Part shown: positions 1-64,000 of the stretch, piece by piece | Numbering within the stretch: position 1 is the first letter of the stretch | How the letters are laid out: every line of letters starts with the position of its first letter | Source of the DNA: a phage | Direction: 5' to 3' (one strand) | Length of the DNA: 64,000 nt | Sequence record: PZ386967.1 | Program-made: the position numbers and the translations under genes | Notes under the pieces: generated by a model | What the model was told of the DNA's origin: nothing | Databases searched by the model: none | What the model saw: only the letters and a program-made list of their open reading frames with translations

Positions 1-351
1 ACGTTCTACAGATTGAACGACCTGCCCGAGAGCCAGTGGGTTTGTGTCGGCGCCATCAGTAGGACTTGAACCAGTCCAAGTCCAGGTGATGCGTAAATTC
101 TGGTATGCTTCGTCAAGGGCGAACCCCATAACCTCAGTACCAGGAATGATACCCGTTGGAGACCAACCTAAACCAGCAGAGGAGGCGTTAGAAGCAGGCA
201 TCAGTACCTTCGCCCACGGGAGTTTGTCTGTAGGCAGGAGGACGGGATCGTCGGTGTGTACGCCATAGATGCGGACGGCGACGCGCCCGTTTTGGTCTGG
301 ATCGTTGACATCTTCAACGGTGCCGTAAAACCATCTCATATTGTCTAACAT
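1..351 (-). CDS. baseplate central spike/hub protein, gp5-like N-terminal OB-fold domain (partial; C-terminus lies beyond window start)
   Basis: Minus-strand frame open from ATG at 351 to position 1 (117 codons, hand-translated: MLDNMRWFYGTVEDVNDPDQNGRVAVRIYGVH...LPTDKLPWAKVL...). WFxGxVxDVxDPxxxGRVxVRIxGxH...PTDxLPWA pattern is typical of phage baseplate spike N-termini. Not in the supplied ORF track because it is truncated. Confidence 0.5.
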   Translation of the reverse strand, partial: MLDNMRWFYGTVEDVNDPDQNGRVAVRIYGVHTDDPVLLPTDKLPWAKVLMPASNASSAGLGWSPTGIIPGTEVMGFALDEAYQNLRITWTWTGSSPTDGADTNPLALGQVVQSVER

Positions 352-385
352 ATTGAGTTCCGGTTGTCAAACAAGGATTTGAAGG

Positions 386-393
386 TATTTATG
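386..393 (-). promoter_or_regulatory. candidate T4-type late promoter (CATAAATA on minus strand) about 34 nt upstream of gp5-like start
   Basis: Plus-strand tatttatg = minus CATAAATA, one mismatch from T4 late consensus TATAAATA; same spacing to start codon as the 6498-6505 element. Confidence 0.3.
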
Positions 394-690
394 CGCAGCT
401 GATTTTGCCTTATATACTATAGGAAGCTCTGCTTCCGTTCATTTTATTTGTTTTATTCGATCCTATTCGCTTCGCTCATCAAACCGCCCTATGCGGGCAG
501 CACCATTCCAATGCCATGGAGGCATAAGGGCGAGGCAATAACTGTACACCCCAGAACACTCCTTGAAAAATGGTATTTTACTGACAATCTGATTCAAAAC
601 AGACAAACACCAACAAATGACTCGGGAACAAGCCCATTATAGCAATTTCAGGTAAAAAGAGCGCGTGTTAACCGATTTTACAGTTAAGCC

Positions 691-716
691 AATAAAAATC
701 CCGCCGAAGCGGGATT
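691..716 (-). terminator. rho-independent terminator downstream of CDS 864..1670
   Basis: Stem ATCCCGC / GCGGGAT with CGAA loop; on the minus strand followed by TTTTTATTGG. Confidence 0.6.
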
Positions 717-863
717 ACTGTTTCTTAGACAACCTGACCTTGAGGGCTTCGGTTAACAAGTCAAGATGCCATGGCATCGACTCGTTGATTTCAAATATGC
801 TATAGCCGTGTAACTTCAATTCATCACACATCACGAAGTAGGATAATAAATCAGTTTCAAACA

Positions 864-1670
864 TTAAATGAAAATTTCATTAATACTATTGAATTCGATT
901 TTGTGCTCCTTACCACATTTCGGACACTTGATCGAACTCTTGTAGTGGATGCGCGGTATTTTATGGAAGAAGTTCTTCGTAATGCTGTCAATAACATCTG
1001 ATTCGATGTTATCCTTCACCCACTCAACAAACGCTTCTTTCACACGGCGGCGCTCAGTAGCCTCTTCCGGAGTGATTCCGATTTCTTCAGGATTCTCAAC
1101 CTTCCACACCTGACCGTCATCATCGTACAGACAGTCGATAAAGGTGGCCAGCATCATCTCAACGCTTGCAGCATCAGACAGTGCCGTAGCGTCCGAGAAG
1201 GAAGGTTGGCGCATCTTGAGGTGATATCCACCTGGCAGGTCAAACGTCTCCCGGAAGCCGTCCTGAGCAATGCATTTGACGTTGTTCAACGGGATAGGTA
1301 GAGTCAGTTCCTGCTCACAGGGAACCATCTGGTGCTTTTCTTGACCATCTCCCAGATCGATCGTTTCTTCAATCTGATTATTGCACTTATAACGAATCTT
1401 CATCAATTCACCGATGGAGATCATGCGCATGCGGATGAACACTTCCTCAACAACGCCGATTGGCAGTTTACTGAAAGGTGCGCCTGCATTTACACACTCG
1501 CTAAAGAGACTCTCCATCATGGCCGCGCGTTCTTCAATCGGCGTTTGCGGATCTGACACCTGAAGTAATAAAGTTTGTTGCCCCGCAGTAAAGGCGCGAT
1601 ATTTGATCACAGTAGGCCAAAAGTCGCTTTTATATGTCTTTTCTGTTCTGGGCAATGATGGTAAATTCAT
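864..1670 (-). CDS. hypothetical protein with C-terminal CxxC...zinc-ribbon-like motif (CPKCGKEH)
   Basis: ORF track 864..1784; start moved to ATG at 1670 (MNLPSLPRTEK...) which has GGAG 8 nt upstream and avoids overlap with 1714..2244. Function not recognised. Confidence 0.45.
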   Translation of the reverse strand: MNLPSLPRTEKTYKSDFWPTVIKYRAFTAGQQTLLLQVSDPQTPIEERAAMMESLFSECVNAGAPFSKLPIGVVEEVFIRMRMISIGELMKIRYKCNNQIEETIDLGDGQEKHQMVPCEQELTLPIPLNNVKCIAQDGFRETFDLPGGYHLKMRQPSFSDATALSDAASVEMMLATFIDCLYDDDGQVWKVENPEEIGITPEEATERRRVKEAFVEWVKDNIESDVIDSITKNFFHKIPRIHYKSSIKCPKCGKEHKIEFNSINEIFI

Positions 1671-1713
1671 AATGTATCTCCACGGTATATTGTAAGAGTA
1701 ATTATAACGAGGA

Positions 1714-2244
1714 ATGAAAATGCGCGGATTTTGTTTTAGTGAAATAGGCAAAGAACTGTCTATACAATATCCCGATCCCAACACAGACTTCTTTATCTTC
1801 CTGACTGATTATGCCAAGAAAGAGAATATCCTCCATGTGGCAATGAAACACGAAGATTATAAGTTCTGTCGGCTGGGTGTCAAAGACCTGCTGCGTTATG
1901 GTCTACAAGTGGTCATTGTAGACCCATACTACAGCCCTATCGACGATGAAGAAGTTCTACCCGTATATGTTCACCGCAACATCAATACATTGGAAAAGCA
2001 TTATCCAGATTGTATTGTCATCGGCGAACTCATCTCGTATTATCATCGTGTGCGAAAGCTGGAACAGATTAAAAGTTATTTTCAAGAGGGTGTTGGTCAA
2101 TATAAGATGAATGCCCTTAGTAGTGGATGGATGGTGCTGTCTTCAGCAGGCAGTGCTGACTATATTAAGATGCGTGTCTACCAATACGTTGTGGAGCGCG
2201 ATTATGAACTGGAGAAAAGTAATGCAAAACGAAAAACCCGTTGA
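1714..2244 (+). CDS. hypothetical protein
   Basis: 176-aa ORF, first gene of a plus-strand run ending at gp32; no recognisable motifs. Confidence 0.4.
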   Translation: MKMRGFCFSEIGKELSIQYPDPNTDFFIFLTDYAKKENILHVAMKHEDYKFCRLGVKDLLRYGLQVVIVDPYYSPIDDEEVLPVYVHRNINTLEKHYPDCIVIGELISYYHRVRKLEQIKSYFQEGVGQYKMNALSSGWMVLSSAGSADYIKMRVYQYVVERDYELEKSNAKRKTR

Positions 2245-2713
2245 ACGTGCTCCGATTGAGGAAGTACAACAACACGTCCTGGACCTTATGAAACACACAG
2301 TTTCTGATGCCGAAGGTAAAGTGCCGGATGAGTTCATCGGTGCGTTCGATCAGGTGGCTTTCGATACAGAGGGAGTTCCTTTGATCCAGACGATCGCTGG
2401 TATGGTTTTGTTTGAACCAAAAGCAGTAGAAAATGGCGTAATCGTCTACTCAGCCAACATCGGTGTGGACGGTGAGTCCCTGTCTCTCGAAGTTAGCAAC
2501 ATTGCTAAGTACCTGATCAAGTGTGGTTATGATCTGCAGGTTGTGACAGCCCACTACATCGATCCTCAGGGACAGATCTCCTACGGTGATGAAGCGCGCA
2601 AAGTGAAACGCCACATCGACACTACCGTGATCCTGCAGAGTATCCAACAGATGCAGAAGAACCTGGACCACCCTGGTCTGATCCTACCTGATAGCAAAAT
2701 CATCACCCGTTAA
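2222..2713 (+). CDS. hypothetical protein
   Basis: ORF track 2111..2713; internal ATG at 2222 (MQNEKPVER...) has GGAGAAAAGT upstream and overlaps the previous stop by 23 nt. Confidence 0.4.
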   Translation: MQNEKPVERAPIEEVQQHVLDLMKHTVSDAEGKVPDEFIGAFDQVAFDTEGVPLIQTIAGMVLFEPKAVENGVIVYSANIGVDGESLSLEVSNIAKYLIKCGYDLQVVTAHYIDPQGQISYGDEARKVKRHIDTTVILQSIQQMQKNLDHPGLILPDSKIITR

Positions 2714-2764
2714 CCCGGCGTAAATAGCCCATACACCAATGAAACTTCGTTATGGGCTATTTAC

Positions 2765-3355
2765 ATGAAATATTGCGGAATCGACTACTCCTATGGCTGT
2801 CCATCCCTGTGCTTCTGGGATGACAAAGACCCTCTTGATTTTGATCATCTGCGCTTCTACGCATATTATACTGTGGAGAAGTACTGCACTCAGATTCGTC
2901 AGAATATCCTTATCATGAAGCAACCGAAGTGGGAGACCCCAGAAGAACGCTTCTATAACATCTGTAAATGGGCTGAGGCTGTCCTGTTGACTGAGAAGCC
3001 GGATGTGATCACTCTTGAAGGGTATGCTATGGGCAACTCTAAGAACTCCAACAACATATGCCAGACCGCAGAGAATACCTCACTGTTGAAGCAAGCCCTG
3101 CGCCGTAACAATTTCGACTTCCAGATCGTGACGCCATCCCATGTGAAGAAGATGTTCACCGACAAGGGCAACGCGGATAAACACGCCATGATCGCTCACT
3201 TCGAGTCGCTGTTCAATGTTAATATGCGCGGTATAATGGATATGTTGGAAGTTAAGGATCCTAAGCCAATCGATGACCTCGTGGATTCGTTTGCGATAAT
3301 GGCTTGTGGCTCTTACTTCATTGAGAATAATCCAGACTTCAACAGAGGTATATGA
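2765..3355 (+). CDS. RuvC-like Holliday junction resolvase (putative)
   Basis: N-terminal CGIDYSYG (catalytic Asp context), ITLEGYA (Glu), C-terminal PIDDLVDSFAIMACG resembling the RuvC D-x-x-D-A motif. Motif-level only. Confidence 0.4.
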   Translation: MKYCGIDYSYGCPSLCFWDDKDPLDFDHLRFYAYYTVEKYCTQIRQNILIMKQPKWETPEERFYNICKWAEAVLLTEKPDVITLEGYAMGNSKNSNNICQTAENTSLLKQALRRNNFDFQIVTPSHVKKMFTDKGNADKHAMIAHFESLFNVNMRGIMDMLEVKDPKPIDDLVDSFAIMACGSYFIENNPDFNRGI

Positions 3356-3666
3356 TGGTCGATTATTGGTTGTTGGCGAACTTCCTGACGTTCGCTTTGT
3401 TGTTAGTGGTTGTCTTGGTCTGGGTGAAGTCGTTCTTCACTCTGGTTCATGCGTATGTGTACCAGATCAACTTCTACACGCTGTCCCCACATCGTGACAC
3501 GAACGTTCGTGCCGATCAACAGGCCGAGGCTATCCTCTCATATCAGTTCATCCACATGCGCGATAAAATGATCAAGCGTGTAGTGTTTTCTACAGTGATG
3601 TTGCTGGTTATCATTATGGTGCGTTTCGTACTGACAACCGTGGGGGTGTTCCATGCCGCTGTATGA
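3352..3666 (+). CDS. small membrane protein (hypothetical)
   Basis: Hydrophobic N-terminus (LLANFLTFALLLVVVLVWV) and second hydrophobic stretch; start overlaps upstream stop. Confidence 0.35.
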   Translation: MMVDYWLLANFLTFALLLVVVLVWVKSFFTLVHAYVYQINFYTLSPHRDTNVRADQQAEAILSYQFIHMRDKMIKRVVFSTVMLLVIIMVRFVLTTVGVFHAAV

Positions 3667-3898
3667 TTATCAATGCAAGGGCTGTGGTAACGCGATGACA
3701 CTGCGTAAATCTATTGCAGATCGCCATGAGCCTGAATCCAACCCTTGCACTGAGTGCGGAGGGGAGATTAAAATGATCGTGGGTGCTCCCAAGATTGTCT
3801 CTGGGGTGAAGGGACCACAATCAGCTCCAGACGGCTTCAAGGACGTCTTGCGTACGATAAAGAAGGGTTCGGGTAAGGGGAACACAATCGATGTCTGA
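3653..3898 (+). CDS. FmdB-family zinc-ribbon protein (putative)
   Basis: MPLYDYQCKGCG...CTECGG matches the MPxYxYxCxxCG...CxxCG zinc-ribbon signature. Confidence 0.45.
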   Translation: MPLYDYQCKGCGNAMTLRKSIADRHEPESNPCTECGGEIKMIVGAPKIVSGVKGPQSAPDGFKDVLRTIKKGSGKGNTIDV

Positions 3899-4136
3899 CG
3901 AAAAACAGCCAGCGCTTGTGATGACACCAGAATTATTTTCTGAAATCGTCCTACTACGCGCCGCCCAAACCAAGGATAGTATCCTTGAGACTCTGGCAGC
4001 TGTCTGTGAAGAGAACGACATAGACGAGACCAAAGTCAAAAAGATGATTACAGCACCATTGTTGTCACGACTGACAGCTGAGTGCTCCGATGCGCGCCTG
4101 ATCAAAGACGCGCTAAAGTCTAAGAAATTAGTGTAG
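3891..4136 (+). CDS. hypothetical protein
   Basis: 81-aa ORF in operon context, overlapping upstream stop. Confidence 0.35.
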   Translation: MSDEKQPALVMTPELFSEIVLLRAAQTKDSILETLAAVCEENDIDETKVKKMITAPLLSRLTAECSDARLIKDALKSKKLV

Positions 4137-4143
4137 GTCTATT

Positions 4144-4383
4144 ATGAGCAAAGAATCAATTTACAGCGCAATGAAAGCCTCCGAATTCCTTCCTGGCTCT
4201 ATGCGCTGGCGTGTGGGTAGCCTGAACGAGCATGCCGACCAGACGGATCGTATTCGTTACGTTACCCCTGATGGTCGCTCATATGTCGTTGAGTATCACA
4301 CGCACGACGAAGGCAAGAAGACGTTTTCGGACGTGTTCGACATTATTGAAATTGACCCAGCAAATCAAGTGCTTAAAGGTTAA
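4144..4383 (+). CDS. hypothetical protein
   Basis: 79-aa ORF directly upstream of the gp32 promoter/hairpin. Confidence 0.35.
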   Translation: MSKESIYSAMKASEFLPGSMRWRVGSLNEHADQTDRIRYVTPDGRSYVVEYHTHDEGKKTFSDVFDIIEIDPANQVLKG

Positions 4384-4407
4384 TTCAATGTAAGATCGGG
4401 GTATAAT
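4384..4407 (+). promoter_or_regulatory. TTCAAT-box / TATAAT promoter upstream of gp32, with -10 inside hairpin CGGGGTA-TAAT-TACCCCG
   Basis: TTCAAT at 4384-4389, TATAAT at 4402-4407; 7-bp GC stem flanks the -10; gp32 ATG at 4482. Confidence 0.4.
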
Positions 4408-4481
4408 TACCCCGCTTTGTAGCAAACTGAAATACATGTAACAGAATAGCCCTGAGGGGCGGAAACAGAGGAAATTAAGAA

Positions 4482-5492
4482 ATGGGTAATTTATTCGATC
4501 GTCTGAAAGCATCTCGTGGCCAGCAAACTGAAGCAATGCAGGCGCGTCTTGCACAGCAAGGCCAGAAGTCCGGTTTCCAGAAGGATCCTCGCATCTGGAA
4601 ATGGACTTGGAACAAAGATGGTATCTCCGAGAATATCATCCGCTTCCTGCCAGTCCCGCTGGTAGACCTCAAGGCACAGGAAGAAGGGACGATCGATAAA
4701 GATCAGATCCTCACCCCTTGTGCCATGATCATGAAGCATCAGTTCCAAGGACCTGGTGGTTGGTACATTGAGAACTCACCTCAGACGTTCGGCAACGACG
4801 ATCCGGTGCGCGACCATGACCGTCCGCTGTGGGCGCAGCAGAAAGAAACGAACGACGAAAAGCTGAAGGACATCCTGAAGAAACGTCTACCCAACACCGA
4901 TTACTACGCTAACATTCTGGTGATCAAAGATGTCAACGTACCGGAAAACAACGGCAAGGTCTTCCTGTTGAAATTTGGTAACGCCATCAAGAAAATCCTG
5001 GATCAGGCGCAGAATCCTAAGTTCCCAACCGACCCTAAATTCGATCCGTTCGATCTGTGGGAAGGTGCCAACCTGAACCTGAAGCTCTTTGGCGAGCAGA
5101 AGAAGTTTGGGAACTGGGAAGGTCTGGTGGCAAACTTCAGTAAGGTGGTGTGGGAGAACCCTGCCCCGCTGAGTGATGACGAAGCGTATATGGAAGACGT
5201 CTGGTCTCGTGAGCATAGCCTGTTTGAATTCTTCAATCCGGCTAACTTCAAAGACTACGACACCCTGGAAAAGCGCCTGCGCAAAGTTCTGGCAATTCCT
5301 GATGACCAGCCTCTGGTTGAAGGTGGTGCAGCCACGATGGCTCATGCTCCTAGCACCCAGACTACACATCAGCCAACTGCTCAAGACAGCCTGAAACAGC
5401 AACAGGCCGCGCCGTCGCAGGCTCAGACTCAACCGGATGCCAGAAACACGGCTACCATTGATGAATTCGAGCAGTATCTCAAGTCTAACTGA
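4482..5492 (+). CDS. 32: single-stranded DNA-binding protein (T4 gp32 family)
   Basis: IRFLP, YYANILVIKDVNVPENNGKVF and WEGANLNLK match remembered gp32 blocks; GAGGAAA SD; acidic C-terminal tail. Confidence 0.85.
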   Translation: MGNLFDRLKASRGQQTEAMQARLAQQGQKSGFQKDPRIWKWTWNKDGISENIIRFLPVPLVDLKAQEEGTIDKDQILTPCAMIMKHQFQGPGGWYIENSPQTFGNDDPVRDHDRPLWAQQKETNDEKLKDILKKRLPNTDYYANILVIKDVNVPENNGKVFLLKFGNAIKKILDQAQNPKFPTDPKFDPFDLWEGANLNLKLFGEQKKFGNWEGLVANFSKVVWENPAPLSDDEAYMEDVWSREHSLFEFFNPANFKDYDTLEKRLRKVLAIPDDQPLVEGGAATMAHAPSTQTTHQPTAQDSLKQQQAAPSQAQTQPDARNTATIDEFEQYLKSN

Positions 5493-5498
5493 TCAAAC

Positions 5499-5527
5499 AA
5501 GCCATCTTCGGATGGCTTTTTATTTTC
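5499..5527. terminator. bidirectional rho-independent terminator between convergent gp32 and 5520..6464
   Basis: AAGCCATC-TTCG-GATGGCTT hairpin with T-run on plus strand (TTTTATTTT) and A/T-rich flank on the other side. Confidence 0.65.
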
Positions 5528-6464
5528 CCATCACGTCTTTCAATATCCCCAACAGGCTTGTCTTCTCCGCCGCCGTCAGGTTATCGTTGCCCATGATGTC
5601 ACGAGAGATACCTACCGAGATGCGCTCGAAGTCCTGTATGCTTATCCCAGCCAGGTTGTTTACAAGTTGGTCAAGCTGTTTGTAAGCCAGGAGAGCCTCT
5701 CCTGTGAAGTTCCCTTCTTTCACCTTGCGATAAAGCTGTCCGGCTTTTGAGGCCGCAGTTTCCCAGTCACCACTGGTAAGAGCGTCAGCAATACCGAGAG
5801 GAAGAAAATCGCTGGAAAGGCTGCGTGTTTCATATTCTGTCTCCGAAAGCACTTTGTTGTAAGAGAAAGAAATGTTGTACTGGTTGAACTGGTCTGTGGC
5901 ACCTTTATCCAGCTCAATAGAACTGAAATTTATTGGGTGAGCCTCGACGATGTAGACGCGGTGGACCACTTGATCTTCGGTGTCAAGCTGTTCAATGCAT
6001 ATGTCAGTCACGAAGTCTTCGTAATATCCCATTTTGGTGGTGTGTGGATCAAAGATCAGACTCTTCCACTTGTCCATCACAGACTTCTCATAATAGTCAT
6101 TGGCTAATAAGAATGACAAGTCGAGGTCGACGTTGGACTTGTTGTTCGGCATCTTGATGTGATTACCGTTGCTTGTCATTGGAGTGGTGTCGATACCAAC
6201 CCCTGGCAATGAGGCAACCATACACATCATCTGAAGGGAACGGGACGTCTGGTTTGTCCCTCCAAAGAAAGCGTTTACAATACGGGCTGACTGCTTAAAC
6301 AAGTCACCGAAAGATGAATTGGTTCTGTACGCCTTTCCGTCATTAGCCAGAGTGGCATTGGAGTCAAAGATCCCTGGTGGTAGAGGGATGGTCACTCTGA
6401 AGCGGTTCTTGCGCGACAAGCCCCGCTGTAATATCTGTGTGATAAAATTGCGATAGTCTTCCAC
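5520..6464 (-). CDS. tail tube / baseplate-tail-tube junction family protein (gp19/gp48/gp54-like, putative)
   Basis: N-terminal RFRVTIPLPPGIF...VASLPGVGI resembles the tail-tube fold signature; GTG start with GGAG SD; TATAAATA late promoter 34 nt upstream. Confidence 0.4.
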   Translation of the reverse strand: MEDYRNFITQILQRGLSRKNRFRVTIPLPPGIFDSNATLANDGKAYRTNSSFGDLFKQSARIVNAFFGGTNQTSRSLQMMCMVASLPGVGIDTTPMTSNGNHIKMPNNKSNVDLDLSFLLANDYYEKSVMDKWKSLIFDPHTTKMGYYEDFVTDICIEQLDTEDQVVHRVYIVEAHPINFSSIELDKGATDQFNQYNISFSYNKVLSETEYETRSLSSDFLPLGIADALTSGDWETAASKAGQLYRKVKEGNFTGEALLAYKQLDQLVNNLAGISIQDFERISVGISRDIMGNDNLTAAEKTSLLGILKDVMGK

Positions 6465-6497
6465 GGTGAGGACTCCACTTAAATAAAATAACTGTTA

Positions 6498-6505
6498 TTA
6501 TTTAT
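6498..6505 (-). promoter_or_regulatory. T4-type late promoter TATAAATA (minus strand) upstream of 5520..6464
   Basis: Plus tatttata = minus TATAAATA, exact T4 late consensus, 34 nt from the start codon. Confidence 0.45.
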
Positions 6506-6517
6506 AGGAGTTGACAA

Positions 6518-7222
6518 ATGGCAAAGAATGCAGCTGGCGAAGAAGATCCGTTGCTGTTTCCGGCCGAGATGGACGCCCCCGAGCTGGTCAAGCGTTACAT
6601 CCGCAAGTACCGTCAACACTTCGGTCCAGAGGCGAAGCGTAACATCCGCCGTTCGCATGTGTGGTTCATGGAGCGTGTGTCTAAGGACGCCAACCTGAAT
6701 CCCAACCATATGAAACAGGCGTTTGCTGATCACAAACGTCCGGTACAAGGTGTGCGGTATATAGTCGGGCGTATGTTCTATTTCAAATATGATGCTCTGA
6801 CGAAGAATGAACTACCCTACTGGGATATGTACCCTCTGGTGTTCTTCTTCAACTTTGTCAAGGGTGATGGTATCACCTTTGGAGAGAAGGGTGTGACATA
6901 CCTCTGGGGACTCAACATGCACTACCTGCCACCGAAGCTCAGGCTGTTGGTGTTTGAGGATCTGATTAAGTTGCGTAACGAACGGGCATACCGCTCAAAG
7001 ACGCGTCTGAAGCTCACCTGGGAAGCCCTGAAGCGCTTCGCCAACCATCCGCTGTACAATCACTGTGTGAAGCTGTACCGCGCCGATCAGTTCCGTTCAC
7101 AGCTTTACGAGATTGAACCACAGTACTGGGAGATCGTTCTCTTCATGCGCACGGCTCGCTTCCAGAAACAGAGCCAGATGTCTGTGTGGAAAGATGCACG
7201 TCGTATGCATAAGAAGAAATAG
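6518..7222 (+). CDS. hypothetical protein
   Basis: 234-aa ORF with GGAG SD; basic C-terminus; no recognisable motif. Confidence 0.45.
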   Translation: MAKNAAGEEDPLLFPAEMDAPELVKRYIRKYRQHFGPEAKRNIRRSHVWFMERVSKDANLNPNHMKQAFADHKRPVQGVRYIVGRMFYFKYDALTKNELPYWDMYPLVFFFNFVKGDGITFGEKGVTYLWGLNMHYLPPKLRLLVFEDLIKLRNERAYRSKTRLKLTWEALKRFANHPLYNHCVKLYRADQFRSQLYEIEPQYWEIVLFMRTARFQKQSQMSVWKDARRMHKKK

Positions 7223-7285
7223 TTCTATAACCTGTTCCGAGGGATAATTCGTGAACGGGTAATCCTTCAACAATGAGGCTATAAC

Positions 7286-8035
7286 ATGTCACAAATGTAT
7301 CGTTTGTTCGGTCTGGAGTTTACGCCAGCCCGTCTTGAAATGAAACTCCCAAACTTTGAAAAGAGCGGGTTCGAAGTCGGTTGCGTCCTGGGGTTCGATC
7401 GCAATGGCAGATCTGTCCGTGAACACAATATCTTCGACGCGCTGGGTCTGAAAGAAGACAGCGAAACCGCAATTCAGTTCAGCGAAGACATTCGTTTTGG
7501 TCATGCCGACCTGTACGATTATGTCCGTGATGTGATCGCTGGATATGAACATGCCAAAGCGCATATGAAGATGGCGACAGAGGCTTGCCTGAAGCTGGCG
7601 CATTGTCTATACTTCTTTGGTCGCAAGCGTCAGAATCTCGATATGGTATTCCCATCGGAACTGCTTGAACGCTTCTCTGAAACCGAATTCCTGCTGAAGC
7701 AAGCTGACGGAGTTGCTGTCAAATCTAGTGAAGTATTCAAACACCCGATAAATCTGGTGTCTGGGCATCTGCTGGTAGGGCGTGATCAGGTCGACCTGGC
7801 GATTCATCCGGATATGGAGTATGATCAGAACTCCTGTCGTGCCATCCACAACTACGTAGGTGCCATTCTAGAAAACTTGTACTCAGCCATGGAAGAAGTG
7901 ATGGCAGCAGAACAACAGGAAGAAGTGATTCGTCGTATCCGCGAAGATATCGAAGGGAAGGTGAAACAGGATGTTCTGGTGGGATATCTACCAGAGCATT
8001 TCCCTGAAGTTCCAAACTTCTACCTGTCCAAATAA
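7286..8035 (+). CDS. hypothetical protein
   Basis: 249-aa ORF, same operon orientation. Confidence 0.45.
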   Translation: MSQMYRLFGLEFTPARLEMKLPNFEKSGFEVGCVLGFDRNGRSVREHNIFDALGLKEDSETAIQFSEDIRFGHADLYDYVRDVIAGYEHAKAHMKMATEACLKLAHCLYFFGRKRQNLDMVFPSELLERFSETEFLLKQADGVAVKSSEVFKHPINLVSGHLLVGRDQVDLAIHPDMEYDQNSCRAIHNYVGAILENLYSAMEEVMAAEQQEEVIRRIREDIEGKVKQDVLVGYLPEHFPEVPNFYLSK

Positions 8036-8049
8036 CTCCACTGTGAGAG

Positions 8050-8331
8050 GTGTGTATGAAACGTTATCTGAAGCTGACGACTGTCCTTGAGTCGATCATA
8101 GAGTATTTCATCATGCAACACCTCCGCGCCGACAACATGCATTTAGACGGTTGCCTGACGTATGACCACAAGATCATTGTCCATTCTGTTGAAGTGGTGG
8201 ATGATGATCTGATGATTGCAAATGTAGAACACTGTCTGTTTGATGAGTCGGTTGATGCGTACTGCCAACCACGGTTCGCAAAAGTCGAGCTAACAAATTG
8301 TTGGCCGCCGGAAATGGTTTTTCTATATTGA
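8050..8331 (+). CDS. hypothetical protein
   Basis: 93-aa ORF. Confidence 0.3.
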   Translation: MCMKRYLKLTTVLESIIEYFIMQHLRADNMHLDGCLTYDHKIIVHSVEVVDDDLMIANVEHCLFDESVDAYCQPRFAKVELTNCWPPEMVFLY

Positions 8332-8423
8332 CGTAGAAAGTTAATATTCACGCAAGTTCGCGCTCCACTTGGTCGCGCACCTTATAACACTAAGGTGTTA
8401 ACTTTCTTTTCAATAAAAAGTAG

Positions 8424-8452
8424 TTTACATCTATGAAAATGCAGTATATTAT
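8424..8452 (+). promoter_or_regulatory. sigma70-like promoter (TTTACA -17 bp- TATTAT) in AT-rich 190-bp intergenic region
   Basis: TTTACA at 8424-8429, TATTAT at 8447-8452, upstream of 8521..9360; a TTCAATAAA box lies just upstream. Confidence 0.45.
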
Positions 8453-8520
8453 GTTCTCACTACACAGTCAGAACAACAATATGCCGCGGATACGGTCTTA
8501 ATAACGAAAGGGTTTTTATT

Positions 8521-9360
8521 ATGTCATATATTCTTCATGTGGATTCTGGAACCAAAATTGAAATTGAAGGCAAAGACGTTGCTGCTATTCAGGCTGAAAT
8601 CAAAGAAGCAGGTCTGATCATCGGAAACGTTACCCTGCGCCGTATGGTTGAAGGTGTTCTTCAGGCTGCCAACGGCTTCGAACTGATTGAAGGTCTGAGC
8701 GCCGAAGAGAAGGAAGAAACTCAGCAGGCTCTGGCGCAAGCCCAAGAGCAAGCCCAAGCTGAAGTATCCCTGAAAGTCGCTGAAACCGTTGATGCTGAAG
8801 CACCGATCTCTGCCGATGCATGTGAAGCCCCAGTGTCCGACGCCCCGGTAGACGCGGTTGAAGATGCAGTCAACGCGGCGCTGGAAGAAGGCAATCAGCC
8901 GTCCGACGCGAAAATCGGTTCCTTAGCGTCTTCTATGCTGAAAGAAGCATCGAAGGGTAAGACCCTGACCCCGCAGGCAGCGCTGGTAGAGCGTAAACGC
9001 CGTCACACCAAACGTGAGGAAATGGTTGACTTGGCTCGCGCTTCTAATCACGGTCCGGTCTTGGCGGCGATTGAAGCTGGTGTTGTCCCCGGCGTGTTCC
9101 TGAGCTACGTGAACCCAGACATGCGTTGGTTCCAGTTCCCGGTCACCGAACTGGCTAACCCTGAAAACCTTCACGCCCGCACCAATACGTATGTCGACGT
9201 TGCGCCTATCGTTTCCGGTGGCTGGGGCTTCAGTCTGTACGTGAACGGCAAGTCCTTCACCAAACGTCAGAAGATCAAAGAGTCTGATGCTGAGTCTCTG
9301 GTTAAGGCGATCAATGAATGGCTTCCACAGGCTCTGGCTGAAGCGAAAGCTGCTGCGTAA
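8521..9360 (+). CDS. hypothetical protein (Ala/Glu-rich central region)
   Basis: 279-aa ORF following promoter region; no recognisable catalytic motif. Confidence 0.45.
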   Translation: MSYILHVDSGTKIEIEGKDVAAIQAEIKEAGLIIGNVTLRRMVEGVLQAANGFELIEGLSAEEKEETQQALAQAQEQAQAEVSLKVAETVDAEAPISADACEAPVSDAPVDAVEDAVNAALEEGNQPSDAKIGSLASSMLKEASKGKTLTPQAALVERKRRHTKREEMVDLARASNHGPVLAAIEAGVVPGVFLSYVNPDMRWFQFPVTELANPENLHARTNTYVDVAPIVSGGWGFSLYVNGKSFTKRQKIKESDAESLVKAINEWLPQALAEAKAAA

Positions 9361-9390
9361 TTTAAGTTCAGAAACTGTTCAAAAGATGAA

Positions 9391-9424
9391 GGGGCTGCTA
9401 TAATAGCAGCTCCTTTTGTTTATT
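9391..9424 (+). terminator. terminator hairpin that also carries a TATAAT in its loop (terminator/promoter unit)
   Basis: GGGGCTGCTAT-AAT-AGCAGCTCC followed by TTTTGTTTATT; TTCAAA box 15 nt upstream of the TATAAT. Confidence 0.5.
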
Positions 9425-9434
9425 GGAGCAGTTT

Positions 9435-10094
9435 ATGTCCTACTCCCTGAAGGGGTTGATGAAGCGCCCCGTCCACACATTCTTTAAACCACCCGTCGTA
9501 AAGGGGATCTACCCAGCACGAGGGCAAATCTACTACGTCAAAGGCTCCAATGGTAGCGGTAAATCCACTGTGCCGTCTCAGCTGGCGGAGAGGGATCCTC
9601 AGGCGTATGTCGTGACCCATAATGGCAAGGTCATGCTGACTGTCTGTCCTTCGTTCAACGTGGTCTGTATCGGTAAATATGACAAGTCGAAGTCCAAGGG
9701 GGTTGATTCCCTGAAGGACACTGAGCAGATGTTGTTCGCGTTGTCTATTGCTGACCAACCAGAATACTTGAAATATGATGTGATTTTCGAAGGTATCATT
9801 CCATCCACATTATTGAGTTCTTGGATCCCCCGTCTGACACGCCCACCACGTGAATTGGTTGTGCTCTTTATGGACACTCCTCTTGAAACGTGTATCACCC
9901 GCGTTAAATCACGTAACGGCGGTGTGGACTTCAATGAAAGTCTGGTGGTCGAGAAGTGGGAGAGAGTTCATGACCATCGTCAACGACATAAAGACTTGTT
10001 CCCTACGGTAGCTGCGGGTATGATGAAGTCTCACGGCCTAACGGTAGACCAGGCTGTGATGGCATTCCTCTGTCGTGATTTTGGGAGTATCTGA
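9435..10094 (+). CDS. P-loop kinase, polynucleotide-kinase (Pnk) kinase-domain-like, no phosphatase domain
   Basis: Walker A GSNGSGKST in a context resembling T4 Pnk N-terminus (remembered GCPGSGKST); ORF track start 9423 is TTG, ATG at 9435 has GGAG SD; stop overlaps next gene start. Confidence 0.5.
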   Translation: MSYSLKGLMKRPVHTFFKPPVVKGIYPARGQIYYVKGSNGSGKSTVPSQLAERDPQAYVVTHNGKVMLTVCPSFNVVCIGKYDKSKSKGVDSLKDTEQMLFALSIADQPEYLKYDVIFEGIIPSTLLSSWIPRLTRPPRELVVLFMDTPLETCITRVKSRNGGVDFNESLVVEKWERVHDHRQRHKDLFPTVAAGMMKSHGLTVDQAVMAFLCRDFGSI

Positions 10095-11140
10095 TGGAAA
10101 TCAAAGCAATTAACAACAATGACATGCTGAAGCAGGCTGTCTTGGCTATCCGTGAATTCGGGATCGAATCTGATCCTGGTAATGCTGAAATCAATACTGA
10201 TAGCACCCGCTTCCTTGATGGTGTGACTATCACTGTTTCCGATATTCGTGACCGCTGGCTCTCCGTTGAAGGTCGCAACTCATCGGCTATCGCTGCCATC
10301 GGCGAGACCTTCTGGGTGTTGTCAGGTCGCAACGACATAAAGTTCCTGTCACGCGTATTGCCTCGCGCTGCTAACTTTTCGGATGATGGGGTAACATGGC
10401 GAGCTGCTTATGGTCCGCGTCTGTACGCCCATGGCCAGCTGGATAGCGTTATCAACCGCCTGCGCAAGAACCCAAACACTCGTCAGGCGTACCTCACCAT
10501 CTATGACCCGGCTCTAGATTCGGATGCTGGTCTGGCGAAGTTCAGCGAGAGCGGCGAAGCAAAGACTAAAGACATGGTGTGTAACCTGGCTCTGTTGTTC
10601 GCCATCGTTGAAGGTCGTCTGAACCTGACGGTCATCAATCGCTCACAGGATGTTCTGTGGGGGATGAGTTCAATCAACTTCATTGAGTTCTCTATTCTTC
10701 AGGAAGTGATTGCTCGGGTGTTAGATGTTGATGTCGGTCAGTACAAGCTCTTCTCCAACAATCTTCATTACTACAACAATGAAGTCAGCCAGAAGCAGCT
10801 GGGAAAGATCACGAAGGACACCAAAGTAGAAGCTGGGTTCATCAACACCATGATTCACTTCACGAACGTGACCAACCAGAACCATATCCGCAATCTGTTC
10901 ACTGGTGTGCTTCATCACTGTGATATCGGTAGCCCGTGGGAAACTGTGGTTGCTCACCTGAAGGAATACGATGCGGATCGCGGCCTGATTGTACAGATGG
11001 CGTACTGTCTGCACTGCAAACTGAACGAAAAGCTCATTAACCTGGACCTGATTCAGGATCATGGCTTGAACACCGCGCTCACCCATTCTCCGGTTGACCG
11101 CAAGATCGTTGATCCTAAGTTCCTGGAAGGTGTAGTATGA
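10094..11140 (+). CDS. thymidylate-synthase-fold pyrimidine hydroxymethylase / TS homolog with about 100-aa C-terminal extension
   Basis: ETFWVLSGRNDIKFL, WRAAYGPRLY, RQAYLTIYDP, catalytic Cys in MVCNLALLF, NRSQDVLWGMSSINF align to conserved ThyA blocks; Asn retained at the base-specificity position (uracil-type). Confidence 0.6.
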   Translation: MEIKAINNNDMLKQAVLAIREFGIESDPGNAEINTDSTRFLDGVTITVSDIRDRWLSVEGRNSSAIAAIGETFWVLSGRNDIKFLSRVLPRAANFSDDGVTWRAAYGPRLYAHGQLDSVINRLRKNPNTRQAYLTIYDPALDSDAGLAKFSESGEAKTKDMVCNLALLFAIVEGRLNLTVINRSQDVLWGMSSINFIEFSILQEVIARVLDVDVGQYKLFSNNLHYYNNEVSQKQLGKITKDTKVEAGFINTMIHFTNVTNQNHIRNLFTGVLHHCDIGSPWETVVAHLKEYDADRGLIVQMAYCLHCKLNEKLINLDLIQDHGLNTALTHSPVDRKIVDPKFLEGVV

Positions 11141-11706
11141 TGTACCCAAATCTTGAATTCTTTACGGGGCGCAAACGCTCCGGTAAGGACTTCTGTTTGG
11201 AGTCCCTCATCAGCTATCACCAACTACAGGGTGATATGGACATCCAGCGCCTTTCGTTCTCAGATGAACTGCGCCGTGTGGCCAACTACATCTACCCATG
11301 GCTGCCAGCGGAGGTAGAGGATGCCGTGAAGGACGTTCCTTACGTGCACCCTGATAACCCCAAGGGCTTAACTCCACGGCAGATCTGGCTTCATCTGGGC
11401 AGCGATACGGGCTTGCGTTACGTACAGCCTGATCTGTTCCTGGCATTCTTCAAGCGCTTCCAGCTTCCTCTGGTAGAGCAGAACCCCCACGTCCATTATA
11501 TCGTGAGTGATCTGCGTACCCCTCAGGAATATGAATGGGCGCTGAGTACGAAATGTCCTATCACCCGTATTTCAAAGGCCGACCGTGCTGGTATCATAGA
11601 GGACGATATAGAGGCTTTCATTGACCAAATGAAAGTGGACTACGAATTCCTCAATCCATTTGATGGTTGGGAACCGTTCGTTAAATTCTACGGAGAACGT
11701 AAATGA
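11137..11706 (+). CDS. 1: deoxynucleoside monophosphate kinase (T4 gp1-like)
   Basis: FTGRKRSGKDF matches remembered gp1 N-terminal SGVKRSGKD P-loop; translationally coupled to flanking genes. Confidence 0.55.
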   Translation: MMYPNLEFFTGRKRSGKDFCLESLISYHQLQGDMDIQRLSFSDELRRVANYIYPWLPAEVEDAVKDVPYVHPDNPKGLTPRQIWLHLGSDTGLRYVQPDLFLAFFKRFQLPLVEQNPHVHYIVSDLRTPQEYEWALSTKCPITRISKADRAGIIEDDIEAFIDQMKVDYEFLNPFDGWEPFVKFYGERK

Positions 11707-12257
11707 TCACAGCAGGACATATCAAAAGCCTGCTCGAACTCCAAAAGGCCACCAACGTGGCCTATTTTGGGGAAGAGTGGAAGAATGTATGGAGTCAGAA
11801 CGCAGTCATCAACTCTATCTATCGTGAGTGGGCAGAGTTCCTTGATGAAACCACCCGTGACTGGAAGGTCTATGGCAACGACATCAGGTTTGACCATACG
11901 AACGCAGTTTATGAACTGGTGGACGTGGTACACTTCATGTTGTGCTTCATCCTTGTGGACCGCACCAAAGGTGAGATCGAAGAAGAATTTGAAGTCCTTA
12001 GCAATCGCGAATTCACCCCATCTGCTTTGGGTGTTGTAGGGCATCGCAATGTTACGTACCGCCTTGGGCAATTCATGAACGATCCTTGCGTTGAGACTCT
12101 CATGTTCTTCCTGTCGTCTGCGTGTTCTTATATGGAGATCGACATTGAGACTTACATGCTGGCACACAAACGCAAGAACGATCGCAATCGTCTGCGTGCT
12201 TCTGGTGGTGTGGATTACGACAAGTCCGCAGAAACCCCTCTGACCCTGGAGTTCTAA
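11703..12257 (+). CDS. 56: all-alpha dNTP pyrophosphohydrolase (T4 gp56 dCTPase/dUTPase-like)
   Basis: EWAEFLDETTRDW and ELVDVVHFMLCFIL resemble the dimeric dUTPase/MazG metal-binding helices. Confidence 0.5.
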   Translation: MITAGHIKSLLELQKATNVAYFGEEWKNVWSQNAVINSIYREWAEFLDETTRDWKVYGNDIRFDHTNAVYELVDVVHFMLCFILVDRTKGEIEEEFEVLSNREFTPSALGVVGHRNVTYRLGQFMNDPCVETLMFFLSSACSYMEIDIETYMLAHKRKNDRNRLRASGGVDYDKSAETPLTLEF

Positions 12258-12799
12258 TGTTTACAGTCGTCGTTTCATACCATGCGGAGAACGCTGCTCA
12301 GGCATCCTCCAAATTCGCCGAGCACATCATCGGCGGCGGCCATAATGTATTCCTTACCGAATACAACAGGCCTGTTAAACCGGGCGACGGTCTTTCGGCG
12401 ACTGTTACGCATAAGATCGCCAGCGAGCAACCAGAGTCTCTGTTCAGAATGATCGAAGAGTATGCCAGTGGTGGCATCAAGATACCAGATGAACTGGTAG
12501 ACGTCTATTTCGAAGGCTCGATCTATTACATCCACGCTATGCCAAAGGATATAACCATTGAACAGATGATGTATATCCTGAATATAGCACTGAACACTGC
12601 GTGCATCAACCGCACGAACTACAACAATCTGCGCAATATGTACCTAACCGACCGGCATAATGACGCATCGTCACTTGTTGAGACAATGTCCCTGAAGAGC
12701 ATCCAAGAGGCGGTTAACATTTTGTCCCAGAAGGTTATGGGTGTAGACTTACTAACGACGATTAACAACAAAGAGGAAGTGAAATGGCCAGTTCATTAA
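12257..12799 (+). CDS. hypothetical protein
   Basis: 180-aa ORF between pyrophosphatase and uvsX; overlaps uvsX start by 16 nt. Confidence 0.4.
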   Translation: MFTVVVSYHAENAAQASSKFAEHIIGGGHNVFLTEYNRPVKPGDGLSATVTHKIASEQPESLFRMIEEYASGGIKIPDELVDVYFEGSIYYIHAMPKDITIEQMMYILNIALNTACINRTNYNNLRNMYLTDRHNDASSLVETMSLKSIQEAVNILSQKVMGVDLLTTINNKEEVKWPVH

Positions 12800-13869
12800 T
12801 GGACCGCATGCTGAAGGTTGCTAAGAAACACGATGACCAGGCTTCAGTGCTGTCCCAATCAGACGCTCTGGAACCGTCTATCATCTGTTCTACTGGTATT
12901 CCCCTGATCGACATCGCATGGTCTGGGCGTATTGACGGCGGTCTGATCTCCGGTATCAAGATGATGGTGGGTGATTCCCGTACCTTCAAAACGATGTTCG
13001 GCCTGGTCGATGTCAAGGCGTACATGGACAAGTTCCCTGATGCTATCTGCGTCTTTGCGGACTCAGAAAAGGGTGCCAACGCAGATTACTGGACCTCTAT
13101 GGATATTGACATGGACCGCGTCCTGTACGTACCGATCGACAACGTTGAACAGACCAAGATCCGCTTGCTACAGATCCTACAGGAAGTCAAGAAAGGCGAC
13201 CATGTTATTGTCTTCATCGACTCTATCAGCCAACTTCCCTCCACCAAGGAAGTTGAAGATGCGATCAAAGGGAACGACACTCAAGACATGACCCGCGCCC
13301 GTGCCCTCAACAGCTTCTGGCGTGTCATGACTCCTGAAATCAACAGCAAAAATCTCGTGTGTGTTTGGATCAACTCCTATTACGATGAGATCGGCAACCA
13401 GTATGCCGAGCCCAACATCAAAGGCGGCAAGCAGGGCTTCTTATCCTCCAACTTGATCTGGTTTATCACCCGTTCTCAGGTGAAGGAAGACAAAGATCTG
13501 CTGGGCTGGAACTTCAACATAAGCATCATGAAAGGTCGCCATGTCAAAGAGAAAGCCAAGCTCCCTGTGACGGTACTGTACAACGGTGGTATTGATCGCT
13601 GGAGCGGCCTGCTTGAGATCGCTCGTGCTCTGGGTTATGTTGATATGCCGTCTTCCGGCTGGTATGTGCGTACAGCCAAGGGTGGTTTCGATCCTGAGAA
13701 GGAAAAGAAATATCAGAAGCGTCAGATGGGTGATGATTTCTGGTATCCGCTGCTGGAGAATGTCAACTTCGCCGATGACGTGAAGAAAATGTTCGGTGTT
13801 TCTAACGGTACTGTTATGCCTGCTAACATGCTGGAGCAAATGGACCATGTTATTAACACAAGCGAATAA
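12784..13869 (+). CDS. uvsX: UvsX recombinase (RecA-like)
   Basis: RecA-fold blocks GIPLIDIAWSG, VIVFIDSISQL; size 361 aa; GAGGAAG SD; positioned before gp41 as in T4. Confidence 0.85.
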   Translation: MASSLMDRMLKVAKKHDDQASVLSQSDALEPSIICSTGIPLIDIAWSGRIDGGLISGIKMMVGDSRTFKTMFGLVDVKAYMDKFPDAICVFADSEKGANADYWTSMDIDMDRVLYVPIDNVEQTKIRLLQILQEVKKGDHVIVFIDSISQLPSTKEVEDAIKGNDTQDMTRARALNSFWRVMTPEINSKNLVCVWINSYYDEIGNQYAEPNIKGGKQGFLSSNLIWFITRSQVKEDKDLLGWNFNISIMKGRHVKEKAKLPVTVLYNGGIDRWSGLLEIARALGYVDMPSSGWYVRTAKGGFDPEKEKKYQKRQMGDDFWYPLLENVNFADDVKKMFGVSNGTVMPANMLEQMDHVINTSE

Positions 13870-14176
13870 TAGTGGAGGGGGAGGAGACTCCCCCAATAAC
13901 TACACAATCATCGACCCTGGTGCTGATCAGCTGGCGATCATCAAGATCACTTCTGGCAAATTCCGTGGTGTTCAATTCCGGTTCGGCAAGGTGGCTATTA
14001 ACGAAGTGGACGGCGAACCCCGCCTGTCTTTCGTGACTGATATATTGAAGAAACCATTGCGTCTGATGTTTGTGAATTTGAAAGAAAATGACTTGTTCAC
14101 TGAGGTATCAGGGGATATCCTTGTAGACCTCATGCAGCGTAATGCTCAGGAATATAATAAATTTTTGGTGGGGTAG
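13847..14176 (+). CDS. hypothetical protein (start uncertain), between uvsX and gp41
   Basis: ORF track 13796..14176 starts at GTG inside uvsX; first ATG in frame is 13847 (GGAG 11 nt upstream), overlapping the uvsX 3' end. A GC hairpin (13876-13897) lies inside the 5' region. Confidence 0.3.
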   Translation: MLLTQANNSGGGGDSPNNYTIIDPGADQLAIIKITSGKFRGVQFRFGKVAINEVDGEPRLSFVTDILKKPLRLMFVNLKENDLFTEVSGDILVDLMQRNAQEYNKFLVG

Positions 14177-14182
14177 TGGCCA

Positions 14183-15607
14183 ATGTTACTCGAATCTGTC
14201 GTGCTTTCACAGTTGATTTACAATGAAGATTACCAAAGAAAGATCCTGCCGTACCTGAAAGCCGATTATTTTGACAACGAAGGCGAAAAGGTCATCTTTG
14301 GCCTGATTGACAGTTATACCTCAGAGTACAATGCCCGCCCGTCTGTCGAAGCACTATCTATCATTCTTGAACGGACAAAGTTGAACGAATATGTGTTTGA
14401 CCAGGCAGTGACTGCCCTGGAGAACATCAACGACAACACCTTCAATGAAGAGTGGCTGGCGAAGGAAACCGAGGCTTGGGCGCGGCAAAAAGCCGTACAC
14501 AACGCAATCAAGACCGCCGTCAACATCTACGGTGACGAGAAGCGCAAGGACGAGATGAACAACATCCCGACCATGTTGCAGGAAGCCCTGGCTATCCGGT
14601 TTGATTCATACCTCGGTCACATCTATTGGGAGATGGCGGCAGAGCAGTATGACCACATGAACTCCAACGAGGCCAAGATCCCGTTCGCAGTTGAGATCTT
14701 CAATAAGGCGACACGTGGTGGCGTTGGTAAGAAGACACTGAACATCGTAACAGGTGCGATCAACGCAGGTAAGACCACAACGCTGATTGACCTGACCGCA
14801 GGGTACTCGGAGCAGGGGCTGAACGTCTTTGTCTTCACCCTTGAAGTGGCCGAGAACGTCTGGCGACACCGTCTTGATGCCCGTATCATGCGTCGCGACT
14901 TTGAGTCTTTAGAGAAACTCACAAGGCACGAGTATATTGCAACGATAGAGAAGCTCCGCAGTCGCCAAGATGGTGCGCCCAAGGGTGATATCGTCATCAA
15001 GGAATATCCTTCTGGTACTGGACACACGGGTTTATTCCGCCGCGATATCCTTGAGTACATCCAGGCAACAGGTCGTGCTCCTGATGTTATCGTTATTGAC
15101 TATCTTGGCGAAGCTGCTTCCTCGCGCCTGCCTTCCCACCTGATGCAGAACACGAACGTCTATTACACGTCTGTGGCTCGTGAGTTTCGTGCGCTGGGAT
15201 TTGAGTTTGATGTCCCTGTATGGACTGGTATGCAGTTCAATCGTGAGAATCAGAATAGCACTGATGGTGGAATCAGTGATCTGGCAGATGCTATCGGTAT
15301 TCCGAAGGTGGCCGACTTCATCATGGCATTCTATGCTCCTGACGAACTGGCGGCGGTCAAGAAAGCCCGAGCCTCAATACTCAAGAACCGTTATGCCAAC
15401 AAGCAGAAGCTGAAGTCATTCCTGTTTGGTATGGACCAAGACAAACAGATCCTGTTTGACCTGGACTGGAACGAAGTTAAGAAGGATCTGACTGAGGCTG
15501 AGGCCAAATATGTCGAAAACGTACACATCAAACATGACCTCAACAAGTCCGGGGCTGCTGCCAGCGATGAGCAGAAAGCCCAAACAGTCAATAATTGGAA
15601 ATTCTAG
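14183..15607 (+). CDS. 41: replicative DNA helicase (T4 gp41, DnaB-like)
   Basis: Walker A GAINAGKTT, DnaB-like C-terminal RecA fold, 474 aa. Confidence 0.85.
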   Translation: MLLESVVLSQLIYNEDYQRKILPYLKADYFDNEGEKVIFGLIDSYTSEYNARPSVEALSIILERTKLNEYVFDQAVTALENINDNTFNEEWLAKETEAWARQKAVHNAIKTAVNIYGDEKRKDEMNNIPTMLQEALAIRFDSYLGHIYWEMAAEQYDHMNSNEAKIPFAVEIFNKATRGGVGKKTLNIVTGAINAGKTTTLIDLTAGYSEQGLNVFVFTLEVAENVWRHRLDARIMRRDFESLEKLTRHEYIATIEKLRSRQDGAPKGDIVIKEYPSGTGHTGLFRRDILEYIQATGRAPDVIVIDYLGEAASSRLPSHLMQNTNVYYTSVAREFRALGFEFDVPVWTGMQFNRENQNSTDGGISDLADAIGIPKVADFIMAFYAPDELAAVKKARASILKNRYANKQKLKSFLFGMDQDKQILFDLDWNEVKKDLTEAEAKYVENVHIKHDLNKSGAAASDEQKAQTVNNWKF

Positions 15608-15611
15608 GCAA

Positions 15612-15639
15612 TTCAATAAAGCGGGTCATAGGGTATAAT
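15612..15639 (+). promoter_or_regulatory. TTCAAT-box / TATAAT promoter with -10 in hairpin loop (TCATAG-GGTATAATT-CTATGA)
   Basis: TTCAAT 15612-15617, 16-nt spacer, TATAAT 15634-15639; upstream of 15672. Confidence 0.45.
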
Positions 15640-15671
15640 TCTATGATCTGAATGTAAACCAGGAGCACATC

Positions 15672-16007
15672 ATGTCACACAATGATTTTATGGCTGGCCT
15701 GGTGCAGGCCGCCAAACAGGTGTGCCACACCAAACAAGCGATTGAGCTGAGTCCGGAGCAGACTCTGGAGTTCTTCAACAATCGTAAAATCTGGGAGGAA
15801 TATGGAATTGGTATGATATGCCAAGAGGGTGAACTCGTACAGCTGGATCTGCCGTCATTCCCCCTTCCAGTGCGCACTAACACAGTGGAATGGTATACGA
15901 CGGAAGATGGTGTAGAGATCATCCCGAAGTTCCAGTATCACTCCATCGTAAACTTCTTTTTACGCCGTTGCGGGACTAATCTGATCCCACAAGGTATGAG
16001 ATCCTAA
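15672..16007 (+). CDS. hypothetical protein
   Basis: 111-aa ORF. Confidence 0.35.
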   Translation: MSHNDFMAGLVQAAKQVCHTKQAIELSPEQTLEFFNNRKIWEEYGIGMICQEGELVQLDLPSFPLPVRTNTVEWYTTEDGVEIIPKFQYHSIVNFFLRRCGTNLIPQGMRS

Positions 16008-16022
16008 CAAGAGGAACACCAA

Positions 16023-16337
16023 ATGTCTGTAGAACAAATCGGTTTTTATGTACTACCTTCTGATCCTGAATCCCGTCGCAAGCTGATAGGTGCGATTGAA
16101 AACTGTCGTGCCGCCCAGGTCCGCATCAAGTCGGAACAGACTTTCATTACTGAGACTCTGGCCGAGCTGGCGAAAGAGACGGGCATCAAGGCCAGCGACC
16201 TGCGCAAGGTTGTATCCGACCGCGCCAATGGAACTTACCATAAGACGATCGAAACGAGCGAGAAATATCAAGACTTGTACGAGTCTCTATTCCCGAACGC
16301 CAAGCCCGATCGAGATCCGAATGCCAGTGGCGAATAA
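16023..16337 (+). CDS. hypothetical protein
   Basis: 104-aa ORF. Confidence 0.35.
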   Translation: MSVEQIGFYVLPSDPESRRKLIGAIENCRAAQVRIKSEQTFITETLAELAKETGIKASDLRKVVSDRANGTYHKTIETSEKYQDLYESLFPNAKPDRDPNASGE

Positions 16338-16464
16338 GTCAATAGAACACCAAGAAGCCCAGTCAAGTACTGGGCTTTTTAACTTCAATAACTTTACTTT
16401 CAAGAAATAATCGCCTAATATTTAATCTGTATTGAAGAGTTACAACTACATCATGAGGCTGGAA

Positions 16465-17658
16465 ATGAACGTCAAAACATTCAATATTCCGATCGACAAT
16501 GAAGGGTTGGTAGTTGAGCGACTGAAGAAGCTCGAGCGCACTGCCGAAAGGTTGGGTGTTCCGTTTCCGACTGTGACTTATGGTGAACCCTTCAAAACCC
16601 ACACCCGCGACTTCACTGGTGAGATCCTTACTCACTGGTGGAAACCTGTTACTCTCGAAGGCGAAGGCATTGACCGCCCCGTCTCTTATGGTGGCTGGAA
16701 GATCATCGGTCAGTTCAATCACGAATATCCAAAGGTTATTCTTAACCGCCTGTCCGACAACATCAATCCTGACTTCATCCGTCACTTCGAGACAGAGAAC
16801 GTCTCTTGGTGTCAGCATTGCAATCTAGTCATCCGTCGCAAGAACACGTATGTGATTGAAAATGAGGAAACGCATACCCAGATGCTGATTGGTAGCACCT
16901 GTATGCATCATTATGTGCCTCATCAGAAGTCCCTTGACGCGATTATGTCTTACTATCTGGAAATCCAAGAGTTCTTCATGCCAGACGAGGACGACCCAGA
17001 GGGTATATATCGCGTCCAAAATGAGCGCTTCGTCGACACCCACAGTTTCCTGCGCGCATGCTTCCAGGTGATGCTAGCAGGCGTGGATATCAAGTCTGAA
17101 CTGTTTGACAAAGTACTGGGCTATGTCCGGTCTCATCAGAAACCAAAAGCAGGTTCCGATGAAGAGTATTTCGTAAACAAGGCACACGAATACCGTGAAG
17201 ATGCCGAGTCGGAAATGTACCATATGAAGCTTTTCATCAGTGCGCTGTCCGAATCTAATGAGTTCAATGTTCGCCTGAAACGCATGTGTGAACCCGGCTA
17301 TCACCTCATCAAGGATAACAACACAGTCCGCTGGGGTGCCAAGAAGTATTACGATTACATCCATCGTCCTCGTACTGACCGCAAGGCGGAGAACAAATGG
17401 GTGGGTGAAGTCGGTGAAATGCTGGAAGTGCAAGTCAGGTTCGACAAGCGCACCTTCCTCTTCTCCAATGAATATGGTGATAGCTACCTGTTTACTTTCA
17501 AAACAGCAGAAGGCAATACAATTACCTGGAAGACCTCTTATATGGATACAGAGTTCTTGCAGGGTGATATGATCATCCGTGGTCGTGTTAAAGAACTGAC
17601 TGAGTACAACGGCGTTAAACAAACTCAGGTCACCAGAGCTAAATTGAGGAAGTTATGA
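16465..17658 (+). CDS. hypothetical protein with Cys/His cluster (CQHCN...CMHH)
   Basis: ORF track 16432..17658 (TTG); ATG at 16465 has GAGG SD. Occupies the position where T4 has primase gp61, but no clear TOPRIM motifs were recognised. Confidence 0.4.
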   Translation: MNVKTFNIPIDNEGLVVERLKKLERTAERLGVPFPTVTYGEPFKTHTRDFTGEILTHWWKPVTLEGEGIDRPVSYGGWKIIGQFNHEYPKVILNRLSDNINPDFIRHFETENVSWCQHCNLVIRRKNTYVIENEETHTQMLIGSTCMHHYVPHQKSLDAIMSYYLEIQEFFMPDEDDPEGIYRVQNERFVDTHSFLRACFQVMLAGVDIKSELFDKVLGYVRSHQKPKAGSDEEYFVNKAHEYREDAESEMYHMKLFISALSESNEFNVRLKRMCEPGYHLIKDNNTVRWGAKKYYDYIHRPRTDRKAENKWVGEVGEMLEVQVRFDKRTFLFSNEYGDSYLFTFKTAEGNTITWKTSYMDTEFLQGDMIIRGRVKELTEYNGVKQTQVTRAKLRKL

Positions 17659-17767
17659 ATTTGATTGAGTTTGTTCTGAAGTCGTTCGCCTTCGGTCTGA
17701 TAGCATGTGGGATGATTACAGCTATGCTTCTCATCATAGCCCTGGTCATCCCCTTTAAGAGGAAACG

Positions 17768-17983
17768 TTGATGGAATGTTCATGCGGAGGGCAGGGCACA
17801 AGTGCTTACCTGCCATTCACCACTGTGAAGGAAGCCGAAGCCGCTGGATTTGCCGTGGACAAGGCTCCCTGTGTAATCGCCACGAAGGATTGCCCGTGCT
17901 GTAAGAGGCACTCTCAGGACGTCTTCTACGCTCCTGATGCGCGTCCGGCTACGGTCAACCTACTCTCATTGATGAGGAAGTGA
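17768..17983 (+). CDS. small Cys-rich protein (hypothetical)
   Basis: 71 aa with CSCGG...CPCC. Confidence 0.3.
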   Translation: MMECSCGGQGTSAYLPFTTVKEAEAAGFAVDKAPCVIATKDCPCCKRHSQDVFYAPDARPATVNLLSLMRK

Positions 17984-18160
17984 CATGCGCAAGTATTTCA
18001 ACTGGCTGTTGGCAAGCCCCTGAGCACCGAAATCCGTTGTCTGATAGATGCGATCGATGTTGAAATGGAATGGCGAGCGCCGGATTAATCGCACAAAGGC
18101 TCAGGCCGAAATTAAAATCGTGAAGAAGTCCACAAGGCTCTGGGTTTCATAACAAATAAT

Positions 18161-18186
18161 TCAATAAACTATTCACCCATATAATA
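18161..18186 (+). promoter_or_regulatory. TTCAAT-box / TATAAT promoter upstream of 18214
   Basis: AATTCAATAAAC, 14-nt spacer, TATAAT; GAAGGAA SD before ATG at 18214. Confidence 0.45.
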
Positions 18187-18213
18187 CATGGGAACTTACA
18201 GAAGGAACAGACC

Positions 18214-18555
18214 ATGACTACACTCGTAGAAACATTATTCCCAGGCTGCGTGCTTGGGCGCGGTGGATCCGAAGCCAACGGGCTACCGATTGACGTCGAA
18301 CCTCAGAACTGTGTTATTGTTGACAAGTTTCACGACAACCACTATGCCCTGAACAATCGTCGTGACCACTATCTTGTTTCCGTAGGAGATTCTTTGGTCA
18401 GTCTGCGCATCTGCAAGGCTATGCCAGGATCCGGCTATGGAGCATTCGCCTATATTCACAGCGTGTCAAATGACAAGCTGGGTAAAGAAGCCCTGGTTGA
18501 AAAATTCAAGAGTTGGAAGGATTCTTTCACCTCAATTGAACCCCCGAAGAAATAA
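18214..18555 (+). CDS. hypothetical protein
   Basis: 113-aa ORF. Confidence 0.4.
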   Translation: MTTLVETLFPGCVLGRGGSEANGLPIDVEPQNCVIVDKFHDNHYALNNRRDHYLVSVGDSLVSLRICKAMPGSGYGAFAYIHSVSNDKLGKEALVEKFKSWKDSFTSIEPPKK

Positions 18556-18572
18556 CTGAGGACTACACACTG

Positions 18573-19181
18573 ATGTCACTGAAAAACTTACTGAAACGCA
18601 TCTTCACCACTGTTGAAGCTAACGTCACCGCAGGTCTGGATAAACTGACCGACACCGAAAAGCGCCTGAACCTGGCTGCTCGCAAGCTGTCTGACGAAAT
18701 CCGTCGCCTGGAGGAAGCCCGTGTCACCAACGTCCGCAACGGCGTCAAGCTGAAGAAGACCGCAGAACAGAACCTAAGTGAAGCCGCCAAGCGCGAAGAA
18801 GTTCTGAAGGACGCCATCGCTCGTGGTGTCACACCAACCCGCGCCGACGCCCTGATTATTCTGCATCGCCGCCGTATCGGTGAAGCCCTGTTGGCTCAGG
18901 TGAAGGACATCGAAGCAAGCAGCGACAAACTGAACGGTGCGATCATCCAGCTGGGTGACAAACTGGACGAAGTCAAGTCCAATCTCGAGCTGGTTCGTGT
19001 TCAGAAAGAGACGAACGACCTGGGTCTGGTGCTCCCTGAAGATATCGATTATGCCGCTGGTATGACCACCATCGATATCGATGCCATCCTGCGCGAAACC
19101 GAAATCGCTGATTCGAGCTACTCCGCCAACAGCCCGTCGTCTATCGAAGCCGACAACTACCTCGCCAGCCTGAGCAAATAA
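18573..19181 (+). CDS. PspA/IM30-like coiled-coil protein (putative)
   Basis: N-terminal RIFTTVEANVTAGLDKLTDTEKRLNLAARKLSDEI resembles remembered PspA N-terminus ([23 protein letters not shown]...); about 200 aa, heptad-rich. Confidence 0.35.
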   Translation: MSLKNLLKRIFTTVEANVTAGLDKLTDTEKRLNLAARKLSDEIRRLEEARVTNVRNGVKLKKTAEQNLSEAAKREEVLKDAIARGVTPTRADALIILHRRRIGEALLAQVKDIEASSDKLNGAIIQLGDKLDEVKSNLELVRVQKETNDLGLVLPEDIDYAAGMTTIDIDAILRETEIADSSYSANSPSSIEADNYLASLSK

Positions 19182-19195
19182 CATCAGAGGGGCTT

Positions 19196-19756
19196 ATGCC
19201 CCTCTATCACTTCGGGGATCTTATGAACATTATTGATTCTTTCAACATACTCACTGGTGCTACTGCTTTCGTTCTTTTGTGTATTGGCAGTGCCTGGCTG
19301 AGAGGTCGACTGAAGAAACGGGAAGTCTTGAAGCGAGACCGTATTGACATCCACAAAATAATGCTGGATAGAACTTGCAAACATGGCCCCAGCGGTGACT
19401 TCCGTTTGTATTATTTGTCGGATGAAGTCACCCCTTCGGAATTCTTCAATTATGCGATGGCTGGGTTGCGATGGCCGGAGATAAACGGCGTTGTTCAGAA
19501 AACTGATTACGTGTACGTGAATATGGCTTCCCTGAACAAGCACGGGGAACGCGACGATCTGCGGATGTGGTTCTTTGGAGGAGAGGAACAAGAAGAGTTT
19601 GTAAAAGAACTTGCTCTCTTGCTTAACACGTACGAAAAGGCTGGTTGCCCACCACTCGAGGTGGAAGAATCAGTAGAATCTATCGTGGCTCGCGCTCGTG
19701 GTGAAACCGTGGATCTACTGAACAAATACGGCTTTGTCTGGGCGGAGGGTTCATGA
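19196..19756 (+). CDS. membrane-anchored protein (hypothetical)
   Basis: N-terminal TM helix (LTGATAFVLLCIGSAWL); follows the PspA-like gene. Confidence 0.4.
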   Translation: MPLYHFGDLMNIIDSFNILTGATAFVLLCIGSAWLRGRLKKREVLKRDRIDIHKIMLDRTCKHGPSGDFRLYYLSDEVTPSEFFNYAMAGLRWPEINGVVQKTDYVYVNMASLNKHGERDDLRMWFFGGEEQEEFVKELALLLNTYEKAGCPPLEVEESVESIVARARGETVDLLNKYGFVWAEGS

Positions 19757-19810
19757 TGGATACAGAAGTCATTATCAGCCAAGCAAGATCCCACACCCGC
19801 CAATAATCTA

Positions 19811-19832
19811 TTGAAGTCCCCAGGGTTATAAT
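19811..19832 (+). promoter_or_regulatory. TTGAAG-box / TATAAT promoter inside an 11-bp hairpin that also overlaps the ligase RBS
   Basis: CCAGGGTTATA...TATAACCCTGG stem (19820-19852); TATAAT at 19827-19832; GGAG of the SD lies in the 3' stem. Confidence 0.4.
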
Positions 19833-19861
19833 AGCAGCACATATAACCCTGGAGACACCGC

Positions 19862-21292
19862 ATGATCCCTATCCTTGAAACAGTCCGCCGACTTCGCGAA
19901 ACCAAAGGCAGCAATGCGAAGAAAGCCGTGCTGACCGAAGCATTCAAGAACAACCCAGACTTGGCAGACTTCCTGCAGTATGTCTATGACCCAATGACGT
20001 CGTTCTATCGGACTGAGTTGAAGCTCAGCGCGTACCCTCGCATGCTCGTCCGTGAGAAGACTGATGACATTAGCGAAGTCTATGGCGTCCTCGACCAGAT
20101 GGCGCAGCGCCTTGTCGGTGGCCAAAAGGCTGATGCCCTGTTGGCCTCTGTCGCCCTGAAGATGGATCCCCAATACCACGAACTCATTCAGATGATCCTA
20201 GACCGTGATATCAAGGCGGGTATCGCTGAGAAGGGCATCAATGCAGCGTTCAAAGCAGCGGGTGGCACAGGCCGACTGATCAACATCCTTCCGTATCATC
20301 GTTATGACAACATGACGATTGACCTGCTGAAGAAGATGGACTTCAAGCGTGGTGTCTACAGCCAGCTGAAGTCAGACGGTATGTTCGCCAACATCATATG
20401 TCGGTACAATAAAGAGCCTGAGATTCGCTCTCGATCCGGTTCCCTTATCGCAGGCGGTTCGGTTGACAACCTGTCACTGGTGTTCAAGGACATCATCTAC
20501 GATGCGGGGATTGGTGAGAGTGTGTTCCATGGTGAACTTCTCGTTGTTGACCTCAAGTCGAATACCATCCTGCCTCGTGCTGTCGGTAACGGTAAACTCA
20601 ACAGCGTGATTCAGACAGGAGAACCCCTAGAAGATCGTTATCGGGTGATCTACCGGGTGTGGGATGTTATCCCGTACGACAACTGGTTCAACGCCCAGCG
20701 CGTGGACACCCCGTATGAAACCCGCTTCGACATGATCATGCAAATGTTTTGTGAAGACGACGGTCTGGTTCAGGTTCAAGAAACCCGTGTTGTTCACTCA
20801 TTTGCCGAAGCCGTCGACCACTTCAAAGACGCGCTGGCTCGCAAAGAAGAAGGCACGATATGTAAGGCCGCAGACATGCCGTGGGAAGATGGTACTTCTT
20901 CTGAAGGTCTGAAGCTGAAGATGGAGGTTGAGTGTGACCTTGAAATCGTGGGCTTCAACGAGGCTGACAAGAAGGGTAAACACGCCAAGACTTTTGGCTC
21001 ACTGATTTGTAAAACTTCCGATGGCCTGCTTGTTGTTGGCGTATCAGGGATCTCAGATGAGCTGAGACGCCATATGTGGGAGAACCAGGGCGATTACATT
21101 GGCAAGATCGCCGCAGTGCTCTCCAATGGCGTACAGGACAAGACAGACGATGCGATGAAGTCTTTGTTCCTACCTCGCCTTGTAGAAGTCCGCATTGACA
21201 AGAAAGTGGCCAACACACTGGATGAAGTCTATGCGATACAGAAAGCGTACATCGAAAACATCGCATTCCTGTTGGAGAAGGGTAATGGGTGA
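19862..21292 (+). CDS. 30: ATP-dependent DNA ligase (T4 gp30-like)
   Basis: Adenylation motif I KxDG (SQLKSDGMF), 476 aa. Confidence 0.8.
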   Translation: MIPILETVRRLRETKGSNAKKAVLTEAFKNNPDLADFLQYVYDPMTSFYRTELKLSAYPRMLVREKTDDISEVYGVLDQMAQRLVGGQKADALLASVALKMDPQYHELIQMILDRDIKAGIAEKGINAAFKAAGGTGRLINILPYHRYDNMTIDLLKKMDFKRGVYSQLKSDGMFANIICRYNKEPEIRSRSGSLIAGGSVDNLSLVFKDIIYDAGIGESVFHGELLVVDLKSNTILPRAVGNGKLNSVIQTGEPLEDRYRVIYRVWDVIPYDNWFNAQRVDTPYETRFDMIMQMFCEDDGLVQVQETRVVHSFAEAVDHFKDALARKEEGTICKAADMPWEDGTSSEGLKLKMEVECDLEIVGFNEADKKGKHAKTFGSLICKTSDGLLVVGVSGISDELRRHMWENQGDYIGKIAAVLSNGVQDKTDDAMKSLFLPRLVEVRIDKKVANTLDEVYAIQKAYIENIAFLLEKGNG

Positions 21293-21296
21293 GTAT

Positions 21297-21518
21297 ATGA
21301 GTTTCTGGTGGGCGAAGTTCTTGGTTGAACTTCAGATATCCGGCATCGTCTTCTTGATCGCCTTGATCCCAGTTGCCCGTTCGGCGTTCAAGCAATGGCG
21401 CTGCAAACACAGCACCTATCGTGAGAACCATGCTTGCCATGCTATCTGCACCCATTGTGGGAAGGATCTTGGGTTTGTGGGCACTGTCCGCAAGATGAAG
21501 AATCACAAAGAGGTGTGA
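21297..21518 (+). CDS. small membrane / Cys-His protein (hypothetical)
   Basis: ORF track 21195..21518; likely start just after the ligase stop; hydrophobic helix then CKHSTYRENHACHAICTHCG. Confidence 0.3.
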   Translation: MSFWWAKFLVELQISGIVFLIALIPVARSAFKQWRCKHSTYRENHACHAICTHCGKDLGFVGTVRKMKNHKEV

Positions 21519-21522
21519 TCTG

Positions 21523-21780
21523 ATGGACGAGCTATTCGCATTGGTGATTGCATTAACGTTCTTACTGTCCTTGATTATCAGCTCGCTTGTGTTGTTGCTG
21601 GTGTGGATAGCTATTCCCGAGATCAATAACCACAAGGCGCTCGTTGTCGTGATTATCCTAGGTCTGAGTGCTTCCCTTACTCTTCACTATTCCAAACAGG
21701 AGTATAATCCTAACAAATATTACAAGACATTAGCGGACAAGTATCATGAGTTTAAGAATGAAAGAGCTTCCGGTAAATGA
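21523..21780 (+). CDS. small membrane protein (hypothetical)
   Basis: Two hydrophobic helices in 85 aa. Confidence 0.35.
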   Translation: MDELFALVIALTFLLSLIISSLVLLLVWIAIPEINNHKALVVVIILGLSASLTLHYSKQEYNPNKYYKTLADKYHEFKNERASGK

Positions 21781-22000
21781 CAAGAAGTACATGTACAAGG
21801 TTCTGCTGAGCCTCGGGGTGTCACAATCTGGGCTGGCTCGTTTATTGGATTGTTCTAATGTTGTGAACTACTGGGCGAAGGGATATCGTGTTGTCCCCCG
21901 CTCCTTCCGTCGCTTCATCCTGGTGTTACAGTTCATCAAGAAGAAAGGGCTGATGGAAGAGTTATTGCAATTTATTAAAGAAGAGGAACGCAAATGCTAA
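21746..22000 (+). CDS. HTH (XRE/Cro-like) DNA-binding protein
   Basis: LGVSQSGLARLLDCSNVVNYWAKG helix-turn-helix pattern. Confidence 0.45.
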   Translation: MSLRMKELPVNDKKYMYKVLLSLGVSQSGLARLLDCSNVVNYWAKGYRVVPRSFRRFILVLQFIKKKGLMEELLQFIKEEERKC

Positions 22001-22653
22001 CAGAGTGGCAGAAGATGGAGTTCGAGCGGGCGTTCAACGTTTACTGTGTCTTCATGGCGATCAAGCTGCACTTCACCACTAAGGACTTCGATTACAGCTT
22101 GTATGGGCCGATGAATTACAAGTTCGAGACGTTCTTGGCGAAGGAGGCCGTGTGCAAACAGTTTGCTCGCCTTGCCCGTCGGTTCGAGTCATCACAGGGT
22201 GAAGTGGTAGAGAACTACATCATTGCCAACTTCATCAAATCACCCAAGACCTGGGTGACGACATTGCTTACACGCCAGGCTCAGGCCAATTATGATGAAT
22301 ACCGTAAGCTGTACGAGAACTTCACATATAACTTCCTTGAGGAGTTCGAGCGGGAGATGATCCCTGCCATAAGGGAGCGCAACTGCACCTTCATTGAGTA
22401 CATCAAGGGGACGGGTACAGGCCATCCACCGTTGCTGACAGACATCATCATCAAGAAGTTCCCGATTTGGTTCCTTGTCGGTCTGAACAAGATCGTTGGT
22501 TTCATTCATCTATACGATACGATTCTGCGTGATGACATCTATTGGAACTCGGAGGCGTTCTTGCTCAGGAAGACGAATGCTGTGGTTCCGGATGAGGATA
22601 CCACATATTCAAAACAGAGACTCCGTGAGCTAATACAAGCCCACGGAATTTGA
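21994..22653 (+). CDS. hypothetical protein
   Basis: 219-aa ORF, convergent with the structural block. Confidence 0.45.
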   Translation: MLTEWQKMEFERAFNVYCVFMAIKLHFTTKDFDYSLYGPMNYKFETFLAKEAVCKQFARLARRFESSQGEVVENYIIANFIKSPKTWVTTLLTRQAQANYDEYRKLYENFTYNFLEEFEREMIPAIRERNCTFIEYIKGTGTGHPPLLTDIIIKKFPIWFLVGLNKIVGFIHLYDTILRDDIYWNSEAFLLRKTNAVVPDEDTTYSKQRLRELIQAHGI

Positions 22654-24600
22654 TTACCATTCCCACAGGATGCGGGAATTATCTGTTTTGTTCTCAGGCT
22701 CAAGATATGAGCTGTTGAAGTTATTGGTCGTGTTGATCCTCTTAGAAGCATCCACATTCTGCTGTACTGGCATCACGACGCTGGCTGGAGGCGGTGAATA
22801 GCCGCCTTGTACTTGCTCAATATTAGACAGCGCCCTCCCTTGTGTTGGCATGGCCCCGCCCAGAGTACCACCCCCGATAGAACCATACGCAGCTTTCAGC
22901 TGAGAGGTGCGGTCATTAGTCATATTCTTGTCATCCGAAGACGCACCAGAAGGTATTGGAGTCAGCGTTTGTGGATCGATGTTCGGTTGTGCTGGCTTCT
23001 GTGGCTGCTGGGTCTCTGTCACATTAGGAGACGGATTCTCATCAGTGTCAATCAGCATAGACTGGCGAGCCTCATCCATCTTCTGCTTCGCAGCCTGTCC
23101 ACCCAGAGCGTCAGGGATGATGCTGACGAACTTGTCAACGATATCGAACATCGCATTGGTGATTGTGTTCAGCATGTTGAAGAAAGGTTTCTTCACATTT
23201 TCGGCAAATCCCTTCTTGATATCGTCAATGACCTTGTTGGCCACACCCATGCCCTCGTCGATCACACTACTGATACCCCCTGTGATCCAGTCTACCAGCT
23301 TTATCAACTCGGACTGTAGGTTGTCTGCTAACTTGCCAGGGATATCCGTAAGAGACGTGTCTCTCCCGATCCCTGCAAACAAGTCGTTGCTAATCCAGTC
23401 GATAATACCATTCAGCCAACGAGCGGGAGCCTCAGTGATCATGAGGGTGTATTTGCGCAGGGTTTCACCCGCCTCGGTATCAAAGCCAAAGATCTTGGAC
23501 ACCCAGTCAAATAGATCACCAAATCCACCAACCAGTTCTGATATCCCCGCCCGTACTCGGTCAACTATCGTGACAGCACCTTTACCCAGGATCTCCTTCG
23601 CATCAATGAAGCCTTTACCGAAGTCCCAGATCATAGACAGGAGAGCCAGTGGGCCGACTTTCAGGAACTTAAACACCTTCCCAAATGGACCCAGAAGTTT
23701 GGTGATACCTTCTCCCAGCTTGGAGAACATGCCGAGGAAAGTCCCGACAACACCACCGATGATCTTGAACGGCTTGAGCAAGAAGCCCTTCAGTGCATTC
23801 AGGCCAAGCATGGCCGCCACCGCCGCCCCGATACCGGAGGAATCGTCTTTCTGGTCATCGTCTTTGGGTATAACAGAACCCGCCTGAGGATGACCACCCG
23901 TTTCTTTGTCGGTTTCCCCACGGCGCATCTCGTCCTTCTCACGCCACTTCTGGTCTTCATCAAAGATGCGTGTCAACACTCCAACGATATGACCACCCGT
24001 GCGCCCAATCTTGTTTTCAATGCTAGACAAGCGAGTAAGGGTGTCATCGGAGTTCTTTTTCAGTTCAGCAACATCGTCACGAACCTCGATCATCACTCCG
24101 TCGATCATGTTCAAGAATGATCCCACGCGGACCAGAGACACACTCTGCTCGTCCATGCGCTTGAGGGTGTCATCATTGGCAGACTTCAGCTGGTCTGAGA
24201 TCAGGTTAAGATACTCCAGGGACGTGTCATCTGTTGGCATGCGGGTGATCTCACCGAGGCGGTCAATCTTGCCTGCGATATTCTCCAGTTCCCGATTGCC
24301 TTCGTTACCCACATCGACAGTATCCTTCATCCATACGCTGAAGTCGCGGGTGAAGATCGGAGACATGCGAGCGAATCCCATGACGATCTCATTGACTGTC
24401 GGGATACGGATTTCAAATGGCTTGGACTCGGCCTTGGTGCCCTGTTTAGTGGCAGATTCCAGCTTGGCCAGATTCTTGTTCATCCGGTCAAGCTGTCTGT
24501 TGGTTTCATTCTGAGCGCGGAGTTGTTTGCGCTGCATCATCTCCGCCTTGATCTTGTCTAGAACTTTGACAACATCATTGTTCGTTGCTTCCTGTGCCAT
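22654..24600 (-). CDS. tail tape-measure-like protein (gp29-like, putative)
   Basis: 648 aa; N-terminal coiled coils, central Gly/hydrophobic-rich segment (GIGAAVAAMLGLNALKGFLLKPFKIIGGVVGTFLG). Confidence 0.45.
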   Translation of the reverse strand: MAQEATNNDVVKVLDKIKAEMMQRKQLRAQNETNRQLDRMNKNLAKLESATKQGTKAESKPFEIRIPTVNEIVMGFARMSPIFTRDFSVWMKDTVDVGNEGNRELENIAGKIDRLGEITRMPTDDTSLEYLNLISDQLKSANDDTLKRMDEQSVSLVRVGSFLNMIDGVMIEVRDDVAELKKNSDDTLTRLSSIENKIGRTGGHIVGVLTRIFDEDQKWREKDEMRRGETDKETGGHPQAGSVIPKDDDQKDDSSGIGAAVAAMLGLNALKGFLLKPFKIIGGVVGTFLGMFSKLGEGITKLLGPFGKVFKFLKVGPLALLSMIWDFGKGFIDAKEILGKGAVTIVDRVRAGISELVGGFGDLFDWVSKIFGFDTEAGETLRKYTLMITEAPARWLNGIIDWISNDLFAGIGRDTSLTDIPGKLADNLQSELIKLVDWITGGISSVIDEGMGVANKVIDDIKKGFAENVKKPFFNMLNTITNAMFDIVDKFVSIIPDALGGQAAKQKMDEARQSMLIDTDENPSPNVTETQQPQKPAQPNIDPQTLTPIPSGASSDDKNMTNDRTSQLKAAYGSIGGGTLGGAMPTQGRALSNIEQVQGGYSPPPASVVMPVQQNVDASKRINTTNNFNSSYLEPENKTDNSRILWEW

Positions 24601-24611
24601 GGGTCACCTCG

Positions 24612-26000
24612 TTAAACCTTCTGTGCTTGGCCTTTCTCAATCGCCTGAGGAGTAGTGGTGGAAGCAGTTGTCTGATTGGTCTGAGGTGGAAGCACCTGCT
24701 CCAGCAAACTGTCCTTGGCAATCTCAGCGATGCACTGATAATCTTTGGTCAGGCGGGAAATTTTGTGACGCACTTTGGTCACGATATAGTGGCCTGTCGA
24801 TAGCTTACTTAACTCTGCCAGGTTTTCGTTCTTCTTAGGACGGTTGGACTGGTCTTCGACGTAGAACACCTGACCGACGTTCAGGCGGTTATCACCAACG
24901 AGCAACACGCGCATCACAGTGCTGGCAAGACTGAAGTTGATAACACGACGAGCATAATCAATCTGCTCCGCTCCATCCGGCTGGGCTTCAATGTAACGGA
25001 CGTTCTGACGATTGAATTCATCTGAGAACATCGGGAACGGATCAAGGTGAGCCGTCTCTGCAAACCACTCAGTATAGATGCGCTGTGTTGGGGTGACTGT
25101 CTTGGTCTCAAAGTCGTAGACGCGCTCGTTCACCGCCAGGACATCGCGGTAGTTTGCCATAAATTGGTCACGCGTCAGCTTCTTCTCTGCCTTGATGATC
25201 GTGCGCATAAAGCGCTCAGAGTTGAAGTTGTTATCCTGCATGAGCGGTGCGTCCTGAGGATCACGGAATAACTTGTTCTGCTGAGCCAGTTCCTGCTTCT
25301 CTTCTGCCGTCAATGACTGGCTGCCCTGGTTGAACAACGTCGTCAGGCTCTTGAAGTGATAGCCATTGAAGTCTTCATAGAAAACGAATGGCATGAACAA
25401 TTCGTCATAAGAACGGCTCGCCATATAATCAATAGATCGCAGCACAGGCCAGAGCGGGGTGGCGAACCGCTCTTGAATTCCATACGACGGGTCGATGTCT
25501 TCGAACTTGGTGCGCGACTCCAACTGATTGAAGATTGCCTTCGCCATGTCAGAATACGAACCGTCGAGACCGAGGGAGCATCGGATCATGCTGTCCTTAT
25601 AGGCATCGGTGGTCACCATGTGCAACCAGAATGCTTTCTTGGACGAGCTGTTGGACTCATCAGCTACGCGCCCAACACGCGCTACGCGCAGGGAGAGAGT
25701 GGTGTATTCCGAGGCCGCCGGACTCTTGAATGACACCACAACTTCTTCACCACCCAAGATAGGCATTGTGTCAAGAATGTCCCACCCTTCTTTTATCAAG
25801 ACATTGGCTGTAAGTGATGGAGATGACTTCCCTTCAAGACCCAGATCCTGGAATACGTTGAACTCCTCAAACAACGCCGTCAGGTCATATGGCGTTGGTG
25901 ATCCGCCCTGGGGTGTATGAGGGAGTATCGCCATATACTTCAGGTCAAATGTTGTTGACGGTGTTACAATACCGTCTTGGGTCTCTCTGTTTTCGATCAT
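24612..26000 (-). CDS. putative baseplate/tail structural protein
   Basis: 462-aa ORF within a co-oriented block with tape-measure-like and tail-tube-family genes. Confidence 0.4.
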   Translation of the reverse strand: MIENRETQDGIVTPSTTFDLKYMAILPHTPQGGSPTPYDLTALFEEFNVFQDLGLEGKSSPSLTANVLIKEGWDILDTMPILGGEEVVVSFKSPAASEYTTLSLRVARVGRVADESNSSSKKAFWLHMVTTDAYKDSMIRCSLGLDGSYSDMAKAIFNQLESRTKFEDIDPSYGIQERFATPLWPVLRSIDYMASRSYDELFMPFVFYEDFNGYHFKSLTTLFNQGSQSLTAEEKQELAQQNKLFRDPQDAPLMQDNNFNSERFMRTIIKAEKKLTRDQFMANYRDVLAVNERVYDFETKTVTPTQRIYTEWFAETAHLDPFPMFSDEFNRQNVRYIEAQPDGAEQIDYARRVINFSLASTVMRVLLVGDNRLNVGQVFYVEDQSNRPKKNENLAELSKLSTGHYIVTKVRHKISRLTKDYQCIAEIAKDSLLEQVLPPQTNQTTASTTTPQAIEKGQAQKV

Positions 26001-26551
26001 TTCGCCAACTCCTGCTCCAGCTGATTGACAAACGAAGACACATAATCTGGGTCGAGTACTTGGATGTTCCGTTTGGCTTCATTCTTACTGATTGCATCAT
26101 CATGGTATGAAACTGCCGTCAGACCATAGTTAGCAATTATGGACGGCTCATCTAGGTCTAGGTTATATGCAAATTTGATAGCACGGGCGTCGGTCACATT
26201 GTTGAACTGGTCGACATAATAGGCTGTATCCCACATACCATCGATGCCGTAATCTGCAGTCAGTTCTTCAACAATACGGCGTTCCGGTTTCGGCCAGTCC
26301 TTATTGATGTCCATGATGCCGTTTATCAGACAAGGTATCCAAAACAACTCGAAGGATCCGTAAACGCGTTCTGCGAAAGACCTTGGGGTTTCCCCATCTT
26401 GGATCGTATACGGCAGGAGAAGTCCTTCGATGTCCTTAATTTTCTGTAAGATCATCACCCGGCGCGTTAAGTTCTGTAACAGCACCTGATCATTCTCTTG
26501 GACATCTTGCAATTGATGCCAAACAAGTGGAAACTTCTCAAAATATTTCAT
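25997..26551 (-). CDS. putative baseplate/tail structural protein
   Basis: 184-aa ORF with 4-nt start/stop overlap to the downstream gene. Confidence 0.35.
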   Translation of the reverse strand: MKYFEKFPLVWHQLQDVQENDQVLLQNLTRRVMILQKIKDIEGLLLPYTIQDGETPRSFAERVYGSFELFWIPCLINGIMDINKDWPKPERRIVEELTADYGIDGMWDTAYYVDQFNNVTDARAIKFAYNLDLDEPSIIANYGLTAVSYHDDAISKNEAKRNIQVLDPDYVSSFVNQLEQELAK

Positions 26552-26562
26552 GGCATCCTCTC

Positions 26563-27531
26563 TTAGAAGCTATCGCCTTCGGTTTCAAAGCGCCCTTTGT
26601 GTAGAGGCTCCAGTTCGATGAAGGTCATGTCAACCTGCGTGGACACGATACCATCATCTTTGTGAACCGCGTATGAACTGTCCGGCGTCTCGTTGACGAA
26701 CATGTTGGAAAGTACACAAGTGGAGATGCGGTGCAGCCACTGGTTACGCTCCCCATTGACCATGAACGTAATGTCGAATGTTGAAGGATGCAAGTAAAAC
26801 GCGCTGGAATTCTTGTTGTACTTGTACTCTGGGTACATATGCATCTTGAACATGCGGATGATCTCACGGACCATCTTGGCTTCCTTCTGAGATCGCGGCG
26901 TGAATTTGAATGTAAATGGAATCTCACGGTTGCGAACACCCTGGAAGATCATCTCCACATATGGGTTGGTCATGGTGCCTGTGAACAACTCAAGGGTGTC
27001 ATGAGCGTTAATGCTCGGCAGGAATGGAATAGCCTCCGACGCAGATTGGATAGCCTTGGTGGCAGCGAATCGCCCCATCTCCTTCCCGACGTTGAGCGCA
27101 TCACCCAGTTTAAACTGAGTCATGTCTTGGGCGGCGCGGGAAAGGAACTGTGCCCCCATACCAGCCAGCCCCAGCTCGCTACCGTTCCAGCCAACACCAT
27201 AGTTGGTTGTAATGGACTCCGGCATACACAGAACAATAGATTCGTTCGAACGAACGTGACGCGCCCATGCATATTTGGTGATGGAACCAGACTTGGACCC
27301 ATAGACCACAGGAGTATTCCCCAGAGGGTTCTGTATTGGGTTCTCGATAGTCTGAGTAGCCGTGTTGCCATAAGATGAACCGGAGATGCGGTTGATGTTG
27401 AATAGGACATAGTGTCCCAAGGTCTTACCCCCAGTAACGTCTAGGGGATAAGACAATTGCTTCTGAGCCTGGGACAATCCCTTCGTGTTCAGAACCTTGA
27501 TCTTATCGATTGTCTTCTTGAAGTCGGCCAT
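26563..27531 (-). CDS. tail tube / baseplate-tail-tube junction family protein (gp48/gp54-like, putative)
   Basis: 322 aa, beta-rich, similar size to T4 gp54; first gene of the minus-strand structural block. Confidence 0.4.
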   Translation of the reverse strand: MADFKKTIDKIKVLNTKGLSQAQKQLSYPLDVTGGKTLGHYVLFNINRISGSSYGNTATQTIENPIQNPLGNTPVVYGSKSGSITKYAWARHVRSNESIVLCMPESITTNYGVGWNGSELGLAGMGAQFLSRAAQDMTQFKLGDALNVGKEMGRFAATKAIQSASEAIPFLPSINAHDTLELFTGTMTNPYVEMIFQGVRNREIPFTFKFTPRSQKEAKMVREIIRMFKMHMYPEYKYNKNSSAFYLHPSTFDITFMVNGERNQWLHRISTCVLSNMFVNETPDSSYAVHKDDGIVSTQVDMTFIELEPLHKGRFETEGDSF

Positions 27532-27581
27532 GGTCTCAGCCCTTAAATAGATAGAGTGTTATGGCTATTTAGGACTAGATT

Positions 27582-28196
27582 ATGAGCAACTATCTTCAGG
27601 GGAAGTACACCCCGGTTAATCCCAAGAAGTATCAGGGGAATGTGAATAACATCATCTTCCGCTCTTCGCTGGAGTTGGTGGCTTTCAAGTTCTGTGATAT
27701 GAACTCCGCGATAGTGAAGTGGTCTAGTGAGGAGACCGTAATCCCTTACATTTCCCCAGTCGACGGGCGCACCCATCGTTACTTCATGGACCTCAAGGTC
27801 TGGACGCGCCGTGAAGGGCAAGAGGAACTACAGGTCACCCTCATTGAGATCAAGCCCAAAGACCAGATCAAGCAGCCGAAGAAGACTCCGAACATGAAGG
27901 AGTCGACATTCAACAATGCGATGCGAACCTGGTTGGTCAATTCTGCCAAGTGGGAGGCCACCCGCGAACTGTGTGCCAAGAAGAACTGGAAGTTCATTAT
28001 CTGGACCGAAGAGCATCTTGTTCCAGGTGAAGATCCGGATGTTCGTAAACAGTTTGAGCTGAAGTCGAAAAAGAAACGGGATATGGAGATGCAAGATCGC
28101 CGACATGCCGAACGTGTCAGGGTGCTGAAGGAACAGATGCGGAAGGAGATTAAACCCGCCCCAACGGAGCGGGATGATGGACTTCTATTACCTTAA
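27582..28196 (+). CDS. hypothetical protein (basic C-terminal tail)
   Basis: 204-aa ORF; Lys/Arg-rich C-terminus. Confidence 0.4.
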   Translation: MSNYLQGKYTPVNPKKYQGNVNNIIFRSSLELVAFKFCDMNSAIVKWSSEETVIPYISPVDGRTHRYFMDLKVWTRREGQEELQVTLIEIKPKDQIKQPKKTPNMKESTFNNAMRTWLVNSAKWEATRELCAKKNWKFIIWTEEHLVPGEDPDVRKQFELKSKKKRDMEMQDRRHAERVRVLKEQMRKEIKPAPTERDDGLLLP

Positions 28197-28201
28197 CTAC
28201 C

Positions 28202-28414
28202 TTAACTTCTTTTGTGGCCAGGGGCGTAGCAGGTATGCCTGTCGCGCCCGATTTGCCAGCCGTCTGCTCGCGCCTGTTTGACACAATCACCCCAAGTCTC
28301 ACCAGTGTATTGTTTGAACCCGCACTTGGGGTGATGCTCTTCCCAAGCCCAACTGCATGCCTTGCAATCTGAGCATTCACAATAAAGATCGATGGTGTAA
28401 CCTGAAATGATCAT
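28202..28414 (-). CDS. small Cys-rich protein (hypothetical)
   Basis: 70 aa with multiple Cys/His. Confidence 0.3.
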   Translation of the reverse strand: MIISGYTIDLYCECSDCKACSWAWEEHHPKCGFKQYTGETWGDCVKQARADGWQIGRDRHTCYAPGHKRS

Positions 28415-28416
28415 AA

Positions 28417-28824
28417 TCAGTCTTCTAGGTGATCGTAGATCTTCTGACGGAACGCATTACCACCAGCACAACCCTTGGCCAGCAGGTGGGTGCCGCCCGT
28501 ACCGATCACGCTGATTGTTGAGAAGCCCAAGATACGGCCTGTGATGGACTGATCAACCTTCACTGTCTCCACCTTACCGATGCGCAACTCATCAGCATCA
28601 CGACGGATGAAACCACGTTTGACGATGACACGCTTATTAGTCACAGCGAATTCAGTTGTCAATACATTTAAAATTGTTGGTATCAGAAATAACAAGCTGA
28701 ATCCAAATGTTGGGATAAACGTTAAAATAACCAGAACGTAAATCCAAAAACCGCTCCACCAGGTCGGGCGGGTGAAGGCAATAACGTGCTCGTCTTTGCC
28801 GAGCATACGATCTACATAACGCAT
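28417..28824 (-). CDS. membrane protein, bacterial PH-like domain (putative)
   Basis: TM segments followed by a soluble beta-rich domain. Confidence 0.35.
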   Translation of the reverse strand: MRYVDRMLGKDEHVIAFTRPTWWSGFWIYVLVILTFIPTFGFSLLFLIPTILNVLTTEFAVTNKRVIVKRGFIRRDADELRIGKVETVKVDQSITGRILGFSTISVIGTGGTHLLAKGCAGGNAFRQKIYDHLED

Positions 28825-28834
28825 GATAAATTCC

Positions 28835-29341
28835 TTATTTGTCAGGGTTCACTAAAACAGGGGTGGATACCAGTTCGCCGTTCTTCACAGAATGCTGGAC
28901 TACAACAAACTGATCGACCATGCGATATACTTCAATTCCAGCAGCCAGCATGTCAATAATGCCGTCTATGATACGATATGGTCGGTCATAGAACACTTTA
29001 GCGATCTTGCCACTGTCGATAATACGACGGGTGCACTCTGGGCATGGACTATGAGTGACAAACATCACTAGGCCACAACAGTCTTCAGTGTGCTGGGGGA
29101 GTTTGCTCAGAGCATTCTCCTCGGCGTGGATAACACCCACCGATACCAGTTGACCGTCTACTTCCTTCTCACAGACATTAGGAGCGCCAGGAGCAGTCCC
29201 GTTCCAACCGATAGACAGGGGCTGGTCAACACGCGGGTCAACGATAACACAGCCGACCTTCAGGCGCTGGGCATAGCTGGACAGGGCGTATGCATGAGCC
29301 GAGCGCATATGCGCAAATAACATACGGGGTTTGATAGCCAT
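28835..29341 (-). CDS. cd: dCMP deaminase (cytidine/deoxycytidylate deaminase family)
   Basis: Zinc motifs HAEENAL and SPCPECTRRI; ORF track start 29344 is GTG, adjacent ATG at 29341. Confidence 0.7.
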   Translation of the reverse strand: MAIKPRMLFAHMRSAHAYALSSYAQRLKVGCVIVDPRVDQPLSIGWNGTAPGAPNVCEKEVDGQLVSVGVIHAEENALSKLPQHTEDCCGLVMFVTHSPCPECTRRIIDSGKIAKVFYDRPYRIIDGIIDMLAAGIEVYRMVDQFVVVQHSVKNGELVSTPVLVNPDK

Positions 29342-29655
29342 CACATCACCAGTTTCTTTTCAAGGAGGAAGATCATGTCGTCTTGGTCTGCACGACCAAA
29401 GATCTGACCCATGGCGACCATCTGGTGGACTTCCCTGACAATGATTTCTTTACCAGGAGTAACTTCATCCAGGTCCATGATAGTGCTGACGCGGTCTACC
29501 ATGCGCGGCGGGTGATTAATGTAGCGCTGCAGGTACTTCTCGCGAGTGGCAATCAGGTTGTTCAGCTCGGAGATTTCAGACTCTTCTTCTGAGAAGCGCT
29601 TTTCCTTCGCCTGCAGTTCAGCCAGGCGCTCATACATTTCTTTTAATGGGGTCAT
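29341..29655 (-). CDS. hypothetical coiled-coil protein
   Basis: 104-aa ORF; promoter-like box/hairpin about 36 nt upstream. Confidence 0.4.
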   Translation of the reverse strand: MTPLKEMYERLAELQAKEKRFSEEESEISELNNLIATREKYLQRYINHPPRMVDRVSTIMDLDEVTPGKEIIVREVHQMVAMGQIFGRADQDDMIFLLEKKLVM

Positions 29656-29724
29656 TTCCGGTTCCTCTTAATAAACGAAGGGAAGTATATACTCCCCCTT
29701 CTTCAATAACCGCTGAATCTTTAT

Positions 29725-30105
29725 TCAGAGATAAGATTTACCGAGTTCGGTCAGGCGATAGAACGTCACCTCAGTGTTCGGCCAGTTCACGTAAGAACCG
29801 TCATGAACCATTGAGCCAGCTGGTTCGATCAACCCCTTGGCGAGCAGGGAAGCCCCAGTGCGGGGGTTGCCTTTGACGGAGGTGAAACCACCAGCGTTCG
29901 GGCATACCTGGAACGTCCAGACGGTGTTGCCCTTGTCATTGGTCCAGGATTTGGGATGAAAGTACCATTCACCATAACGGTAATGACCTTTCTCAAAGTT
30001 CAACATTCCTAAAAGGACGCAGAGTTGATGTCCTGTGATGCGCGGCTTTTTCATGACAATACTCCTTTCAGAGCTAAAACGGAAAGCACACCAATAATCA
30101 ACCAT
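29725..30105 (-). CDS. hypothetical protein
   Basis: 126-aa ORF. Confidence 0.35.
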   Translation of the reverse strand: MVDYWCAFRFSSERSIVMKKPRITGHQLCVLLGMLNFEKGHYRYGEWYFHPKSWTNDKGNTVWTFQVCPNAGGFTSVKGNPRTGASLLAKGLIEPAGSMVHDGSYVNWPNTEVTFYRLTELGKSYL

Positions 30106-30368
30106 GTCGGGATAATTGGCTTGCAGTTCATGTGGGTTTCTCCACCTTCGATGTTCGGGCTTCCTTGTATAAGAACGTGTTCACAGGAAGCTCTGAACGT
30201 CATTACACAGCCCATCAACACAATTGGCCTGATATAATAACCCGTTTTAGTTTGCTTCACGATACATGGAGAGGAGAAGCGCAGATATGGATCCCCTTTC
30301 CGGTAGCCTGTGATTGTGACCTTCTGCACTTCAGAAGGCACTTTTTGGCCAGGAAAATAAATTTTCAT
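30051..30368 (-). CDS. hypothetical protein (start uncertain)
   Basis: 105-aa ORF overlapping neighbour. Confidence 0.25.
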
Positions 30369-30943
30369 ATTTCAATCCCCAGATTGGTGTATAACAACTC
30401 AGACAGGGTTACAGGACGCTTGAATTGTTCCCAGCTGCAGTTCAGGTATTCGCGCTCTTCACGCATTTCACCGTGAAGATGGCCATGGATATTATACGCC
30501 CAGCGGTCTAATTGATAAGGAACGTGAGTGGTCAGCACACGACCAACCGGAGTATCACGCTCATACATCGCACCAAAGGAGCTAATCCATCCCTCTTGAT
30601 ACAGCTGCATCAACATCTTGAATTTGTCATGGTTGCCTTGCGCCACCCTGATGATAAAGTTCGGTCGCCAGTCATCAGGGACGGGGCGGCGCTTGAACTC
30701 ATCAATATTCCGCTTGGCACCCTCGCGCATCAGGCGAATGAACCCCTCAGCCCCGATGAAGCAGATGTCCCCAGCCAGTTCAAGGACGTCTCGGGACTTC
30801 AGCCCCTGAAAGATACTGTCGATAACTGCAGCATCATGTGCCTCTTGGGTATCGAACCCACGGGGCTTGAAGATCTTCTTGTGTCCGAGGTGAGTGTCGC
30901 CCAGATACTTTACAATTCCTGCCATTATGGTCTCCTCAACCAT
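30365..30943 (-). CDS. calcineurin-like metallophosphoesterase (Ser/Thr phosphatase-like)
   Basis: GDTHLG, GNHD and HGHLHG metal-binding motifs. Confidence 0.55.
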
Positions 30944-31353
30944 TCTAAAATCGGTACGTTCACAAACCCTTTATGCCAGCGATGGGGTTTATGGCCTCTG
31001 TTGTGTTCGAGCAAACACGTATCCGGTGGGACACTGAAGTGGATGCCTTCGATGTCGTAGTAATGCCCATCAATCAGAGTATACACATGACCTTCGGTCT
31101 GACTGTAATGGATCTCTGCTTGGGGATACACGTGCTTCAGAAGTAGAGCAACCTGGTAACACTTCCCGTTCTTCCCCACGTACTCGACATCCACCTGTTG
31201 TGGAAACACATCTTTGATAAGGTTTATCAATCTCGTGATGTCATTTACGACAACCGAACGTTTCATATCACCTCTCCCGAGGATTCGTTGGTGAACCAAT
31301 GATACTCTATCCCGGATATAGAAAAGCCCCTCACGGGGCTTGATCGTCTTCAT
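30925..31353 (-). CDS. hypothetical protein
   Basis: 142-aa ORF. Confidence 0.35.
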
Positions 31354-31633
31354 CAGGGAATATACGCCATCGACCTATTCCATACCACTCACCGATAGAG
31401 TTCCATGTCCTTTCCCCAGGCCAGCCGCCGACCGAGTAGTAATGCGTCACCAGCCGCCAGTAAGGAAGAGAGGCCGTGTTCACGCCGCCGTCGGCCTTTA
31501 GGCAGGCCAAGTACCAATTCGTGAGACTGAACGCCTGAAATAACGGATGAAGGAACATGAAGTACAGGTAGCCCAATATGGCTGTGAATACCCCAGCTGT
31601 TACGATCACACCGATGACAGTGAATACAATCAT
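31331..31633 (-). CDS. small membrane protein (hypothetical)
   Basis: Hydrophobic N-terminal helices. Confidence 0.3.
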   Translation of the reverse strand: MIVFTVIGVIVTAGVFTAILGYLYFMFLHPLFQAFSLTNWYLACLKADGGVNTASLPYWRLVTHYYSVGGWPGERTWNSIGEWYGIGRWRIFPDEDDQAP

Positions 31634-32262
31634 CCCACAACCTCCAGACCCATCAGATCTTCCATGGTCTTCTGAATACGCAGCCAGTCAAGCGCAGCGT
31701 CATAACGAGGGTCATGATAGACCATACCTTCCAGTTCCCACGCCTTGATACCAGCATACCGATCCTGCTGTCCAACACCCTTCAGCCAACTCACGATGTC
31801 GAAGGTGTGGTGGTAGTCCCAAGGCTCGTTGGAGTCCTGCTTACATGTCACCTCAATGATGTGCTGAGCCTTGCGCAGATCAAACAGGTTGCGATCACAC
31901 CAGTCGACCGAGCGCGGGTCTACCCCAAGACGATGACAACCCTTGCGGATTTCATCGGCCAATTGGAAGATAGAGATGTCATCTTCCTTGGGGTACAGAC
32001 TGACTGCGCGAGCCGCATCACACGGGTTACGTTTACCCGCCCCCAACCACCATTCTACCGTCCCAGCGTCCTTCACGCGACCAAGTTCGAGCTGCTCTTT
32101 GACATTCAGCTTAATGAACGTCGTGCGCTCCTCAACCAGCTGCTGAAGAGTATAACGCTTGGTCAGGTCGGCGATGGTGTGCGCCCAAGACAGCATGACT
32201 GCATCATCCCAGCGCCCCAAGGTTTCACTGTCGGCCACAGCCAAAAAATTTGATTTATACAT
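31630..32262 (-). CDS. dexA: DEDD-type 3'-5' exonuclease (T4 DexA-like)
   Basis: Exo I motif AVADSETLG, GTVEWW block and C-terminal HDPRYDAALDWL resemble remembered DexA blocks. Confidence 0.5.
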   Translation of the reverse strand: MYKSNFLAVADSETLGRWDDAVMLSWAHTIADLTKRYTLQQLVEERTTFIKLNVKEQLELGRVKDAGTVEWWLGAGKRNPCDAARAVSLYPKEDDISIFQLADEIRKGCHRLGVDPRSVDWCDRNLFDLRKAQHIIEVTCKQDSNEPWDYHHTFDIVSWLKGVGQQDRYAGIKAWELEGMVYHDPRYDAALDWLRIQKTMEDLMGLEVVG

Positions 32263-32506
32263 GTTTATTCTCCCAACACTTTATTTTGGCTTTTACTGTA
32301 TAATAATTTTCATCAATGAACTTTTTGTTGACGCGCTTAATTTCTATCTCTGGGCAAAGTAACCCTATAGTTTCCCTCAAAATCTGGCTCACCCTGGCCT
32401 GTGAAATACAATAAATTTCTGATACTTCTTTCGAACTAGTTCCAGACATGACAAGTTTTAGAATATTGACCTTTTTATAAAATTCTTGATCAAACGCACA
32501 TATCAT
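32255..32506 (-). CDS. small HTH DNA-binding protein (sigma region-4 / Fis-like)
   Basis: SKEVSEIYCISQARVSQILRE helix-turn-helix. Confidence 0.4.
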   Translation of the reverse strand: MICAFDQEFYKKVNILKLVMSGTSSKEVSEIYCISQARVSQILRETIGLLCPEIEIKRVNKKFIDENYYTVKAKIKCWENKHV

Positions 32507-32509
32507 TAT

Positions 32510-33124
32510 TCACCCCTCCTCGTCGATGATTTCTTGCTCATCTTCGACAATCATGATACCTTCTGCGTCCAGATGAGAAAGTTCCATCAGATCATTATCG
32601 AATCCGTCTCCTTCCCTGATATAGAAGACTGGGACGACACGACGGCGGGTCTCTTCATACACGCTTTCAGAGATTCGATTGATATGGCGTACTACACTGT
32701 AGAGGTTCAGGCCACCAATACCACAGCCGATAGCAGGCAGGCCGACATAGACAGTTTCGTCTTTAGTTGCTTCCACAATTTCATGCACCTGCTCAAACAG
32801 GGTCTGAACAGAACTGATGACAGACGGCATGCGAGCGTTCGGGCCTGGATAAAACTGAGTGTAGAGGTTCGCGCCCCAAACGCCCTTGCTGTGGTCAAAT
32901 GCATAGGACATACCACCCAGGCGTTGCTCTGGACCACGAGGGTCGTTCGCATCGACTTCGCGCAGCGCTGGGAAGTTGTTGCCGATGTGCAGAGCAATGC
33001 CCGCACCCATGGTAGACCAGCAGTTGGCACCGTGGGCAAAGATGTCGATCAGATTGAAGCTACAGGCGGCTTTCAGTAGATCGCCGCCATTGATTACATA
33101 TGTGGTCATGCGTACTGTCTCCAT
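32510..33124 (-). CDS. macro-domain protein (ADP-ribose binding/hydrolase family)
   Basis: VINGGDLL...IDIFAHGANCWSTMGAGIA matches the macro-domain N-A-A-N...G-G-G-V signature. Confidence 0.55.
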   Translation of the reverse strand: METVRMTTYVINGGDLLKAACSFNLIDIFAHGANCWSTMGAGIALHIGNNFPALREVDANDPRGPEQRLGGMSYAFDHSKGVWGANLYTQFYPGPNARMPSVISSVQTLFEQVHEIVEATKDETVYVGLPAIGCGIGGLNLYSVVRHINRISESVYEETRRRVVPVFYIREGDGFDNDLMELSHLDAEGIMIVEDEQEIIDEEG

Positions 33125-33348
33125 TCAATAATGCTGTTGTCAACACATGACACTTGGATGATGCCTGTGCGGTGGTGATAATCAGTCATCTGCATGATAA
33201 AGTTGTTCCCATTGCGGATAATGGTGTTGACAACGATACCCTTGGCAGCAAGGCGTATTACAATGGCAGTGCAAAGACGGTCCATGTAACCGGACACAGA
33301 ACCTGGTTCGAAGCATCGCTCGAACAGATTTTCAAATTCTGGGCTCAT
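33106..33348 (-). CDS. hypothetical protein
   Basis: 80-aa ORF. Confidence 0.3.
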   Translation of the reverse strand: MSPEFENLFERCFEPGSVSGYMDRLCTAIVIRLAAKGIVVNTIIRNGNNFIMQMTDYHHRTGIIQVSCVDNSIIEWRQYA

Positions 33349-33398
33349 TTGATGTTACCAAACAAGAGGTCGAGGCGGTAATAATACCGCCTTTTTCT

Positions 33399-33809
33399 TC
33401 AATAGAGGTCTTCGGAAAAGAGTTCGCGGAATGGGGTTGTCTTCAGGCGCACCTGATTGATCTGTCCAGCTTCACGGGCTACGATGCATGCCTCTTCACG
33501 AGTAAGGAAGTTGCCCTGGTTGTCGATGAATCCCTGTTCGCGGGTATGGGTGGATTTAATGACGCCTGCCTCTTTCAGGATCTTGAGCTGGTTGTTCATG
33601 AATCGGCTGTGGTGACGGTCAGCAACGACGATTACATCACCATATTTGTTGGCGGCAGCGACCACACGACGCTCCCAGGCACCTTCGGCAGGAAGTTCAC
33701 GAGTGTACAGGGGAATCATCGTATCACCGATGTCATCCCCCTTCACCTGTGAGAACAACTTGCCTTCAGTTCCCGTTGGGAGTTCACGAAAATATCCCAG
33801 TAATTTCAT
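33399..33809 (-). CDS. hypothetical protein
   Basis: 136-aa ORF. Confidence 0.35.
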   Translation of the reverse strand: MKLLGYFRELPTGTEGKLFSQVKGDDIGDTMIPLYTRELPAEGAWERRVVAAANKYGDVIVVADRHHSRFMNNQLKILKEAGVIKSTHTREQGFIDNQGNFLTREEACIVAREAGQINQVRLKTTPFRELFSEDLY

Positions 33810-33860
33810 AATCTATTCAATCCAAATTTCAGGTTCAGAGATGTCGACCATATCCACTGT

Positions 33861-34091
33861 CTAGTTCTTCAGATCATGGAAACAGTCGCCGAGGAATTGT
33901 ATTTTGCCGTCGGTCAGGAATAGATGGCAAAATGATGCTGGATCAGTTGCATTCACCAGCAGGCTCGGTGTGAACGTAGGCTCAATAACATTGTTGTTCC
34001 ACGACCACATCGGACCTTGGGTTTCGCCCTTAATGTGATATAGATGAAGCATATCACACCCAGGACAATGAAAATACAAGGAATCATCCAT
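33861..34091 (-). CDS. small Cys-rich protein (hypothetical)
   Basis: 76 aa, HCPGCD...C motifs. Confidence 0.3.
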   Translation of the reverse strand: MDDSLYFHCPGCDMLHLYHIKGETQGPMWSWNNNVIEPTFTPSLLVNATDPASFCHLFLTDGKIQFLGDCFHDLKN

Positions 34092-34126
34092 AGACAGAAG
34101 TTTAGGGCTCAGAAGCTATGTTATGA

Positions 34127-34414
34127 TCAACCATCTACAGTGGCTTCAGGATCGTAGGGGCGCAGTTCACCAACCAGTTTCGGAAAGAGTGCAATCCCGA
34201 ACAGGTTGAAAGAACGCATAGTGCCGACCATTGCAACATCTTCCCCTTCCTCGATATCTTTCAGGGCGCACATTGGGTAATATTCATCGACCTCTGGGTC
34301 TTCCGTCTCACCATAGAGACCAAACGCTACCTCTTCTTTGATAAAGCGAGGAACCAAGATATCAAATAGGATAATGATGAATACCATAGGTGCTGCAGAA
34401 CGGAGATAGAACAT
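34127..34414 (-). CDS. small membrane protein (hypothetical)
   Basis: Hydrophobic N-terminus. Confidence 0.3.
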   Translation of the reverse strand: MFYLRSAAPMVFIIILFDILVPRFIKEEVAFGLYGETEDPEVDEYYPMCALKDIEEGEDVAMVGTMRSFNLFGIALFPKLVGELRPYDPEATVDG

Positions 34415-34455
34415 AGCACAACCCTCCAGGTGAGGAGGGGCGAACCCCTCCGATG

Positions 34456-35787
34456 TTATAGGCCAAGAGCCTTTTCAAGGTCATCAAGGTCTTCAGTGTA
34501 AAGATCGATGTCCTCTTTCTTACTTAATTCCTTGTGCTGTGCTTCAAGGTTCTCAATCTGCTTGAGTAGGCGCTCACGGGCATCCAGAGTAATAGACGAC
34601 AGAGGCATCTTGAACAACTCGTCAAGATCACCACCAAAGTCCGGGTAGTCCTGCATGAACAGAGACTTCAGCACGTCAATCTTTTGGCGGAGATCAACAC
34701 GCGTCGCCCATTCAATGAACACCGCCCGGTCACCCAGCTTGCGGATCCTGTCTGCCATGTCCTTCAACAGATACTGGCGACGGTCTTCATACCGTGACAG
34801 GCGATAATTGAAGAACGGCAGCAACATGTCCCGCCAACCAGAATAACGATGAATGACCCCGTCTTCATCCCAGGCCGTCCAAACAGGCTTGTTGGCTGAA
34901 TACAACTTGAACATCTGCTCAACCTGATTATCATCCAGCTTGGACAGTTCGCCGCGCTTAAACACAACCGTGATATCCCAGCCATCTTCCGTCGTGTCGT
35001 TGGCGTACTCGGTGAGGATACCTGCCTTGTACAGAGGCAGCAACACCTTGGTCTCATAGGTCTTGGCAAACCAACCCACTGGGACTTCGGTGATATGCAG
35101 GGTCGTGGCATTGACGCGACGGAAGATGCCGCGACTGTATGCTCTTCCTTCCTCAGTATAGCCTGTCTCTCCTTTGAAGCCGTTCCAGTACGGTTTTAAG
35201 TCTTTCGGGTCTTCGCCACGGAGAAGCGCTCTCAGGGCATTCAGCACGGACTTAACGCAATGACACGGGGTGTCGGTGGAATATCCGGTGCCGATACCAT
35301 TGATCCCATTCACCAGGAACATGGGTAGGATGGGCAGAAAGAACTTCGGCTCCAGTCTTTCTTCACCAAGGTAGTTGTATTCCAAAATACCCTCATCCTC
35401 CTTGCGGAAGATCTTGCGGATAACGTCAGATACAGCGACGGATATGTATCGGGCAGATGAAGCATCACGCCCCATGATAGAACCAAACTGGCCATCGCGG
35501 TCAAAGTACGGGATGTTGTTCGTGCCTGGGAACCCCTGAGCCATGTTCACGATAGTGCCGCTCATGTTCTCACCACCAGACTTGTAGTTGGTGCGAGCGG
35601 CGGCGAACATACCAAGGCGGTCAACAATCTCCTCCTTGTTGTACTCAAGAGCAGCGAAAAGGATCTTGCGCTGGCTTGGCTTGAGGCTGTCGATCAGCTG
35701 AGGGATTTGACGGATGCTGTTGACCACAGAAAACTGCTTATGGTCAGTGTTGACAAAGTCCGTTACAGTAATGCTCTTAGCAACCAT
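34456..35787 (-). CDS. 52: DNA topoisomerase II medium subunit (T4 gp52, GyrA-like)
   Basis: LKPSQRKILFAA resembles the GyrA LKPVHRRILYAM block; ORF track start 35868 overlaps gp39-like; ATG at 35787 follows the upstream stop by 2 nt with GAGGA SD. Confidence 0.7.
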   Translation of the reverse strand: MVAKSITVTDFVNTDHKQFSVVNSIRQIPQLIDSLKPSQRKILFAALEYNKEEIVDRLGMFAAARTNYKSGGENMSGTIVNMAQGFPGTNNIPYFDRDGQFGSIMGRDASSARYISVAVSDVIRKIFRKEDEGILEYNYLGEERLEPKFFLPILPMFLVNGINGIGTGYSTDTPCHCVKSVLNALRALLRGEDPKDLKPYWNGFKGETGYTEEGRAYSRGIFRRVNATTLHITEVPVGWFAKTYETKVLLPLYKAGILTEYANDTTEDGWDITVVFKRGELSKLDDNQVEQMFKLYSANKPVWTAWDEDGVIHRYSGWRDMLLPFFNYRLSRYEDRRQYLLKDMADRIRKLGDRAVFIEWATRVDLRQKIDVLKSLFMQDYPDFGGDLDELFKMPLSSITLDARERLLKQIENLEAQHKELSKKEDIDLYTEDLDDLEKALGL

Positions 35788-35788
35788 C

Positions 35789-37698
35789 TTATTCATCCTC
35801 AGTTTCAAACAGGCAAACATCGCTAAACCAGGTTTTACGGTAATCGGCAGCCTCATCACCGAAGCCATTCTTCAGTGACTGTTGGTAGCCATCGTCCAGC
35901 GTGACCGTCGTAGTATACGCATCTAGGTTGTTTAGAATACGTTTGAAGTCTTCAGTGCTGTTACCACCAAGACCTTTCAGATATTTCTTCTTCGTGATCT
36001 TCTTGGCATCAGGCGTCTTCAGGAACTCCTCATACTCGGCGTTGTTCATGAACTCATGCATCACCTTACCACACCACACACGCATGTAAGGGGTGCGCAG
36101 GAGCTTCAGCCTGCCCTGACGGACATACTCCGGCCAGTAGGTGCAATACAGGGTGATCAACAACCCACGGATGTGGATGCCGTCATCGTCCGCATCGGTA
36201 GCCACAACAGTCTGTGGGTAACGGGTGATATCAAGGGGCTGGCCTGGCACTGCGCCGCCATGGATCGTACACAGGTTCTTGAACTCTTCATTGTTCATCA
36301 CCTTTGAGCGCGGGGCGTTCAGGCAGTTGATGAACTTACCACGAAGCGGGAACAACCCGATCTTCTTGGTGTCGCGGGCGTTCAGGATAGGATTGGAGGC
36401 ACTATCACCCTCTGTCAGCAACAGGGAGCATCCGCTGCGGTCACCACGGGCGGTCGCCGGGTAATACTTCTCAATCTCACGATAATCCCGCTTGCTGATG
36501 TCCTTCTTGGCCTTTTCAAACTCAGCATCATCCTGCTCATTGCGCAGGGAAGCCAGTTCTTTGCTCAGACCAGCTGTAACGAACTCAAGCGCCTTGCGGA
36601 TCAGTTTATCACTGGGCTTGTACGACGTACCGAACTGGCTGACAGGAGTGGTCATGCGCTCCTTGGTCTGGCTGTCAAAGCGCGGGTTGTTGATGTCGGC
36701 AGCGATGAACAAGGACATGTGGTTCTTGATCATTGCTGGCTTCAGTTCGGTCTTGAACTTCTTCACCAGCTGGGGACGAATCGCTGCCACGATCTGGTCA
36801 GCAACATAATCAACGTGAGGACCACCGATGTGGGTGGCAATAGAGTTCACGTATGATGCGTGCATGAACGTACCGGATGAAGGGGCTACAGCAACAGACC
36901 AATCCCCGGTTTCGTCAACAGCCGAACCAGCATGGAAGTAATCAACGAAGTGGCCAAAGCGGTCAATCCGGATTTGCTTCCCGTTGAGAACAATCTTCAG
37001 GCGCGGGTTACACGCAGCCACTTCAAACGCGCGGCGATAGATCATCAGCAGGTTGTTCTGGTCAAGTCCTTTGACGCCCAGACGAGCATAGTCAGGGATC
37101 CAGGCGATGGATGTGCCAGGACTGTTCACGTTGCTGATGACTGGGTTAGATTTCTTGCTCATGTTGTCTTCAAACGTCTGAGTATAAGACTTCTTGCCGT
37201 CATTAGTCGTGACGCGGAACCATTTGGAGAACACGTTGACGAGGGACGCCCCTTCGCCATTCTGACCACCGGACTTCTGGTTGTTGTACTCTTCGTCTTC
37301 GTCGTTGAAGTTCGATCCCGCATATAGAGAGCCGAACAACATTTCAGGAAGCCACTCGTTGGTGACGCCATGCTTGACCACAGGGATACCCCCGTTGTCA
37401 GCAACGATGATTTGACCGTTCATCGGGGAAACTGTGACGGTGATTTCCGTCAGGGATTTGCCCTCAGGGGTCTTGCTGTGTCAACACAGTTGGTGATGAT
37501 TTCATCAAACTGTTTGATCAGCGCGGGGGAGTACTCAAAGTTGTCACGGAAGATGACTTTGTCCTTAGTTGGGTCATACACCCACACCGTCCCCACAGAC
37601 GAACGAATACTGCCCAGATGACGCTCTGGGCGGAGTAGGATATGCTCAACGTGAGTGAGCTTCTTGTACTTGCGTTCAATATCAATTTTGTTGGACAT
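35789..37698 (-). CDS. 39: DNA topoisomerase II large subunit (T4 gp39, GyrB-like ATPase + TOPRIM), reading frame interrupted near 37450-37470
   Basis: N-terminal fragment 37450..37698 carries the GHKL N-box context (ITNCVD); 35789..37423 carries IVADNGGIP, GSNFND and TOPRIM LLLTEGDSA. The frames are joined by a single-base shift at a C4 run (plus GGGG at about 37467-37470). Confidence 0.7.
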
Positions 37699-37747
37699 CG
37701 GCCTATCCCGTCAATGGTAAACACACAAGATTATGTATGGGGTCGGC

Positions 37748-38329
37748 TTATAGACCAAATTTGCTACGCCACTTTTCAACCTTGTGTTCAATAGCGTGCT
37801 CCACTTTAATGCGAGTGGCCATCAAAGAGGATCCATGGATCGCCCCTTCCCCACACCCCATGCGCGCAACATGCTTGATTAGGTCATTGACGAGTTGATC
37901 CAATCTGTCTTGACTGCGATAAGGCTGGTTGCACAACCGGATAATCCGGCCATGATAATGATGGATAAGATTCAGATGCTTTTGAGGATCACGATCAATC
38001 AGACGGAACCAGTCTTCTTCCAACAGATTAGAAGAAATATCGTTCACTGTCGCCATGTGGTTGATGACAGAGTCGATCATTTCGGCCTTGTTCATAGAGC
38101 CGCGCATTTGGACGTCGTCATAATCCATGACGTACAGAAGGTCAATAGCAGAGATAATGACATCAGCAACTTCGCCATTCAACGGCTCAGAAGATACTAT
38201 GCCATGAAACACATCAGACAGTTCACAGATCTCTTCACCTAGTTTGTTCAGAACAAACACAGGCGAGCGGTCTGGGGTATGAGCAGTGCAGTCATAAGAA
38301 GCGTCGACGATAGTGTGTAGAAATTTCAT
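37748..38329 (-). CDS. MazG-like nucleotide pyrophosphohydrolase (putative)
   Basis: LGEEICELSDVFHG...EVADVIISAIDLL resembles the MazG EExxE...ExxD helix pair. Confidence 0.45.
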   Translation of the reverse strand: MKFLHTIVDASYDCTAHTPDRSPVFVLNKLGEEICELSDVFHGIVSSEPLNGEVADVIISAIDLLYVMDYDDVQMRGSMNKAEMIDSVINHMATVNDISSNLLEEDWFRLIDRDPQKHLNLIHHYHGRIIRLCNQPYRSQDRLDQLVNDLIKHVARMGCGEGAIHGSSLMATRIKVEHAIEHKVEKWRSKFGL

Positions 38330-38829
38330 TTCAAAGTTCCTTGTATGCGGAGACGATTAATGTGGGCAATGATATAGTCCATAGAGTTTTGAAAACTGTA
38401 TTTCCCGTTCTGAACGTATGCATGGATCAGGGGTAGGCGACTGTACGCCAATCTGATCTTCAGACGTTCAGGCATTGTCTGGAGTTTCATACTAGTTGCA
38501 AATAGGATATCGCGCTTGAATTCTTCGGTAGACGGGTCCAGGACAATGACGCGGGAAGCCGCCAATCCCTGTCCATATTGCTTGGCCTCATAACCGTCGA
38601 GCAGGCGCAGGTTGTCATCCCTATACTTCAGCCAATACCAGTACCCCTCCATGGAGTTAAACACACCATGTTCATGGGTAGTCATTGGATGATGGGTAAA
38701 ATGCGAGAGGAAGCGCCCGAGTTCCGTCTGGCTCCGGCTGTAGATGTTGAAGTGATTCTTACCCTCTGTTGCAGGGGTCATCTTGTTCTGTGGAACGCTC
38801 ATTAACAGCATCATGATGTAGTTTCTCAA
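38326..38829 (-). CDS. hypothetical protein
   Basis: 167-aa ORF. Confidence 0.35.
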   Translation of the reverse strand: MRNYIMMLLMSVPQNKMTPATEGKNHFNIYSRSQTELGRFLSHFTHHPMTTHEHGVFNSMEGYWYWLKYRDDNLRLLDGYEAKQYGQGLAASRVIVLDPSTEEFKRDILFATSMKLQTMPERLKIRLAYSRLPLIHAYVQNGKYSFQNSMDYIIAHINRLRIQGTLK

Positions 38830-38856
38830 ATCAAAGTATTGCTGTGTGTAGCCAGT

Positions 38857-39054
38857 TTATTTCTTCACACACCCCAAATAGGAGCAGAGTAAACCGACAA
38901 CAGAAAATATAATGGCAAGAAGGTAACGAGTCACCTGCATTTGTGGTGTTGTAAGCAGGCCGATAACGCTTTCGAGCGCCAGGAACAAACACACCCCAGC
39001 GATTACACCGAATTTGAACGAATTACGTTCTCTGTTAATTCTGAACTTGTACAT
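38857..39054 (-). CDS. small membrane protein (hypothetical)
   Basis: Two hydrophobic helices in 65 aa. Confidence 0.3.
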   Translation of the reverse strand: MYKFRINRERNSFKFGVIAGVCLFLALESVIGLLTTPQMQVTRYLLAIIFSVVGLLCSYLGCVKK

Positions 39055-39103
39055 TGCGCACCTCCTGTTAGGGAAATAGGGGAGTTTCCTCCCCTATAAC
39101 TAT

Positions 39104-39649
39104 CTAGCCCAGAAACACTACTAAAGTCAAATTAGTGAGGGCGCTGCGGCCTTCCCGCAGCATTTCATGCGCAGATGCAAGGCGCTTGGGGTCATGCAAC
39201 GTATCAGAGAACACGATGATGTTTGCTTTATCGATGCCCGTGCCCATGTAATGGGAGATGGTTGTCGTGTGCTGTTTCTTGTCTACATCGGGCAATGATA
39301 CATCCGCGCCTGCTCGGGAGCGGAAGAAAGAATCGCGTTCACTAACGCTATGGAAGACACCCATGATGTTGAGGTTGTTCTCTGTCTGGAAATCATAGGA
39401 CAGAATCTTCTTCAGCGCGGCGGTGTGCCCAGTCTGGCGCAGCATGCGATAGTACAGTATGTTTCCAGAACAGGTGGGGTCCGTCACACCTCCCCTCGAT
39501 TGGCGATCTTTCTGGATTTCATACGCATCCAGGATAAGTTGTTGGACCATTTCAATATGGGCAGTCAGGGAGATTTCGACTTTACGTTTGACCATGGATT
39601 TCATTTGGTGTATCCTCAGATAGGTTCCGCTCATGGGGAACGGTTCCAT
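39104..39649 (-). CDS. hypothetical protein
   Basis: 181-aa ORF; start uncertain. Confidence 0.35.
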   Translation of the reverse strand: MEPFPMSGTYLRIHQMKSMVKRKVEISLTAHIEMVQQLILDAYEIQKDRQSRGGVTDPTCSGNILYYRMLRQTGHTAALKKILSYDFQTENNLNIMGVFHSVSERDSFFRSRAGADVSLPDVDKKQHTTTISHYMGTGIDKANIIVFSDTLHDPKRLASAHEMLREGRSALTNLTLVVFLG

Positions 39650-39722
39650 TATACACCAAATGCTGGAAATGAAAAAGAGGCCGGAGCCTCTTTTGTTAAC
39701 CCATGATCATCGCGTTCATGGC

Positions 39723-39980
39723 TCATTCCTCTTCATATTTGCCTGTCCTGAAGTTCCACTTTCGCGCATTCTTCAGGTCGAGGTCTTTGAAGATGTTTCC
39801 AAAGATCTTTTGGAAGGAGGTCTGCTCTTGTTCTTCCTCAAGATCCTTGGGCTTCTTGACAGGCTCTTTCACCATACCGCCTTCGGGTTTCCCCACATCG
39901 GCGGTCGTGGTTCCAGGGGCTGCTGAGTCTTCAAGGAAGTCCTGGAAGCCTTTCATGATTAGACCGCAGCCATTTCGCAA
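39723..39980 (-). CDS. hypothetical acidic/basic small protein
   Basis: 85-aa ORF. Confidence 0.3.
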   Translation of the reverse strand: MRNGCGLIMKGFQDFLEDSAAPGTTTADVGKPEGGMVKEPVKKPKDLEEEQEQTSFQKIFGNIFKDLDLKNARKWNFRTGKYEEE

Positions 39981-40780
39981 CGAGTAGAGGTCACAGAGTG
40001 GCCGTCAGCGTCTTCAACAACACACCAGTACTCACCCTCGTTTTCGGCAGCAACTGCAGTGATAACCAGGCTCGCAGTTGCAGCAGTGGGGTTAGTGCCA
40101 GCATCGATCACCTCACCTTCACCACCAGGGACATCAGAGAAGTACCAAGTATGTGTGTATGGGGTAGTGCCGCCTGTAGCAGCGATGGTGAAGGTTGCGG
40201 ATTCACCTGTTGTTACATCCTGAGAAGCAGCCAGATCGGTAGACAGAGACAGAGCGCCAGCCACTGTGATGACGGTAGAGTCAGTGTGGTCACCTTCGAT
40301 GGTTACACCGTAAACAGTCACTGAACCCGGTGCCAGCAGCTTGAATTTACCACCACCGATGTGCACAGCTTTGGTCAGATCGCCAGAGTACCAGTTGACA
40401 CCCTGGTAGGTCGCGTTCTCCGGAGCGACGACCGCCTTCAGTTCAACAACCTGACCGACTTCACCATTAGCAGTTTCAGGGGTGATGGTCAGGCCAGTGG
40501 TCAGCACAGCGCTTGGGTCGTGGATTTCATAAGACAGCTGGAAGCCAACGGGCTTGGTTGGATCCACTTTGGTGACGCCATCGGCCTGCAAATTGCTCTT
40601 GGTCAGCAGTGCATCCAGACCTTTACACTCAGTCAGGATCTCGTCTGGGTCTTGGTTAAGACTGGTCTTTTCCCAACCACGAGCAGTACCTGTTACAGTG
40701 TGAAGACGCTCAGTTTCCGGTTTGTTGCGAACAACTTCCGGTGCTACTAATACAGTGATCGTTGGCATGGTTTCCTCCAC
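39959..40780 (-). CDS. Ig-like domain virion decoration protein (Hoc-like, putative)
   Basis: Thr/Gly/Val-rich beta repeats and a C-terminal I-set-like segment (TWYFSDVPGG...YWCVVEDADGHSVTSTRC). Confidence 0.45.
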   Translation of the reverse strand: MEETMPTITVLVAPEVVRNKPETERLHTVTGTARGWEKTSLNQDPDEILTECKGLDALLTKSNLQADGVTKVDPTKPVGFQLSYEIHDPSAVLTTGLTITPETANGEVGQVVELKAVVAPENATYQGVNWYSGDLTKAVHIGGGKFKLLAPGSVTVYGVTIEGDHTDSTVITVAGALSLSTDLAASQDVTTGESATFTIAATGGTTPYTHTWYFSDVPGGEGEVIDAGTNPTAATASLVITAVAAENEGEYWCVVEDADGHSVTSTRCEMAAV

Positions 40781-41139
40781 TCATCCAAATCGTTGTTCAG
40801 AGCCATCATCAGCTCATTATCTGGTTCGTATGAACCGGAACATAAATCATCGCGCCATACGCCTAATGTCAACAAAGCAGCCTTGAGGCGTGGCAACTGG
40901 GGCTTATCCACCTTCAAAACGAGCATACGGCAAGCGGCCTCTGTTTCGAACGTATTGAAGACGGTAATCAATTGATTGAGAATCAACCGAGGACTCTTAC
41001 CAGGGACAAATCTCTTCAATGATTGATTAATTAGCGAAATCCGCTGAATGTCTACCAGCAGTTCATCCCACGAGACAGAATCTACAATATAATGCCTCAG
41101 TGCATAATCCATCAAGTTGCTTTCGTCAACGATAGGCAT
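40747..41139 (-). CDS. hypothetical protein
   Basis: 130-aa ORF. Confidence 0.35.
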   Translation of the reverse strand: MPIVDESNLMDYALRHYIVDSVSWDELLVDIQRISLINQSLKRFVPGKSPRLILNQLITVFNTFETEAACRMLVLKVDKPQLPRLKAALLTLGVWRDDLCSGSYEPDNELMMALNNDLDEWRKPCQRSLY

Positions 41140-41169
41140 ATTGAATAAGTTCAGCTGTTGTACATCGGC

Positions 41170-41595
41170 TTATTTAATCTGCAATTTTTCGATCAGCTTC
41201 GCAATCAGCTGAATGCGATCTTCTTCTGTGATACCCAGCGGCGCAGCCAACAACTTGAGATCATCTTCACCCAGCAGGTTCAGAGTCTCGACTGTGATGT
41301 TGGTTTCAATCACAGCCCCGGTTTCAAACGGCTTGCCGAACTTGTCGCGACCATAACGCTTGAGGGTCGCAGCCAGCCCTGGAAGCTCCTGGAGGAGTTC
41401 CTTCGTGCCGTCTTGGTATTCGCACACCCAACCGTACCCGCCAGCGTAGACGACGCCTCCGTCTCCCCCTGGAGGGATGTTATCGATGGCGCGTTGTAGG
41501 TAGGTAGGCAACACACCTTCCTCCTTCGCCTGGATGTCATCGACTGGGGCTTCAGTTTTAATTTCAACTTTCTTGACTTCAGGTTTCTTCGCCAT
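41170..41595 (-). CDS. hypothetical protein
   Basis: 141-aa ORF. Confidence 0.35.
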   Translation of the reverse strand: MAKKPEVKKVEIKTEAPVDDIQAKEEGVLPTYLQRAIDNIPPGGDGGVVYAGGYGWVCEYQDGTKELLQELPGLAATLKRYGRDKFGKPFETGAVIETNITVETLNLLGEDDLKLLAAPLGITEEDRIQLIAKLIEKLQIK

Positions 41596-41820
41596 GTTTG
41601 GTTCTCCTATAGACTGTTACGTATTTACCACAGCAATTGCAGCAGTATACGTGCATCGCGTATCCTTCGTCTGTGAAGTCGCAACCACCACAGCGACAGA
41701 ACAATTTCACGAACTGTTGGTCATGAACTTCACGGGGAGGGAATTGTTTGTGGGAGTATTCCCTGGTCTCGCCTTCGAACTGAAAAGGAGGCCGGAGCCT
41801 CCTTGGTGGATGGGGTTTGG

Positions 41821-43386
41821 TTACTTGTACAGGCCTGTCACGTCAATGGACTTGTGCTGGCGGTTGTACTCGGCGGTGTAATCATCCAACACCAGGTATT
41901 CACAGCAGCGGATTTTGCTTGAACCAAAATCATCGGTGACCGACACGATGTCACGCGGGTTCAGCTTACAGCGAACGACACGCTGTCCCACAGAACCGAA
42001 ACACTCCTTCAGGTAGGCCAGGGAGCACACATGCAGACCATATGAACACAGTTCGGAGTTGTTGTCGTTCACGAATGAGCGAGCCATGCGCACGATAGTG
42101 CCTGGGGCGTTGCTGATCGTGTTGCTATGCTTGTCCATGTAGTTGCCGCGCACCGATTTGTAGAGGATGATGTCACCATCTTCGTCAATTTCGATGTCAG
42201 AGTACGCCATGAACTCGTAGATGCGCCCAGACTGAACCAGAGAAGCTGACGGGTTCTGGAACATTTTGTCCATAAACTTCGCCATGCGGTCCAGGTTGTG
42301 GAAGTCACCCTTCAGCATCAGCGCCAGTACACGCTTGGCGATGGATGTGCCTGTGATGTCATGACCGGACCAGCGGACACGGTTGTCAGACACGTCTACC
42401 AGACCAGCAGCGTACTTCGCGATGGCTTCACGAGGACGCATCAGCGAGTATGCCAGCTTCACGTCTTTGTCTTTGATCGCCTGTACGATGCGGTCATAGG
42501 CCGGGTGTGAAGTGGTGATCGTTTCCGGCTTGCCGTCAATCGCGATAACAACGCTGTCAGGCAGAATCAGGATCTGGTGTTCGTTCAGGAACACGTCCAG
42601 GTCTTTCGCGCCGAAGTCCTGCTTGGTCTTCTTATCATCAGCCACTTCTTCAACGTCTTTGACAGCGACGGCGAATTCTACAGAAGACAGAGCCAGACGC
42701 AGGGTGCGACCGAGGATGCCATCAAAGTAACCAACACGGCGACGGGCATCCAAGGATCCACGGATAGGATAGGTTTCCCCGTCAACCACAACGCTGATTT
42801 CAACGTTGCTCGGAACTTTGTCCGCACCTTCTGACAGTGCCACAGAAATTTCTGCCATCTCGCCGATAGCTTCAACATCGAAAGCGCAACTATCACCTTC
42901 CACAGGAGTCAATTCAGACTTTTCAAAGAAAGCCCCTTTGAAATTGCCGTCGTTAGTGAGACACAGATACTTGTTGTGGTTCGGCAGATATGCCCCAACA
43001 TACCATTCTGTGCCATCTTTGTCTTTGGCCGTGCCGCCCGGTTGGACCTCGAATACTTCTTGTTCTTCCGGCTTGATAGGAGAGATCACAGTTACCTTGT
43101 TTTTCTCCTCGGTAATCCGGACCAACAGAGCGCGAGCAATGGTCTTGGCGGACACACCGTACACCTTGGCCAAGAATGCATTGCTGACATTACCTGCCGC
43201 CGAATCCCTTTGGATATTGGCGATCTGATCTGTTGTCAGGGATTTCAGCGAAGTAGGGTCAACACCAATTTCCGTGTCGGAAACACGTTGTACAGTCGAG
43301 CGGGGTATGCCCAACAGAGTAGCAATTGCGCTCTGGCTTTTGCCTTCCTTCAAATACTTCAGGATCTTTTCGTCAATCTTGTTCAT
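41821..43386 (-). CDS. rIIB: rIIB-like protein (N-terminal HTH)
   Basis: Immediately downstream of rIIA-like gene; N-terminal HTH (SQSAIATLLGIPRSTVQR); C-terminal block NAPGTIVRMARSFVNDNNSELCSYGLHVCS resembles remembered T4 rIIB C-terminus. ORF track start 43473 is TTG; ATG at 43386 used. Confidence 0.5.
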   Translation of the reverse strand: MNKIDEKILKYLKEGKSQSAIATLLGIPRSTVQRVSDTEIGVDPTSLKSLTTDQIANIQRDSAAGNVSNAFLAKVYGVSAKTIARALLVRITEEKNKVTVISPIKPEEQEVFEVQPGGTAKDKDGTEWYVGAYLPNHNKYLCLTNDGNFKGAFFEKSELTPVEGDSCAFDVEAIGEMAEISVALSEGADKVPSNVEISVVVDGETYPIRGSLDARRRVGYFDGILGRTLRLALSSVEFAVAVKDVEEVADDKKTKQDFGAKDLDVFLNEHQILILPDSVVIAIDGKPETITTSHPAYDRIVQAIKDKDVKLAYSLMRPREAIAKYAAGLVDVSDNRVRWSGHDITGTSIAKRVLALMLKGDFHNLDRMAKFMDKMFQNPSASLVQSGRIYEFMAYSDIEIDEDGDIILYKSVRGNYMDKHSNTISNAPGTIVRMARSFVNDNNSELCSYGLHVCSLAYLKECFGSVGQRVVRCKLNPRDIVSVTDDFGSSKIRCCEYLVLDDYTAEYNRQHKSIDVTGLYK

Positions 43387-43417
43387 CTTGTAGTTCCCAC
43401 GTTGGTTAACAGGACTA

Positions 43418-46174
43418 TTATGCCCTGATAATGGAATTTGAAATAACGTCCAAGTAATCCGAAGATTTTTCAATCGGGTTCAGGGCGCTTGGTTTGTAAT
43501 TCTCTTTCAAGAACCGGACAACACGATGACGCTCGATGGTCAATCGGTTTTCCCGCCTTGCTTTCAATGACGGAGTCCTCGATATATCAAACGGTGTAAA
43601 TCCATGAAACCGCAACACATCCGAAGCGCATTCAAAGATCTGTAGCATCTGATGTTCTGAACGGAATATCTTTTCGTCACGCTCGTTGGCGTACAAATTC
43701 ACGTTAAGAGAATGTATTGTGTCCTGGAAATGGCTAAATCGACGCTTGTCATTGATTGAAACCGGGGCTTTCGCCAGGCTTTGGTAATGACGTACAGTCT
43801 GCTCATCCAAGATATCGTCCACAACTTTCATTAACTTGTTGTAACGGCTGACCAATTTGCCATAACGATCGTCTTCAACATCACCAAACGCCTGATGAAC
43901 CAGATGGCTCCCGTATTTTAATCGATCCGCCCCAAGGCGCATGCGGCGGTATGATTCCAGTATGCGCTTGGCGCTATCGCGCTCCATCATAGGCTTCACG
44001 TTTTCCAACATGATCTTCAGGATTTCATCGATCGGTATGAAGACCTCTGGGAACTTCTTCATCATTGGCACGGATTTACGACGAGCCAAGAAGATTCGGT
44101 TGTGAACGTTCAACATATCGCTGATGTACACTGGCTTGCCTTCATCGTCGACACTGACTGCGTGCTCATACAGAGATTTACGAATACCCCGCGCCGCCGC
44201 AGTCGTCAACGTTCTGTCCATCACCTGATGGATACACGCATGGCCAGACACCTCAATATAGACGATGCGCTCGCCCTTGTTGATGATATCTGAGATCTGG
44301 TCGCCCGTTAGTTCTTCATACTGGTATATGTCGAAGTTGCTGCGCGTGAACGGAAACAGGCCGGGGTCTTTGGTGACCGGGGGCGTGACATACGACAGTT
44401 CGTTCATGAACTTGACTTCAGCAGGCTCCAACACCGCACTCAGCCAATCGACGAACTTGTCGGCGAAGCACAGATAATCAACCGTCGTTTCTTCTTTACC
44501 AATCCAAGTTTCAAAGAAATCATAGAGAGCCTGAGAATTCTTGAACGCAGGGTTGTCCTTAGATTGGTTGCGCTTGGTGACATAGGATGTGTTCGGCTTG
44601 GCCACGATGACTATCGTCCCTGTATCTTTCAGCTGCTTGATCTTCAGGTTACGAGCACGAACACTATCTTCGATCACCACAGTAACATGCTGGCCGCGAT
44701 CAATCCACTTCTGGATTTCTGAAATGGTCAAATTACTGGACTCACCCCAGTCATAGAAGATCTCCATAGAGAACGGTGATGACAGCTCATTGAACGGCGC
44801 GGTATGGTCATAATCGCGATCAATCTCAACAGGCAGCGGGTAACGGTAATATGAATCATGAAAGCGCTTGTCGGCCGGGTATTCCTTTTCAACCATCTTG
44901 CGGAACCCACTGCCGAACATTTCACTCAGTTTTACCTTCTCCATATACAGGGCAAGAGGACCACGCTTACACGCCAGCTCCAGGTCACGCATCTTTTCTG
45001 TCAAGATTGCATTGGCGGTGCCCTTAAACTCCTCAGAGAGCGTCTCACGCGTGAATTCGTCATATGAAAGGTCTTCACGCGACGGTGGTACGTTCAGCGA
45101 TCCAAGTTCGAAGAACGTATAGGACGATGGAAACTTGCTCATGATGGAAGCAGTGTCCGGGTCCAGCTGGTCCAGGTCAATCGGGTACGACACGCCACCC
45201 ATTACAGCATAATGGGTGTTCCCCTGGCCTTTCGGCTGGATGTACGTGTTGTTGACCTTGAAATCATAACTGATATCTTCCCAGCTGAAGCGGTATGAAG
45301 CGTTCTCAACAATTGGACGTTGTTCAGGGCGCATAACACGACCAAGACGGACCAGTTCATCGGAGAATGCAGAGAAACGAGCGTTCTTCACCGGGATCTT
45401 CACCGTCATACCGTTGAACTCATCGGTGTCTTCCGGTTTAGGATCACGGGTTTCAAGATCTTTGGTGATCAGATCAACAGTCGGGATGCGCTTGGCATTC
45501 AGGTACATCAGGAAGCGATGGAGTTTACCGTCCATGCGGCTTTCCACAGTGAACGAATCCGATACCGCAAATGGTGATTTGGAGCCAAGACCGAATGCCC
45601 CAATCTGATCATCATCTTCTTCCTTCGTACTGTGGAAGAGAGTGGTATACAACCCAGGCGTACGAATGATTTCACCATCTTCGCGACGGAACACTAGACC
45701 ACCATTATAGAACGCAGGCACGCCGATGACCTCAGCTGAGTCAGGGATCTCGTCTTCCTTGACCACCATGTTGCCTTCCAGCAGCACTTCATCTTCCTGC
45801 GCTGGGATAGGCTCGCCAATGATCTTCTCGAGTGGTAGACCGATGCCGTAATCACGGATTTCCAGCCATGGCTCAAAGTCATCAGGCAGATGCACAACAA
45901 CCTGCTTACCCTTCGGTGCAAGGTATTTGCTATGGCGGGCAGGAGGCGGAGTGAGAGGCGCGTAGTGGGATGCTACCATACGGTGCATACGATCACGCAT
46001 GCCATGGGAGTCGATGGCGTTACAGACGGTTTCGCGCAGGGCTGCAGCCTCTTTGTAACGATACAATGATGAGAACAGAGTCTCAAACATCTTATCGTTC
46101 ATCTTCACGTTGAACGCCTGCCCCTGAATGGAAGACGACGAGCGGATAAAGTGCTCGGACTTGCGCATTTTCAT
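43418..46174 (-). CDS. rIIA: rIIA-like protein with GHKL-type ATPase domain
   Basis: Bergerat-fold motifs: N-box ETVCNAIDSHG, G1 DYGIG, G2 GAFGLGSKS; 918 aa; synteny with rIIB-like and topoisomerase genes as in T4. Confidence 0.55.
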   Translation of the reverse strand: MKMRKSEHFIRSSSSIQGQAFNVKMNDKMFETLFSSLYRYKEAAALRETVCNAIDSHGMRDRMHRMVASHYAPLTPPPARHSKYLAPKGKQVVVHLPDDFEPWLEIRDYGIGLPLEKIIGEPIPAQEDEVLLEGNMVVKEDEIPDSAEVIGVPAFYNGGLVFRREDGEIIRTPGLYTTLFHSTKEEDDDQIGAFGLGSKSPFAVSDSFTVESRMDGKLHRFLMYLNAKRIPTVDLITKDLETRDPKPEDTDEFNGMTVKIPVKNARFSAFSDELVRLGRVMRPEQRPIVENASYRFSWEDISYDFKVNNTYIQPKGQGNTHYAVMGGVSYPIDLDQLDPDTASIMSKFPSSYTFFELGSLNVPPSREDLSYDEFTRETLSEEFKGTANAILTEKMRDLELACKRGPLALYMEKVKLSEMFGSGFRKMVEKEYPADKRFHDSYYRYPLPVEIDRDYDHTAPFNELSSPFSMEIFYDWGESSNLTISEIQKWIDRGQHVTVVIEDSVRARNLKIKQLKDTGTIVIVAKPNTSYVTKRNQSKDNPAFKNSQALYDFFETWIGKEETTVDYLCFADKFVDWLSAVLEPAEVKFMNELSYVTPPVTKDPGLFPFTRSNFDIYQYEELTGDQISDIINKGERIVYIEVSGHACIHQVMDRTLTTAAARGIRKSLYEHAVSVDDEGKPVYISDMLNVHNRIFLARRKSVPMMKKFPEVFIPIDEILKIMLENVKPMMERDSAKRILESYRRMRLGADRLKYGSHLVHQAFGDVEDDRYGKLVSRYNKLMKVVDDILDEQTVRHYQSLAKAPVSINDKRRFSHFQDTIHSLNVNLYANERDEKIFRSEHQMLQIFECASDVLRFHGFTPFDISRTPSLKARRENRLTIERHRVVRFLKENYKPSALNPIEKSSDYLDVISNSIIRA

Positions 46175-46223
46175 AGTATAGAAATCCTATCAAGTCAAAG
46201 GGAAACATATTGGTTGAGTGGGT

Positions 46224-46250
46224 ATAATACGGTGGGCGTCTTCAATTGAA
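46224..46250 (-). promoter_or_regulatory. TTCAAT-box / TATTAT promoter upstream of rIIA-like gene
   Basis: Minus-strand TTCAAT (46250-46245), 15-nt spacer, TATTAT (46229-46224); adjacent hairpin 46251-46272 likely terminates the upstream gene. Confidence 0.4.
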
Positions 46251-46279
46251 AAAGCCCTCGGCTGAGGGCTTTGTTCAGA

Positions 46280-46627
46280 TCAATCTTCGGTGGCAAATCG
46301 CGCCTGGAAGTCGAATGTTGGGCGCTGGGCACCAGGTTCCAACTTCTCTTCCAGATAGCCGATGATGGTGCGGGTGACCGACACAGGCTCTTTGCGTGGG
46401 TTGACTGGAGTAGCCAGCGCGATGATAGAGGACTGCTGCTCTTCTACACGCGTGTATTCCACATTGAAGTGATAGCGAGAACCAAAGGCCGCCACTTCGA
46501 CTTCAACGATTTGTAGATCTTTCAGGTCAGTGCTGCTCAGGGTTCCCACGTTCAACTGTGAGCGCAGGTGCTCAACAATGTTGGAGTACACATACTGTGG
46601 GGTGATCAGCTGTTCAATAGAACTCAT
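46280..46627 (-). CDS. hypothetical protein
   Basis: 115-aa ORF. Confidence 0.35.
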   Translation of the reverse strand: MSSIEQLITPQYVYSNIVEHLRSQLNVGTLSSTDLKDLQIVEVEVAAFGSRYHFNVEYTRVEEQQSSIIALATPVNPRKEPVSVTRTIIGYLEEKLEPGAQRPTFDFQARFATED

Positions 46628-46768
46628 AACATATCCTCTACTTTTTGGGTTCGGTTTTACTTAATCGAGCGACCTCTGCTCGAAGGAAGATTATCTCGTC
46701 GGTCATCAAACATCACCCATGATCTGGCCAACTTTGGATTGCCTACAGAAAGATCCTTCAGGCGCTCC

Positions 46769-46969
46769 TCACTTACGTTTGCGCTTGTTCTTTCCATAGG
46801 TCTTCGCCTTCTTCTTGCGGGTTACAGATGGACGACCATGTCCCGGTTCGCCGGGTGTGCCACCCTGAGTGTAACGACGCCCCCACATATCATCACCACG
46901 ATGCGCGGCGACGATTTCCATTTCTGACAGCGCTAGCATAGCAGCAACAGCCGCAGATGATTTCTTCAT
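46769..46969 (-). CDS. small Lys/Arg-rich protein (hypothetical)
   Basis: C-terminus TRKKKAKTYGKNKRKRK. Confidence 0.3.
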   Translation of the reverse strand: MKKSSAAVAAMLALSEMEIVAAHRGDDMWGRRYTQGGTPGEPGHGRPSVTRKKKAKTYGKNKRKRK

Positions 46970-47421
46970 TTCGTTTCCCCCTTGGCAGCATAGGACAGTG
47001 CCTGAACAATCATTACAGCCAGATCGATCGGCGAGTAGGTGCTGTTCAGATCTTCTCGAACACTCTGCTCGATTTCTTCATCAGACTGGACCACAGGACA
47101 GTTCTTCCCCTGGCGACGGCGTTCTGTGTTGATCATATCACGCAGGAGCAGATCGGTGAAGGAGTACTCGTCAAAGTTCTCCAGGTATTTCTGAATCCCA
47201 GTGGATACAGGGGTTGGCTCCGGTTCCTGTTCCCCAGGATCTTTCAGGGCAGCAACAGTGGCATCAATATCCCACAGAGGGTTCAGCAGTAACAGAAGAT
47301 TAACTGTTTCTCCTGACTCTGAAGTCGGGTTCTTTCCCAGCACCTTGTACAGATTCTTCAGGGTGCTGTCGAAGGTCAGAACGGTCTGCGCCAGTTCTTC
47401 ATAAGTTGGTTTGGTAGTCAT
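46966..47421 (-). CDS. hypothetical protein
   Basis: 151-aa ORF. Confidence 0.35.
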   Translation of the reverse strand: MTTKPTYEELAQTVLTFDSTLKNLYKVLGKNPTSESGETVNLLLLLNPLWDIDATVAALKDPGEQEPEPTPVSTGIQKYLENFDEYSFTDLLLRDMINTERRRQGKNCPVVQSDEEIEQSVREDLNSTYSPIDLAVMIVQALSYAAKGETK

Positions 47422-47480
47422 CAGCGTTTGCTCCGGCGTTTGTTCTTCATCTTTCTTGGCTTGTCTGTCATGTTCCTGTC

Positions 47481-47526
47481 CACGAAAAAGGGATAGAGCA
47501 ATAATACCCTATCCCCTTTTATTGAA
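47481..47526 (-). terminator. terminator hairpin fused to a TTCAAT-box / TATTAT promoter (terminator-promoter unit)
   Basis: GGGATAG...CTATCCC stem followed (minus) by TTTTTCG; minus TTCAAT at 47526-47521 and TATTAT within the loop. Confidence 0.45.
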
Positions 47527-47532
47527 GAACGA

Positions 47533-47946
47533 TTAGTCTTCAGATTCTACTTTGCCGCCTCGTAGATCCCGAACTGGTTTACCGTCCGGTGCCATCACAT
47601 AAATGGTGTTGATTGTCTCAAACCAAGACAGCTGGTCAACACCCTCGGTGTATGGAGTCACCGGAACAGAAGTCTTGACCTCTTTGCCTTTCGTGTTCGG
47701 ATGTTCAACCACATCCAAGAACGCACATTTCCCGCTCGGAAGGATAACACCATCAGTAAACAGCACGATCTTCTTGCGAGGGTTGCTGGCCTCACCCAGG
47801 CACACCACCAGATGATGGATCATCTCGGGGCGGTCAATCAACAAGTCGTCTTTGATAATCCCTTGCTTGATAGCAGAGATCACCACTTCATCCAACAGAG
47901 CCTGCTGTTGGTCCAGTGTCAGGGATTCAGTGAGTTTCACGCTCAT
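47533..47946 (-). CDS. hypothetical protein
   Basis: 137-aa ORF. Confidence 0.35.
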   Translation of the reverse strand: MSVKLTESLTLDQQQALLDEVVISAIKQGIIKDDLLIDRPEMIHHLVVCLGEASNPRKKIVLFTDGVILPSGKCAFLDVVEHPNTKGKEVKTSVPVTPYTEGVDQLSWFETINTIYVMAPDGKPVRDLRGGKVESED

Positions 47947-47950
47947 GACA

Positions 47951-48520
47951 TCAGCCTTTGAAGTTAATCGGTTTCTGAATACCAGCGTCGAACGCGGCCT
48001 GGGTACGGGTATCGCTCACCACCTGGCAAGTCTTGTCAAGGTCGATGCGCGGGTAGCCGAACATGCCAGCAATCAACGAACCAGGGAACTGAGCCAGCTT
48101 GGTTTCGTATATTGTGCAGATATCCAGCTTCTTGGTCTGGCTGATGCGGAATTCATCACGCCCAGAACTGATCACCACCTGGATCTCTTTGTACAGGCTG
48201 GAATCGAACTGAATATTCTGCTCCTGGATCCACTGCATGACGGCCTTGGAACCATCAGCGCCATAACGCCCTTCGAACGTGCCTTTGATCACTTCCTTCA
48301 GACCGTCTTTATACATGTCAGGAATCTGCGCCGTCTCCTGAACTTTGAGCGTGTAGTTGCTCAGGTAGTTCTCGGAGTCTTTGTTGAACTTCCTAACCTG
48401 CTGCTCAGTGCGGTTGAAGTCGTTGAAGTAGCTGATGACTGTACCGATGCCGAGAATCACTACACCCAGCAAAGCCAAACCAATTATCCAACCTGTTGCA
48501 ATACCCTTAGATTGAGACAT
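47951..48520 (-). CDS. LemA-family membrane protein
   Basis: N-terminal TM helix; C-terminal FPGSLIAGMFGY matches the conserved LemA FPxxIVAGMFGF block. Confidence 0.5.
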   Translation of the reverse strand: MSQSKGIATGWIIGLALLGVVILGIGTVISYFNDFNRTEQQVRKFNKDSENYLSNYTLKVQETAQIPDMYKDGLKEVIKGTFEGRYGADGSKAVMQWIQEQNIQFDSSLYKEIQVVISSGRDEFRISQTKKLDICTIYETKLAQFPGSLIAGMFGYPRIDLDKTCQVVSDTRTQAAFDAGIQKPINFKG

Positions 48521-48538
48521 TCTTACTTCCTCTTTTGA

Positions 48539-49651
48539 TTAAAAATTAAACGGATAACGACGACCACCATTGTACTCCATTCGCTGCAATATGAAAATTG
48601 CGGTGAATGGTAAGCAACCCAGCAGAACAATAACCACAACTTCCCAGGTCTTGAGTTCCCGCCACTTCAGGTACTCCATTTCCTTCATCTCAACGCGGTT
48701 GTAGCCTTTGGTGATGTTAGCGACAACATCAGCCATGACACCGACGCCCATGTCGTGGCCTGTGAGAGTCATGCCATTGCGAGAGTGTAGTTCACGGTTA
48801 TACATACCATCAGCGAACGAAGTGCTCTTACCCCAGTTGATCTTCAGATCTTTGCTGATGTCGGTCACGACGATAACGTCGTTCTTTTTACCACCATCCC
48901 AAGCATAGACCAAGCCCTGGAAGTATTCAACTGGCTGACCGGATGTCACAACCCAGACGATATTGACCTGACGTGAAGCACCTAATGTTTTCAGAGTATT
49001 GTTCAGATAGTCGTTCCAGTATGTGGTCGGTAACGCCAGGCCGGACACATTCAACACACGAGTGACACGATAGTAGTCATAGACCTCAGGGTACTTGGGA
49101 ATCTTGTCTTTGAAGCGCTCAGCAAACTGCTGGTCCGAGCGAGAGAACAGAGAGTCCTTGTTACCCAGCACATAGTTCATGTAGGAATGCTCACGGGCTG
49201 CGGGTTCGCCGATCTGAACCTGCGCCCAGCGCGGCGGTTGACCAAGACCACGGCGATCAATACGGTCAATCGTCAGATTACCGACAGTAGTCAACACATC
49301 CCAGTCCACGTCATATGAATGCTCATAACATGTACTGCAATGGCGAGTGCGGGTACAGGACTTGCTACTGCCGGAGCCAGAGCACGATGTGGTGTAGTAG
49401 CAGTTGCATTCATATGAATGCTCACAGCTCACCTTATTCCGCTCCTTTGCAGTGACGTACCCGTTCAGGATCTCAACATCCCCTGAACTGCCAAGGGAGA
49501 ACGCAGCATAAGCCCCCGCCTGAATCAGACAGGATAGCACCACTACAATCGCGGTCGCTATCAGAGTCTCTTTCGGCTCATGGGTCTTGCGGTGGTAGGC
49601 CACAAACAGGATAGCCAGTACCAATGGCACACCAAACAGGAGGTAGATCAT
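48539..49651 (-). CDS. membrane protein with Cys-rich extracytoplasmic segment (hypothetical)
   Basis: TM helices at both ends; CEHSYECNCYYTTSCSGSGSSKSCTRTRHCSTCYEH cluster. Confidence 0.4.
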   Translation of the reverse strand: MIYLLFGVPLVLAILFVAYHRKTHEPKETLIATAIVVVLSCLIQAGAYAAFSLGSSGDVEILNGYVTAKERNKVSCEHSYECNCYYTTSCSGSGSSKSCTRTRHCSTCYEHSYDVDWDVLTTVGNLTIDRIDRRGLGQPPRWAQVQIGEPAAREHSYMNYVLGNKDSLFSRSDQQFAERFKDKIPKYPEVYDYYRVTRVLNVSGLALPTTYWNDYLNNTLKTLGASRQVNIVWVVTSGQPVEYFQGLVYAWDGGKKNDVIVVTDISKDLKINWGKSTSFADGMYNRELHSRNGMTLTGHDMGVGVMADVVANITKGYNRVEMKEMEYLKWRELKTWEVVVIVLLGCLPFTAIFILQRMEYNGGRRYPFNF

Positions 49652-50034
49652 TTGGATTCACCGACGAGCTGCGCCTTGGTCATCCCAAGGAGTTGATCTT
49701 TATGCTCAGGATTGGCACCGTTCTTTAACAACAAATCCCAACGCTCTTCATGGTACTGTGGGTCCAGTGCTTCATCAAATGTGATGTGGTGGCGGAACAT
49801 AACAGTTGCCACTGAATGGACACAATGAGCGGTTGCACGCTTCAGAGTATGCTCTGATGTGATGTGCTTTTGGTATTCAATCCCCATCAAATCCAGTTCT
49901 CTGAAAAGACAAGATAATGACAGGACACCCTGCGAATGCAACGCGACGATAGTGTCTTTCTTAGGGTGCAGCATACCATCTGTTTCTTTCATGAACAGAT
50001 CATACAGATACTGCTTGTATTCAGACTGTGTCAT
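49648..50034 (-). CDS. hypothetical protein
   Basis: 128-aa ORF overlapping upstream start. Confidence 0.35.
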   Translation of the reverse strand: MTQSEYKQYLYDLFMKETDGMLHPKKDTIVALHSQGVLSLSCLFRELDLMGIEYQKHITSEHTLKRATAHCVHSVATVMFRHHITFDEALDPQYHEERWDLLLKNGANPEHKDQLLGMTKAQLVGESK

Positions 50035-50101
50035 TTAGATTCTCCCATGACGAGTAGAGACATATCTTCAATTCGTTGTATTGCCATGATGTAGATCCTT
50101 G

Positions 50102-50141
50102 CAAAAAGAAAGGGGAACGGGCTAATATTAACCCATTCCCC
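50102..50141 (-). terminator. terminator hairpin with TTCAAT-box promoter elements
   Basis: GGGGAACGGG / CCCATTCCCC stem, minus-strand TTTCTTTTTG after it; TTCAATAAA box upstream on minus strand. Confidence 0.45.
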
Positions 50142-50167
50142 TTTATTGAAGAACGCAATCCGCAGTC

Positions 50168-50338
50168 AGATTACTTTTTCTTCAGCTCTTCCAGCTTGGC
50201 TTCAATTTGGTCCAGAATCTCTTTACCTTTCTGGACGATGGCTTCACCATCTTGCGCGTGTTTACGGAAGACCAAAGCACCAGCGATGAAGCCGACAACC
50301 GCGCCAGGAAGCGCATAAACCAGCAGATCTTGTAACAT
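50168..50338 (-). CDS. small membrane peptide (56 aa, hypothetical), not in ORF track
   Basis: Hand-translated minus ORF MLQDLLVYALPGAVVGFIAGALVFRKH...EELKKK with strong SD (GAGGATATTATC) and terminator downstream; coordinates approximate. Confidence 0.35.
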
Positions 50339-50374
50339 GATAATATCCTCGCTTTATAGGCGAGGATATTTATA

Positions 50375-51610
50375 TCAGCGTTTCAAGAGTGCCATGAGGT
50401 TGACGCTGCTGGACTTCGGCTTGTCCTCAACCTTGCGCACAGGCATCTTCAGGTTCGTACATACCTCGGATGGCTCCCAGCGCGTACCCTTTTGCAGGTG
50501 CCAGATATGCAGAGGAACACCAGTCTCAAAGAACACAGGCATCTTCCACTTCTGGACGCCTGGAACGTGCCCTGCAGGAGCCTTTTCGCACAACAGGGTA
50601 TCTGGCAGCCAGAGCGAACGGGCTTCCCAGAGCGCTGCGCAGGAGTATTCAGGCCAGACGCGTTCCATGTAGTCTATTTCATCCCAGGTACGCTCTGCGT
50701 CCCACCCGATGTAACGGGTATTCTTCAGTCGGAAGAATTTCTTCAGCCAACAAGCACCGGAGGTTTCAAAGTTCAGACGGTTGATGAACGTCAGGTGTCC
50801 GAACTCAGCCACACAATCCTGGAACGCCTGCTCAAGGTCGGCCTCAAGGATGTCACACTCTTCATCCGTGATAGGGCAACCGTTGATCTTTTTCTTCCCG
50901 TGTTTAGTCACCCAATCGTCACGGTTGGACAAGAACGCCGCGCCATTACGGTTGGACTCGCTTCCATCACGATCACGCAGCATGAAGCCAGGGACGTCAA
51001 TGGTGTATTCGTTCCCGAAGACCATGTTCAGGGCTTCCAGGAAGTTCCAGGCGCTCAGGCGACCGAAGTATTTCCAGGACATCGCCGTGTCCCACAGCTG
51101 GGTGAATTGTTCTGTCTTATCGATGCACACCAACATCCCACGGAAAGCGTCATATTGAGTACGGCCAGCCAGCCAGTCAATATAGGACTGAACACACGGA
51201 ATCATCTTGGACTTGCGGTAGCGGCAATCGGTATCGAATCGCATGCGATCAAAGTTCAGATTATACCAATCAGAGAAGCGCTGCATCTCTTCCTTAGACT
51301 GAGGCGGCACAGGGAACTCACTGTAGATCGTCCACGGCCCGACGGCGTTATAGCAACAACCCCACAGGAATGCCATCCAGATCTTGCGCTCGACTTTCTG
51401 TTCGAGGCTGATGCCTTCAGTGACTTCGATCGCATAGTCCATCAGACGCATCTGCTGGTTGTGCTCTTCTGTGTAGGACAGCGCCTCCACCCAAGCCTTG
51501 AGCAGGTACATGCGATTCTCAGGCTTGCGATAATCAACAGCCAGGTCAATCGGGTACTTCCATTCAGCCGGAGGTGTATAGCCCGTCGGCATTTTAGATA
51601 AATGATGCAT
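50375..51610 (-). CDS. hypothetical 411-aa protein (candidate DNA-modification enzyme by context)
   Basis: GAGGAAG SD; Trp/Cys-rich soluble protein; no motif recognised. Sits in a block with P-loop NTPase and HAD phosphatase next to the DNA polymerase. Confidence 0.4.
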   Translation of the reverse strand: MHHLSKMPTGYTPPAEWKYPIDLAVDYRKPENRMYLLKAWVEALSYTEEHNQQMRLMDYAIEVTEGISLEQKVERKIWMAFLWGCCYNAVGPWTIYSEFPVPPQSKEEMQRFSDWYNLNFDRMRFDTDCRYRKSKMIPCVQSYIDWLAGRTQYDAFRGMLVCIDKTEQFTQLWDTAMSWKYFGRLSAWNFLEALNMVFGNEYTIDVPGFMLRDRDGSESNRNGAAFLSNRDDWVTKHGKKKINGCPITDEECDILEADLEQAFQDCVAEFGHLTFINRLNFETSGACWLKKFFRLKNTRYIGWDAERTWDEIDYMERVWPEYSCAALWEARSLWLPDTLLCEKAPAGHVPGVQKWKMPVFFETGVPLHIWHLQKGTRWEPSEVCTNLKMPVRKVEDKPKSSSVNLMALLKR

Positions 51611-51971
51611 CTTTCGCTTCCTCTTCAGGAGCCACAGCTTCAGGCTCGGGAGCCAACTGAATGTCTTCTGGTTTCACAAACCCCATCGGACGTTCCCACA
51701 TATCGATGAAGCGGCGGTCGGCGGTCACAAACCAAAGACGGGCTGCAGTGTGGGTCTTACCCGAGATGAACATCTGGGCATTCGTCTGGGTACGGAACGG
51801 AGCCGCCTGCAACCACTTACCGAAGTCTTTGGACGACGGATTGGCATTCAGCTGGAACTGAGGGATGACGCAGTTCTTTTCAGGAATAAGGCGCACGGCA
51901 GTAATGTGCTTGGCGTTTCCGGTGTAGTCAATCGCAACAGCCACAGCATCGCGAGGGATTTGAATTTTCAT
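51594..51971 (-). CDS. hypothetical protein
   Basis: 125-aa ORF. Confidence 0.35.
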   Translation of the reverse strand: MKIQIPRDAVAVAIDYTGNAKHITAVRLIPEKNCVIPQFQLNANPSSKDFGKWLQAAPFRTQTNAQMFISGKTHTAARLWFVTADRRFIDMWERPMGFVKPEDIQLAPEPEAVAPEEEAKDASFI

Positions 51972-52171
51972 TTTGGTTCCTTGAATATTTTATAGCCAGC
52001 AGCGCCGATAGCCATAATCGCGCCGATACAATACAACATGGTCAGGTTCATCTTCTCTGAGGTTGTTAAGTCCAGAGGGGTGAAATGATAGGCTAGGGCA
52101 GTACACATTGAAACGGCTGCCATAACCAGACCAATGAACAACAGATAATTAGACAACCGTTTCATGATCAC
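51968..52171 (-). CDS. small membrane protein (hypothetical)
   Basis: 67 aa, two hydrophobic helices. Confidence 0.3.
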   Translation of the reverse strand: MIMKRLSNYLLFIGLVMAAVSMCTALAYHFTPLDLTTSEKMNLTMLYCIGAIMAIGAAGYKIFKEPK

Positions 52172-53085
52172 CCCTTCTTCATCAGGTCAAGGAGAGAGCG
52201 CGACGCTGCCTTCGTTGCTTCTGGCTGGGCGCTCGCCTTGGTTTTAGTTTTGGATGCCTTCTGCGGCTTCTCAGGGACTCTGTGCGCCAAAGGATCCTGG
52301 CCGCCGATTTCACGAGTCATCGGATTGGTTTCACAGTAGGCGTAGAAGTCTTTGGTGTCCATGTTAACTTCACGCAGTTCGGACCGTATCTGATGACAAA
52401 TCGCATTACCCACAACCCACAGCGGGGCGTCGTATGGGAGCACCGCCAACTCGGACTGCTGTTTGGTCGTGAACTCCTGGGTGTTGGTCTCTGGCGCTTT
52501 ATACAGGATATCCTGTCCGCTGTAATCATCAACAGCCACAGTGAAGCCCAGCGCCAGCATTTCGGCCTTCGACTTCTCAAACTCCTTGGAGTAAGATTCG
52601 TTGCGTGACCAGCCGGAGTTCCCTGCTTCTTTACCAGATCGACCACGGATACGAGCATCGTACTGATAGCGGTCGGGGTACGCAAAGTACAGCAGCGCCA
52701 ATGATTCAATCGGATAGTTCTTGAACATCCATTCAGGACGCCATTTGTCCGACAGCATGAGGGGTTCACCCTCACACACCAGAGTGTATCCCTGAACCAA
52801 CCAGCACTTGATTAGATCACGAGCAATATCGCCTGAGCCTGTAGCAGCATGGATTGCATCCATTGAAGTCCAGGAAGCCAGGCCGGATTTGTTAGACACG
52901 GTGTACTGTCCAACGAAGATTAACTTCAGCTCTCCGAACTTCAGGCCAAACGGGCGAGTCTTGTCACCAACGGTGTAGGTCAGTTCGGTAGGCTCCAGCT
53001 TCGTACGGAGCCATTCGATGAACTGGACCACTCTCGTACCCTTGCCCGTGGCCGAGGTGCCTTTCACTACGATAATTTTTGCCAT
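52168..53085 (-). CDS. P-loop NTPase / kinase (putative)
   Basis: Walker A VVKGTSATGKGT at N-terminus; 305 aa. Confidence 0.45.
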   Translation of the reverse strand: MAKIIVVKGTSATGKGTRVVQFIEWLRTKLEPTELTYTVGDKTRPFGLKFGELKLIFVGQYTVSNKSGLASWTSMDAIHAATGSGDIARDLIKCWLVQGYTLVCEGEPLMLSDKWRPEWMFKNYPIESLALLYFAYPDRYQYDARIRGRSGKEAGNSGWSRNESYSKEFEKSKAEMLALGFTVAVDDYSGQDILYKAPETNTQEFTTKQQSELAVLPYDAPLWVVGNAICHQIRSELREVNMDTKDFYAYCETNPMTREIGGQDPLAHRVPEKPQKASKTKTKASAQPEATKAASRSLLDLMKKG

Positions 53086-53390
53086 TACACAGCATCCTCA
53101 ATACGCCAGCTCACGCCGCCCAGCCAAGGTGCCCAGAACACAGCAACCTGCGGACGACCGTTTTCTTCAAACTTAACTTTATACTGGTCGTCGAAGTTAT
53201 AGAAGATTTCATCCGATTCAGAGCGCTGGCCGATCTTCACCAGTACATCATGAAGAGCCTTGGCTGCGCCGATAGGAGTTGGAGTCTCCTGCTGACGAAT
53301 GAAGTTGTTCACATGGTTAATCACGCCATCCATGTCGCTGTCACCGGAACGCTTGTCTGGGGTTTCCCCGAACTTATTCTGATCTTGCAC
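53085..53390 (-). CDS. hypothetical protein
   Basis: 101-aa ORF. Confidence 0.35.
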   Translation of the reverse strand: MQDQNKFGETPDKRSGDSDMDGVINHVNNFIRQQETPTPIGAAKALHDVLVKIGQRSESDEIFYNFDDQYKVKFEENGRPQVAVFWAPWLGGVSWRIEDAV

Positions 53391-53399
53391 GATGTCCTC

Positions 53400-54179
53400 C
53401 TATCGGACGTATTGATAATGACTAATCAGGCGGTTCACCACTTCGAAGATATTGTGGTTCAGGAAGTCGAAGTGATTCTGGCCTTCTACTGGTTTAATAT
53501 AAAGCATGTCTTCCGAATTCGAAAGATCCAGTTTTTCATAATTGCCCTGAGGAACAAAGATGACAAAGATGTTGTTCAGGCCGCACGGCTCGACATACTT
53601 CGGATTGTCATCAATCAGGACATCGCCAGCCAGCAGATGCTTTTCGTCGGTACTGACAAACCCGTTGAAGATACCAGGGAACTTATCATAGACAAACTGA
53701 CGCTTGCTGCGCTCGTGTTCCGGCTCACACTTGGACACTGCGATGAATTCAACATTGTCGAAATCTTCAAGCAAGATCTCCTTCAGATTTACCAGGAACT
53801 CGTAAGCGCCGGGGAGCGGGTTCATCTTGGCGTACAAGTCAGGGCGACGCCACCAGTCCATAGGATCGTTACCGCTTGGCACACGTTGTTTGTGCATCCC
53901 CAATTGGACTTCATGGTATAGCCACGCCGGATGCGCACGTTCACGCATCAGAATAGCCAGGTCGCCAGCATGGGACATATAACACTCTTTGGTGATCGGC
54001 TGGAACTGGTATGACTTATGTTCCCCCGTAGCGATAGCAGCGGCGGCGATGTTCTCTTCGTTAAACCACTGCACCCAAGGGGAGAGGCTGTCGACCAACG
54101 TCAGGTCAACATCCACGAGGACGCGATACAGGCCACCGACCTTTGATTTCATATCATAGATACAAACCAGGTTGTTCAT
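53400..54179 (-). CDS. HAD-superfamily phosphatase / 5'(3')-deoxyribonucleotidase-like
   Basis: HAD motif I DVDLT (VLVDVDLTLVD) near N-terminus. Confidence 0.45.
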   Translation of the reverse strand: MNNLVCIYDMKSKVGGLYRVLVDVDLTLVDSLSPWVQWFNEENIAAAAIATGEHKSYQFQPITKECYMSHAGDLAILMRERAHPAWLYHEVQLGMHKQRVPSGNDPMDWWRRPDLYAKMNPLPGAYEFLVNLKEILLEDFDNVEFIAVSKCEPEHERSKRQFVYDKFPGIFNGFVSTDEKHLLAGDVLIDDNPKYVEPCGLNNIFVIFVPQGNYEKLDLSNSEDMLYIKPVEGQNHFDFLNHNIFEVVNRLISHYQYVR

Positions 54180-54526
54180 TTGTCTTCCTCAACTTTATCG
54201 TAGCCTGTAGCAACACACTGTTCTTCGGTACAATCTGCATACAGAACGACGGAGGCCTGCTTCACGTAGGTGATGCAGTGGTAAGTTTCGTCTTCCTGGA
54301 TGGAATCGTCATAGTTGCAGACAGTTTGGAGCGGACCCGGAGTAGTGTTGTCCAGTGCTGCATGCGCCTTGATGGTGTCTTCCATCTTGGACACGGCCTG
54401 CTCATTGGTGAACGTCGGCGTGTCAAGGTCTACAGTAGAAGCAACGTCCAGAAGGGTGGAACACGCAGTGGTAGAGAAAGCCAGAGCACACACCAGAAGA
54501 ATCTTATTGAGTTTCATTTCAATCAC
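54176..54526 (-). CDS. secreted/lipoprotein-like small protein (hypothetical)
   Basis: Signal-peptide-like N-terminus ending in Cys (LLVCALAFSTTAC). Confidence 0.4.
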   Translation of the reverse strand: MIEMKLNKILLVCALAFSTTACSTLLDVASTVDLDTPTFTNEQAVSKMEDTIKAHAALDNTTPGPLQTVCNYDDSIQEDETYHCITYVKQASVVLYADCTEEQCVATGYDKVEEDK

Positions 54527-54553
54527 CTGTTTGTCAAAGGGTTAACAGGGGGA

Positions 54554-54579
54554 ATTATATCCCCCTTTGGTTTATTGAA
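54554..54579 (-). promoter_or_regulatory. TTCAAT-box / TATAAT promoter with -10 in loop of GGGGGA/TCCCCC hairpin
   Basis: Minus TTCAAT 54579-54574, 14-nt spacer, TATAAT 54559-54554; immediately downstream of DNA polymerase stop. Confidence 0.4.
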
Positions 54580-57579
54580 TCAACCTTTCTTCTTTTGCAT
54601 CATGGCAAGAAGGTTCACACGGCGCTTGTGCGACCAGCCGACCACGTCAAGGATGGACTGAATCGGGTCAATGAAGGACTTCTCAAAGGCCGCCTGATAA
54701 TCCACCCATTTGCCCAGACCAAGCTCCTCAGGGAAGAACTCAGGATATGCGAAGTAATTCTGGCCGAATGGGTTGCCTGGCTTCAACAACACCATCTGTA
54801 CCTTATCACCCGACTCGATCATCGGTAGACCCAGATCTTCGTTCTTCTCAACCAGACGGTTGTAGCCCACACACGCCTTGGCAGCAAAATGAGCACCAGA
54901 GATGAACGATCCGTCAGCAGCCACACACTTCTCTATGTCGGACACGCCGGAAGCCTTGGCGATATCGTCTACAGAGAGTTTCATGTACTCCTCTTTGTAC
55001 TGGGAGATGAGCGCCTGTACTTCCTCTTCAGTGCCGAGTAGGATCTTCTCATAGCACTTGACAAGACGCTCACGACACCATTCCGGCGTGGTGGACTTGC
55101 GGGCTTCCAGACCTTTGAACTTGATCTTCGGCTTCTCGTACTTGATACCCTCACTGTCGTACACGGCCATGGCATACATCTTCTTGGCTCGCCAGACAGC
55201 GGCTGACGCAATGACCTCACGCTCCCATACCATGCGCTGTTCAAATCCGTTCATGGTGTTACACAGAAGCTGTGCCCACTCATTGGTCTTCGGCTGGTAG
55301 TTGTCTTTGATCCATTGGTCGATATTATCAACCATAGCATGATGGTCAGTAACATCAGGCCACAACTGCTTGACAAGACGCTCAATGCAGATGTAGTTGG
55401 AGTCGGTATCACCTGCGATGACGAAGTCCTGGCCTGTTGTACCACACAGCTTGTTCAGATAGTCATCAGTGTAACGCTTGTTCCACTTGTTGATCAGCTG
55501 ACCGGATGTGGTGATGGCTTCGGCAATGTTGAGGTTGAAGTACTCTTTGAACCAGACGTTCGAGATAGCGCCATAACCTGCGTTCATCAAGATCTTCAGA
55601 CCTTGCTGTAGGGTGTCTTGAGCAACGCCCAGATCTTCCCACTTCTTCATCACTTCGGTCAGTGCATCAAGATCAATGTTCTTGTGCTCTTCATACCACT
55701 CTGGGTCATAGTAGCGAGACTTCATGGCAGACTCAAGATGGAAGTCGCCCTTCGACATCTCTTTACACCAGCCAGCCCACTGCTCATACTTCAGACCCTT
55801 GGCCTTCTCTACTTTACGGTCGCTGTAGATACCACGCATGATTTCAGACAGGAACGACATCTTCTCGTTGCTGAAGAATTGAACGTTCGGCGTGAACGAC
55901 ACGTTGTAGCGGCGCAGGGTTTCAAAGTGGAACTCACCCAGGGCAACCAACTCATCAACAACCTGCAGGCGTTCGTCAACCGCACGCAACAGCTTGTCGT
56001 GAAGGGCTTTCATCAACCGACGTTTGTGCATCGGCGTTGCCATGTTATTCATCTGAGCAGCCAGCTCTTCACACATAGCCTCAATAATCTCGCGGCGCTG
56101 GTGTTTGTCGCCAACGATAGTCTCTGGACCGAGGTTGTACTGCTGAATGATGTGAGGATACAGGGAATTCAAATCTTCCGAGAAGACCCAGAAGTAGATT
56201 CCTGGTGTCACATCCATGACGTATGCACCCTCAAAGTCGGTCGGACCATCGTATACACGCTGGATCTTAGGCACTATCCCCTTCTCGTACAGGCGATAGT
56301 AGCACATGGCCAGCCACGGAGCCACAGTTCCCAGACCGTCTTCATAGTTGGACTTGGTGCGGTAGGCCAGGACGAACATCAGCTGGAGCAGGCGCAGCTT
56401 CTGTTCAAGTCGCCATACCAGCTTAACGTCTTTGATACCATATCGGGTGTGTTTGCAGTAGTCGTTGAAGTACAGATCAAAGAGCGACTTGCTCTCACTG
56501 TAGTCCATCTTCTTCTCACCCAGCTCACAATACGCAATCCAGTCAAGAGAGTAGCGTTCACGGGTGGTGTACGTGTGTTTCTTGTAGATCTGCATATAAT
56601 CGAGCATAGGACAGCCCACGAACTGATACGTCGTGATATCGCCCTTCTTATCGCGAATGATACGCTTCTTAATGATACCCCAAGGACTGAGGCGCGACGT
56701 TTCAGCCTCACCCAGAACCTGATTCATGCGCTCAACAAGATACGGGCTATCGAACGTTTCAATGTTCCAGCCTGTCCAGCCGTCGAACTGACGCTCCGAC
56801 CAGAAGTCAAGGAAAGATCGCAGCAGATCTTGTTCGGTGGTGAACTCCTGATAAACAACCTCAAGGCCGCCGATCTCTTTGTCTTCGGTGTCGTATGCGA
56901 ATTTGTTACGATCTTTGGCACAGGGCATACCCCAGACCATGAACTTATTGGTCGCCATATCCTGAAGCTGGATCAGGGTAATGGGGAACGCCGCATTCAT
57001 GTCTTGGGTGATCTTGCCGTTGCTGTCAATGATAGGGAACTGATCAGTGACGTTGTTGCTGATGAAAGAACCAGGGAAGTGCTCACGGACAAAGTCATGG
57101 TTGGCCAGCACTTGTTTATGGAAGCGGCGAATGCGCGCCTCATTCCCTTTGAACGTCTGCTGCTCAATAGTTGGGTGAGGGAATGGACCTTTGGTCATCT
57201 TTCCGTCTTTCCACCCGGCGGAGAATACTTCGATATCGAGGTTAGCAATATGGATGTTGGAGTAATCCGGCTCAATCTTTCCAGGAAAGCTATGGGCGAT
57301 GAACTGGTATGCATAATCGGTCTGCCCATAAATGGCAGCACCCTGGACTTCCTTGTACTCTTCAAGATAGTTGTCAGCGTCACGCATGGAAGGGAACTGC
57401 TTGGCTACCAGGGGTTCATTGAGAAGGCCGACCTTTTCAACATTTGAATAGTCAGCCGTGGGTAAATAGAGAGTGGGTTCGAATTTCTTTTTCAACAGAC
57501 GGCGATTACCCATGTCATCTGCAATTCGAATCAACAGGTCATTGCCCCTGCGGGCAACGTTCGTATAGAAAACGGTCAT
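54580..57579 (-). CDS. 43: DNA polymerase, family B (T4 gp43-like)
   Basis: Exo I NLDIEVF, Exo II NIETFDSPYL, pol motif A DLNSLYP, motif B KILMNAGYG, motif C AGDTDS; GGAG SD; 999 aa. Confidence 0.9.
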   Translation of the reverse strand: MTVFYTNVARRGNDLLIRIADDMGNRRLLKKKFEPTLYLPTADYSNVEKVGLLNEPLVAKQFPSMRDADNYLEEYKEVQGAAIYGQTDYAYQFIAHSFPGKIEPDYSNIHIANLDIEVFSAGWKDGKMTKGPFPHPTIEQQTFKGNEARIRRFHKQVLANHDFVREHFPGSFISNNVTDQFPIIDSNGKITQDMNAAFPITLIQLQDMATNKFMVWGMPCAKDRNKFAYDTEDKEIGGLEVVYQEFTTEQDLLRSFLDFWSERQFDGWTGWNIETFDSPYLVERMNQVLGEAETSRLSPWGIIKKRIIRDKKGDITTYQFVGCPMLDYMQIYKKHTYTTRERYSLDWIAYCELGEKKMDYSESKSLFDLYFNDYCKHTRYGIKDVKLVWRLEQKLRLLQLMFVLAYRTKSNYEDGLGTVAPWLAMCYYRLYEKGIVPKIQRVYDGPTDFEGAYVMDVTPGIYFWVFSEDLNSLYPHIIQQYNLGPETIVGDKHQRREIIEAMCEELAAQMNNMATPMHKRRLMKALHDKLLRAVDERLQVVDELVALGEFHFETLRRYNVSFTPNVQFFSNEKMSFLSEIMRGIYSDRKVEKAKGLKYEQWAGWCKEMSKGDFHLESAMKSRYYDPEWYEEHKNIDLDALTEVMKKWEDLGVAQDTLQQGLKILMNAGYGAISNVWFKEYFNLNIAEAITTSGQLINKWNKRYTDDYLNKLCGTTGQDFVIAGDTDSNYICIERLVKQLWPDVTDHHAMVDNIDQWIKDNYQPKTNEWAQLLCNTMNGFEQRMVWEREVIASAAVWRAKKMYAMAVYDSEGIKYEKPKIKFKGLEARKSTTPEWCRERLVKCYEKILLGTEEEVQALISQYKEEYMKLSVDDIAKASGVSDIEKCVAADGSFISGAHFAAKACVGYNRLVEKNEDLGLPMIESGDKVQMVLLKPGNPFGQNYFAYPEFFPEELGLGKWVDYQAAFEKSFIDPIQSILDVVGWSHKRRVNLLAMMQKKKG

Positions 57580-57658
57580 GTAATTCTCCAGGTTATCCGT
57601 GCCGTTAGCACGTGGGCATATTTAACCATAGAGCCATTCATTGACCAAGGAGTTTATT

Positions 57659-58231
57659 ATGGCAATCCCCCTCGTTGGTATGATCCCAGGGGCGCTCAAG
57701 CAACTCTGGAACCTCGGGACTGATTTGATCCAATATAAGCGGGAAGTTGTACAGGCCAAACACGACGTCAAGCTGGAGGCCATCAAGTCCTCCTCAGATT
57801 GGGAGCTGTCTAAGATTACCGAAGTCGGCGGGTCTTGGAAAGACGAATTCTGGACTATCGTGTTGGCCATACCCGCCATCCTCGTCATGACTGCTCCGGT
57901 TGTGGAACTGATTCTGTTCCCTGGTGAGTATCATAAAGGGGATTTCATCAAAGCAGTAATCGGTGGCCTTCAGGCACTAGATACCGCACCTGAATGGTAT
58001 ACCTATTCGTTATTGACAGCAATTAGTGCATCATTCGGTATCAAAGGCTACAACCACTACAAAAGCAACAGGCGAAAAGCCCAAGCTATGGATGCTCTCA
58101 AGCAATTTGGGGTTCGGGTCGTACAGAAAGATCCCACTGTTGTTACTCAGTCGGGTGCTCCCGATCTTGAGTCTGCTCCCCCAGCTGGGTCTACTGCGAC
58201 CTCTGGTGCGTGGCCTGATCTGAAGAAATAA
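57659..58231 (+). CDS. multi-pass membrane protein (hypothetical; holin-like possibility)
   Basis: ORF track start 57641 is TTG; ATG at 57659 has AAGGAG SD; hydrophobic helices. Confidence 0.4.
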   Translation: MAIPLVGMIPGALKQLWNLGTDLIQYKREVVQAKHDVKLEAIKSSSDWELSKITEVGGSWKDEFWTIVLAIPAILVMTAPVVELILFPGEYHKGDFIKAVIGGLQALDTAPEWYTYSLLTAISASFGIKGYNHYKSNRRKAQAMDALKQFGVRVVQKDPTVVTQSGAPDLESAPPAGSTATSGAWPDLKK

Positions 58232-58235
58232 GTTC

Positions 58236-58263
58236 AAGGGGAGGAAACTCCCCTTTCTTTTGG
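58236..58263 (+). terminator. rho-independent terminator
   Basis: AAGGGGAG-GAAA-CTCCCCTT followed by TCTTTT. Confidence 0.6.
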
Positions 58264-58273
58264 TGTTTAGGGA

Positions 58274-58486
58274 ATGAATGTGGTAAACAAGAGATTGCTC
58301 GTCACCCAAGGCGGGGCGACGATAGTGCGCGGAAGGATCTATGAACAAACACAGCTGGGTGATCACAAGACACGCCTGACTATTAAGGCTCCCGATGGTG
58401 GTTGGCCAACAAAGGTGATTGTCCCAGACGGTCTCATAGAACGAGGGTCGGCGGTGTATAAAGGAGCAGAGTTCAAAATTTATTAA
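58274..58486 (+). CDS. hypothetical protein
   Basis: 70-aa ORF. Confidence 0.3.
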   Translation: MNVVNKRLLVTQGGATIVRGRIYEQTQLGDHKTRLTIKAPDGGWPTKVIVPDGLIERGSAVYKGAEFKIY

Positions 58487-58581
58487 AATATTTATTGAAT
58501 AAAGTTTACTTCTTCAATAACTGGCGTATACTTCTAATTGTAGTACGAACAAACAACAATCTGAAGAGAAGGAAATACATC

Positions 58582-59139
58582 ATGGCAATCGAAATTATCG
58601 CTCAATCCAAATCTGGTAAAACTGTAATGTACGGCACTGAAGAAGGCCGCGCAATCACCACTCTGGGCACAATTGACGGTTCCAACCCAGTGAAAGGCGG
58701 TCGCTACCTGGTTGAATACGGTTCACACCTGCTGATGGTAAGCAAAGTCGATGGTCGTGAAATCATGATTCCCCGCAAAGAGTACTTCGACTCGCGCATT
58801 GAAGCCATGAACTTCTTCCTTTTCCAGGAACGTCACGAACTGTTCGTTGAAGCGAAAGACGCAGGCCTGGACGATGCGACTGCCGAACTGATCGCTGAAG
58901 GTAAAATGACTCTTGAGGCTGCTCTGGGTGACATGGATTGCGATGCTGAAGCCCATTACATCGAATATTCCGCTTATCAGAATGAATGCGAAGACGATCC
59001 TGAAGATGACGGCTTCGACCCTGACCTTCACGGTGGCGAGGATGACAACACTCCTTCCCTGGAAGTGATCATGGCAGGCGGTCAGGCCGCTTGGGAGTGG
59101 CAGAACGAAAAGAACGCCTGGCTGGATTCCCACCTTTAA
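58582..59139 (+). CDS. hypothetical acidic protein
   Basis: ORF track 58495..59139; ATG at 58582 follows AGAAGGAAATACATC; highly acidic C-terminus. Confidence 0.45.
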   Translation: MAIEIIAQSKSGKTVMYGTEEGRAITTLGTIDGSNPVKGGRYLVEYGSHLLMVSKVDGREIMIPRKEYFDSRIEAMNFFLFQERHELFVEAKDAGLDDATAELIAEGKMTLEAALGDMDCDAEAHYIEYSAYQNECEDDPEDDGFDPDLHGGEDDNTPSLEVIMAGGQAAWEWQNEKNAWLDSHL

Positions 59140-59156
59140 TGTGAAGAAATAAAGAA

Positions 59157-59182
59157 AGGGGCTTAACGCCCCTTTTCTTATT
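59157..59182. terminator. bidirectional terminator between convergent genes
   Basis: AGGGGC-TTAA-GCCCCT with T-runs on both strands. Confidence 0.6.
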
Positions 59183-59636
59183 CTTCCCAGAAGTCTTCGT
59201 CGTCCCCGACAGCAGCCAGTTCCGTGTCCAGTTCTTCATCGGTAAACGGTGGCAGCACCCCGTTCTGAATCAGATAATCCATCTCATCATCTTCCAGCTG
59301 CAGGTCGGTGGCAATATACAGCGCTCCGCTGCCCTCTTCGTCCGTCTCGATACTGTACGAAGTGTATGGCACCCCATTCACTGTAATGATGATAGACGTT
59401 GGATCCTTGGGATCTACGTGCGCCTCGAACGGCACACCATCAATCGGTGCATCTTCTAGGAAGGTAGCAAGTGCTACGGCGGCGCGGACAACATCAGTGC
59501 CTTCAACGCCCGCATAGATCTCTTCCGCGCCTGTCTCTTCACGATCAAACAGCTCAATCGTGATACCGTCTTGAACACCAGTCCATACAGGGATGTCATT
59601 GGTGTATTCTGATTCAAACAATTTGGAGGTTGGCAT
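59178..59636 (-). CDS. hypothetical acidic protein
   Basis: 152-aa ORF, Asp/Glu-rich. Confidence 0.4.
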   Translation of the reverse strand: MPTSKLFESEYTNDIPVWTGVQDGITIELFDREETGAEEIYAGVEGTDVVRAAVALATFLEDAPIDGVPFEAHVDPKDPTSIIITVNGVPYTSYSIETDEEGSGALYIATDLQLEDDEMDYLIQNGVLPPFTDEELDTELAAVGDDEDFWEE

Positions 59637-59780
59637 GTTGGGTTCCTCAGTGGGTTAGCCATATGGGGTATTTAGGCTTCCCGCTTGGCGAGGTCTGGTT
59701 TGTACAGGACGCCTCTCGGAAATATTGGAGGAAGGTTTTCATAGATACCCCACACGGATTGTATGGGGTATTCAGGAGGG

Positions 59781-60974
59781 TCAGGAAGGGGTGAATTCGT
59801 TTACAGGAACTGTTTCAGGGATAGCCAGCTCAGGGCATGCTGCCTTCATCGGCTCGATGTATGGCTTGCTACCCACAATCCAGAACAGAGTGTTCTCATT
59901 GAGCAACTCGGGCTTGTGTTGCTGAACCCAGGTCATGACCTTGCCTTCATAGCGAGGATGCAACTCAATATCACCCCACTGATATTCCATCAGGTCATTA
60001 TAACGAACCCAATTAGTGGTATGAAGATCCCAATGGTGTACCTCAAAGCGAGGAAGCACGACCTCTGGCTCTTCCTTCTGCCTGATACCACTTAGGAGGC
60101 CAGCCAGCGAAACGCTCTTAGAGGCATGCTGAAGCTCCTTCTTGCCGTGTACATAGTCTGGGTTGTCGTGATAGCGACGGGTAAAGTCGACAATGTGCGG
60201 TAGATTGGCATGTTTGCCGATGATGCGCAGACGACTCTCGATAAAGTCCAGGCGGTTCGGACCGATGCCAATCAGATACACACGCTTCAGATTAGGCTTC
60301 GGATGCATTGCCAGCCCGGTCAGGATGCTTGTGCAAGAGTTGCACGATCCGGCTGGGATGATCAGGTCAGTAATGTGATCAGGAATGTTGGCAACCTGCT
60401 CGCCACCCAACATATGGAACCCAGCAATGCGCTCAGGGGAGTGGGCTGTATGGTCGAGGGTGATACCATACTCCAGATAATACGCCTTTGGATTCTGTTG
60501 TTCGATCAACTTCTTACAGCGCGGCTGGATGGTGCTGTTGTAACCCGAGCCGACGAAGTTGAACTCACTACCAAACCAGGCTGACATTGCCACCATTTCA
60601 TGGTTCATACAGGTGGTGGGTTTGGTCGCGCCGAGCACAGTAGTTGTCTTGCCGCCGAAGTGCCGAGAGACTGCCGTCGCCATAGGGGACTGCGGACTAC
60701 CAACGACAGTACCATGGATGATGTCAGGGGAGCCTCCGGTCATGAGGTGCTCAACCATCAACCAGATGGCCTGGCGGAGTTTGCTGCCGTTGATGCCCTG
60801 CTGGCCATTTGCATAATTGGACAGCGGCGCAAAATAATCTTCACGCTTGAACCAGACCTGCTGGTTGGTTTCGGGGTTGACGACAAGTTCGCACGGGGTG
60901 TGCTTGTAGAGATAATCTTCCCAATGGACCAGGTTGCGGTCGAGGGAAAGGATATCGAAGATGGTCTTGTTCAT
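59781..60974 (-). CDS. possible PLP-dependent (fold-type II-like) enzyme; low-confidence
   Basis: ORF track start 60995; ATG at 60974 has AGGAGAAAA SD. NGSKLRQA resembles the S-x-K-x-R lysine motif of Trp-synthase-beta-like enzymes, but the match is weak. Confidence 0.3.
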   Translation of the reverse strand: MNKTIFDILSLDRNLVHWEDYLYKHTPCELVVNPETNQQVWFKREDYFAPLSNYANGQQGINGSKLRQAIWLMVEHLMTGGSPDIIHGTVVGSPQSPMATAVSRHFGGKTTTVLGATKPTTCMNHEMVAMSAWFGSEFNFVGSGYNSTIQPRCKKLIEQQNPKAYYLEYGITLDHTAHSPERIAGFHMLGGEQVANIPDHITDLIIPAGSCNSCTSILTGLAMHPKPNLKRVYLIGIGPNRLDFIESRLRIIGKHANLPHIVDFTRRYHDNPDYVHGKKELQHASKSVSLAGLLSGIRQKEEPEVVLPRFEVHHWDLHTTNWVRYNDLMEYQWGDIELHPRYEGKVMTWVQQHKPELLNENTLFWIVGSKPYIEPMKAACPELAIPETVPVNEFTPS

Positions 60975-61044
60975 TCTATTTTCTCCTGTAGACATTGGCT
61001 TATCATAGTGTATCTACAGGAGTATAGAAAAGGAGAATCTCGGA

Positions 61045-61689
61045 TTACTTCTTGAACAGACGAAGGAACTTCATCATGTTATCCATGAAAGTTGGCTTCT
61101 TGGCCTTTTGTTTTACTGGAGCACCCTGATCATTCAGAACACGACTGGCCGGAGGAGTTGGATTCAAAGATTTAATTGCCTGATTCAAATCGGAATTATC
61201 CACGACACCCACTTCTTCACCGACCGTAACGCATGGTTTGATTAGAACGGATTTCTTAGACTGCTCATACTGATGAGCGATATCCAGATATTTCTTGCGC
61301 TCTGCGTAGAAATCAACAGACTTGACCTTGCGACGACGCCAATTGGCGCTTTCTTCGCCATAGAAATCATATCCGTTTCTGATCAGCCAGTGTACGGCTT
61401 GTTCAAAAGAACCGAAGACCATAAGTGGAGCACCCTGGCCTTTCTCAGATTGTTCCAGGCTACCATAACCCATCAATACAACCTGGCCTTTGATACTCAA
61501 ATCAAACGTCATACCAAGGTTCGGGATGTTTTTATCGCGGCGGAAGAACCCGCCATCACGGTAGACGTAAACAGGCGACAGGAACTCATTCAGAGTACGC
61601 TTGACACCCTTGTATCGGAAGAGTCTGACAATTGGAGGGGTGTCACGGGAAATCACTTCGTTCAATTCCCAGATAGAAACATTACGCAT
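61045..61689 (-). CDS. hypothetical protein
   Basis: 214-aa ORF; last protein gene before the tRNA region. Confidence 0.4.
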   Translation of the reverse strand: MRNVSIWELNEVISRDTPPIVRLFRYKGVKRTLNEFLSPVYVYRDGGFFRRDKNIPNLGMTFDLSIKGQVVLMGYGSLEQSEKGQGAPLMVFGSFEQAVHWLIRNGYDFYGEESANWRRRKVKSVDFYAERKKYLDIAHQYEQSKKSVLIKPCVTVGEEVGVVDNSDLNQAIKSLNPTPPASRVLNDQGAPVKQKAKKPTFMDNMMKFLRLFKK

Positions 61690-61805
61690 CGGTGTATCCT
61701 CAAATCTATGACAGGGGGTTAACGGTTAAATTTTAAACCCCCTTTGTATCATTGAACAAACTATGATAAAGGAGGACATGCTTGGGTCGATAAGAAGATA
61801 ATAAG

Positions 61806-61842
61806 ACAGGGATAAAAAGAAAGCCGGATAGGATATCCGGCT
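61806..61842 (-). terminator. rho-independent terminator closing the minus-strand tRNA cluster
   Basis: AGCCGGATA-GGA-TATCCGGCT followed on minus strand by TTCTTTTTATCC. Confidence 0.55.
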
Positions 61843-62058
61843 ATACCACATCGATGGGTTGGGTTGAAAGACTACACGCTTACACTGGTACTACCCTATG
61901 GGAGAGCGCGTCAGGAGTCGAACCTGAAGTCGTCGACGTAGAGAAAGCTATTTGCATTTCACTATCCTCGCCGCGATTTTCTTAACTTCCTAAACACCCC
62001 GATTACGAGAGAGTCGACATGCACATCTTCTAACTCTTCAGGAAGTCACGCCCGTAAT

Positions 62059-62147
62059 TTGGCGGAAGGTGAAGGATTCGAACCTTCGGGGGCTAAAAGC
62101 CCCACTCGATTAGCAGTCGAGTCCCTTAAACCTCTCGGGCAACCTTC
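62059..62147 (-). tRNA. tRNA-Ser (anticodon GCU), class II with long variable arm
   Basis: Hand-folded: acceptor GGAAGGT/ACCTTCC, anticodon stem CTCGA/TCGAG with loop CTGCTAA, variable hairpin GGGGC-TTTTA-GCCCC, T-arm GAAGG-TTCGAAT-CCTTC, discriminator G, encoded CCA. Confidence 0.8.
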
Positions 62148-62368
62148 CAATTTGGACGGGCTTCACACCCGATTGAGCATTTGATCTGCTGTAGCCCAAC
62201 TCCCCGCGCTTCTCAGCGCCGATTGGTTAACTGGCGACCAGTGCCTTCTGGTTCGATCTCCTGGAACTTTACAGGCTTTGCGCCCGACCATTTCTGGAAG
62301 TTGGGGCATCGTTTCCGATGTGGAGTCACCCCATTTTATACACAGCTGGCTGCAACGCTTACTGTGTT

Positions 62369-62452
62369 TGGTGTGAGTGGATGGATTCGAACCACCGCGC
62401 TGTTACGGGGAGATTTACAGTCTCCTGCATTCGACCGCTCTGCCACACTCAC
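62369..62452 (-). tRNA. tRNA-Tyr (anticodon GUA)
   Basis: Acceptor GTGAGTG/CACTCAC, anticodon stem GGAGA/TCTCC loop CTGTAAA, long variable arm, T-loop TTCGAAT, discriminator A, CCA. Confidence 0.75.
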
Positions 62453-62709
62453 ATTTGGTCTGCCGCTGCGTGCTGGGCCACGCTCGAGGACATCGGCCAT
62501 CCTTCCTCAGCTAATCCACGCAGCGGTAGATTTGTATCAGAGTGTCCGGTGTAGCAACCCGTGAGGTGCGCACTACTGTAGCCTCTACACTCTGAATTTG
62601 GTGGGCGTTACTATCGTCGTCTTCGGATTCCGTTCGGCTATTGGACAGAGGCTTGGAGCTTGTCGGTCGCGTACTTTATGCCTATTCACTTTCGTTCACA
62701 CCCATTGTC

Positions 62710-62785
62710 TGGCGACGATGGCAGGACTTGAACCTGCGACATACGGTTTAACAGACCGCCGTTCTACCGACTGAACTACATCGTC
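62710..62785 (-). tRNA. tRNA-Asn (anticodon GUU)
   Basis: Acceptor GACGATG/CATCGTC, D-arm GTTC-AGTCGGTA-GAAC, anticodon loop CTGTTAA, T-arm GCAGG-TTCAAGT-CCTGC, discriminator G, CCA. Confidence 0.85.
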
Positions 62786-62794
62786 TTGCAAATC

Positions 62795-62819
62795 ACTATA
62801 CCATATAAAGTTTATTGAA
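62795..62819 (-). promoter_or_regulatory. TTCAAT-box / TATAGT promoter positioned to start transcription just upstream of tRNA-Asn
   Basis: Minus TTCAAT 62819-62814, 13-nt spacer, TATAGT 62800-62795, 9 nt before the mature tRNA 5' end. Confidence 0.45.
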
Positions 62820-62956
62820 CAAACATTTATTTTACAACAAACTGTATTGGCGGGGTCTGAGGCTTTTCACCTCACCTGCTGGGTTTGGCCGCCCAGCCGT
62901 TCTCTATGAGGATTCACTGTCCGGACAGCTATCCATTAAACTATCGCCCCTCAATA

Positions 62957-63033
62957 TGGTGATCCTGATTGGGTTTGAACCAATGACCAATGAATTATGA
63001 GTTCACTGCTCTAACCGACTGAGCTACAGGACC
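62957..63033 (-). tRNA. tRNA with CAU anticodon (elongator Met or Ile2-lysidine type)
   Basis: Acceptor GGTCCTG/CAGGATC (one G-U), D-arm GCTC-AGTCGGTTA-GAGC, anticodon loop CTCATAA, T-arm ATTGG-TTCAAAC-CCAAT, discriminator A, CCA; no initiator-specific features. Confidence 0.75.
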
Positions 63034-64000
63034 AAATTATTGTGTGACCAACCAAGGACTGTCAACCCTTTATCCCGTTTGTGCATGATCAGTTCATACA
63101 GGCCTCTTTGTGCTGCCTCACGGCATGCGCTTCTGTTGGTCATTGGCTTACACTGTGGCCTCACAACAGGCGTTTATTTTTCCAGGGCTTTCCACTTACA
63201 AGTCTTAACCAGACCGGGATACGGGCTTGTAAGATCGGGTTGGACACAACTTTGAGGACACTGACGACGTATACGAGTCACCCATAACAGATATTCGGAT
63301 GCCAGTGTCCTCAAAGTTGCAACCAATGTCGCAACTCGCAGCTTCCATACAGAAGCAACTTGTCCTCTAACGCTCGGACCAAACGAGGCTGGCTGGTTGA
63401 TTCAGAGCCGCTGGTTGCTCCAGCAAGCATGGGTTGATAGCCCGGCAACATAGAATCACCCAAAGATGAAGAACATTCATGACTCACATCACACCACGAA
63501 TGGCCTGAAAGAGAATCGAACTCTTTAAATGCTCTTCATTTTGTGAACTTGAGAATACTACGCCTGTCTCGGGTTTCCCCTTAGTTCGGCCTCCCAGTCC
63601 TCGCCGCGCCGGGTAGCTAACCCTGATGGCTCGTCTGCTACTGAGTTCTTCTTGGTGCCCACCAGTGTCCGGAATGTGTAGACATCGCAATCTGCAAGGC
63701 ATGGTCTATTTCACCCAATGCTCTCTCAAGTTCACAAATCGAAGTGCCCTGACTCAACAGTATGGCCCAATATGCTGTTATCGTCCACCGGATTGGCCGC
63801 CCAATTTGTAGATCAACCTTTGGGTTTAAGATAAATTGTCAAGGCACTTCGATTTGTGTGCCCTTCACCTGCCAGGGATCAGGGCTGATGGCAAGACTTC
63901 GCTCACATCTTTCAAGATACTCGTGAGAATATCCTCAAAGATGTGGAGCCGTTTTAGGGAGTCGAACCCAAATGCTCGGCCAGCGCTGACCTTACATCCC

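Follow-up and report, generated by a model that had tools for sequence, protein, structure and literature searches.

The GC-rich hairpin that directly follows the uvsX stop codon in the 64,000-nucleotide stretch of phage DNA analyzed here (record PZ386967.1; referred to as the window) is a real, conserved mRNA structure that is selected at the RNA level, and the small open reading frame (ORF) that runs through it is an ordinary overlapping gene with a conventional start codon, ATG 13847. On comparative grounds the hairpin appears to be the Ackermannviridae counterpart of a known feature of phage T4. Its probable role, to which a probability of roughly 0.6 is assigned, is that of an intra-operon RNA element that governs 3′-end formation or stability and thereby the ratio of uvsX to helicase, with the small ORF initiating at ATG 13847. 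For this phage we infer the 3′-end or stability function from the architecture of the junction, the selection on the structure and the parallel with T4, each of which is documented below.

The region shares 98.8% DNA identity with Agtrevirus phages (Ackermannviridae), for example Salmonella phage vB_CECAV_050 and Shigella phage Ag3. The features under discussion are the following.

12784–13869, plus strand: uvsX, encoding a RecA-like recombinase of 361 aa (from the ORF list; DNA of 98.8% identity is annotated UvsX in Agtrevirus).

13833–13836, plus strand: GGAG, the Shine-Dalgarno (SD) motif of the small ORF, within the Leu-Glu codons of uvsX and 10 nt before the ATG (from the sequence).

13847–13849, plus strand: ATG start codon of the small ORF, with a 23-nt overlap with uvsX (the annotated start in relatives).

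13847–13900, plus strand: nonconserved N-terminal leader of the small ORF, 18 codons, containing the hairpin (from tblastn, alignments and pLDDT).

13847–14176, plus strand: small ORF of 109 aa, PHROG 3998, of unknown function, the positional analog of T4 gene 40 (from the ORF list).

13867–13869, plus strand: uvsX stop codon, TAA (from the sequence).

13877–13894, plus strand: mRNA hairpin, with 5′ arm GGGGGAG at 13877–13883, loop GAGA (GNRA) at 13884–13887 and 3′ arm CTCCCCC at 13888–13894.

14183–15607, plus strand: replicative helicase of the gp41/DnaB type (Pfam DnaB_C in homologs).

Homologs of UvsX possess the Pfam domains RecA_N and T4_UVSX_C. The helicase gene starts 6 nt past the stop codon of the small ORF, a gap that measures 2–7 nt in all relatives, and uvsX, the small ORF and gp41, all on the plus strand, are the 3′-most members of a series of genes from 9423 to 15607 that abut or overlap one another.

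Relative to uvsX, the small ORF occupies the +1 frame, which is open from 13784 to 14176, through the hairpin. A listing of in-frame codons placed possible starts at GTG 13796 and ATG 13847 and, past the hairpin, none before GTG 13991 and ATG 14066, in agreement with the preliminary description of the locus which identified the ATG at 13847, inside the 3′ end of uvsX, as the nearest to the hairpin. That description also held that the ORF lacks a clean start, a view that does not stand. The GGAG motif that serves ATG 13847 forms a duplex of −5.6 kcal/mol with the anti-SD sequence, compared with −5.9 to −6.6 kcal/mol for neighboring genes, and GGAG or GGA is kept at this site in all enteric-clade variants. 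The equivalent ATG is the annotated start in phages Ag3, LIMEstone1, CBA120, Magnus and vB_CECAV_050, and the Magnus record also annotates a ribosome-binding site at GGAG. The comparison of the junction in related phages that had been proposed was carried out on 32 distinct sequences drawn from GenBank phages, IMG/VR and metagenome assemblies. An in-frame ATG 5′ of the hairpin and a frame open through the structure were found in all 32 junctions. The distance from ATG to stem is 30 nt and the overlap with uvsX is 23 nt in the enteric clade, with ATG-to-stem distances of 30–68 nt across all clades. One lineage (L033) has lost the usual ATG but carries a replacement ATG one codon further 5′. Moreover, the UvsX residues encoded over the ATG vary (His, Asn or Asp, then Val or Ala), yet the codon that supplies the ‘AT’ is always NAT, which represents only 31–50% of the codon usage for His, Asn and Asp. 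The annotation of starts of the 13847 type is confirmed, and ATG 13847 is the sole plausible start of the small ORF.

GTG 13796 was considered as an alternative start and was rejected, as its SD is weak (−1.0 kcal/mol) and the codon is absent in CBA120. Initiation at a non-AUG codon or otherwise past the hairpin, as suggested in the preliminary description, was also discarded: there is no ATG, GTG or TTG between the stem and 13991, and neither an SD nor a conserved start-like or near-cognate codon was detected past the stem in the 32 junctions. The further suggestion that the structure controls initiation fails on geometry. The footprint of an initiating ribosome ends short of a stem located 30 nt past the ATG. 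As the stem lies at least 30 nt past the start codon, beyond this footprint, initiation is not masked. A start codon and SD that are inside the upstream gene and out of frame with it are found both here and family-wide. Since the small ORF starts inside the 3′ end of uvsX, the arrangement makes it plausible that translation of the small ORF is coupled to that of uvsX. The coat and lysis genes of MS2 exemplify re-initiation. Coupled overlapping genes, including the MS2 pair and those of Tian and Salis (2015, PMC4538824), similarly possess a start codon and SD in the 3′ end of the upstream gene in another frame, but the overlap here (d = −23) is longer than the common ATGA and TAATG arrangements. 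The conserved structure at the uvsX junction is downstream of the start and not over the ribosome-binding site, and therefore does not fit the usual mechanism, in which translation of the upstream gene frees that site. A role for the hairpin in RNA 3′-end formation or stability was absent from the options in the preliminary description.

The preliminary description of a stable GC hairpin directly after the uvsX stop codon, with GGAGG embedded, was borne out. The stem is a perfect 7-bp helix whose first base is 7 nt past the TAA triplet, and GGAGG motifs are located within and just 5′ of the 5′ arm. The hairpin was the dominant local structure in RNAfold predictions, with a value of −16.1 kcal/mol when folded alone. 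RNAalifold analysis of an alignment of 22 junctions returned the GC hairpin as the sole conserved structure, with no second one near the ATG. Rfam produced no match on the hairpin, but only chance-level hits with E values of at least 2.5. The sequence downstream of the stem, AAUAACUA, does not include a U-tract. A terminator scan of the window did not list the uvsX hairpin, and the U-run is also absent in other lineages. With no U-tract (at least five U residues in the 8 nt directly after the stem), canonical intrinsic termination is therefore unlikely. The structure resembles an intrinsic terminator in being a GC-rich hairpin past a stop codon and shares the stem core GGGGAG/CTCCCC with the canonical terminator at 58236–58255, but differs in the missing U-tract and in the presence of essential downstream genes in the same unit. 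Perfect GC-rich stems of at least 7 bp number 19 in the window compared with 4.6 ± 2.0 in dinucleotide shuffles. As such stems are four times commoner than in shuffles, one hairpin alone is suggestive, not conclusive, and it is family-wide conservation with covariation that is decisive for the hairpin.

The stem was present in every Ackermannviridae clade, with a sequence that differs between clades. The variants include GGGGGAG/CTCCCCC, GGGGAGGG/CCCTCCCC, GGTGGGA/TCCCACC and GGCGGGA/TCCCGTC, as well as GGGGGGC/GCCTCCC and GGGGCGGC/GCCTCCC. Among 21 distinct hairpin variants, 89% of cells were in standard pairs, compared with 54–70% when the partners were slid. Changes on both sides were evident in four stem pairs, and the covariation score for these 21 variants was reached by none of 500 shuffles. 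Two Vibrio phages display a doubly synonymous compensation in which Gly GGT paired with Pro CCA in one corresponds to GGC with CCG in the other. All G·U pairs are confined to the sense strand, on which most loops also read as GNRA, the full range being GAGA, GCAA, GTGA, GTAA, GAAA, GAAG, TCAC, TTGC and GTAAAA. The encoded peptide was also recoded synonymously 2000 times at the codon usage of the window. None of the 2000 recodings was as stable as the observed hairpin, the corresponding fraction was <0.04 in 23 of 24 lineages, and the stem is built with the rare codons GGG (14%), GGA (9%) and CCC (9%). The position of the stem relative to uvsX is fixed in one part of the family and looser in another. 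Spacing between the stop codon and the stem is 7–8 nt in 17 of 17 enteric-clade variants in which the spacer sequence itself is variable, and is 14–40 nt in the Vibrio clades, where overlaps between −2 and 41 nt were found. In the SD25 and L037 clades, uvsX and the small ORF do not overlap (TAATG). Two further interpretations of the site were considered and set aside. A palindrome or protein-binding site acting at the DNA level is at odds with the variation in both stem and loop, with G·T pairs confined to one strand and with GNRA loops that read on the sense strand. A promoter at the hairpin was rejected because the match at 13841–13870 scores 9/12, which is no better than shuffles, and the −10 element is not conserved in Ag3.

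The hairpin is encoded in a section of the small ORF that precedes the conserved protein. Family-wide homology begins at Tyr19 (13901), directly past the stem, as judged by alignments and by tblastn matches that start from residue 19. The AlphaFold2 model of the small protein comprises four strands and a long helix, with residues 1–16 predicted to be disordered (pLDDT <50); the N-terminal peptide predicted from ATG 13847 is MLLTQANNSGGGGDSPNNYTIIDPGADQLAIIK. In all clades, 0–11 nt separate the stem from the start of the conserved domain, less than the 7–40 nt between it and the uvsX stop codon, which could mean that the role of the hairpin is tied to the downstream ORF and not to uvsX. The most distant homolog of the small ORF comes from a metagenomic phage of low GC content; its overlap is ATGA, and it possesses neither the hairpin nor the motif G-G-x-x-S/L-P. 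Thus, the small protein does not require the hairpin. The small gene was left unannotated in the phiMAM1 record.

In phage T4, gene 40 (114 aa) overlaps the end of uvsX by 8 nt, and gene 41 comes next, past a 9-nt gap. Codons 16–22 of gene 40 include an 8-bp C(UUCG)G hairpin, UCCCCCUC-UUCG-GAGGGGGA, that is 37 nt past the uvsX stop codon and 45 nt past the gene 40 ATG. According to the passages of Kim et al. (2025, PMC12152347) that deal with this region, the 358 nt preceding gene 41 contain a stem-loop immediately past which an RNA 3′ end is present in vivo, for which Hinton (1989, J Biol Chem 264:14432 and 14440) is cited. The same passages relate that rho mutants have more RNA ends at the stem-loop site and lowered 41 mRNA, and that GoF(D25Y) restores 41 mRNA by stabilizing RNA with the uvsX-40-41 region. 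The stem-loop in question is probably the CUUCGG hairpin at T4 positions 22329–22348, because this is the sole compact stable stem-loop in the 358-nt segment. Hairpins in the gene 40 leader that show compensatory changes were identified in Mosigvirus, Karamvirus, Jiaodavirus, Gaprivervirus and Dhakavirus, the arms UCCCCCUC/GAGGGGGA being replaced by UCCCCUUC/GAAGGGGA or by UCUCCCUC/GAGGGAGA. The hairpin is intergenic and terminator-like in Shewanella, Aeromonas and Yersinia JC221 relatives, with a U-run in some, and gene 40 starts after it. Homology among gp40 proteins starts only past the residues encoded by the hairpin.

The T4 and Ackermannviridae junctions share the gene order of recombinase, protein of ~110 aa and helicase; a small-gene ATG that overlaps the end of uvsX, with the helicase gene following within a few nucleotides; a GC-rich tetraloop hairpin of 7–8 bp in the nonconserved leader of the small gene, 30–60 nt past its ATG; a stem that is kept by compensatory change; and protein conservation that begins just past the stem. 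The two differ in that the C-rich arm comes first and the loop is UUCG in T4, whereas the G-rich arm comes first and the loop is GNRA here, and in that the T4 stem is 30–50 nt past the uvsX stop codon compared with 7 nt here. The RNA 3′ end is mapped only in T4; a literature search found no transcript or RNA-end data for Ackermannviridae. Homology between the small ORF and gp40 was not detectable with hhalign against gp40 and a gp40 profile (probability 0.1% and 0.3%, respectively). The parallel is therefore architectural and positional, and is either convergent or too old to trace. The occurrence of a selected leader hairpin at the same junction in two families with unrelated small genes provides comparative support for the T4 RNA end.

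The demand for UvsX is stoichiometric and that for the helicase catalytic. A conserved RNA element located between the two genes would be a simple means of setting the ratio of their products. In the mechanism that we favor, the small ORF would be initiated at ATG 13847 by way of GGAG 13833–13836 and translated through the hairpin, which would mark the 3′ boundary of the uvsX cistron within the tightly packed operon. By analogy with T4, the hairpin would probably generate an RNA 3′ end directly past its stem, or shield one, either by blocking 3′→5′ exonucleases once the RNA is cleaved or through weak or conditional termination. Termination and exonuclease stalling are both still entertained for the RNA end in T4 (PMC2988021). 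The outcome would be a uvsX message that is more abundant or longer-lived than the helicase message. The small ORF and gp41 would be reached only by read-through RNA on which translation from the upstream ATG is maintained, with gp41 probably following the small ORF by close coupling. Intercistronic stabilizer hairpins are familiar from bacterial operons, including the malEFG REP and puf elements. Hairpins of the C(UUCG)G type in phage T4 mRNA were reportedly described by Tuerk and colleagues in 1988. Stable C(UUCG)G tetraloop hairpins in T4 mRNA are also covered by Hall (2015, PMC4371310). Like stable tetraloop and stabilizer hairpins, the structure here has a short GC stem capped by a GNRA or UNCG loop, follows a cistron in a polycistronic unit and does not need a U-tract, but it is placed in the reading frame of the next gene and not in an intercistronic spacer.

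A tentative and rather doubtful extension is that the hairpin and the translated leader together act as a translation-gated attenuator that is common to the two phage families. Ribosomes that enter at the overlap ATG would follow the polymerase or cover the RNA such that the stem does not form and the message reaches the helicase gene, whereas in the absence of ribosomes the stem would form and the RNA would end or be trimmed there. If true, the attenuator would explain why Straboviridae and Ackermannviridae alike, whether independently or through an ancient event, have a start codon on the 5′ side of the stem, and would be relevant to the long-standing T4 rho(nusD)/goF puzzle of what sets gene 41 mRNA levels. 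Natural hairpin variants would be useful for telling termination, processing and translation-dependent protection apart.

Elongating ribosomes readily unwind 7-bp stems. This property speaks against the alternative that the hairpin acts mainly on translation and thereby fixes the stoichiometry of UvsX, small protein and helicase, which is judged unlikely. The hairpin might form a roadblock past the uvsX stop codon from which terminating ribosomes re-initiate backwards at ATG 13847, or a pause site that limits the passage of ribosomes to the small ORF and then, via the 6-nt junction, to gp41. With the 7–8 nt spacing in the enteric clade, a ribosome that terminates on uvsX would have its mRNA entrance at the stem, the hairpin is always within the translated leader at a distance of at least 30 nt from the ATG, and no more than 2–7 nt separate the small ORF from gp41 in all relatives. 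Re-initiation was weak at d = −23 in unstructured synthetic operons (Tian and Salis, 2015, PMC4538824), which leaves room for an enhancer. However, the geometry is not universal in view of the spacing and overlap values in the Vibrio clades, ATG 13847 has a normal SD of its own, and certain T4-like hairpins are intergenic with a U-run and are a better fit to an RNA-end role. More radical effects on translation scarcely merit credence, although the tetraloop hairpin after a stop codon is superficially like the T4 gene 60 gap and the small ORF is in the +1 frame of uvsX. These proposals comprise a fusion of UvsX and the small protein by +1 frameshifting or by bypass of the gene 60 type, or non-AUG initiation past the hairpin. 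Matched take-off and landing codons occur in only 7 of 32 junctions and in inconsistent places, with a stem that starts 7 nt past the stop codon; the alignment of 22 junctions contains no conserved slippery sequence or heptamer in the overlap; the TAATG clades lack an overlap altogether; fused homologs were present in 0 of 36 clusters; and the segment past the stem offers neither an SD nor a conserved start-like codon.

The RNA-end interpretation also has to be weighed against a hairpin that is an operator for an RNA-binding regulator, for example a GoF/LSm-like factor, or one of UvsX, the small protein and the helicase in an autoregulatory loop. A conserved stem in an operon of replication genes would suit this proposal, T4 possesses hairpin operators such as that for gene 43 (PMC3014915), and the stabilization of T4 uvsX-40-41 RNA by GoF(D25Y) as presented in the relevant passages of PMC12152347 could be read in the same sense. 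Nevertheless, stem and loop sequences vary freely, which speaks against recognition of a specific sequence; stem and ribosome-binding site do not overlap; and the hairpin has no Rfam match. An operator is accordingly considered distinctly improbable. More improbable still is a structure without function as RNA, for example one that arose as a by-product of selection for the peptide motif G-G-x-x-S/L-P. Gly12 and Pro16 are invariant in the alignment of small proteins, and the codons for Gly and Pro are naturally complementary. Against this stand the recoding results, in which synonymous sequences were almost never as stable, together with the use of rare codons; the shifts between clades in how the stem is aligned with the codons; the doubly synonymous compensations and the predicted disorder of residues 1–16; and the distant homolog in which both motif and hairpin are missing.

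The window also contains many short stable GC tetraloop hairpins. A hairpin of −14 kcal/mol or lower within 40 nt past the stop codon was found at 13 of 74 gene ends, compared with 1.1% of coding 40-mers; the enrichment of this class in the genome is 15-fold. Among these post-stop hairpins the one at uvsX ranks second in strength, and it is the only member of the class that is within the reading frame of the next gene. The class includes canonical terminators with U-runs at 46251, 58236, 59155 and 16355, and hairpins without a U-run between co-directional genes at 19186, 34434 and 33373; topoisomerase II and a histone-like protein are among the products of the preceding genes. The same stem is not repeated in the first 50 kb of phiMAM1, which belongs to another genus, and the exact 18-mer appears once per Ackermannviridae genome in IMG/VR. 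The pattern GGGGAG-N4-CTCCCC occurs in three copies in this genome compared with zero expected, and the other two copies also follow stop codons, one of them with a U-run.

Stable hairpins positioned just beyond stop codons are a recurrent feature of the window. Post-stop hairpins of -14 kcal/mol or stronger that lie within 40 nt of the stop accompany 13 of the 74 gene ends compared to 1.1% of coding windows (40-mers), a strong enrichment across the whole window. The motif GGGGAG-N4-CTCCCC is present in three copies (13878, 39079 and 58238) where none is expected, and sense-strand GNRA or UUCG loops are found in several of the post-stop hairpins (697, 34434, 39076 and 58236). Two hairpins are placed at junctions between ORFs:

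19186-19205, + strand, hairpin AGAGGGGC-TTAT-GCCCCTCT, 4 nt past the stop of ORF 18573-19181
31324-31341, - strand, hairpin AAGCCCC-GTGA-GGGGCTT, loop includes the TGA codon that ends ORF 31331-31633 (-)

The ORF that follows 18573-19181 has two candidate starts, as its first ATG (19196) is held within the loop of the hairpin and a second in-frame ATG at 19223 is preceded by a GGGG Shine-Dalgarno sequence. The earliest possible start of the ORF that comes after 31331-31633 (-) produces a 23-nt overlap with the latter, but an ATG with a strong Shine-Dalgarno sequence is located ~55 nt downstream.

The core of the small ORF between uvsX and gp41 (13901-14173) belongs to PHROG 3998, which is confined essentially to the Ackermannviridae and amounts to 36 clusters among 5.8 billion proteins. 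Neither a Pfam family nor a PDB fold matched the protein. The predicted fold comprises four strands followed by a long C-terminal helix, for which the BFVD matches were exclusively uncharacterized phage proteins. Gene 40 of phage T4 occupies the same position as the small ORF, but homology between the two is not detectable.

The small ORF is intact in Serratia phage phiMAM1 (related sequence L006, JX878496; 1441-1776), complete with an ATG and a hairpin. The GenBank record lacks an annotation for this ORF, leaves 1464-1853 empty and places the gp41 start at 1854, later than in relatives.

The gp41 homolog of Vibrio phage 1.244.A (L040, MG592609; 1788-3285) is at least 805 aa long and includes a LAGLIDADG_3 domain, a sign that an intein or homing endonuclease may have inserted into the helicase gene. 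In Salmonella phage pSal-SNUABM-02 (H24, MT857002), the match to the uvsX-gp41 region is interrupted by an inserted gene, annotated as encoding a putative HNH endonuclease, and so falls into two parts. Vibrio phage 207E48.1 (L009; 1-1460) possesses two annotated ORFs (one ending at 901, the other at 909-1460) upstream of the small ORF rather than a single uvsX, and its recombinase gene may be split or divergent.

Follow-up and report, generated by a model that had tools for sequence, protein, structure and literature searches.

What would a lytic phage gain from a protein of the phage shock type, and is such a protein really what it encodes? PspA-family proteins form the ESCRT-III superfamily's bacterial branch and take part in how the host responds to envelope stress, be it inflicted by phages or of another kind. 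The question is raised by a stretch of 64,000 nucleotides from sequence record PZ386967.1 (hereafter the window), whose source phage belongs to the Ackermannviridae and is Vi1-like (Aglimvirinae, Agtrevirus-like). Here, a gene encoding a 202-aa product (18573-19181, + strand) is directly followed by an open reading frame (ORF) listed as 19196-19756 (+ strand, 186 aa), and the original prediction saw in the first an N-terminal region resembling PspA and in the second an N-terminal transmembrane (TM) helix. Both descriptions were borne out. The upstream limit was set too far out, at 18214, where it takes in an unrelated 113-aa ORF (18214-18555, + strand, phrog_5022) that is retained in relatives without the other two genes and lies outside the unit discussed here.

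Judged from its sequence and a predicted structure, the 202-aa product does belong to the PspA/IM30 (bacterial ESCRT-III-like) family, although it is divergent and shortened. Its match to Pfam PF04012 (PspA_IM30) scores 43.1 bits (E=4.9e-11; gathering cut-off 33.9 bits), residues 5-147 aligning with positions 1-144 of the 220 in the profile, and this match is not a mere effect of coiled-coil composition, since the reversed sequence and two shuffled ones gave no PspA match in Pfam. P0047, a homologue 42% identical to it, reaches 35.1 bits in the same register, in which P0048, P0036 and P0030, and likewise Margaery, P0068 and P0085, align below the threshold. A single-sequence search of solved structures was uninformative (PspA 4whe at E=8) and was replaced by profile searches: a profile built from Ackermannviridae members only (A1) and an independent one built from T4-like members only (A2) both placed Vipp1/PspA chains of the PDB at the top (E=0.005 and E=6e-4, respectively), collinear over 1-146, with A2 also matching E. 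coli PspA 4whe at E=0.005. Visible in these alignments are the alpha0 motif, A-N-[IV]-x-A-x-L-[DE]-K-x-x-D-x-[EQ]-K, and the hairpin-tip motif, A-[IL]-x-[KR]-G...R-x-A-L. Homologues already bear the name 'PspA/IM30 family protein' at NCBI and in one GenBank record.

The predicted structure points the same way. In the AlphaFold2 model (overall pLDDT 77.7), helices 28-83 (alpha1, 56 residues) and 90-149 (alpha2/3, 60 residues) form a hairpin with pLDDT 86-97, and a Foldseek search with this model returned Vipp1 structures as all of its top nine PDB matches (probability 1.00, TM 0.49-0.59), identity to PspA/Vipp1 being about 20%. A putative alpha0 occupies residues ~2-23, modelled as helices 3-10 and 13-23 at a low pLDDT of 33-39; residues 2-19 have a hydrophobic moment of 0.47 and a net positive charge, and the motif that they carry aligns to alpha0 of Vipp1/PspA. 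Pfam, the solved-structure profiles and the fold search therefore agree on the PspA family, and not on the scaffolding-type coiled coil that had been named as the alternative. Membership in eukaryotic/archaeal ESCRT-III (Snf7) found no support: PF03357 gave no Pfam match at E<=1, Snf7 and CdvB2 structures were weak Foldseek matches only (probability 0.25-0.35), and no AAA ATPase gene adjoins the PspA-like gene. No PADLOC defence model matched any of the three ORFs.

The relationship to cellular PspA is a remote one, since an exhaustive profile search recovered solely phage-type proteins of ~200 aa (41 representatives, mostly 195-209 aa, with near full-length matches), with no cellular PspA at E<=0.001 and no bridge sequences. 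One further hit, P0064 (3868 aa), was rejected as a false positive, its adhesin repeats LGLTAPTDVDTAVG resembling the tail motif. The NCBIfam equivalogs were far from reached, TIGR02977 (PspA) scoring 13.2 bits against a cut-off of 243 and NF045984 (LiaH) 13.5 bits against 380. The Pfam and PDB alignments end at about residue 147 and cover only alpha0 to alpha3, with no counterpart of alpha4/alpha5; beyond them lies an acidic tail (151-202) in which two short helices, 169-176 and 190-201, are conserved, along with the motifs LPEDIDY, IDVDAILRE and E-x-DNYLASL, the last ~55 residues being family-specific. Alignment and model thus describe an atypical PspA that keeps a putative alpha0 and the alpha1-alpha2/3 hairpin and in which the acidic tail replaces alpha4/alpha5, of which the short tail helices could be shortened analogues. 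Because alpha4 and alpha5, which lock the polymers of PspA/Vipp1, are replaced, any formation of such polymers by the phage protein is putative.

Sequence comparison also places the protein in the same phage family, phrog_1203, as the product of T4 gene e.6. The 202-aa protein matches phrog_1203 with E=1.3e-66 over residues 4-201 and T4 e.6 does so with 8e-88, while hhalign pairs the two at 98.1% over 6-201 and the 202-aa protein with a 30-sequence T4-like profile at 100% (E=4e-42). The likeness to T4 e.6 and its homologues runs over the full length, C-terminal motifs included, and the family is also found in Aeromonas phages, among other hosts. Two differences separate the branches, however. 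Only the Ackermannviridae branch (the 202-aa protein and P0047) exceeds the PF04012 cut-off unaided, whereas the T4-like members tested do not, T4 e.6 by itself having no Pfam PspA match. Moreover, and unlike the Ackermannviridae genes, the T4-like ones lack a conserved neighbour of the membrane type, and a terminator often closes them. A conserved TM neighbour was sought in CC2, Margaery and T4 and found in none of them, and the 64-aa protein upstream of the Pm5461 homologue looks like a secreted or lipoprotein-type peptide. A membrane partner is therefore not needed across the whole of phrog_1203.

Next to the PspA-like gene of the window, by contrast, such a partner is encoded. It matches phrog_11433 ('membrane protein') with E=3.2e-76 over residues 10-186, as do its Vi01 and IME250 homologues, and has one hydrophobic stretch (residues 12-35 of the 186-aa ORF; Kyte-Doolittle 19-residue maximum 1.88) followed by RGRLKKREVLKRDR; one TM helix is annotated in the Ag3 orthologue by Phobius and TMHMM. 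Its start is most likely ATG 19223, giving a protein of 177 aa (19223-19756, + strand), and not 19196, because all homologues begin there, because the PHROG match opens at residue 10, and because ATG 19196 falls within a GC-rich hairpin, in its loop, and this hairpin is conserved. The layout predicted is that of an N-terminal TM helix, an alpha/beta domain on the cytoplasmic side and, at the C-terminus, the conserved segment ESIVARARGETVDLLNKYGFVW, that is, a single-pass inner-membrane protein with a predicted N-out/C-in topology, whose ~140-residue domain would be cytoplasmic on account of the charge pattern (positive-inside rule); the PspA-like protein is expected on that same side. This domain has no recognisable fold or family: Pfam and NCBIfam gave no match, a profile search of the PDB reached chance level only (PII proteins at E=0.06), and Foldseek found nothing above TM 0.26 in the PDB with an AlphaFold2 model of moderate quality (pLDDT 60.8 overall, 76-86 for the core residues 68-150).

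The hairpin in question, CAGAGGGGC-TTAT-GCCCCTCTA, lies at 19185-19206, just past the stop codon of the PspA-like gene, and spans ATG 19196. Its fold energy is -20.2 kcal/mol (z=-2.4), and in Ag3 the same stem is closed by a GAAA loop. It may possibly act as an attenuator or an RNA-stability element that would set the ratio of both products. Because our scan picked up this inverted repeat (19185/6-19206) as terminator-like sites on the - strand, a + strand terminator at 19185-19206 is unsupported. The promoter and terminator scan of 17500-20000 found sites no more numerous than in shuffled sequences and no promoter for the module, a TATAAT at 18180-18185 having been set aside for want of a properly spaced -35 element.

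Both genes behave as one accessory module (18573-19767, + strand), gained and lost together. The partner gene occurs in 86 phage records, and so does the PspA-like gene at >=60% identity; in every record that could be cross-checked, the former lies directly downstream of the latter on the same strand. The host genera listed for the 86 partner-bearing records are all enterobacterial (Salmonella, Klebsiella, Escherichia, Shigella and Enterobacter), and the 202-aa protein is 100% identical to one of vB_EcoM-ZQ1. In LHE287 and PhiSH19, both genes are missing, leaving the 113-aa gene right beside that for DNA ligase; alignment of the LHE287 junction gives clean edges, with both genes within the same indel boundaries and a short repeat, GA(T/A)GTCA, at the borders. 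The cassette is absent from ~147 of 233 related phage records and is thus dispensable. It sits at a fixed hot spot, with the conserved 113-aa gene on one side and that for DNA ligase on the other, within the replication-gene block, where the genes for the gp41 helicase, DNA ligase and gp59 loader flank the region on the same strand. The GC content of the two genes is 0.548 and 0.476, compared with 0.495 for the window, with no clear sign of foreign origin. A scan of IMG/VR returned six loci only, none of which added to GenBank.

The composition of the module varies. In Ag3 and Vi01 it holds additional small membrane proteins, and in more distant Ackermannviridae-type loci another protein whose N-terminus holds a TM helix is encoded directly beside the PspA-like gene (IME250, phiEa2809, L020, L021; in L012 upstream, with an overlapping ATGA). 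The small membrane proteins neighbouring the PspA-like gene, Ag3 gp041-043 among them, have in common a C-terminal I-V-x-x-A-R motif. Homology between the partner and the N-terminal-TM proteins of phiEa2809/L021, phiMAM1 MAM_159/160 or T4 e.5 was unsupported, with phmmer E>=0.005 in a nine-sequence set and hhalign probabilities below 1%, and we treat these as architectural analogues only.

How does this module compare with known systems? Bacterial PspA, Vipp1 (IM30) and LiaH have in common with the phage protein the alpha0 motif, an alpha1-alpha2/3 hairpin of equal length and the G...R-x-A-L tip; however, they are ~220-260 aa long against 202 aa here, and the phage protein is encoded by a lytic phage and only ~20% identical to them. 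The arrangement is reminiscent, by analogy, of LiaI-LiaH in Bacillus and PspB/PspC-PspA in enterobacteria, where a small bitopic protein with a cytoplasmic soluble part is encoded beside the PspA-family gene, although the phage partner resembles neither LiaI, PspB/PspC nor any other known family in sequence or fold. Strict adjacency, equal record counts and joint loss of the two genes lend support to the predicted pairing of PspA with a membrane partner. Partners of the PspB/C/F type are absent: no pspB/pspC/pspF or liaI/F/S/R genes lie nearby, the neighbours being phage replication genes and the novel membrane protein. Other viral PspA/Snf7 proteins exist, namely a 'PspA/IM30 family protein' of Acinetobacter phage vB_AbaM_ME3 (229 aa), Snf7 in Megaviridae and a pspA-like gene that one paper describes in Jug jumbo phages. 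These are full-length and canonical-looking and resemble the 202-aa protein at the fold level only (Foldseek E~0.02, 15-16% identity), so that they count as separate acquisitions or lineages.

The homology itself is not new. Gendre et al. 2022 (Int J Mol Sci 23:8917, PMC9409062) reported that Gp_125 of Salmonella phage SeF3a (Kuttervirus) has HHpred homology to PspA in pdb70 and that its gene is present in only 4 of 15 Kutterviruses, and they proposed that Gp_125 counteracts abortive infection by preserving the proton-motive force, with no experiment reported there. Gp_125 is the orthologue of the 202-aa protein in phrog_1203, and SeF3a also encodes the membrane partner; the available part of the paper mentions neither this partner nor how the cassette is built, and is likewise silent on the link to T4 e.6 and on what sets the C-terminus apart. 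It is the only paper that our literature search found to discuss a phage PspA of phrog_1203; the search found nothing on T4 e.6 and no report of a functional test of phrog_1203 proteins. The advance made here is accordingly the anatomy of the module and not the discovery of a homologue: as far as can be told, the obligatory membrane partner, the I-V-x-x-A-R motif and the family-specific acidic C-tail replacing alpha4/alpha5 are new.

The reading that we favour, and in which we place middling confidence, is that the cassette is a phage-supplied, membrane-anchored guard of inner-membrane integrity, composed of a PspA-like effector and a recruiting partner. The cassette would be expressed with the early/middle replication genes, at a stage when the host's sigma-54-dependent psp operon would no longer be inducible. 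With alpha0 and the hairpin, the PspA-like protein would settle on the inner membrane from the cytoplasmic side and oligomerise there, recruited or activated by the partner much as LiaH is by LiaI, or PspA by PspB/C; a possible contact is that of the partner's basic C-terminal I-V-x-x-A-R helix with the acidic tail of the effector. Such an assembly would curb the leakage of protons and sustain the proton-motive force up to programmed lysis, protecting against membrane-damaging stress, such as that from depolarising abortive-infection effectors, the phage's own membrane proteins or superinfection. A broader version is possible, if doubtful: e.6/phrog_1203 proteins and I-V-x-x-A-R bitopic proteins in general would make up a phage ESCRT-III-like protection system, in which the motif docks the acidic tail and which counters depolarising defences. 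Such docking would be loosely comparable to eukaryotic ESCRT-III, where C-terminal peptide motifs recruit partners.

We consider it unlikely that the module instead serves membrane events of the phage itself, be they the timing of lysis or the triggering of the holin, the exclusion of superinfecting phages, or a reshaping of the membrane for assembly or for sites of replication; the ESCRT-III-like protein would then actively bend or reseal the membrane where the partner marks it. PspA, Vipp1 and ESCRT-III proteins are described as both remodelling and protecting membranes, and the two activities are indistinguishable from sequence. Several T4-like homologues do lie in the e (endolysin) region amid small membrane proteins (T4 e.2-e.4), that of Pm5461 is near an endolysin, and the extra membrane proteins of the Ag3 and Vi01 modules would fit as well; yet in the Ackermannviridae the neighbours of the gene are throughout those of replication and not of lysis, and most close relatives lyse and assemble without the cassette.

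In E. coli, PspA acts as an effector but also, via its N-terminal helices, as the anti-activator of PspF. These helices are exactly the part conserved in the 202-aa protein, which could thus be a regulatory mimic that binds host PspF (or PspB/C) and silences or hijacks the phage-shock response without acting on lipids. This we hold to be quite improbable, given that the ~20% identity to PspA/Vipp1 comes with no sign of a conserved PspF-binding surface, that the family is present in phages of Aeromonas, among other hosts, and that the obligatory partner, like the putative amphipathic alpha0 with its conserved motif, points to the membrane; such lytic phages would, in addition, be expected to stop host transcription anyway. 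Still less probable is a superficial likeness, in which a generic two-helix coiled coil (scaffold, structural or DNA-associated) has the membrane gene as a mere neighbour: long helical hairpins draw weak matches to many coiled-coil families (e.g. P0048), T4 e.6 escapes Pfam, and two database homologues are named 'tail completion protein' and 'host specificity protein', but the curated Pfam cut-off is exceeded with clean controls, two independent subfamily profiles lead to Vipp1/PspA in the same N-terminal register, the nine best Foldseek matches are all Vipp1, and the gene lies in an early/replication block with exact indel boundaries common to both genes.

On the favoured reading of a membrane guard, the phage itself carries a trimmed version of PspA along with a membrane anchor for it, both in an optional cassette. 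Should this cassette keep the infected membrane energised, it would represent a new type of counter-defence against the many depolarising abortive-infection systems. It would also offer mechanistic studies an ESCRT-III-like protein that is minimal by nature, with alpha0 to alpha3 and a short tail. Whether the cassette is present may also affect the host range of the Kuttervirus, Agtrevirus and Taipeivirus phages considered for therapy. Through its link to T4 e.6, the question can be put to the test in the best-developed system of phage genetics and, should the broader protection system be real, homologues of the 'phage shock protein' would be a counter-defence weapon of phages, for which T4 e.6 is a ready genetic handle.

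The 202-aa product encoded on the plus strand at 18573-19181 very probably belongs to the PspA/IM30 superfamily, by homology and not through coiled-coil noise, because several independent lines (profiles, fold, signatures and register) agree: (i) The Pfam profile PF04012 (PspA/IM30) matches the protein with 43.1 bits (E=4.9e-11) against a curated cut-off of 33.9 bits, residues 5-147 aligning with profile positions 1-144 of 220; the reversed sequence and two shuffles, used as controls, gave no PspA match. (ii) When a profile of 24 Ackermannviridae homologues was compared with all PDB sequences, Vipp1/PspA chains ranked first (E=0.005; 6-144 against chain residues 3-142). (iii) A second profile, built from 30 sequences of T4-like phage homologues only, has 22% identity to the first, is assigned to the same family by hhalign (100%, E=4e-42), and alone finds Synechocystis Vipp1 (E=6e-4) and E. 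coli PspA 4whe (E=0.005) at the top of the PDB, from residue 1 to about 146. (iv) The AlphaFold2 model (pLDDT 77.7) is a hairpin with helices of 56 and 60 residues (pLDDT 86-97), and Foldseek places Vipp1 structures in the first nine positions among its PDB matches, with probability 1.00. (v) The PDB profile alignments pair the alpha0 signature ANVTAGLDKLTDTEK of the phage protein with SNLNDLVNKAEDPEK of Vipp1, and the hairpin-tip signature AIARGVTPTRADAL with ALQKGDENLARQAL. (vi) The PF04012 register is the same in other members of the phage family, with scores mostly below threshold. The PspA likeness put forward in the original prediction is thereby upheld, and the rival explanation, a non-homologous coiled coil, is largely excluded.

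In spite of this kinship, the protein departs from PspA in several respects. All alignments with PspA and Vipp1 end near residue 147, and the C-terminal 55 residues have an acidic composition (10 Asp/Glu, 2 Lys/Arg). This tail carries the motifs LPEDIDY, IDVDAILRE and E-x-DNYLASL, which are conserved across the phage family and missing from PspA; and whereas PspA and Vipp1 have long alpha4 and alpha5 helices, which lock the polymers, the phage tail is modelled as two short helices. The equivalog models for proteobacterial PspA and Bacillus LiaH gave negligible scores. When 1.84 billion representatives were searched exhaustively with the profile, 41 proteins came back, most of them 195-209 aa long and aligned over almost all of their length, with no cellular PspA among them. 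The family is an old phage lineage that stands by itself, not one captured recently from a host gene. One candidate, a 3868-aa metagenomic giant adhesin-like repeat protein (P0064), was rejected as a false positive, its LGLTAPTDVDTAVG repeats having matched the profile tail 17 times.

This lineage corresponds to phrog_1203, which T4 gene e.6 matches at 8e-88; T4 e.6 also aligns over its whole length with the Ackermannviridae profile (hhalign 98.1%), and the Ag3 orthologue is labelled 'e.6 conserved hypothetical protein' in its record. By tblastn the family is present in 234 phage records, from Ackermannviridae and many Straboviridae of Aeromonas, Citrobacter, Cronobacter, Enterobacter, Proteus, Serratia and others. 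NCBI names a near-identical protein from a Salmonella assembly 'PspA/IM30 family protein', a name also used in phage record MT499896. Other homologues are called 'tail completion protein' or 'host specificity protein' (UniProt A0A5Q2F7S5 of Klebsiella phage UPM 2146; MZ348424 of Kosakonia phage Kc304), which look like annotation errors. For Gp_125 of Kuttervirus SeF3a (phrog_1203), Gendre et al. (2022, PMC9409062) describe a PspA homologue whose gene is present in 4/15 Kutterviruses, and propose that it may be a new means of countering abortive infection by preserving the proton-motive force. Full-text searches yielded, besides that paper, no discussion of a phage PspA of phrog_1203 and no experiment on its function, and phage-encoded members do not figure in the searched passages of two reviews and surveys on Psp/ESCRT-III evolution. 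Canonical-length PspA or Snf7 genes of other viruses resemble the phrog_1203 protein at the fold level only. That phages carry a PspA homologue with a possible protective role can already be read in the literature and in some annotations; what is added here is (i) the confirmation of PspA homology across the family, T4 e.6 included, with controls, (ii) the divergent C-terminus, (iii) a two-gene cassette with defined boundaries, (iv) the corrected start of the membrane partner and (v) a motif shared by neighbouring membrane proteins.

Over the 2 kb around 18214-19756, Escherichia phage vB_EcoM-ZQ1 (Ackermannviridae, Aglimvirinae) shares 96.7% identity and Shigella phage Ag3 (Agtrevirus) about 94%. 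The genes, all on the plus strand, run in the order UvsX, gp41 helicase, DsbA-like regulator, a conserved protein of ~400 aa, small ORFs, three ORFs, DNA ligase and gp59 helicase loader; the records of both phages agree with this order, so that the region falls among the replication genes of a lytic phage of the Vi1 type. A membrane-protein ORF (phrog_11433), listed on the plus strand at 19196-19756 (186 aa), follows the PspA-like gene. By tblastn this partner occurs in 86 phage records, all under enterobacterial host genera, the same number that carry the PspA-like gene at at least 60% identity (43 Salmonella phages in either case), and in the records common to both lists it always follows 20-40 nt downstream on the same strand (cases checked include Vi01, SFP10, SJ3, FEC14, ISTP3, May, KFM-TASP06 and Se-J). 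The gene for a 113-aa protein (18214-18555, plus strand) is found in 233 records, so roughly 147 related phages are without both cassette genes; in LHE287 and PhiSH19 the ligase gene directly abuts it. At the LHE287 junction the indel extends from the ATG of the PspA-like gene to about 11 nt beyond the stop codon of the partner, and each of its edges carries GA(T/A)GTCA. Shared adjacency, shared records, joint absence and the indel edges thus make the two genes one accessory unit. The extent first proposed, 18214-19756, contains both real genes but also takes in the 113-aa ORF, which lies outside the cassette, and needed a different start for the partner. The 113-aa ORF itself (phrog_5022; no match in Pfam, a weak one in Xanthomonas jumbo phage Xoo-sp13) is kept whether the cassette is present or not, and marks the left edge of an insertion hot spot. 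Just 5' of the ligase start, an 11-bp perfect inverted repeat, CCAGGGTTATA...TATAACCCTGG (19820-19852, found by eye only), contains TATAAT, overlaps the GGAG ribosome-binding site and has the same sequence in LHE287; a role as a hairpin regulating the ligase gene is possible.

The partner has, as predicted, an N-terminal transmembrane helix: seven clustered Arg/Lys residues come after a single hydrophobic helix, and phrog_11433 is annotated 'membrane protein'. All homologues (12/12) start at the Met10 position, the phrog_11433 match also begins at residue 10, and the loop of a GC-rich hairpin between the cassette genes (19185-19206, -20.2 kcal/mol) contains ATG 19196; the gene therefore most likely spans 19223-19756 (177 aa). 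In Ag3 the conserved stem encloses a GAAA loop, which points to a mis-called start (the GenBank-style ATG 19196) in vB_EcoM-ZQ1. The hairpin is possibly an attenuator or RNA-stability element. By the positive-inside rule, the roughly 140-residue domain is predicted to be cytoplasmic; its predicted structure is a small beta-alpha-beta-beta-beta-alpha unit (residues 68-150, pLDDT 76-86), with no relatives detectable in Pfam, NCBIfam, PADLOC or the PDB. Identity to the Vi01 orthologue is 33.5% for the partner versus 83.7% for the PspA-like protein, and the partner changes far faster; only a 'P-x-E-F/Y...G-L-x-W/Y-P' segment and the C-terminal 30 residues are still conserved.

Similar pairings occur in more distant phages. 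In Serratia phage IME250 (Taipeivirus; L006 3146-3679) a 177-aa ORF with an N-terminal transmembrane helix lies directly downstream of the PspA-like gene and is homologous to the partner (phmmer 3e-12; phrog_11433 3e-21); its GenBank annotation covers the last 49 codons only. Erwinia phage phiEa2809 (a 171-aa ORF at L008 3191-3706, absent from the GenBank annotation) and two metagenomic Ackermannviridae-type loci encode a protein of 171-202 aa with an N-terminal transmembrane helix directly 3' of the PspA-like gene, and another locus has one of 229 aa directly upstream, with an ATGA overlap; homology of these neighbours to the partner was not demonstrable. In phiMAM1 the neighbours are soluble instead. 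T4-like phages have no conserved membrane neighbour of the e.6 homologue, which a terminator often follows; the pairing thus characterises the Ackermannviridae branch and does not extend to the e.6 family as a whole. In some T4-like phages soluble proteins of ~200 aa come after the e.6 homologue (T4 e.5, L011 63-671; CC2 gp183/gp184, L003 4156-5429), the two of Aeromonas phage CC2 being paralogues (phrog_16253) weakly linked (E=9e-4) to the T4 e.5 family (phrog_2607); Straboviridae may have a separate e.6-e.5 pairing.

Membrane proteins adjoining the PspA-like gene have in common a C-terminal [DE]-x-[IL]-[IV]-x-x-A-[RK]-x-[RK], with variants IVARAR, IVSKAR, IISQAR, IVDKAR and IIEQAR. It reads ESIVARARGE at the end of the partner (19223-19756), DLIVHNARKRRK, DHIVSKARGRRK and DIIISQARSRTRQ in Ag3 gp043, gp042 and gp041 (L001 7689-8187), QIVDKARKRHGK in Vi01_044c (L013 2198-2365) and RIVARARYERLK in a 56-aa ORF of IME250 (L006 3664-3834), with further sites at L023 541-819 and 1520-1723, at L012 5315-6004 and in 70-aa ORFs of L021 and L008; soluble neighbours in phiMAM1 and phiEa2809 also carry it. 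In an automated count, a relaxed motif was present in 10 of 30 hot-spot ORFs with an N-terminal transmembrane helix versus 0 of 37 other such window ORFs (Fisher p=1e-4, the cases not being independent because some are paralogues). The small motif proteins fall in separate PHROGs, so the link seems to have gone unrecognised. The module varies from three genes in Vi01 and five in Ag3 to none in PhiSH19. With a basic helix at the C-terminus of the anchors and a conserved acidic tail on the PspA-like protein, the two may form a docking pair.

LiaI concentrates or activates LiaH at the membrane, and PspB/C do likewise for PspA. The cassette combines a PspA/IM30 hairpin protein with an amphipathic N-terminus and a bitopic partner with a cytoplasmic domain, inherited jointly and placed in the replication block. 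We infer that the PspA-like protein would bind the cytoplasmic face of the inner membrane, where the partner would concentrate or activate it in the same manner, and that the membrane would stay leak-tight and energised during lytic infection, when the host cannot call on its sigma-54-dependent psp induction. Rival explanations are that the cassette controls the phage's own lysis or exclusion events, or that the PspA-like protein mimics the regulatory role of PspA towards PspF. The patchy, optional distribution and the fast-evolving partner would suit a conditionally useful counter-defence or host-adaptation gene, and this reading agrees with the anti-abortive-infection idea as outlined for Gp_125 (PMC9409062). 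The PspA-like gene and its partner are more than ordinary housekeeping.

What the first reader, a model, noticed from the sequence alone, without database searches (positions are those of the whole stretch)
31630..33124. Macro-domain protein, small HTH regulator and DexA-like exonuclease as a block
A macro domain (ADP-ribose binding/hydrolysing fold) is not part of the classical T4 core. From established knowledge, macro domains reverse ADP-ribosylation or degrade ADP-ribose-derived signals, so this is a candidate counter-defence or host-takeover factor. It sits with a small HTH protein and a DEDD exonuclease, an arrangement that could represent a nucleic-acid or signal-processing module.
Basis: partly seen in the sequence, partly recalled or inferred. 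Interest (0 to 1): 0.6.

Follow-up and report, generated by a model that had tools for sequence, protein, structure and literature searches.

The report
Phage anti-DarT macrodomain beside DexA exonuclease
The three genes are real, but the macro-domain protein is a relative of phage T4 Tk.4/AdfM, a recently described factor that protects phages from a bacterial DNA-ADP-ribosylating defence. The "HTH regulator" is a rare small gene inserted at a variable site, and the exonuclease is an ordinary DexA, so this is a new member of a known kind rather than a new module.

Summary
The window comes from an Ackermannviridae (ViI-like) phage, 97% identical in nucleotides to Escherichia phages AV101 and 4HA11. 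It is not a T4-type phage.

All three minus-strand ORFs exist at the stated coordinates.

- **Macro protein (32510-33109/33124).** This is a confident macrodomain (AF2 pLDDT 96). Its family profile hits DarG macrodomains best (E 1e-16), then TARG1 and SCO6735. It is a homologue of T4 Tk.4 (33% identity, E 1e-15). T4 Tk.4 was named AdfM in 2025 because deleting it sensitises T4 to DarTG2. The catalytic Lys of DarG and TARG1 is replaced here by an invariant Gln (Q90). T4 Tk.4 has the same replacement, and so does SCO6735, where that Gln is essential for removing ADP-ribose from thymidine in DNA. The Ackermannviridae proteins also carry a folded, acidic C-terminal extension of about 35 aa.
- **The 83-aa ORF (32255-32506).** It has only weak HTH signals of the sigma-70 region 4 type. 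It is a 247-bp insert with 32.5% GC, found in five phage genomes (four public records plus this window) and a few metagenome contigs. It sits in a slot that is otherwise empty or holds an unrelated gene (phrog_5613, 184 records).
- **DexA (31630-32262).** It keeps all five DEDDh catalytic residues.

The macro-dexA adjacency is synteny specific to this lineage. The counter-defence idea is supported by homology. The "module" idea is not.

The parts
32510..33124 (-). Macrodomain protein of the T4 Tk.4/AdfM type. It is 204 aa as the longest ORF and probably 199 aa from M6 at 33109. Conserved motifs are H31-G-A-N34-C, N86-L-Y-T-Q90 and G133-C-G-I-G-G. Residues ~170-204 form an acidic, folded C-terminal extension that T4 Tk.4 lacks.
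32255..32506 (-). 83-aa ORF (pI 8.9) with a weak HTH of the sigma-70 region 4 / LuxR type at about aa 12-48. It is an ORFan. It starts 3 nt after the macro stop codon and overlaps the dexA start by 8 nt.
32263..32509 (.). 247-bp low-GC insert carrying the 83-aa ORF (the ORF itself is 32.5% GC against 52-54% in the flanks), placed exactly between the macro stop codon and the dexA ATG. Boundaries are ambiguous by 2 nt. The insert is absent from LHE287 and most close relatives.
31630..32262 (-). DexA-type DEDDh 3'-5' exonuclease, 210 aa. Catalytic residues D11, E13, D128, H183 and D188 align with T4 DexA D7, E9, D119, H186 and D191.
33106..33348 (-). 80-aa DUF7234 gene, first gene of the tightly packed cluster. 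Its stop overlaps the probable macro start (ATGA).
31331..31633 (-). 100-aa hydrophobic protein (phrog_2531), last gene of the cluster. It has an ATGA overlap with the dexA stop.
31324..31341 (-). Terminator-like G+C hairpin followed by a T-run, at the end of the cluster.
   Evidence: a terminator is annotated at the equivalent position in Klebsiella phage Magnus
33372..33393 (.). Hairpin in the intergenic region upstream of DUF7234, marking the upstream limit of the cluster.

Best explanation
This is a stretch of an early-gene cluster of an Ackermannviridae phage. The cluster runs DUF7234 - macro - [83-aa insert] - dexA - small membrane protein. The genes are tightly packed and bounded by two hairpins.

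Macro protein. It is an orphan, DarG-like 'antitoxin' macrodomain of the T4 Tk.4/AdfM type. It most likely binds ADP-ribosylated single-stranded phage DNA and hydrolyses the ADP-ribose that DarT2-type toxins attach to thymidine. That would restore replication in hosts carrying DarTG2. Catalysis would follow the SCO6735-type, lysine-independent route. In that route an invariant Gln (Q90) positions the distal ribose, and N34 and the two Gly-rich loops hold ADP-ribose. Shown here: the fold, the family membership and the motifs. Inferred: the substrate and the phenotype, both by homology.

DexA. It is the ordinary ssDNA-preferring 3'-5' exonuclease used for DNA scavenging and recombination.

The 83-aa gene. 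It is a small basic HTH protein acquired horizontally. It sits in a variable cargo slot and has moved between Agtrevirus-like and Kuttervirus phages by short-patch recombination. Its target is unknown.

The three genes are neighbours through lineage-specific synteny, not a dedicated functional module.
For: Identity of the phage: 97% nucleotide identity to AV101 and 4HA11.

Macro protein:
- AF2 pLDDT 96.3.
- Foldseek top hits are TARG1, Poa1p, DarG and SCO6735.
- Family profile against PDB: DarG Mtb 1.1e-16, DarG Taq 5.4e-16, TARG1 7.6e-14, SCO6735 2e-12.
- The only NCBIfam and PADLOC hits are DarG, covering just its macro part.
- BLASTP against T4 Tk.4 gives E 1e-15 and a shared NLYTQFxPGPN motif.
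- A T4 tk.4 knock-out is sensitive to DarTG2.
- PhiKZ AdfM removes ADP-ribose from DNA in vitro.
- H31, N34 and Q90 are invariant in 54 family members.
- The profile alignment puts N34 on DarG N22 and Q90 on DarG K80 / TARG1 K84.
- SCO6735 has Gln85 at that same position, and Q85A abolishes dT-ADPr hydrolysis.

DexA.

The insert:
- The indel is precise.
- Its GC is 32.5%.
- tblastn finds it in only 4 of 50,697 phage records, and it also occurs in a few metagenome contigs.
- It is 97.6-99.2% identical in nucleotides between phages whose flanking genes are 73-92% identical.
- In SilasIsHot the 97-100% identity tract is limited to about 32150-32720.
- The same slot holds phrog_5613 in 184 records or is empty.

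Synteny is limited to Ackermannviridae.
Against: - No experiment exists for any Ackermannviridae macro protein.
- The link to T4 AdfM is 33% identity over 115 aa, and the T4 result comes from a preprint.
- The canonical DarG/TARG1 catalytic Lys is missing, so activity rests on the SCO6735 precedent.
- I did not align the window protein to the SCO6735 sequence directly. The Q90 = Q85 equivalence is transitive, through DarG K80.
- The fold is about equally close to Poa1p and TARG1, so other ADP-ribose substrates are not excluded.
- The HTH call for the 83-aa ORF is sub-threshold in every library, and its AF2 model is confident in only one of five runs.
- Conserved translational coupling of macro and dexA across Ackermannviridae could still reflect a functional link that I cannot test.
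Confidence: 0.62

Rival explanations
1. The macro protein is an ADP-ribose-1''-phosphate phosphatase or O-acetyl-ADP-ribose deacetylase (Poa1p/A1pp type). On this view it acts on small metabolites, as the database labels 'phosphatase' and 'O-acetyl-ADP-ribose deacetylase' imply.
For: PHROG 335 is labelled 'phosphatase'. The T4 tk.4 note reads 'contains A1pp phosphatase motif'. Foldseek hits Poa1p at 6.6e-9 and the profile hits it at 9e-11. JGI names several relatives O-acetyl-ADP-ribose deacetylase.
Against: The profile is 5-6 orders of magnitude closer to DarG. The only curated-family hits are DarG. The T4 homologue has a specific DarTG2 phenotype. No pathway that produces Appr-1''-p was found next to the gene. 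The database labels are inherited names, not tested functions.
Confidence: 0.12
2. The macro protein reverses ADP-ribosylation of proteins or RNA rather than DNA. Candidate targets are modifications made by host ART toxins or CmdT-like mRNA ADP-ribosylation. Alternatively it binds or degrades an ADP-ribose-derived immune signal.
For: TARG1, a protein Glu/Asp-ADPr hydrolase, is the top Foldseek hit. SCO6735 acts on both protein and DNA substrates.
Against: The protein lacks the TARG1 Lys/Asp dyad: Q90 replaces the Lys, and G-G-L replaces L-D-R. There is no evidence for signal cleavage by this clade. T4 genetics point to DarT2.
Confidence: 0.1
3. Macro, the 83-aa HTH protein and DexA form one functional module. 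For example, the HTH protein would regulate or target the pair, and DexA would trim ADP-ribosylated DNA ends that the macro protein then cleans.
For: The genes are translationally coupled or overlapping. Macro-dexA adjacency is kept in Agtrevirus, Kuttervirus and Taipeivirus. Both DarT2 and DexA prefer ssDNA.
Against: The HTH gene is missing from most relatives and is replaced by an unrelated gene in 184 records. Macro and dexA lie far apart in T4 and are not adjacent in three other phage groups. The T4 tk.4 phenotype needed no linked dexA.
Confidence: 0.08
4. The 83-aa ORF is a selfish, homing-like cassette or a sigma-70 region-4 mimic that interferes with host RNA polymerase, rather than a conventional DNA-binding regulator.
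For: It is near-identical across divergent genomes, with a short co-conversion-like tract. Its GC content is foreign. Its best hits are all sigma region 4.
Against: It has no nuclease domain, no larger homologue in 1.84 billion representative proteins, and no terminal repeats. The same pattern can arise from ordinary recombination combined with selection. The sigma hits are sub-threshold and generic.
Confidence: 0.15

Closest known systems
T4 Tk.4 = AdfM (anti-DarT factor Macrodomain), from the HIDEN-SEQ preprint 10.1101/2025.11.20.689424
   Same: Both are single-domain orphan macro proteins of a lytic phage. They share 33% identity (E 1e-15) and the HGxNC, NLYTQFxPGPN and IGxGIG motifs, with Gln at the DarG-Lys position.
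   Different: The window protein is about 45 aa longer, with an acidic, folded C-terminal extension. Its genomic neighbourhood differs: it lies next to dexA rather than in the tk-vs region. It has not been tested experimentally.
DarG2 antitoxin macrodomain (T. aquaticus 5M31/5M3E, M. tuberculosis 5M3I)
   Same: These are the best profile and curated-family matches. The fold is the same, the Asn (N22 = N34) is conserved, and so are the Gly-rich ADP-ribose loops.
   Different: The catalytic K80 is replaced by Q90. The window protein has no DarT-binding C-terminal domain, since only profile positions ~6-135 of 338 match. It is not encoded next to a DarT.
Streptomyces coelicolor SCO6735 (5E3B)
   Same: It belongs to the same macro clade (profile E 2e-12). 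It has Gln, not Lys, at the catalytic position. It hydrolyses thymidine-linked ADP-ribose on DNA and protects against DarT.
   Different: It is a bacterial housekeeping or SOS-linked gene. The residue equivalence was inferred transitively, not by direct alignment. SCO6735 has a longer, Lys-rich mobile loop.
Chimallivirus AdfM (PhiKZ gp104), PMC13309987
   Same: It is also a phage-encoded orphan DarG2-like macrodomain that counters DarTG2.
   Different: PhiKZ AdfM keeps the Lys (K78) and is imported into the phage nucleus. It belongs to a different branch of the family.
T4 DexA (8KEL)
   Same: The alignment is full-length and all five DEDDh residues are conserved.
   Different: Sequence identity is low (E 2.7e-4 by phmmer). 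Ackermannviridae DNA carries no 5hmC, so the 5hmC-recognition and temperature-switch properties of T4 DexA need not apply. That last point rests on my own knowledge and was not tested.

Membership tests
Macrodomain fold (Pfam PF01661 clan) | Three-layer alpha/beta/alpha macro fold with an ADP-ribose pocket | tested here: met
   AF2 pLDDT 96.3. 198 PDB macro-type matches at E<=1e-3, with TMt up to 0.82. The Pfam hit itself is below gathering (16.4 against 22 bits).
T4 Tk.4 / AdfM family | Significant sequence homology to T4 Tk.4 with shared signature motifs | tested here: met
   BLASTP E 1e-15, 33% identity. The NLYTQ, HGxNC and IGxGIG motifs are shared. Both fall in PHROG 335, and relatives are annotated Tk.4.
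T4 Tk.4 / AdfM family | Protects the phage against DarTG2; removes ADP-ribose from thymidine in ssDNA | not testable with these tools
   Shown genetically for T4 and biochemically for PhiKZ AdfM. There are no data for Ackermannviridae.
DarG2 antitoxin (NCBIfam NF048014) | Macro domain plus a C-terminal DarT-binding domain; score at or above the equivalog cut-off | tested here: not met
   33.6 bits against a cut-off of 250. Only profile positions 6-135 of 338 are matched. PADLOC DarG matches positions 20-134 of 329.
DarG2 / TARG1 catalytic type | Catalytic lysine (DarG K80, TARG1 K84) | tested here: not met
   The profile alignment places the invariant Q90 at this position.
SCO6735-type (Gln-type) DNA de-ADP-ribosylating macrodomain | Gln at the position of the DarG/TARG1 lysine, essential for dT-ADPr hydrolysis | tested here: inconclusive
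   Q90 aligns to K80/K84. The paper states that SCO6735 Q85 is equivalent to K80/K84. A direct alignment to SCO6735 was not seen, although the profile hits 5E3B at 2e-12.
DEDDh exonuclease / DexA | Asp-Glu-Asp-His-Asp catalytic residues in three Exo motifs | tested here: met
   D11, E13, D128, H183 and D188 align with T4 D7, E9, D119, H186 and D191. PHROG 255 at 7e-53.
HTH DNA-binding protein (sigma-70 region 4 / LuxR-GerE type) | Family-level profile match above threshold, or a significant structural match | tested here: inconclusive
   All Pfam, NCBIfam and PHROG hits are below cut-off. The Foldseek best E is 0.34, though only HTH domains are returned. Distant HMMER hits are generic HTH repeats.
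Homing endonuclease / mobile element | A nuclease domain, or terminal repeats with target duplication | tested here: not met
   No nuclease domain. No flanking repeats. Only a 2-nt ambiguity at the junction.

The most novel reading that the evidence does not exclude
The site between the macro gene and dexA may be a dedicated cargo slot for interchangeable accessory (anti-defence or host-takeover) genes in Ackermannviridae. The 83-aa gene would then be a new, horizontally spreading sigma-region-4-like effector. In addition, the acidic, folded C-terminal extension of the Ackermannviridae macro protein might bind and block DarT directly, acting as an ssDNA mimic. That would functionally replace the missing DarT-binding domain of DarG, giving a two-pronged (enzymatic plus stoichiometric) orphan antitoxin.
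Probability: 0.12. Interest if true: 0.55.

Novelty: new member of a known kind. Interest (0 to 1): 0.3.

Why it matters
If the assignment holds, it extends the newly described AdfM counter-defence from T4 and chimalliviruses to Ackermannviridae. This family includes phages widely used against Salmonella, E. coli O157 and Klebsiella.

Two practical consequences follow. It predicts that these phages resist DarTG2-carrying hosts, which is relevant to choosing therapeutic phages. It also shows that the T4/Ackermannviridae branch is a Gln-type (SCO6735-like) enzyme rather than a Lys-type (DarG-like) one, and that guides which residues to mutate.

The variable slot next to the macro gene is a convenient place to look for further small accessory genes.

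None of this is very surprising to a specialist. The family is already annotated as 'Tk.4' or 'macro domain' in many genomes, and its function has been published.

Tried and rejected
- **Homologues of the 83-aa ORF.** tblastn against 50,697 phage records found 4 close copies plus marginal hits in Streptomyces phages (E 0.01). The word-indexed search of 5.8 billion proteins found one cluster. Full HMMER on 1.84 billion representatives found only generic multi-HTH proteins. IMG/VR gave one more contig of the same type. No informative relatives emerged.
- **Structure of the 83-aa ORF.** One confident model out of five, and no significant PDB match.
- **Transposon or homing signature.** No terminal or direct repeats around the insert and no nuclease domain.
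- **RNA elements.** Rfam at gathering threshold found only four tRNAs at 62-63 kb and nothing in the block.
- **Promoter scan.** Sigma-70-like sites are no more frequent than in shuffled sequence, and none lies at a useful position for the cluster.
- **Plus-strand ORFs** (32486-33079 and 31714-32253): no PHROG hits, so I treat them as shadow ORFs.
- **ICP1 AdfB** was considered as an analogue. I rejected it because the paper attributes its effect to direct interaction with DarT, not to enzymatic removal of ADP-ribose.
- **Direct residue alignment to SCO6735.** The tool shows only the top five alignments, so I could not obtain it.
Full report
**What the window is**

The 2.1-kb region around the finding is 97% identical in nucleotides to Escherichia phages vB_EcoA_4HA11 and AV101. 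It is 81-92% identical to about 200 other Ackermannviridae (ViI-like) genomes, including Kuttervirus and Agtrevirus. So the phage is not a T4-type phage in the strict sense, although it shares T4-like replication genes. Genes for the topoisomerase II subunits lie just upstream on the coding strand, at higher window coordinates. dCMP deaminase, gp4 and gp48 lie at lower coordinates.

**The observation**

Three consecutive minus-strand ORFs occupy exactly 31630-33124:
- a 204-aa ORF at 32510-33124
- an 83-aa ORF at 32255-32506
- a 210-aa ORF at 31630-32262

They belong to a tightly packed run of five genes:
- The 80-aa DUF7234 gene (33106-33348) overlaps the likely macro start at M6 (33109) by ATGA.
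- The 83-aa ORF starts 3 nt after the macro stop codon and overlaps the dexA start by 8 nt.
- The dexA stop overlaps the start of a 100-aa hydrophobic protein (31331-31633) by ATGA.

Hairpins at 33372-33393 and 31324-31341 bracket this run. A terminator is annotated at the equivalent downstream position in Klebsiella phage Magnus. Plus-strand ORFs in the region have no family matches, and no Rfam family lies there.

**The macro protein**

Pfam Macro is only sub-threshold (E 0.009), but PHROG 335 matches at 2.5e-63.

An AlphaFold2 model built on 54 homologues has pLDDT 96.3. Its best PDB matches are:
- TARG1 at 3e-9
- Poa1p
- the DarG macrodomains of M. tuberculosis and T. aquaticus
- SCO6735

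A profile of the family hits the following in PDB:
- DarG (Mtb) at 1.1e-16
- DarG (Taq) at 5.4e-16
- TARG1 at 7.6e-14
- SCO6735 at 2e-12
- Poa1p at 9e-11

The only NCBIfam hit is antitoxin_DarG (2.5e-8) and the only PADLOC hit is DarG (2.6e-7). Both cover just the macro part of the DarG profile. The protein is therefore an 'orphan' DarG-like macrodomain without DarG's DarT-binding domain.

Relatives are annotated 'Tk.4 protein'. T4 Tk.4 itself aligns at E 1e-15 with 33% identity. The family occurs in 2,681 of 50,697 phage records.

**What is known about the family**

A 2025 preprint found tk.4 as the single T4 gene that becomes conditionally essential on a DarTG2 host. The authors confirmed this with a clean knock-out and renamed the gene adfM. 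A 2026 paper independently named a chimallivirus macrodomain AdfM and showed that it removes DarT2-made ADP-ribose from DNA. That paper cites N22 and K80 of T. aquaticus DarG as the active-site residues.

**Catalytic residues**

In the profile alignment, the family-invariant N34 falls on DarG N22. The family motif N86-L-Y-T-Q90 falls on DarG N-F-P-T-K80 and TARG1 L-I-T-K84. The catalytic lysine is therefore replaced by Gln. That Gln is invariant in all 54 aligned members and is also present in T4 Tk.4 (NLYTQFQPGPN).

This is the situation described for S. coelicolor SCO6735. There, Gln85 occupies the position of K80/K84, Q85A abolishes hydrolysis of thymidine-linked ADP-ribose on DNA, and the enzyme protects against DarT.

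The branch is a Gln-type member of the DarG/TARG1 clade. The Q90 = Q85 equivalence is transitive, because I could not display a direct alignment to SCO6735.

**A lineage-specific feature**

The Ackermannviridae proteins are about 45 aa longer than T4 Tk.4. Residues ~170-204 form an acidic extension: the last 45 residues contain 14 Asp/Glu and 4 Lys/Arg. The model predicts this extension to be folded, with a helix, a strand and a helix at pLDDT 93-98. Its role is unknown.

**DexA**

The protein matches PHROG 255 at 7e-53 and aligns over its full length to the T4 DexA crystal structure 8KEL. D11, E13, D128, H183 and D188 correspond to the T4 catalytic residues D7, E9, D119, H186 and D191. [quoted passage not shown] Nothing unusual was seen in the window protein.

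**The 83-aa ORF**

HTH evidence is weak but consistent:
- Sigma70_r4, GerE and HTH_28 at E about 0.005.
- TIGR02937 sigma-70 region 4 at 7e-5, over aa 14-48.
- PHROG sigma-factor families at 0.002-0.08.
- A five-helix single-sequence model, with only one of five runs confident.
- PDB matches that are all HTH domains but none significant.

The more informative result is its distribution. Alignment with LHE287 shows a precise 247-bp insertion between the macro stop codon and the dexA ATG. The ORF has 32.5% GC against 52-54% in the flanking genes.

By tblastn, near-identical copies occur in four phage records: AV101, 4HA11, KE31 and SilasIsHot. It also occurs in a few metagenome contigs, always at the same site. 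Full HMMER against 1.84 billion representatives found no real relatives.

The ORF is 97.6-99.2% identical in nucleotides among these phages. Flanking genes of the two Kuttervirus carriers are only 73-92% identical to the window. In SilasIsHot the 97-100% identity tract runs only from about 32150 to 32720. That span covers the insert plus ~200 bp of the macro 3' end and ~100 bp of the dexA 5' end. This is a short recombination patch that carried the gene between lineages.

All seven alleles are intact. Six variable codons are synonymous-only and four change the amino acid. There are no terminal repeats and no nuclease domain.

**The slot**

The same junction is empty in a dozen close relatives. 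In EspM4VN, P46FS4, allotria and 184 phage records overall, it holds an unrelated 114-131-aa gene of phrog_5613, whose function is unknown. The site is therefore a three-state variable slot, and the 83-aa gene is its rarest occupant.

**Is it a module?**

Macro and dexA are adjacent in Agtrevirus, Kuttervirus and Taipeivirus. They are not adjacent in the following:
- T4, where tk.4 sits between tk.3 and vs
- Felixounavirus
- Vequintavirinae 4MG
- an Acinetobacter T4-like phage

In Vibrio phage VAP7 they lie about 4 kb apart. Together with the variable middle gene, this argues for lineage-specific synteny in a hyperplastic early region rather than a dedicated three-gene module.

**Verdict**

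The counter-defence reading of the macro protein is supported by homology to an experimentally characterised factor. It is therefore no longer new, and the protein counts as a new member of a known kind.

Three modest additions come from this analysis:
- the Gln-for-Lys catalytic position shared with T4 AdfM and SCO6735
- the acidic C-terminal extension specific to Ackermannviridae
- the three-state cargo slot, with a horizontally exchanged, low-GC, HTH-like ORFan

All substrate and phenotype statements for this phage are inferences and need the experiments listed under next steps.

Noticed in passing
window 32263-32509, and the equivalent junction in L003, L013, L014, L015: The junction between the macro stop codon and the dexA start is a three-state variable slot in Ackermannviridae. 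It is empty, or holds the 83-aa HTH-like ORF (four public phage records plus this window), or holds an unrelated 114-131-aa gene of phrog_5613 with unknown function (184 records).
   Followed up: partly
window 33861-34091 (-): A 76-aa protein matches Pfam DUF6527 (PF20137) at E 1.5e-12. This family is listed as 'BubE' in the newer Pfam naming seen. From my own knowledge, it is linked to bacterial ubiquitination-like operons. A phage copy could be a decoy or inhibitor.
   Followed up: no
window ~32510-32615 (macro residues ~170-204): The acidic, confidently folded C-terminal extension of the macro protein is found only in Ackermannviridae homologues. It exists in at least two sequence variants, the window type and the KE31/P0009 type. 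Recombination breakpoints fall inside or next to it.
   Followed up: partly
window 30365-30943 (-) and 30925-31353 (-): A 192-aa metallophosphoesterase-like protein (phrog_547, annotated 'Ser/Thr protein phosphatase' in relatives) overlaps the end of a YunG-like protein (PF24591, 4.5e-43). Both have unknown roles and sit in the same early region.
   Followed up: no
window 33399-33809 (-): A homologue of T4 Arn.3 (phrog_839; PF26092 T4_Y16D). Different records annotate it variously as 'tRNA processing enzyme' or 'C-N hydrolase superfamily protein'. These labels are inconsistent and untested.
   Followed up: no
window 62060-63033 (-): A cluster of four tRNA genes: Ser-GCT, Tyr-GTA, Asn-GTT and Met-CAT.
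   Followed up: no
L002 (KE31) 822-1382 and L007 (SilasIsHot) 3954-5004: Kuttervirus relatives carry further indels in the same early region. KE31 has an HNH endonuclease gene. SilasIsHot has a different small ORF and an 'alpha hydrolase' in place of the 100-aa membrane protein. This shows the whole region is hyperplastic.
   Followed up: no

Follow-up and report, generated by a model that had tools for sequence, protein, structure and literature searches.

An apparently private one-base deletion outside any homopolymer interrupts the topoisomerase II large-subunit gene in an Ackermannviridae phage sequence

The DNA analysed here is a 64,000-nt stretch, record PZ386967.1 (hereafter the window, in whose coordinates all positions are given). 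Its minus strand carries two open reading frames (ORFs) that are two frames of one gene, the large subunit of a gp39/GyrB-type topoisomerase II. The first ORF (37450..37698, minus strand) encodes an 82-aa N-terminal fragment, and the second (35789..37423, minus strand) encodes 544 aa from its first ATG at 37423, which corresponds to Met93 of the intact protein. The rest of the gene, residues 74–636, occupies 35789..37480 in the -1 frame, which is open from 37480 on. The initial annotation had described a gp39/GyrB-type subunit gene that is split over two frames by a single missing base, and the ORF listing, the translations and tblastn bear this out. With the LHE287 protein as query, tblastn matches residues 1–76 in frame -2 and residues 74–636 in frame -1, the latter at 100% identity. 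Residues 1–73 of the 82-aa ORF are authentic and include the GHKL N-box (E-I-I-T-N-C-V-D); residues 74–82 (TARPLRANP) are out-of-frame read-through that ends at the TGA at 37452–37450. In translation, the frame of the 82-aa ORF reads ...EIITNCVDTARPLRANP* and the second frame reads ...HSKTPEGKSLTEITVTVSPMNGQIIVADNGGIP. Past the break, residues 74–92 of the normal protein include TPEGK and SLTEITVTVSPMNGQ.

When the missing C is put back, the large-subunit gene is 1911 nt long and encodes 636 aa. The repaired protein matches PF00204 (DNA_gyraseB, 1.8e-17), PF01751 (Toprim, 2.6e-05) and PF16898 (TOPRIM_C, 7.1e-12) above the Pfam threshold, and HATPase_c with 23.3 bits, slightly below the 26.4-bit cut-off. 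The 544-aa ORF alone keeps the DNA_gyraseB, Toprim and TOPRIM_C matches and loses that to HATPase_c. A phmmer search against the PDB aligns residues 4–627 of the repaired protein with residues 27–667 of human Topo II-alpha (E = 5.9e-97), in which EIITNCVD is paired with EILVNAAD and ADNGGIP with NNGKGIP; the phage enzymes of the T4/T6 topoisomerase II study (8ylu, 8yo3) are also matched, and these alignments, like that with the human enzyme, run from end to end. The break falls right after the N-box and ahead of the G1 box (DNGGIP). The locus thus has what defines the B-type part of a type IIA topoisomerase, namely a GHKL ATPase with N-box and G1 box, the transducer and TOPRIM regions, and an adjacent A-type gene. 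The coding sequence lies in two frames in the window, whereas the relatives all have one uninterrupted reading frame.

The adjacent gene (34459..35787, minus strand) encodes the 443-aa gp52/GyrA-type medium subunit and is intact. It matches PF00521 (E = 1e-65), aligns over its full length with the LHE287 protein in tblastn (99.1%) and begins one base past the large-subunit stop codon. Because the repaired 636-aa large subunit is followed by a gp52/GyrA-type gene, the enzyme is of the two-subunit T2/T6 type rather than the three-subunit T4 type. The mechanically called medium-subunit ORF (34456–35868, minus strand, 470 aa) starts too early and shares 80 nt with the large-subunit gene; homology places the true start at the ATG at 35787, which gives 443 aa. 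AV101 has an extra 148-aa CDS (4463–4909) exactly between the large- and medium-subunit genes, which has no Pfam match. For PH4 and PC3, the features annotated under the 25-kb match include an 'HNH homing endonuclease domain protein'. A mobile gene at the subunit junction would echo T4 mobA/gene 60.

The position of the lesion was determined by aligning the junction with four relatives of at least 99% identity and with PhaxI (93%), and once more with two IMG/VR contigs included. The sole length difference is a missing C at 37481/37480. On the minus strand, the codon pair GAC-CAC (Asp73-His74) of the relatives is reduced to GACAC in the window, so that GTT GAC CAC AGC (V D H S) in the relatives stands against GTTGACACAGC at the same site, and the longer stretch GTT GAC CAC AGC AAG ACC (V D H S K T) against GTTGACACAGCAAGACC. 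A blastn indel census independently places a 1-nt deletion at window position 37480. The one-base deletion at 37480..37481 (minus strand) therefore removes a base from a CC dinucleotide, not from a homopolymer, and lies ten bases upstream of a C4 run, at the extreme end of the interval that the initial annotation had given (37440–37480).

That run, CCCC at 37467..37470 (minus strand), was where the lesion had originally been placed. The run is likewise CCCC in the intact genes of fGh-Ecl02, YX22, AV101 and LHE287, and PhaxI and one IMG/VR contig read CCTC at the same position. Its length is unchanged in intact relatives, which rules out slippage in the C4 run as the lesion and shows the first placement to be off by ten bases. 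The reasoning that one C added to the CCCC run restores the frame was valid as arithmetic. The two frame stops are a TGA at 37483–37481 in the -1 frame and a TGA at 37452–37450 in the 0 frame; a one-base insertion anywhere in the 28-nt stretch 37480..37453 therefore fuses both ORFs, and the run is one of 28 equivalent positions. Frame arithmetic alone cannot place such a lesion, since any of the 28 insertion sites restores the ORF. The restored peptide, aligned with the relatives, reads ...NCVDHSKTPEGKSLTEITV..., or in longer form ...NCVDHSKTPEGKSL..., and the version given previously, ...NCVDTARPPEGKSL..., is wrong at four residues.

The window phage belongs to the Ackermannviridae. Its closest records are the Escherichia coli and Enterobacter phages LHE287, AV101, YX22, fGh-Ecl02, ZQ1 and A221, which share 96–97.6% identity over 25 kb and 99.2–99.6% over the 501 nt around the lesion. 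With this 501-nt query, all the 40 best megablast matches cover 502 nt. For a 161-nt blastn query, 60 records were picked at even steps down the ranking of 282 Ackermannviridae records, covering phages of Salmonella, Escherichia, Shigella, Dickeya, Erwinia, Serratia, Klebsiella, Enterobacter and Aeromonas, and every one of them (60/60) has a span exactly one base longer than the query. The annotated large-subunit CDS is single in five of five relatives (1911 nt in four, 1914 nt in PhaxI). Exact-pattern scans of IMG/VR, a metagenome collection and the GTDB genome collection returned no copy of the deletion allele; the intact allele was found by the same kind of scan in eight IMG/VR contigs. Exact-protein look-up of the 82-aa and 544-aa fragments returned no record of either, and a literature search for a frameshift in an Ackermannviridae topoisomerase gave one paper, on Pseudomonas phage PaBG, whose title and abstract are not about this gene. 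On the records covered by these searches, the deletion is private to this sequence.

The repaired protein also indicates the age of the lesion. It does not differ by a single amino acid from that of fGh-Ecl02 or LHE287, from which the gene differs by 23 and 18 nt, respectively, all silent; the comparison with YX22 gives one amino-acid difference and 10 nt differences. The absence of amino-acid changes against 18–23 silent differences rules out a long-standing pseudogene. Judged from this pattern of substitutions, the deletion is very young, and strict purifying selection has acted on the gene essentially up to now.

We assessed the quality of the window by translating the 93 annotated LHE287 CDSs and mapping them by tblastn. 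Among the 88 that map, the topoisomerase large subunit is the only one to change frame, and internal stops are absent from all of them. An indel census against LHE287 gives 42 indels, and apart from the topoisomerase lesion, all those not divisible by three lie between genes, lie at a gene end or are compensated a few tens of bases away (for example, the sets at 46390–46419 and 54022/54051). The window contains 521 homopolymer runs of at least four bases (441 runs of 4, 79 of 5 and one of 6), and this census shows a frame-breaking indel in none of them. A generally error-rich assembly is ruled out, as neither the tblastn comparison nor the census reveals another broken gene. The initial annotation had favoured a homopolymer sequencing error as the most economical explanation, which does not hold: the base is lost from a 2-mer, and the mark of a homopolymer-length error, an indel in a run that differs in length from that of the relatives, is not found here. 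A lone 2-mer deletion in a window with clean runs is thus poorly described as a platform-typical homopolymer error.

The comparison with LHE287 also brings out several other differences. Two ORFs at 18573–19756 (plus strand), absent from LHE287, lie between the DNA ligase gene (19862–21292) and its upstream neighbour; one encodes 202 aa matching the PspA/IM30 family (E = 4.9e-11) and the other 186 aa without a Pfam match. It is unusual for a phage to carry a PspA-like protein in a variable slot. At 32262–32508, about 250 nt between the Tk.4-like and DexA-like genes are unaligned to LHE287, in which the two genes abut. The window has a 33-nt insertion at 39693 and, within the SSB gene, a 12-nt deletion of one GACTCAGACTCA repeat unit at 5432. 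Conversely, a 183-aa hypothetical CDS of LHE287 (3473–4024) has no counterpart in the window (59136–59181). Apart from these differences, the window has a cluster of four tRNA genes (Ser-GCT, Tyr-GTA, Asn-GTT and Met-CAT) in an ORF-poor stretch at 62060–63033 (minus strand).

The deletion lies within an inverted repeat that it has made perfect. The minus-strand sequence of the intact relatives is CTGTGT-TG-AC[C]ACAG; one arm holds an extra base, and perfect arms reach at most 5 bp, with a 5-nt spacer between them. Loss of the bracketed C yields the perfect repeat CTGTGT-CA-ACACAG on the plus strand (37476..37489), with 6-bp arms and a 2-nt spacer, and the site also appears as a 5-bp hairpin in the RNA fold. 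The repaired window allows 48,229 distinct single-base deletions, and we went through all of them: 1.7% create an inverted repeat that is longer than before and has arms of at least 6 bp, and 2.5% fall inside any repeat with such arms. This corresponds to p ~0.02 in a test that was devised after the hairpin had been seen. Templated frameshifts at quasi-palindromes (the Ripley model), reportedly first described for T4 rII, are expected to perfect imperfect inverted repeats, and hairpin contexts may also provoke sequencing artefacts. The creation of a perfect repeat suggests, as mild support, a genuine templated mutation.

Taken together, the lesion is best read as a non-programmed loss of one base in an otherwise ordinary 636-aa gp39-type gene, and we put the probability that it is a genuine, very recent frameshift in the phage stock at roughly one half. 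A genuine mutation and a sequencing error are about equally probable, with a slight lean to the former because the lesion avoids homopolymers, the rest of the window is clean and a quasi-palindrome is perfected. If the phage DNA itself has the deletion, and not just the assembly, the C may have been lost by templated or slipped replication at the quasi-palindrome. Translation from the normal start would then stop after 82 aa, and the product would keep the N-box and lack the G1 and G2 ATP-binding boxes, the transducer and the TOPRIM domain. No Shine-Dalgarno sequence precedes the ATG at 37423, and this first ATG of the 544-aa frame corresponds to Met93; little or no phage topoisomerase activity would therefore remain. 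Such a phage would probably lean on the type II topoisomerases of its host, as T4 gene 39 amber mutants do. The T4 39am single mutant is viable and shows a longer eclipse period and a smaller burst (PMC4396842). By analogy with these 'DNA delay' mutants, a null allele is likely to be tolerable. Against a genuine mutation, topoisomerase II is intact in every sampled family member, so a null allele should be costly.

Nearly as probable, at somewhat less than an even chance, is an error of sequencing, assembly or consensus calling, in which case the phage really has GAC-CAC and a normal 636-aa subunit, and the base is missing only from the deposited sequence. The privacy of the allele to that sequence and the identity of the repaired protein to those of two relatives fit an artefact as well as they fit a very recent mutation, and the conservation of the enzyme throughout the Ackermannviridae points the same way. 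An isolated consensus error would also fit, and some sequencing chemistries can be disturbed by small hairpin-forming inverted repeats such as the one at this site. Against an error stand the location of the lesion outside homopolymers, with the nearby C4 and C5 runs as undisturbed as the other runs of the window, and the intact frames of all the other mapped genes, which are not those of an error-rich assembly. With short reads at normal depth, a 2-mer seldom loses a base in the consensus.

Readings in which the interruption is bypassed during expression, or in which the gene works in two pieces, are improbable even when taken together. The initial annotation had preferred a mundane cause over recoding and had suggested a comparison with close relatives as the check. 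The relatives have an intact gene without a slippery context, which upholds that preference and effectively refutes programmed recoding.

Programmed -1 ribosomal frameshifting within 37480..37453 could in principle yield the full-length subunit, since the frame is restored by a -1 shift at any point of the 28-nt overlap, and a 6-bp hairpin (UGACGG/CCGUCA) stands at the 0-frame stop. However, the interruption is absent from all the 60 sampled records, and the flanks are identical in uninterrupted relatives of at least 99% identity, so that nothing has evolved here as a signal. No X_XXY_YYZ slippery heptamer occurs anywhere in the 82-aa ORF, and the RNA fold of the region, which includes the 6-bp hairpin at the stop codon, is unremarkable (z = -1.25; 22 of 200 shuffles fold at least as well). 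The lack of a heptamer, the ordinary fold and the unconserved interruption rule out a programmed shift for practical purposes, and we regard it as very improbable.

A functional split is no more probable. The 82-aa and 544-aa chains would be made separately and assemble into an active enzyme, just as T4 gp39 and gp60 do; the B-part of the T4 type II topoisomerase works as two chains (PMC11461880). With only 26 nt between the 0-frame stop and the ATG that follows it, some re-initiation is conceivable, but the ATG lacks the Shine-Dalgarno sequence noted above and residues 74–92 would be missing from both chains. Moreover, the GHKL fold is severed between its N-box and G1 box, the 544-aa fragment has lost the HATPase_c match, and no relative is split. 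An equally slim chance is given to a real deletion from which some full-length or nearly full-length topoisomerase still arises, either by low-level unprogrammed -1 slippage or by a CCC-to-CCG hop over the TGA. If true, this would be an accidental, newborn recoding in the enzyme family of the T4 gene 60 bypass.

The least probable reading is a bypass in the style of T4 gene 60, in which peptidyl-tRNA-Pro would leave CCC (37455–37453), land on CCG (37426–37424) and resume at the ATG at 37423. In its favour, the putative take-off codon is immediately followed by the stop codon TGA, a synonymous codon for Pro occurs in the right frame 26 nt further on, and the hairpin with its 6-bp stem starts at the stop codon. 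Because the same bases are present in uninterrupted relatives, this resemblance in stop and stem is probably coincidental. The take-off and landing codons are not identical. Far from being an inserted element, the 26-nt 'gap' consists of normal coding sequence, which all relatives read in frame. In the product of such a hop, nine unrelated residues would stand in place of 19 conserved ones (74–92) inside the ATPase fold. In T4, the split and its 50-nt bypass form a mobile cassette in the TOPRIM region, associated with mobA (PMC11461880, citing Bonocora et al. 2011). The T4 site is about 400 codons away from the break in the window, which follows residue 73 in the ATPase N-box, so the analogy drawn in the initial annotation has no positional basis. 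Anatomy and the comparison with relatives lead us to reject both such a hop and the functional split. Transcriptional slippage is dismissed likewise, since the longest run in the overlap is the C4 run and a run of that length is far too short for it.

The biological weight of the finding is small, and neither of the two leading explanations, a genuine mutation or an artefact, offers a new recoding mechanism. Should the deletion be an artefact, one base of the record would have to be corrected and the gene annotated as a single 636-aa topoisomerase II large subunit. If it is genuine, the stock would represent an Ackermannviridae phage that naturally lacks topoisomerase function and would be of modest use in asking whether such phages, like T4, can replicate on host gyrase or topoisomerase IV alone, and the lesion would be a tidy example of a quasi-palindrome frameshift.

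Among known systems, the T4 gene 60 bypass resembles the locus in that it concerns a topoisomerase gene with a stop after a codon whose synonym lies downstream in frame; it differs in that the window has an unmatched codon pair, no inserted gap, an unconserved interruption in another domain and flanks identical to those of uninterrupted relatives. The T4 gene 39 amber mutants lose the large topoisomerase subunit through premature termination, as the window phage would if the deletion is genuine, but they belong to another phage family. As in quasi-palindrome frameshift mutations, a single-base deletion here makes an imperfect inverted repeat perfect, although the arms are short (6 bp) and a single event was scored after the fact. 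The T2/T6-type fused gp39, represented by the Ackermannviridae orthologues of fGh-Ecl02 (USL85960.1) and LHE287 (XAN60175.1), shares the same 636 aa, the same domains and a gp52/GyrA-type gene directly after, and the window differs from it in the interruption of the ORF after codon 73 by the one-base deletion.
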